Source: Candidatus Geohabitans tengchongensis (GTDB lineage: Bacteria; Sysuimicrobiota; Sysuimicrobiia; Sysuimicrobiales; Humicultoraceae). Taken from it: DNA of 10,489 bases. Below, piece after piece: positions 1 through 10,489 of this stretch. The DNA is taken from NCBI GenBank assembly GCA_031459625.1, contig JAVKIH010000004.1, positions 1-10,489 of the forward strand, given 5' to 3'. Position 1 is the stretch's first letter. Each line of letters opens with the position of its first letter. Under the pieces are notes generated by a model, which worked only from the letters and a program-made list of their open reading frames with translations, did not search any database and had not been told where the DNA came from. The translations under genes were made by a program, and so were the position numbers.

Positions 1-369
1 CAGCACTCCCTCATCCAGCTGGCGAGGCTGCTGCAGACCCAGGTAGGTCGCCAGCGGGACATCCGCGTTGCGGGTCTGATCCCGCACCCGCTGGTAGGTG
101 ATCGGGAACTTCTGGTCCAGCAGGTACACCGACCCGCGCTCGCGGCTCCAGCGCACGTGGCCCGGTCGGCCCCCATCACGGGCATAGCGAGGGCCCGCCA
201 GCATCGCGACCTCCTGGCGCAACGCCTCCTCCACGGCCTGCAACCCCAGCGGGATCAGCGCCTGAATCACGGCCACCTTCGCATCCAGATCCGCCGGCAG
301 CGTCTTGACCAGCTCGGAGCCGACACCGCCCGTCTTGCTATTCGTGCCAACCCGCAGTACTGTGGGCAT
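1..369 (-). CDS. IS256 (Mutator)-family transposase, N-terminal part (runs off the left edge of the window)
   Basis: Not in the ORF track because it has no stop in the window. ATG at 369-367 follows an SD-like GGAAGGGAG, and the frame is open to base 1: MPTVLRVGTNSKTGGVGSELVKTLPADLDAKVAVIQALIPLGLQAVEEALRQEVAMLAGPRYARDGGRPGHVRWSRERGSVYLLDQKFPITYQRVRD... The 'L..EV..LAG.RY.R ... RW....GSV ... RVR' pattern matches IS256-family N-termini as I recall them. Confidence 0.8.
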   Translation of the reverse strand, partial: MPTVLRVGTNSKTGGVGSELVKTLPADLDAKVAVIQALIPLGLQAVEEALRQEVAMLAGPRYARDGGRPGHVRWSRERGSVYLLDQKFPITYQRVRDQTRNADVPLATYLGLQQPRQLDEGVL

Positions 370-475
370 GGAAGCGGTCTCCCTTCCGCATGGTGTTTGG
401 GTTTGCACCCACAGATTCATTCACCACGCCGGGGCCGCTTCCCTCATTTCTCAACGGACTTTAGCACACGCTCCC
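1..475 (-). mobile_element. IS256-like insertion sequence; left end / terminal inverted repeat at ~441-475
   Basis: Minus strand from 475 reads GGGAGCGTGTGCTAAAGTCCGTTGAGAAATGAGGG, about 105 nt upstream of the transposase start. This resembles IS256-family GG..GTGT..AAA ends, and base composition changes beyond 475. The partner IR and target duplication are outside the window, so the exact end (474 or 475) is unverified. Confidence 0.65.
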
Positions 476-697
476 AGCCATAACCGCAGGGACAAATCCT
501 AATTCTTCGGTTTTGCCCTCAAGAGTGTCAATGGTGCGCCCCCAAATCGCTCGCATCCTCGAGTACATAAACTGGTGAAAGGGGTCGATTTTCACCAGAT
601 GCAGAGGAGAAGAATATTTCCCGCCCACACCCACTATGTCCGGGTGCTTAGCGTACACTGCTAAAATTTTTTCCATCCAGAGTGCGGGAACCTCGTT
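476..697 (-). pseudogene. Probable glycosyltransferase family 2 internal fragment, truncated by the IS
   Basis: Extending the 461..676 ORF upstream gives NEVPALWMEKILAVYAKHPDIVGVGGKY, similar to the post-DxD segment of GT-A fold enzymes (D..VP.DWLE.....F..P.V.GVGG). The DNA is AT-richer than the rest of the window, there is no N-terminal GT domain, and the frame runs into the IS end and stops inside it (461-463). Confidence 0.45.
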
Positions 698-922
698 ATG
701 GAAACCGGGTGCGGTGGAGTGATGGCATGTCTTGATGAGCTGAGGACGAAGGATGAGATGTTGGAGCTCATGATCGCCTACCAGAGCTACGCAACGAAAT
801 TGGCCTTATGGTGCCATATCCTGTTCCCGTGGTACCTGGGCTATGCGGCTTTCCGCAAGAAGACCCCGGAGGAGATGGGTGAGCTGGCGCGCTTCTACAC
901 TGAAGCCCTCGAGCGGATGTGA
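698..922 (+). CDS. Small hypothetical protein (74 aa; 66 aa if the ATG at 722 is used)
   Basis: ORF with protein-like composition and mostly G/C-ending codons (DELRTKDEMLELMIAYQSYATKLALWCHILFPWYLGY...). No motif recognised. Confidence 0.4.
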   Translation: METGCGGVMACLDELRTKDEMLELMIAYQSYATKLALWCHILFPWYLGYAAFRKKTPEEMGELARFYTEALERM

Positions 923-1039
923 AGCATACGGCCGGCTCGCTTCGCGTGCAGCACGGCATCGCCTCCGTGGCGGCCGGTGCGCCCGGGCAGTTTCCTCGCC
1001 CCCCGGTCAGCCGCCGCAAGGCCCGGCAGGATCCTCTTC

Positions 1040-1071
1040 GTGCCGGTGCTTCGCCGGTCTGCTATTATAGT
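1040..1071 (+). promoter_or_regulatory. Probable sigma70 promoter of the rib operon (extended -10)
   Basis: TGcTATTAT at 1060-1068 (overlapping TATAGT at 1066-1071) sits in an AT-rich island, with GTGCCG (1040-1045) 17 nt upstream. It lies about 30 nt before the FMN aptamer. Confidence 0.6.
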
Positions 1072-1096
1072 TGTCGGTTCCTATAGCGACTAGCGA

Positions 1097-1237
1097 CGAC
1101 CTTCGGGGCAGGGTGAGCCCGTAGCGGGCAATTCCCGACCGGCGGTAAAGCCCGCGAGCGGCGCGGCAGGCAGGTGCCGCGCCGCAGACCCGGTGAGATT
1201 CCGGGGCCGACGGTACAGTCCGGATGGGAGAAGGTCG
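1097..1237 (+). ncRNA. FMN riboswitch (RFN element) aptamer
   Basis: P1 CGACCTTC (1097-1104) pairs with GAAGGTCG (1230-1237). Conserved blocks are present in order: GGGGCAGGGTGA..AATTCCCGACCGGCGGT, AGCCCGCGA, GACCCGGTGAGATTCCGGGGCCGACGGT, AGTCCGGATGGGAGAAG. It lies directly upstream of ribD. Confidence 0.97.
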
Positions 1238-1341
1238 CCGGATCCCTCTGTCGCTCCCGGCGGCAGAGGCACCCGGCTATCTCCGCCCGGAGGTCATCGC
1301 TCCGGGCGGAGACGTTCCAGCCGCCCGGGGGGCAGGGAGGT
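1238..1341 (+). promoter_or_regulatory. Riboswitch expression platform: two strong hairpins before the ribD RBS
   Basis: Hairpin A CCTCTGTCGC/GCGGCAGAGG (1245-1254/1260-1269). Hairpin B is a perfect 13-bp stem, TCTCCGCCCGGAG/CTCCGGGCGGAGA (1280-1292/1300-1312). SD GGAGGT at 1336-1341. Confidence 0.6.
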
Positions 1342-1351
1342 GCCAGGCGGC

Positions 1352-2521
1352 GTGGACGGACCGCGGGCCGGGACCGAGCCGGGCGACGACGAGCGGTACA
1401 TGCGCGAGGCCCTGGCCTGGGCTCGCAAGGGGCTGGGGCGTACCAGCCCCAACCCGGCCGTGGGAGCGGTGGTCGTGCGCGACGGGCAGATCGTCGGGTG
1501 CGGCTACCACCGCCGGGCGGGCGAGCCCCACGCCGAGGTCGAGGCCCTGCGCGACGCCGGCCCGCGCGCCCGCGGCGCGACCCTCTACGTCACGCTCGAG
1601 CCCTGTCCCCACCAGGGGCGCACCGGTCCCTGCACGCGCGCCATCCTGGAGGCCGGCATCGCCCGCGTGGTCGTGGCGCTCGGCCGTGACCCCGACCCCC
1701 ACGTCGACGGCAGAGGGGTGGCGGCGTTGCGGGCGGCCGGGCTCGAGGTCACCGAGGGCGTCCTGGAAGCCGAAGCGGCCCGCCTCAACGAGGCGTACCT
1801 GAAGCACCGCCGCGCCGGGCTGCCCTTCGTCACGCTGAAGTGGGCGATGAGCCTGGACGGCCGCCTCTCCGCGCGCCCCGACGCCCCCACGCCCATCAGC
1901 GGCGCCCGCTCGTTGCGCTACGCCCACGAGCTCCGCAACGTCCACGACGCCGTGATGGTGGGGATCAACACCGTGCTCGCCGACGACCCGCTGCTTACCT
2001 GCCGCATCCCGGGCGGCCGCGACCCTGCGCGGCTGGTCCTGGACTCCCGGCTGCGCATGCCTCTCGACGCGCGCATGCTGCGCCAGCCCTCGCCGGCGCC
2101 GACGATCGTCTTCGCCGGGGAGGACGCGCCTGCGGAGCGCGCCGCGGCGCTGCGGGCGGCGGGGGCCGAGGTCGTGATCCTGCCGGGACGGCGCCCGGCC
2201 ATCCGCGCCGTGCTGGCCTGGTGCGCGGCGCGGGGGATGCTCAGCGTCATGGTGGAGGGCGGGAGTACGGTGCAGGGGGCCGTCCTGGCCGAGGGCATGG
2301 CCGACCGCGTGGCGGTCGTGGTGGCGCCGGGGCTGGTGGGCGCCCGCGACGCCCCCGCCCCCGCCGGCGGCCCCGCACCGCTCGCCGGGCGCGCGTTGCT
2401 GCGGCTGCGCGAGGTGACCGTCAGGCGGCTGGGGGAAGACGTCCTGATCGAGGGGTACCTGCCCCAGGCGCCGGAGTCGGTGGTCGGCCGGAGGACGGCC
2501 GACCTGCACCGGATGCGTTGA
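1352..2521 (+). CDS. ribD: Bifunctional diaminohydroxyphosphoribosylaminopyrimidine deaminase / 5-amino-6-(5-phosphoribosylamino)uracil reductase
   Basis: Motifs TSPNPAVGAVVV, HAE, TLEPC(PHQGRTGP)C, KWAMSLDG, GINTVLADDPLLTCR, VEGG. Start placed at GTG 1352, after GGAGGT; the ORF-track start at 1193 lies inside the riboswitch. Confidence 0.96.
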   Translation: MDGPRAGTEPGDDERYMREALAWARKGLGRTSPNPAVGAVVVRDGQIVGCGYHRRAGEPHAEVEALRDAGPRARGATLYVTLEPCPHQGRTGPCTRAILEAGIARVVVALGRDPDPHVDGRGVAALRAAGLEVTEGVLEAEAARLNEAYLKHRRAGLPFVTLKWAMSLDGRLSARPDAPTPISGARSLRYAHELRNVHDAVMVGINTVLADDPLLTCRIPGGRDPARLVLDSRLRMPLDARMLRQPSPAPTIVFAGEDAPAERAAALRAAGAEVVILPGRRPAIRAVLAWCAARGMLSVMVEGGSTVQGAVLAEGMADRVAVVVAPGLVGARDAPAPAGGPAPLAGRALLRLREVTVRRLGEDVLIEGYLPQAPESVVGRRTADLHRMR

Positions 2522-2523
2522 CG

Positions 2524-3150
2524 GTGTTCACCGGGCTCGTGGAGGGCACAGGCGACGTCCTGGCGGTGGAGGCGCGGCCGGACGGGCGGCGGTTGCGGCT
2601 GCGCGTGCCCCGTGACCTCGGGCCGGTGCAGGTGGGGGAGAGCCTGGCCGTGGACGGCGTCTGCCTGACCGTGGCCGCGCTCTCGGGCGGAGATGACGGC
2701 GACGGGCTCGTGGCCGAGTTCGACCTGGTCCCCGAGACGCTGCGCCGCACCACGCTGGGCGTCCGAGGTCCCGGCGACCGGGTGAACCTGGAGCGCCCCG
2801 TCCCGGTGGGCGGGCGGCTCGGCGGCCACCTCGTGCAGGGGCATGTCGACGGCGTCGGCACCGTCACCGCCGTGGCCGGCGAGGGTGGAGGACGGTGGCT
2901 CGAGGTGGCGCTGCCCGCGGGGCTCGAGCGCTACGTGGTGGAGCGCGGGGCGATCGCCCTGGACGGGGTCAGCCTCACGGTCGCGGCGGTGCGCGACGGG
3001 GGGCGGATCGGGGTGGCGCTGGTGCCGCACACGCTCGCCGCCACCACGCTGGGGACGAAGGCGGTGGGCGATCTCGTGAACGTGGAGGTGGACGTCGTGG
3101 CCAGGTACGTCGAGCGGCTGCTCCGGCCGGAGGACGGTGAGGGGCGATGA
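2524..3150 (+). CDS. ribE: Riboflavin synthase (alpha chain; RibE/RibC)
   Basis: GTG at 2524 gives the hallmark N-terminus MFTGLVE. Also [43 protein letters not shown]. It is the 3' part of ORF 1840..3150. Confidence 0.96.
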
Positions 3151-4376
3151 GCCAGCCCGAGACGCAGCGCGCAGGGGTCTTCGCCTCGGCCGAGGAGGCC
3201 ATCGAGGAGATCCGCCGCGGGCGCATGGTCATCGTCGTGGACGACGAGGACCGGGAGAACGAGGGCGACCTGGTGATGGCCGCCGAGGCGGTCACGCCCG
3301 AGGCCGTGAACTTCATGACGCGCTTCGGCCGCGGGCTCATCTGCGTCCCCATGCCGGCCGAGCGGCTGCGCCAGCTCGACCTGCCGCTCATGGTGGACCG
3401 CAACACCTCCCTGCACGGGACCGCCTTCACCATCACCGTGGACGTGCGCCACGGGACCACCACGGGGACGTCGGCCTTCGACCGTGCCGCCACCATCCGG
3501 GCGCTGGCCGACCCGTCGTCGCGGCCGGAGGACTTCGCCCGGCCCGGCCACATCTTCCCGCTCATGGCCATGGAGGGGGGCGTGTTGCGCCGCAGCGGCC
3601 ACACCGAGGCCGCCGTGGACCTGGCCCGCCTGGCCGGGTTCCAGCCGGTGGGCGTGCTCTGCGAGATCCTGGCCGACGACGGGACGATGGCGCGGCTGCC
3701 GCAGCTCGCCCTCTTCGCCGCGGAGCACGACCTGCGCATCGTCACCATCGCCGACCTCATCCGCTACCGGAAGGCCCGCGAGCCCTTCGTCCGCCGCGAG
3801 GGCGAGACGCGCCTGCCCACCCGCCACGGGGAGTTCCGCGCCGTCGTCTACGAGAACACGCTGGACGGGAGCAGCCACCTGGCCCTGGTGCGCGGGGAGG
3901 TGGCCGACGGGACGCCGGTGCTGGTGCGTATGCACTCGGAGTGCCTGACCGGGGACGTCTTCGGGTCGCTGCGCTGCGACTGCGGGGAGCAGCTGCAGGC
4001 GGCGCTGGCGATGATCGCACGCGAAGGGCGCGGGGTGGTCGTCTACATCCGTCAGGAAGGGCGGGGGATCGGGCTGACCAACAAGATCAAGGCCTACGCC
4101 CTGCAGGACGACGGCAAGGACACGGTGGAGGCCAACCTGCTGCTCGGCTTCCCGCCCGACCCGCGCGACTACGGGGTGGGCGCGCAGATCCTGGCCGACC
4201 TGGGCGTGCGGCAGCTGCGCCTGATCACCAACAACCCGCGCAAGCGCGCCGGGCTGGAGGGGTACGGCCTCACCGTGGTGGACCGGGTCCCCCTGGAGAT
4301 GCCGCCCAACCGCGAGAACTACCGCTACCTGCAGACGAAGCGCCACAAGCTTGGCCACCTCCTCTCCATCGACTGA
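3147..4376 (+). CDS. ribBA: Bifunctional 3,4-dihydroxy-2-butanone-4-phosphate synthase / GTP cyclohydrolase II
   Basis: [28 protein letters not shown] (RibB); [41 protein letters not shown] (RibA). ATGA overlap with the ribE stop. Confidence 0.98.
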
Positions 4377-4382
4377 GCGTCC

Positions 4383-4850
4383 ATGGGCGCGGTCTGGCAG
4401 GGGAGCGAGGACGGGCGCGGGCTGCGCATCGCCATCGTGGTGAGCCGCTACAACCTGGGCATCACCGAACGGCTATTGGCCGCCGCGGAGGCGACGCTGC
4501 GCGAGCGCGGCGCGGCGTGGGACGTGGCCTGGGTCCCGGGTGCCCTGGAATTGCCGCTCGTGGCGCGGCGCCTGGCCGCCTCCGGCGGCTACGACGCCGT
4601 GCTGGCGCTGGGGTGCGTCATCCGCGGGGAGACGGCGCACTTCGAGCACGTGGCCCGGGAGGCGGCCCACGGCCTGGCCCGGGCCGCGGACGAGACCGGG
4701 GTGCCGGTGATCAACCAGGTGCTGGCCGTCTACGACCCCGCCCAGGCGGCGGCGCGCGCCGGCGACGAGGTGAACCGCGGGCGGGAGGGGGCGCTGGCGG
4801 CCATCGCCATGGGGACGCTCATGCGCACGCTGCGCGAGGCGGGGCTGTGA
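4383..4850 (+). CDS. ribH: 6,7-dimethyl-8-ribityllumazine synthase
   Basis: IAIVVSRYN, VPGALELP, ALGCVIRGETAHFE; 155 aa; canonical operon position. Confidence 0.96.
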   Translation: MGAVWQGSEDGRGLRIAIVVSRYNLGITERLLAAAEATLRERGAAWDVAWVPGALELPLVARRLAASGGYDAVLALGCVIRGETAHFEHVAREAAHGLARAADETGVPVINQVLAVYDPAQAAARAGDEVNRGREGALAAIAMGTLMRTLREAGL

Positions 4851-6463
4851 GGGGCGGGCCGGCGCCCGTCACGCTTTTCACCGGCCTGCGCGCCCGCACG
4901 CTCGATCCCGCGCTGCCGCAGGCGACCGCCCTGGCGGTGGCGCACGGGCGCGTGCTGGCGGTCGGGGACGACGCGACGCTGCGGGAGGCCTTCCCCCACC
5001 ACCGCCGGGTGGACTGCGGGGGGTGGTGGGCGCTACCGGCGCTCAGCGACAGCCACATCCACCTGCTGGCCTACGGGCTGAGCCTGCGGCGCCTCGACCT
5101 GCGCGAGTGCCGCTCCCTGGCCGACGCGGTGGCCGCCGTCGCCGCCGCGGTCCGCCAGACGCCCCCGGGGGTGTGGGTCCTGGGACGCGGCTGGGACCGC
5201 AACCGCTGGGCGGAAGGGCGCTGGCCCACGCGCGACGACCTCGACCCGGTGAGCGACGGCCATCCCGTCGCCCTCACCAGCAAGGACGGCCACCTCCTGT
5301 GGGTGAACTCCGCCGCCCTGGCCGCCGCCGGCATCGACGCCCGCACGCCCGATCCGCCCGGCGGGGAGATCGTGCGCGACGGTGCCGGCCGGCCCACCGG
5401 CCTGCTGAAGGAAGAGGCGAAGGCGCTCGTCGCGCCCCTGATCGAGCGCCCCGACCCGGCCATGGCGCAGGCGGCGGTCGCCGACGCGGTGCGCGCCCTT
5501 CACCGCCTCGGGATCGCCGCCGTGCACGACATGGAGGGCCCCGAGGCGTTCACCGTCCTGCAGGAGGTGCACGCAGCCGGGCGCCTGCGGTTGCGCGTCT
5601 GGATGACGGTGCCGGTGGACCGGCTCGAGGCCGCGCTGGCGCTCGGGCTGCGCACCGGCACCGGCGACGCGTGGCTGCGGGTGGGCGGGGTGAAGATCTT
5701 CGCCGACGGGACCCTGGGCTCCCAGACGGCCAGCATGCTCGAGCCCTTCGACGGCCAGCCGAACAACACCGGCATCGCCGTCCACGACCGGGAAGCGTTG
5801 CGGGCACTGGTCGCGCGCGCGGTCGAGGGCGGGTGGTGGCCGGTGGTGCACGCCATCGGCGACCGTGCCAACCGCGACGTCCTGGACGCTGTCGCGGCGG
5901 TGCGCGACCTGGCGCAGGCCCGGGGCGTGCGCAGCCGCATCGAGCACGTCCAGCTCCTCCACCCCGACGACCTGCCGCGCCTGGCCGCCCTGGGGGTCAT
6001 CGCGTCCATGCAGCCCATCCACGCCCTCGCCGACCGGGAGGTCGCCGACCGCTACTGGGGGCGGCGCTGCCGTTGGGCCTACGCCTGGCGGTCGCTGCTC
6101 GACGCCGGGACCGTGGTGGCCTTCGGCTCGGACGCACCGGTGGAGACGCCCGACCCCTGGGAAGGGCTCTACGCGGCGGTAGCGCGGCGGCGCCCCGGCG
6201 AGGCGCCCTGGTACCCCGAGGAGGCCATCACGCCGCTGGAGGCGCTGCGCGCCTACACGGTGGGCGCCGCCGTGGCCGCGGGGGCCGAGCAGTGGGCGGG
6301 GCGCCTGGCCCCGGGATGTGTGGCCGACTTCATCCTCACCGACCGCGACGTGCTGAGCGTCCCGCCGGAAGAGCTGCGGCAGACCCGGGTGCTGGCTACG
6401 GCCGTGGGAGGGGAGATCGTCTTCGCCCAGGGCCCGCTGGCCGGGCTGGAGGGGCCGGACTAA
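4847..6463 (+). CDS. YtcJ-like metal-dependent amidohydrolase (Amidohydro_3 family), ~538 aa
   Basis: GTGA overlap with the ribH stop. Motifs ALAV..GRVLAVG, DSHIH (HxH), WVLGRGWD, DGHLLWVNSAAL, GVKIFADGTLGSQTA, HAIGD, RIEH, FGSDAPV, GRLAPG..ADF. It is the 3' part of ORF 3137..6463. Confidence 0.92.
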   Translation: MRGGPAPVTLFTGLRARTLDPALPQATALAVAHGRVLAVGDDATLREAFPHHRRVDCGGWWALPALSDSHIHLLAYGLSLRRLDLRECRSLADAVAAVAAAVRQTPPGVWVLGRGWDRNRWAEGRWPTRDDLDPVSDGHPVALTSKDGHLLWVNSAALAAAGIDARTPDPPGGEIVRDGAGRPTGLLKEEAKALVAPLIERPDPAMAQAAVADAVRALHRLGIAAVHDMEGPEAFTVLQEVHAAGRLRLRVWMTVPVDRLEAALALGLRTGTGDAWLRVGGVKIFADGTLGSQTASMLEPFDGQPNNTGIAVHDREALRALVARAVEGGWWPVVHAIGDRANRDVLDAVAAVRDLAQARGVRSRIEHVQLLHPDDLPRLAALGVIASMQPIHALADREVADRYWGRRCRWAYAWRSLLDAGTVVAFGSDAPVETPDPWEGLYAAVARRRPGEAPWYPEEAITPLEALRAYTVGAAVAAGAEQWAGRLAPGCVADFILTDRDVLSVPPEELRQTRVLATAVGGEIVFAQGPLAGLEGPD

Positions 6464-6489
6464 ACCGTGGAGCGCCTGGCTACGTCTCT
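6460..6489 (+). promoter_or_regulatory. Putative ECF-sigma (autoregulatory) promoter CTAAAC-N17-CGTCTCT
   Basis: AAAC and CGTC with 17-nt spacing match the general ECF AAC/CGT promoter pattern. It sits about 50 nt upstream of the ECF sigma start and overlaps the amidohydrolase TAA stop. Confidence 0.6.
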
Positions 6490-6538
6490 TGAAGGGGGGA
6501 GAACGGCGGACCCCGAACCGCCGCGGCGGGAGGCGGGC

Positions 6539-7216
6539 GTGGAGGAGCAGGAGCGGTCGGCGGCCGGGCGGGGTGCGGGGCTGCCATTCGGGCGGGGTGA
6601 GGGGCTGACGGAAGAGGACGCCGGGCTGGTCGAGGCCTTCCGGCGAGGCGAGGAGAGCGCGTTTGCCGCCCTCGTCATCAAGTACCGGGAGGCGGTCTAC
6701 CGGACGGCACGGCGGCTGGTGGGCAGTCACGAGGACAGCGCCGACATCACCCAGGAAGTCTTCATCCGCGCCTACCGGGCGCTGCCGCGCTTCGACGGGC
6801 GGGCGCACCTGCGCACCTGGCTCTACCGGATCACCGTGAACCTCTGCCTCGACCTCCACCAGCAGCGCCGGCGCCAGACCTGGGTGGACCTCGAGGAGGT
6901 CACCGCCGAAGCCCCGCCCGAAGACGCCCCGGAGGCCTGCGCCGAGGCCCGCACCCTGCGGCAGGCGGTACGTGCCGCGGTGGCCGCCCTGCCGCCCAGG
7001 CAGCGGGCCATGGTGGTGCTGCGGGTCTACCAGGACCTCCCCTACGCCGAGATCGCGCGCGTCATGGGGTGCGCGGAGGGGACGGTCAAGGCGACGATGT
7101 TTGCGGCGCTGCGCAAGCTGCGCCGCCAGCTCGGAGCGGTGCTGGGAGAGGAGACGGTGGCGACGCTGACGGCAGGCCTGGGGGCGGGGGCCCGGGTGGG
7201 CGATGAGGTGCCGTAG
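6539..7216 (+). CDS. ECF (sigma-70 group 4) RNA polymerase sigma factor
   Basis: Region 2: AFAALVIKY...DITQEVFIRAYRAL..FDGRAHLRTWLYRITVNLCLD. Region 4: LPPRQRAMVVLRVYQDLPYAEIARVMGCAEGTVK. Start placed at GTG 6539 after GGAGG (6529-6533); the ORF track uses 6467. Confidence 0.95.
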   Translation: MEEQERSAAGRGAGLPFGRGEGLTEEDAGLVEAFRRGEESAFAALVIKYREAVYRTARRLVGSHEDSADITQEVFIRAYRALPRFDGRAHLRTWLYRITVNLCLDLHQQRRRQTWVDLEEVTAEAPPEDAPEACAEARTLRQAVRAAVAALPPRQRAMVVLRVYQDLPYAEIARVMGCAEGTVKATMFAALRKLRRQLGAVLGEETVATLTAGLGAGARVGDEVP

Positions 7217-7724
7217 GGCGCGGGAGCTCCTGCTGGAGGGCGTGACCGGCCGGCTGGACCCGGACCGGCGCCGGGCGCTGCTCGCGCACCTGGCCGGGTG
7301 CGAACGCTGTCGGGCCGAGGCTGCGGAGCTGGAGGAGGGCGTGGCCCTCCTCCAGGCGGTGCCCGAGCCCGTGGCACCCGAAGGCTTCTGGGGCGACTTC
7401 ATGGCCGGTCTGGAGGGACGGCTGCGAGCCGAGCCCCTCCCGCTGGGGGTACGGCTGCGCCGGTGGTTCGCGCGGCCGCCGCGCGCCCTGGGCACGGCCG
7501 CTGCCACGGCGGCGCTCGTCGCCGTGCTCACCCTGGCGCTCGGGCAGCAGCGCTCCGCCCCGCCCGAGACCACCTCTCCGCCGGGTCGGCTCGCCGCCTA
7601 CGTCACGCCGGAGGTGCGCGGCGTCCTGCCGGCCCTCAGTCACGCCGTCGAGCTCTGGCGGGCCGGCATGGGAGCCGTCGAACAGGAGCCCCTCTTCGAC
7701 GACCTGCCGCCCGCAGCCCCGTGA
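7203..7724 (+). CDS. Zinc-finger (zf-HC2 / ZAS) membrane-anchored anti-sigma factor
   Basis: N-terminal C...HLAGCERC (HxxxCxxC), a single hydrophobic helix (ALGTAAATAALVAVLTLAL) and a short extracytoplasmic tail. Overlaps the sigma gene 3' end; SD-like GGTGG upstream. Confidence 0.9.
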   Translation: MRCRRARELLLEGVTGRLDPDRRRALLAHLAGCERCRAEAAELEEGVALLQAVPEPVAPEGFWGDFMAGLEGRLRAEPLPLGVRLRRWFARPPRALGTAAATAALVAVLTLALGQQRSAPPETTSPPGRLAAYVTPEVRGVLPALSHAVELWRAGMGAVEQEPLFDDLPPAAP

Positions 7725-8218
7725 CCACGCTCAGGCGGGCCGCCTTCGCGCTGGCGGTGGCGCTGCTGCTGGTCCCACTGCCGGCGCTGAGCCAGCCGCC
7801 CACCCCCAACCCGCGCGCCGAGCGCATCATCGAGGCCCTGCTCATCTGGCGGCTGGTCGACGAGCTGGACCTGACGGAGGCGCAAATCGCCCGCATCTTC
7901 CCGCGCATCAAGACCCTCAAGGAGATCCGCCTCCAGCTGGGCCGACAGGCGCTGATCCTGCGCGAGGAGCTGCGGGCGCTGCTGCGGCAGCGGCCGCGCG
8001 ACGAGGCGGCCATCCGGGCCAAGGTGGCCGAGCTGGACGCGCTGCGCCGGGAGATCGAGACCCGGCGGGAGCGGGTGCTGCGGGAGATCCGTGCGGCGCT
8101 CACGGTGGAGCAGCAGGCGCGCTTCGTGCTGATCCAGGAGCGGTTCGAGGCGGAGACGCTGCGCCTGCTGGAGGAGGTCCGTCGGCTGGTCGAGCAGGGC
8201 GGCGGCGGGCGGCAGTAG
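7721..8218 (+). CDS. Secreted Spy/CpxP/ZraP-like helical protein (LTxxQ motifs), 165 aa
   Basis: GTGA overlap with the anti-sigma stop. Signal peptide MTTLRRAAFALAVALLLVPLPALS-Q. LDLTEAQ and LTVEQQARF motifs flank a coiled coil with 'ELRALL....DEAAIRAKVAELDALR'. Confidence 0.8.
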   Translation: MTTLRRAAFALAVALLLVPLPALSQPPTPNPRAERIIEALLIWRLVDELDLTEAQIARIFPRIKTLKEIRLQLGRQALILREELRALLRQRPRDEAAIRAKVAELDALRREIETRRERVLREIRAALTVEQQARFVLIQERFEAETLRLLEEVRRLVEQGGGGRQ

Positions 8219-8236
8219 CTCGCGCGTTGCGATCCG

Positions 8237-8267
8237 GCGGGCCGACCCGCGGCGGTCGCTTGCCCGC
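8237..8267. terminator. GC-rich hairpin between convergent genes (possible terminator or stabiliser)
   Basis: GCGGGC-CGACC / GGTCG-ctt-GCCCGC bulged stem, with a second small stem GGGGGC/GCCCCC near 8295-8313. No U-tract on either strand. Confidence 0.3.
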
Positions 8268-8316
8268 GCCGCCTGATGCTCCTCCTCAAGGGGCGGGGGC
8301 CGCCGGAGCCCCCTCC

Positions 8317-8517
8317 TCACCGGGCCGGGGCCGCCGGACCCTCCTCTTCCACCAGGTACTCGCTCTTCCGGTAGGTGGCCCGCACCCCACAGTGCGGGCA
8401 GGTGTGGTAGTTGGCCGCCAGCGTCCCCTGCTCGAAGGACCGGCGGTCCATGCGCCGGCCGGTGAAGTAGGTGCGGCCGCAGGCCTTGCAGACGACGGAA
8501 AGCCGCAGCTTGCCCAC
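8317..8517 (-). CDS. Small zinc-ribbon protein (66 aa)
   Basis: GTG at 8517 overlaps the TAG of the upstream gene (TAGTG). MGKLRLSVVCKACGRTYFTGRRMDRRSFEQGTLAANYHTCPHCGVRATYRKSEYL contains two CxxCG knuckles. Confidence 0.8.
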   Translation of the reverse strand: MGKLRLSVVCKACGRTYFTGRRMDRRSFEQGTLAANYHTCPHCGVRATYRKSEYLVEEEGPAAPAR

Positions 8518-8957
8518 TAGTCGCCCGGCCCGGGGCCCTCGCGCCCCTTCGGAGGCGAAGCGACGCGTCCCTCTGAAGGTGAAGCGACGGCCTCGGGGTG
8601 CGCCTGCAGGAAGCTCTCCACCTCGGCGGCGCGCCACAGCCGCCGGTCGCCGTTGGCGAAGAGCGGGGCGGGGAATGCGGGGTGCGCCGCCACCGTTTCC
8701 AAGAAGGTGCGGGGGTGGAGGCCGAGCCGCTCCGCCACCTCGACCGGGCTCACGACCTCCTCGCCCGCAGCCACCAGGCGCGCCACGGCGGCGACGAACG
8801 AATCGCCGGCGGACGGCCGCCTGAGGAGGAAGTCGATCGCCGAGATGCCCCGCGGGTGGGCCTGCTTGATCAGGTTGCTGTAGTGGCGCAGCTCGTCGGG
8901 GTATCCTCTCAGATGGCGGAGGACCAGGGTGTCGCGGACCAGTGGGTCGTCCATCAC
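8517..8957 (-). CDS. Hypothetical protein with C-terminal AlpA/excisionase-like HTH domain
   Basis: VSPVEVAERLGLHPRTF....AHPAFPAPL....RRLWRAAEVESFL matches the AlpA-type 'EVA..LG.....FP.P.....R.W...EV' pattern. It is preceded by an unrecognised ~65-aa helical domain. Start is GTG 8957 or ATG 8954. Confidence 0.75.
   Translation of the reverse strand: MMDDPLVRDTLVLRHLRGYPDELRHYSNLIKQAHPRGISAIDFLLRRPSAGDSFVAAVARLVAAGEEVVSPVEVAERLGLHPRTFLETVAAHPAFPAPLFANGDRRLWRAAEVESFLQAHPEAVASPSEGRVASPPKGREGPGPGD
8542..8589. repeat. Imperfect 24-bp tandem duplication (2 copies)
   Basis: cgccccttcggaggcgaagcgacg / cgtccctctgaaggtgaagcgacg, 19/24 identical; encodes VASPSEGR-VASPPKGR in the tail of the AlpA-like protein. 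Confidence 0.7.
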
Positions 8958-8995
8958 AGTACGAGGATGATCATCGCCCCATCGAGGAGCATAGC

Positions 8996-9748
8996 ATGCC
9001 CTTCCTGACCGACCGGGACGCCGAGGTGATCCGCCGACGCTTCGCCGCCGACCTGGAGGCGCCGGTGCGCCTGCTGCTCTTCCTGCCCACCCTGGGCGGG
9101 CTCGCCCTCGCCGGGCAGGACTCGGAGATCCCCGAGTACACCCGCCGCCTGGTGCACGAGGTGGCCGCGCTCTCGGACCGGCTCCGGGTCGAGGAGGCCA
9201 GCCTGGTCTCCCAGGGCGACCTGGCCGCCCGCTACGGGGTGGCCTACGCGCCGACGCTGGTCTTCCTGCGGGAGACCGACGGCGGCCCGCCCCAGGACCT
9301 GGGGCTGCGCTACGTGGGGCTGCCCGGCGGGTACGAGCTGGTGACGCTGCTGGAGATGGTCATCGGCGTCTCCCGCGGCCGCCCCGACCTAGCCCCTGAG
9401 ACGGTGGCGCGGCTGGAGGGGCTCGGCCGCGACGTGCACCTGCAGGTCTTCGTCACCCCCACCTGACCACACTGTCCCCGCGCGGCCAGGCTGGCCGCGC
9501 ACCTGGCCATCGCCTCCCCGCGCGTGCGCACGGACGTCGTGGAGGTCTCCGAGTTCCCGGACCTGGCGCAGCGGTACAACGTCTATGCCGTGCCGAAGAC
9601 GGTGGTGAACGACGCCTACGAGATCGTGGGGGCCCTGCCCGAGCGGCAGTTCGTGGAGGCGGTGCTGCGTGGGGCGGAAGGTCAGGAGGCCGAGGGGGAG
9701 GGGTCGGACACCGCGGGGGAGACCACCCCGATCGAGTCCGACGGCTGA
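8996..9748 (+). CDS. Selenocysteine-containing protein disulfide oxidoreductase (PDO / AhpF N-terminal-domain-like, two thioredoxin folds), 250 aa, Sec157
   Basis: SD GAGGAG (8984-8989) precedes ATG 8996. ORFs 8942..9466 and 9524..9748 are in the same frame, separated only by TGA 9464-9466. Read-through gives VFVTPT-U-PHCPRAARLA...EVSEFPDLAQRYNVYAVPKTVVN, where the family normally has VFVTPTCPYCP. The family motif RY.G.P.GYE is also present. Confidence 0.9.
9480..9500 (+). promoter_or_regulatory. Putative bacterial SECIS element
   Basis: Perfect stem GCGCGGCCA/TGGCCGCGC with a G-containing apical loop (GGC, or AGGCT if the closing A-U is open). The stem starts 13 nt after the UGA and the loop is ~22 nt from it, which fits general bacterial SECIS geometry. 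Confidence 0.75.
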
Positions 9749-10059
9749 AGCGCGTCGACCTCTCCGACCTGCCGAAATGGGTCAGTCTCCGCTGCCCGCA
9801 TCGCCTTCAGGCGTCGGGCCAGGGCCACGCCCAGCGGCGTGAGGCAGTACGTCCCGCTCCCGGCCTCGTACTGGAAGAGCCCGTGCAACCGTCCGTGCCA
9901 GCACCCCCGCCGCACCTGCAGCTCGTTGAGGCCGGTGAGGGCGCCCAGCGCATCCCCCGGGACCCCGCGGCGGAACCAGGCTTGGCGGTCGAGGAGGGCG
10001 AGGGCGATCTGCTCGGCCCAGTCGTTGATGGTGTGGTAGGGCGTCTTCGGTACGGCCAT
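9682..10059 (-). CDS. Hypothetical protein, winged-helix-like (125 aa)
   Basis: ATG 10059 follows GGAGG. The pattern 'LGALTGLNELQVRRGC.....HGLF......YCLTPLGVALARRL' resembles wHTH recognition helix, wing and 'LT..G' motifs. The 3' end overlaps the selenoprotein 3' end by 67 nt. Confidence 0.65.
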   Translation of the reverse strand: MAVPKTPYHTINDWAEQIALALLDRQAWFRRGVPGDALGALTGLNELQVRRGCWHGRLHGLFQYEAGSGTYCLTPLGVALARRLKAMRAAETDPFRQVGEVDALQPSDSIGVVSPAVSDPSPSAS

Positions 10060-10099
10060 GAGCCTCCAGAATGGCCCGGAACGTGTTCGGACAGACACT

Positions 10100-10129
10100 A
10101 GAGACGTGCCCACGACCTCCCGAGATTAG
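10100..10129 (-). promoter_or_regulatory. Second putative ECF-type promoter CTAATC-N17-CGTCTCT
   Basis: Minus strand reads CTAATC tcgggaggtcgtgggca CGTCTCT, about 40 nt upstream of ATG 10059. It has the same spacing and -10 as the motif at 6460-6489. Confidence 0.45.
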
Positions 10130-10228
10130 ACTGCAATCCGGCCAGATCGGGACATTTCGCAGCTCCTGCGCCTTTCGGAGCTCCCGCCGCTGGCCGGCCG
10201 TGCTCCGGCTCCGGTTCCCCGGACCGCG

Positions 10229-10489
10229 TCACCGACCGCCGGCGCCCCCGCGCCACCGCCAGTAGCAGGCGATCGTCCCCGCGCGCAGGTAGGGGTGGGC
10301 GTCCCCGAAGCGGCCCGCGGCGATGAAGGCTTCGACGTCGGCAGGCGGCGCCAGGCGGACCTCGGCGATTTCGCCGGCATCCTCGGGGCGCAGCTCGCCG
10401 CCTGCGGCGAGGGCGGCAAAGACCGTGGTGGTGGACTCGACCACGCCCGCCTGCGGGGCCACGCGCCCTGTCTGGATCACGCCCAGGGG
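10229..10489 (-). CDS. C-terminal part of a probable Nudix-fold hydrolase (starts beyond the right edge)
   Basis: Frame open to the window end: PLGVIQTGRVAPQAGVVESTTTVFAALAAGGELRPEDAGEIAEVRLAPPADVEAFIAAGRF. The 'VF.A....GEL....EI.EVR' pattern is typical of post-Nudix-box strands, but the Nudix box itself is not in the window. Confidence 0.55.
   Translation of the reverse strand, partial: PLGVIQTGRVAPQAGVVESTTTVFAALAAGGELRPEDAGEIAEVRLAPPADVEAFIAAGRFGDAHPYLRAGTIACYWRWRGGAGGR

Follow-up and report, generated by a model that had tools for sequence, protein, structure and literature searches.

The window analysed here, a contig stretch of 10,489 nt, contains a 250-codon reading frame on its forward strand (8996..9748) that, when an internal TGA is read through, encodes a two-domain thioredoxin-fold protein of the TIGR02187 family, according to its translation, a profile search and a structure model. 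The frame begins at ATG 8996, with a Shine-Dalgarno-like GAGGAG, presumably functional judging from its sequence, 6 nt upstream (8984..8989, +). The internal TGA (9464-9466) is codon 157 in the context VFVTPT(TGA)PHCP, and 93 further open codons follow before the frame terminates at TGA 9746-9748. A preliminary description of this DNA had placed the TGA at the first Cys of a C-terminal CxxC and considered the gene to be split by standard gene calling, and both statements are confirmed. In particular, table-11 calling produces two ORFs (8942-9466 and 9524-9748), the second of which starts at a GTG located 19 codons 3′ of TGA157 and so excludes the invariant PHCP. The same split recurs in databases; among the matches listed, 16 of 120 homologues stop at ...TPT with lengths of 150-160 aa, indicating truncation at the codon equivalent to TGA157. 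Moreover, contigs from two other studies cover positions 9380-9600 with 3 and 10 differences, none of which is listed in the TGA or in the hairpin that follows it.

The 93 residues downstream of the TGA had all been regarded as family-like. Their codons are indeed open, but the profile match ends at residue 224, leaving about 67 family-like residues, while the last ~26 form an acidic, poorly conserved tail (9668..9748, +) that the alignment and the model (pLDDT about 50) predict to be disordered. For 67 nt the tail overlaps the 3′ terminus of an ORF that runs convergently (9682-10059, −) and belongs to no known family; homologues of this ORF (47-64% identity) sit downstream of the selenoprotein gene in the closest relatives. 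Neither a sigma-70 promoter nor an intrinsic terminator was found within 8850-9900. A metatranscriptome contig contains the whole stretch, but as it includes genes of both strands, originates from the study that also produced the possible source DNA and may be DNA carry-over, it is not counted as expression.

The read-through protein matches TIGR02187 (PDO_seleno_TRX) with 215.3 bits against a cut-off of 185, aligning residues 6-224 with profile positions 2-207 of 209. An alignment-based model (mean pLDDT 91.4) has two tandem thioredoxin folds, and its best structural matches are the PDOs 1a8l (Foldseek E 3e-22), 2ywm and 2ayt, followed by AhpF N-terminal domains. The PDOs of thermophiles (P. 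furiosus 1a8l, P. horikoshii 1j08 and A. aeolicus 2ayt/2ywm) likewise have two thioredoxin folds, with TM-scores by target of 0.85-0.88 to the model at 28-35% identity. They share with this protein a C-terminal TPT-[C/U]PxC and two motifs, AP at 85-86 and VP at 199-200, that are presumably of the cis-Pro type. In alignments with the Pyrococcus structures (1a8l, 1j08), TGA157 falls on the leading Cys of CPYC, so that the anticipated alignment with the catalytic Cys holds and the active site reads U-P-H-C (9464..9475, +), comprising the predicted selenocysteine (Sec157) and Cys160. In contrast to the attacking Cys of the thermophile PDOs, Sec takes its place here; and whereas those proteins carry an N-terminal CxxC (CQYC, CESC), the corresponding residues 43-46 (9122..9133, +) read S-E-I-P in the alignments, resulting in one site rather than two. 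Cys160 is the sole Cys of the whole protein.

The AhpF N-terminal domain (1zyn, 1hyu, 5h29) has the same double fold as this protein and a single redox site, located in its second fold. However, AhpF is fused to a TrxR-like flavoprotein, no such fusion exists in the 250-aa ORF, the AhpF profiles score far below their cut-offs (45.3 vs 502.9 bits for TIGR03140 and 70.7 vs 687.65 bits for TIGR03143), and the protein sequence is nearer to PDOs than to AhpF. The earlier label of a PDO/AhpF-NTD-like oxidoreductase is thus borne out by the TIGR02187 match and the PDO-like fold, but it had overlooked the missing N-terminal CxxC. Classical PDOs, as described in a passage of PMC7465337, have a CxxC in each fold. 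Because the N-terminal position reads SEIP and Cys160 is the only Cys, the protein, a member of TIGR02187, is not a classical two-site PDO.

A homologue search across 41 genomes (the organism's own and 40 relatives) found matches in 36 of them. The loci returned from the own genome and its relatives number 30, and TGA is kept at codon 157 in 28 of these orthologues, the other two having TGT; the TGA codon is common to 27 loci of relatives whose identities are 46-63%. Family-wide, a census of 96 distinct sequences from 110 loci contains 51 with TGA and 45 with Cys at this codon. Relaxed selection 3′ of the TGA, which the preliminary description had regarded as evidence against a selenoprotein, was looked for across 26 TGA loci without an N-site Cys (L034 and L036 left out), and the reverse pattern appeared. 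Amino-acid identity increases from 0.62 upstream of the TGA to 0.76 downstream, and pN/pS is 0.33-0.35 downstream versus 0.46 upstream (uncorrected ratios, with synonymous sites near saturation).

The tight hairpin reported after the TGA is real, and it resembles a bacterial SECIS element: a 9-bp stem (9480..9500, +), identified by folding and conservation, with arms at 9480-9488 and 9492-9500 and a GGC loop (9489-9491) that begins 22 nt after the TGA. The bacterial SECIS model of PMC13188914 specifies a loop of 3-9 nt with a G in its first two positions, a stem of 4-16 bp and a distance of 16-37 nt between the UGA and the loop, and the 3-nt GGC loop, 9 bp and 22 nt found here lie within these constraints. 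The folding energy alone is modest (z of -1.3 to -2.5 over four windows), and the support comes more strongly from conservation in the form of synonymous constraint. In particular, pS is 0.015 over the hairpin codons 163-167 compared to ~0.54 elsewhere. Further, Arg165 is encoded by AGG in 27 of 28 Sec loci, a codon that accounts for 4.2% of Arg codons in the genome's long ORFs and for 15 of 456 at the other Arg sites of these genes. The two Cys (TGT) loci do not have the hairpin motif. Across 14 hand-picked sequences, 89.7% of cells pair, both partners vary in 3 of the 9 base pairs, and the covariation score of 0.160 is reached by 0 of 500 shuffles; relatedness among the sequences and the derivation of the structure from the present one inflate this control. 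No clear hairpin consensus was found among the hairpin-divergent Sec locus L034 and the genome's other predicted selenoprotein genes.

The genome, which is 94% complete, encodes the entire Sec machinery, in agreement with the earlier proposal that the organism decodes Sec: selA (561 bits), selB (362), tRNA-Sec (78.7) and selD (375) each score above their own cut-off. The genes for selA, selB and tRNA-Sec lie within 5 kb on one contig (C23), and selD, located on another (C1), itself carries one in-frame TGA within CAG-U. Across the own genome and its 40 relatives, selA scores above cut-off in 37 of 41. Counting against the Sec reading, three of the 27 relatives that carry the TGA form lack a selA match above cut-off: G022 (59% complete), G029 (72% complete, with a partial match) and G037 (93% complete). 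One further relative (G028), rated 100% complete, has selA matches in three overlapping pieces and only a Cys PDO, possibly because Sec use is being lost there or because of errors in sequencing; this combination counts in favour of the Sec reading.

These observations make it very likely, as far as comparative sequence data can indicate, that the locus is one gene whose internal TGA encodes selenocysteine, and the hairpin is very probably a binding site for SelB-GTP-Sec-tRNA that would insert Sec157. If the TGA were instead a true stop, the locus would be a pseudogene or would encode two separate polypeptides, as the two ORFs from standard calling and the truncated half present in databases might suggest. 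That explanation is very improbable when the retention of the TGA by relatives at 46-63% identity is considered together with the purifying selection that persists immediately downstream and the synonymous constraint on the hairpin; moreover, a stop would sever the C-terminal fold at the active site, and the downstream GTG ORF would have to function without the invariant PHCP. Still more improbable, with nothing found in its favour, is a genome-wide reassignment of TGA to Trp, Gly or Cys, or a sequencing error. This gene and many others terminate in TGA directly before the start of the next gene, and tRNA-SeC is the only TCA-anticodon tRNA among the genome's 52 tRNAs, which together argue against reassignment. 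Likewise, no difference at the codon is listed for the contigs of the two other studies, and TGA is common to the 27 loci of relatives; on this sequence comparison TGA157 is neither a sequencing error nor a private mutation.

The census shows how the N-terminal site is distributed in the family. Among the 96 distinct sequences, 40 are Cys forms with the N-terminal site, 36 are Sec forms without it and 12 are Sec forms that have it, while the remainder consists of 5 Cys forms without the site and 3 Sec forms with one Cys. All 36 Sec forms without the site fall into one clade (SH-aLRT 97, from a quick tree only), so that they represent one loss event and not 36. The clade consists mainly of Sysuimicrobiota (CSP1-3) genomes; its named members carry the labels CSP1-3, Ca. 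Sysuimicrobiota, Armatimonadota and ANGP1 or simply 'bacterium', which makes Sysuimicrobiota the likely phylum of the window's genome. Like the catalogued PDO_seleno_TRX family, the protein scores above the family cut-off and has a single Sec in a C-terminal UxxC followed by an in-frame downstream hairpin; it differs in having no N-terminal CxxC, which 12 of the 15 Sec forms outside the clade keep. The site is also absent, independently, from 5 Caldisericota Cys forms, and 7 of 104 full-length database proteins are without it; among these seven, P0003 resembles a Cys counterpart of the clade. A rule tying loss of the N-terminal site to Sec is therefore rejected, given these further losses and the 12 Sec forms in which the site is retained. 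Four relatives (G004, G014, G025 and G031) have both this form and a two-site Cys paralogue, and the own genome has one PDO match only. The paralogue (L132-L141, e.g. L135:911-3189) has a gene neighbourhood of its own, which includes a CsoR/RcnR-like repressor (PF02583), an OsmC-like protein and Hsp20.

The preferred reading, with a probability of about 0.88, is that UGA is recoded to Sec by SelA/B/C/D and the hairpin, and that the 250-residue product is a cytoplasmic disulfide reductase acting through its single U-P-H-C site; we infer, as did the preliminary description, a functional selenoenzyme from its sequence. By analogy with characterised proteins, a catalytic cycle can be proposed whose redox steps are probable, though with less confidence than the recoding itself. 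SelB would read the hairpin, resulting in the insertion of Sec157, and the Sec157 selenolate would attack a substrate disulfide; Cys160 would then resolve the intermediate to yield a selenenylsulfide, and the genome's NADPH thioredoxin reductase would re-reduce the U-P-H-C site. The Cys-free N-terminal fold would contribute structure and partner binding, a role for which the AhpF N-terminal domain offers a parallel. Reductase activity is likelier than isomerase activity because there is a single site; according to a passage of PMC7465337, the C-terminal site of PDOs carries out thiol transfer and isomerase activity needs both sites. Passages of PMC7465337 and PMC7278568 describe S. solfataricus PDOs that relay electrons from TrxR to peroxiredoxins, and the genome has one TrxR above cut-off and 6 AhpC-TSA domains. 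Peroxiredoxins are plausible substrates, though they are candidates, none of them tied to this gene.

The protein could also be a selenoprotein that is not a general reductase fed by TrxR, but one that has a dedicated partner, that draws on another reductant (a low-molecular-weight thiol, persulfide or metalloid chemistry), or that acts as a single-site oxidase or isomerase. This is distinctly less likely than the TrxR-fed reductase, and several observations lend it some weight. When the gene clusters were read by eye, no redox partner, whether TrxR or Prx, was recognised as a conserved neighbour; a separate thioredoxin gene adjoins the genome's TrxR gene, and TrxR therefore need not serve this protein. 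The loop at the lost N-terminal site, GLAxPGxDxxxxEY, is strongly conserved in the clade and Cys-free, which suggests a specific interaction, and a passage of PMC7278568 reports substrate specificity for a SurR-reducing PDO. In contrast, characterised PDOs take electrons from TrxR, and the stated need for both sites argues against the isomerase variant.

Upstream, two syntenic genes are arranged head-to-head with the selenoprotein gene, separated from it by 38 bp. The first (8517..8957, −) encodes a protein of ~146 aa that probably contains an excisionase/AlpA-like HTH (PHROGs E 2e-6, with further atlas leads) in addition to an N-terminal region of unknown type; the second (8317..8517, −) encodes a CxxC...CxxC zinc-ribbon-like protein of ~66 aa that belongs to no named family. 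Invariant-looking motifs of the pair are HLRG[YF]..L..(Y/F)..L.K...P and GT.A.NYH.CP.CG. Each gene lies beside 35 of the 36 Sec loci without the N-terminal site, 1 of the 3 Sec loci with one Cys and 0 of the 57 others. The pair is single copy in the own genome, and its two genes were found in 35 and 36 of the 41 genomes searched; in four genomes of the organism's own family (G002, G013, G020 and G005) none of the three genes was matched, though selA is present. In all nine regions from other families, one or both genes of the pair stand away from any PDO, and an obligate three-gene module is rejected on this account (PDO match in 0/9). As the pair also occurs without a PDO, the link is explained by inherited synteny, and any sign of a redox neighbourhood is no more than a hint. 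In these sister lineages the pair lies near superoxide dismutase or tRNA-like sequence, and 5 of the 9 regions contain a gene resembling Fe/Mn superoxide dismutase close by (by eye, one Pfam-confirmed).

A more elaborate scenario, which is speculative and unlikely, is that in a branch of the Sysuimicrobiota a PDO paralogue gave up the N-terminal CxxC, relied on a single Sec site instead and turned into a dedicated reductase, the two-site Cys PDO being kept elsewhere in some genomes. It would then have been recruited head-to-head to the uncharacterised HTH and zinc-ribbon pair, the neighbour of superoxide dismutase in some sister lineages; this pair would act as a novel redox-sensing regulator, and its zinc ribbon would be the substrate of the Sec enzyme.

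Elsewhere in the window, an ECF sigma factor, a zf-HC2 anti-sigma factor and a Metal_resist/CpxP-like periplasmic protein (6467-8218, +) are syntenic with the locus in several relatives. Read by eye, positions 1090-4850 (+) hold a riboflavin operon (ribD, ribE, ribBA and ribH-like ORFs), whose leader may be an FMN riboswitch. The ORFs of the first ~1 kb (1-1086) are less GC-biased in amino-acid make-up than the rest, and this portion is possibly foreign DNA. At the opposite end (10229-10489, and contig C34 past the window), the end of a likely NUDIX-type gene, recognised by eye, occurs twice, flanking an N gap that lies just outside the window, probably as a scaffolding artefact.

Other likely selenoproteins with an in-frame TGA occur in the genome (loci L154-L158; C1:5930(+), C20:5511(+), C1:343470(+), C10:13890(-) and C12:267392(-)): SelD (CAG-U), a presumably arsenite-methyltransferase-like protein (WAG-U), DUF3179 (U-PLC), an LMWPc/ArsC-like protein (U-VGNTARS) and a class I SAM methyltransferase (U-C). 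The four besides SelD also have Pfam matches, which in DUF3179 and LMWPc extend across the TGA, in keeping with Sec use by this genome. Motif-only and hairpin-only scans returned 891 and 405 candidates, too noisy in a 73% GC genome. A dicodon scan returned 79 candidates, mostly adjacent genes; since it missed both this gene and selD, the list of the selenoproteome is incomplete.

The gene belongs, under a wrong annotation, to a selenoprotein family that had been catalogued before, and its modest lineage-specific twist is the single redox site. Two reviews list the family as a predicted selenoprotein (PMC13188914, PMC1794560), the latter from 2006 and for Carboxydothermus and Symbiobacterium. 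The likely lineage, Sysuimicrobiota, is not named in the main text of PMC13188914, and the main text of the phylum's description (PMC11604079) contains no word beginning with 'selen'. Nothing on point for a described single-site PDO was found in the literature, which is weak evidence given partial coverage. An understanding of Sec decoding is unchanged by this gene. Its recognition corrects the annotation, as databases contain only a half of 150-160 aa without the active site, and it shows selA to be widespread in an uncultured group (37 of 41 genomes above cut-off). Further, some genomes contain a single-site Sec form together with a two-site Cys form, a natural pair with which the separate contributions of Sec and of the second site could be cleanly tested.
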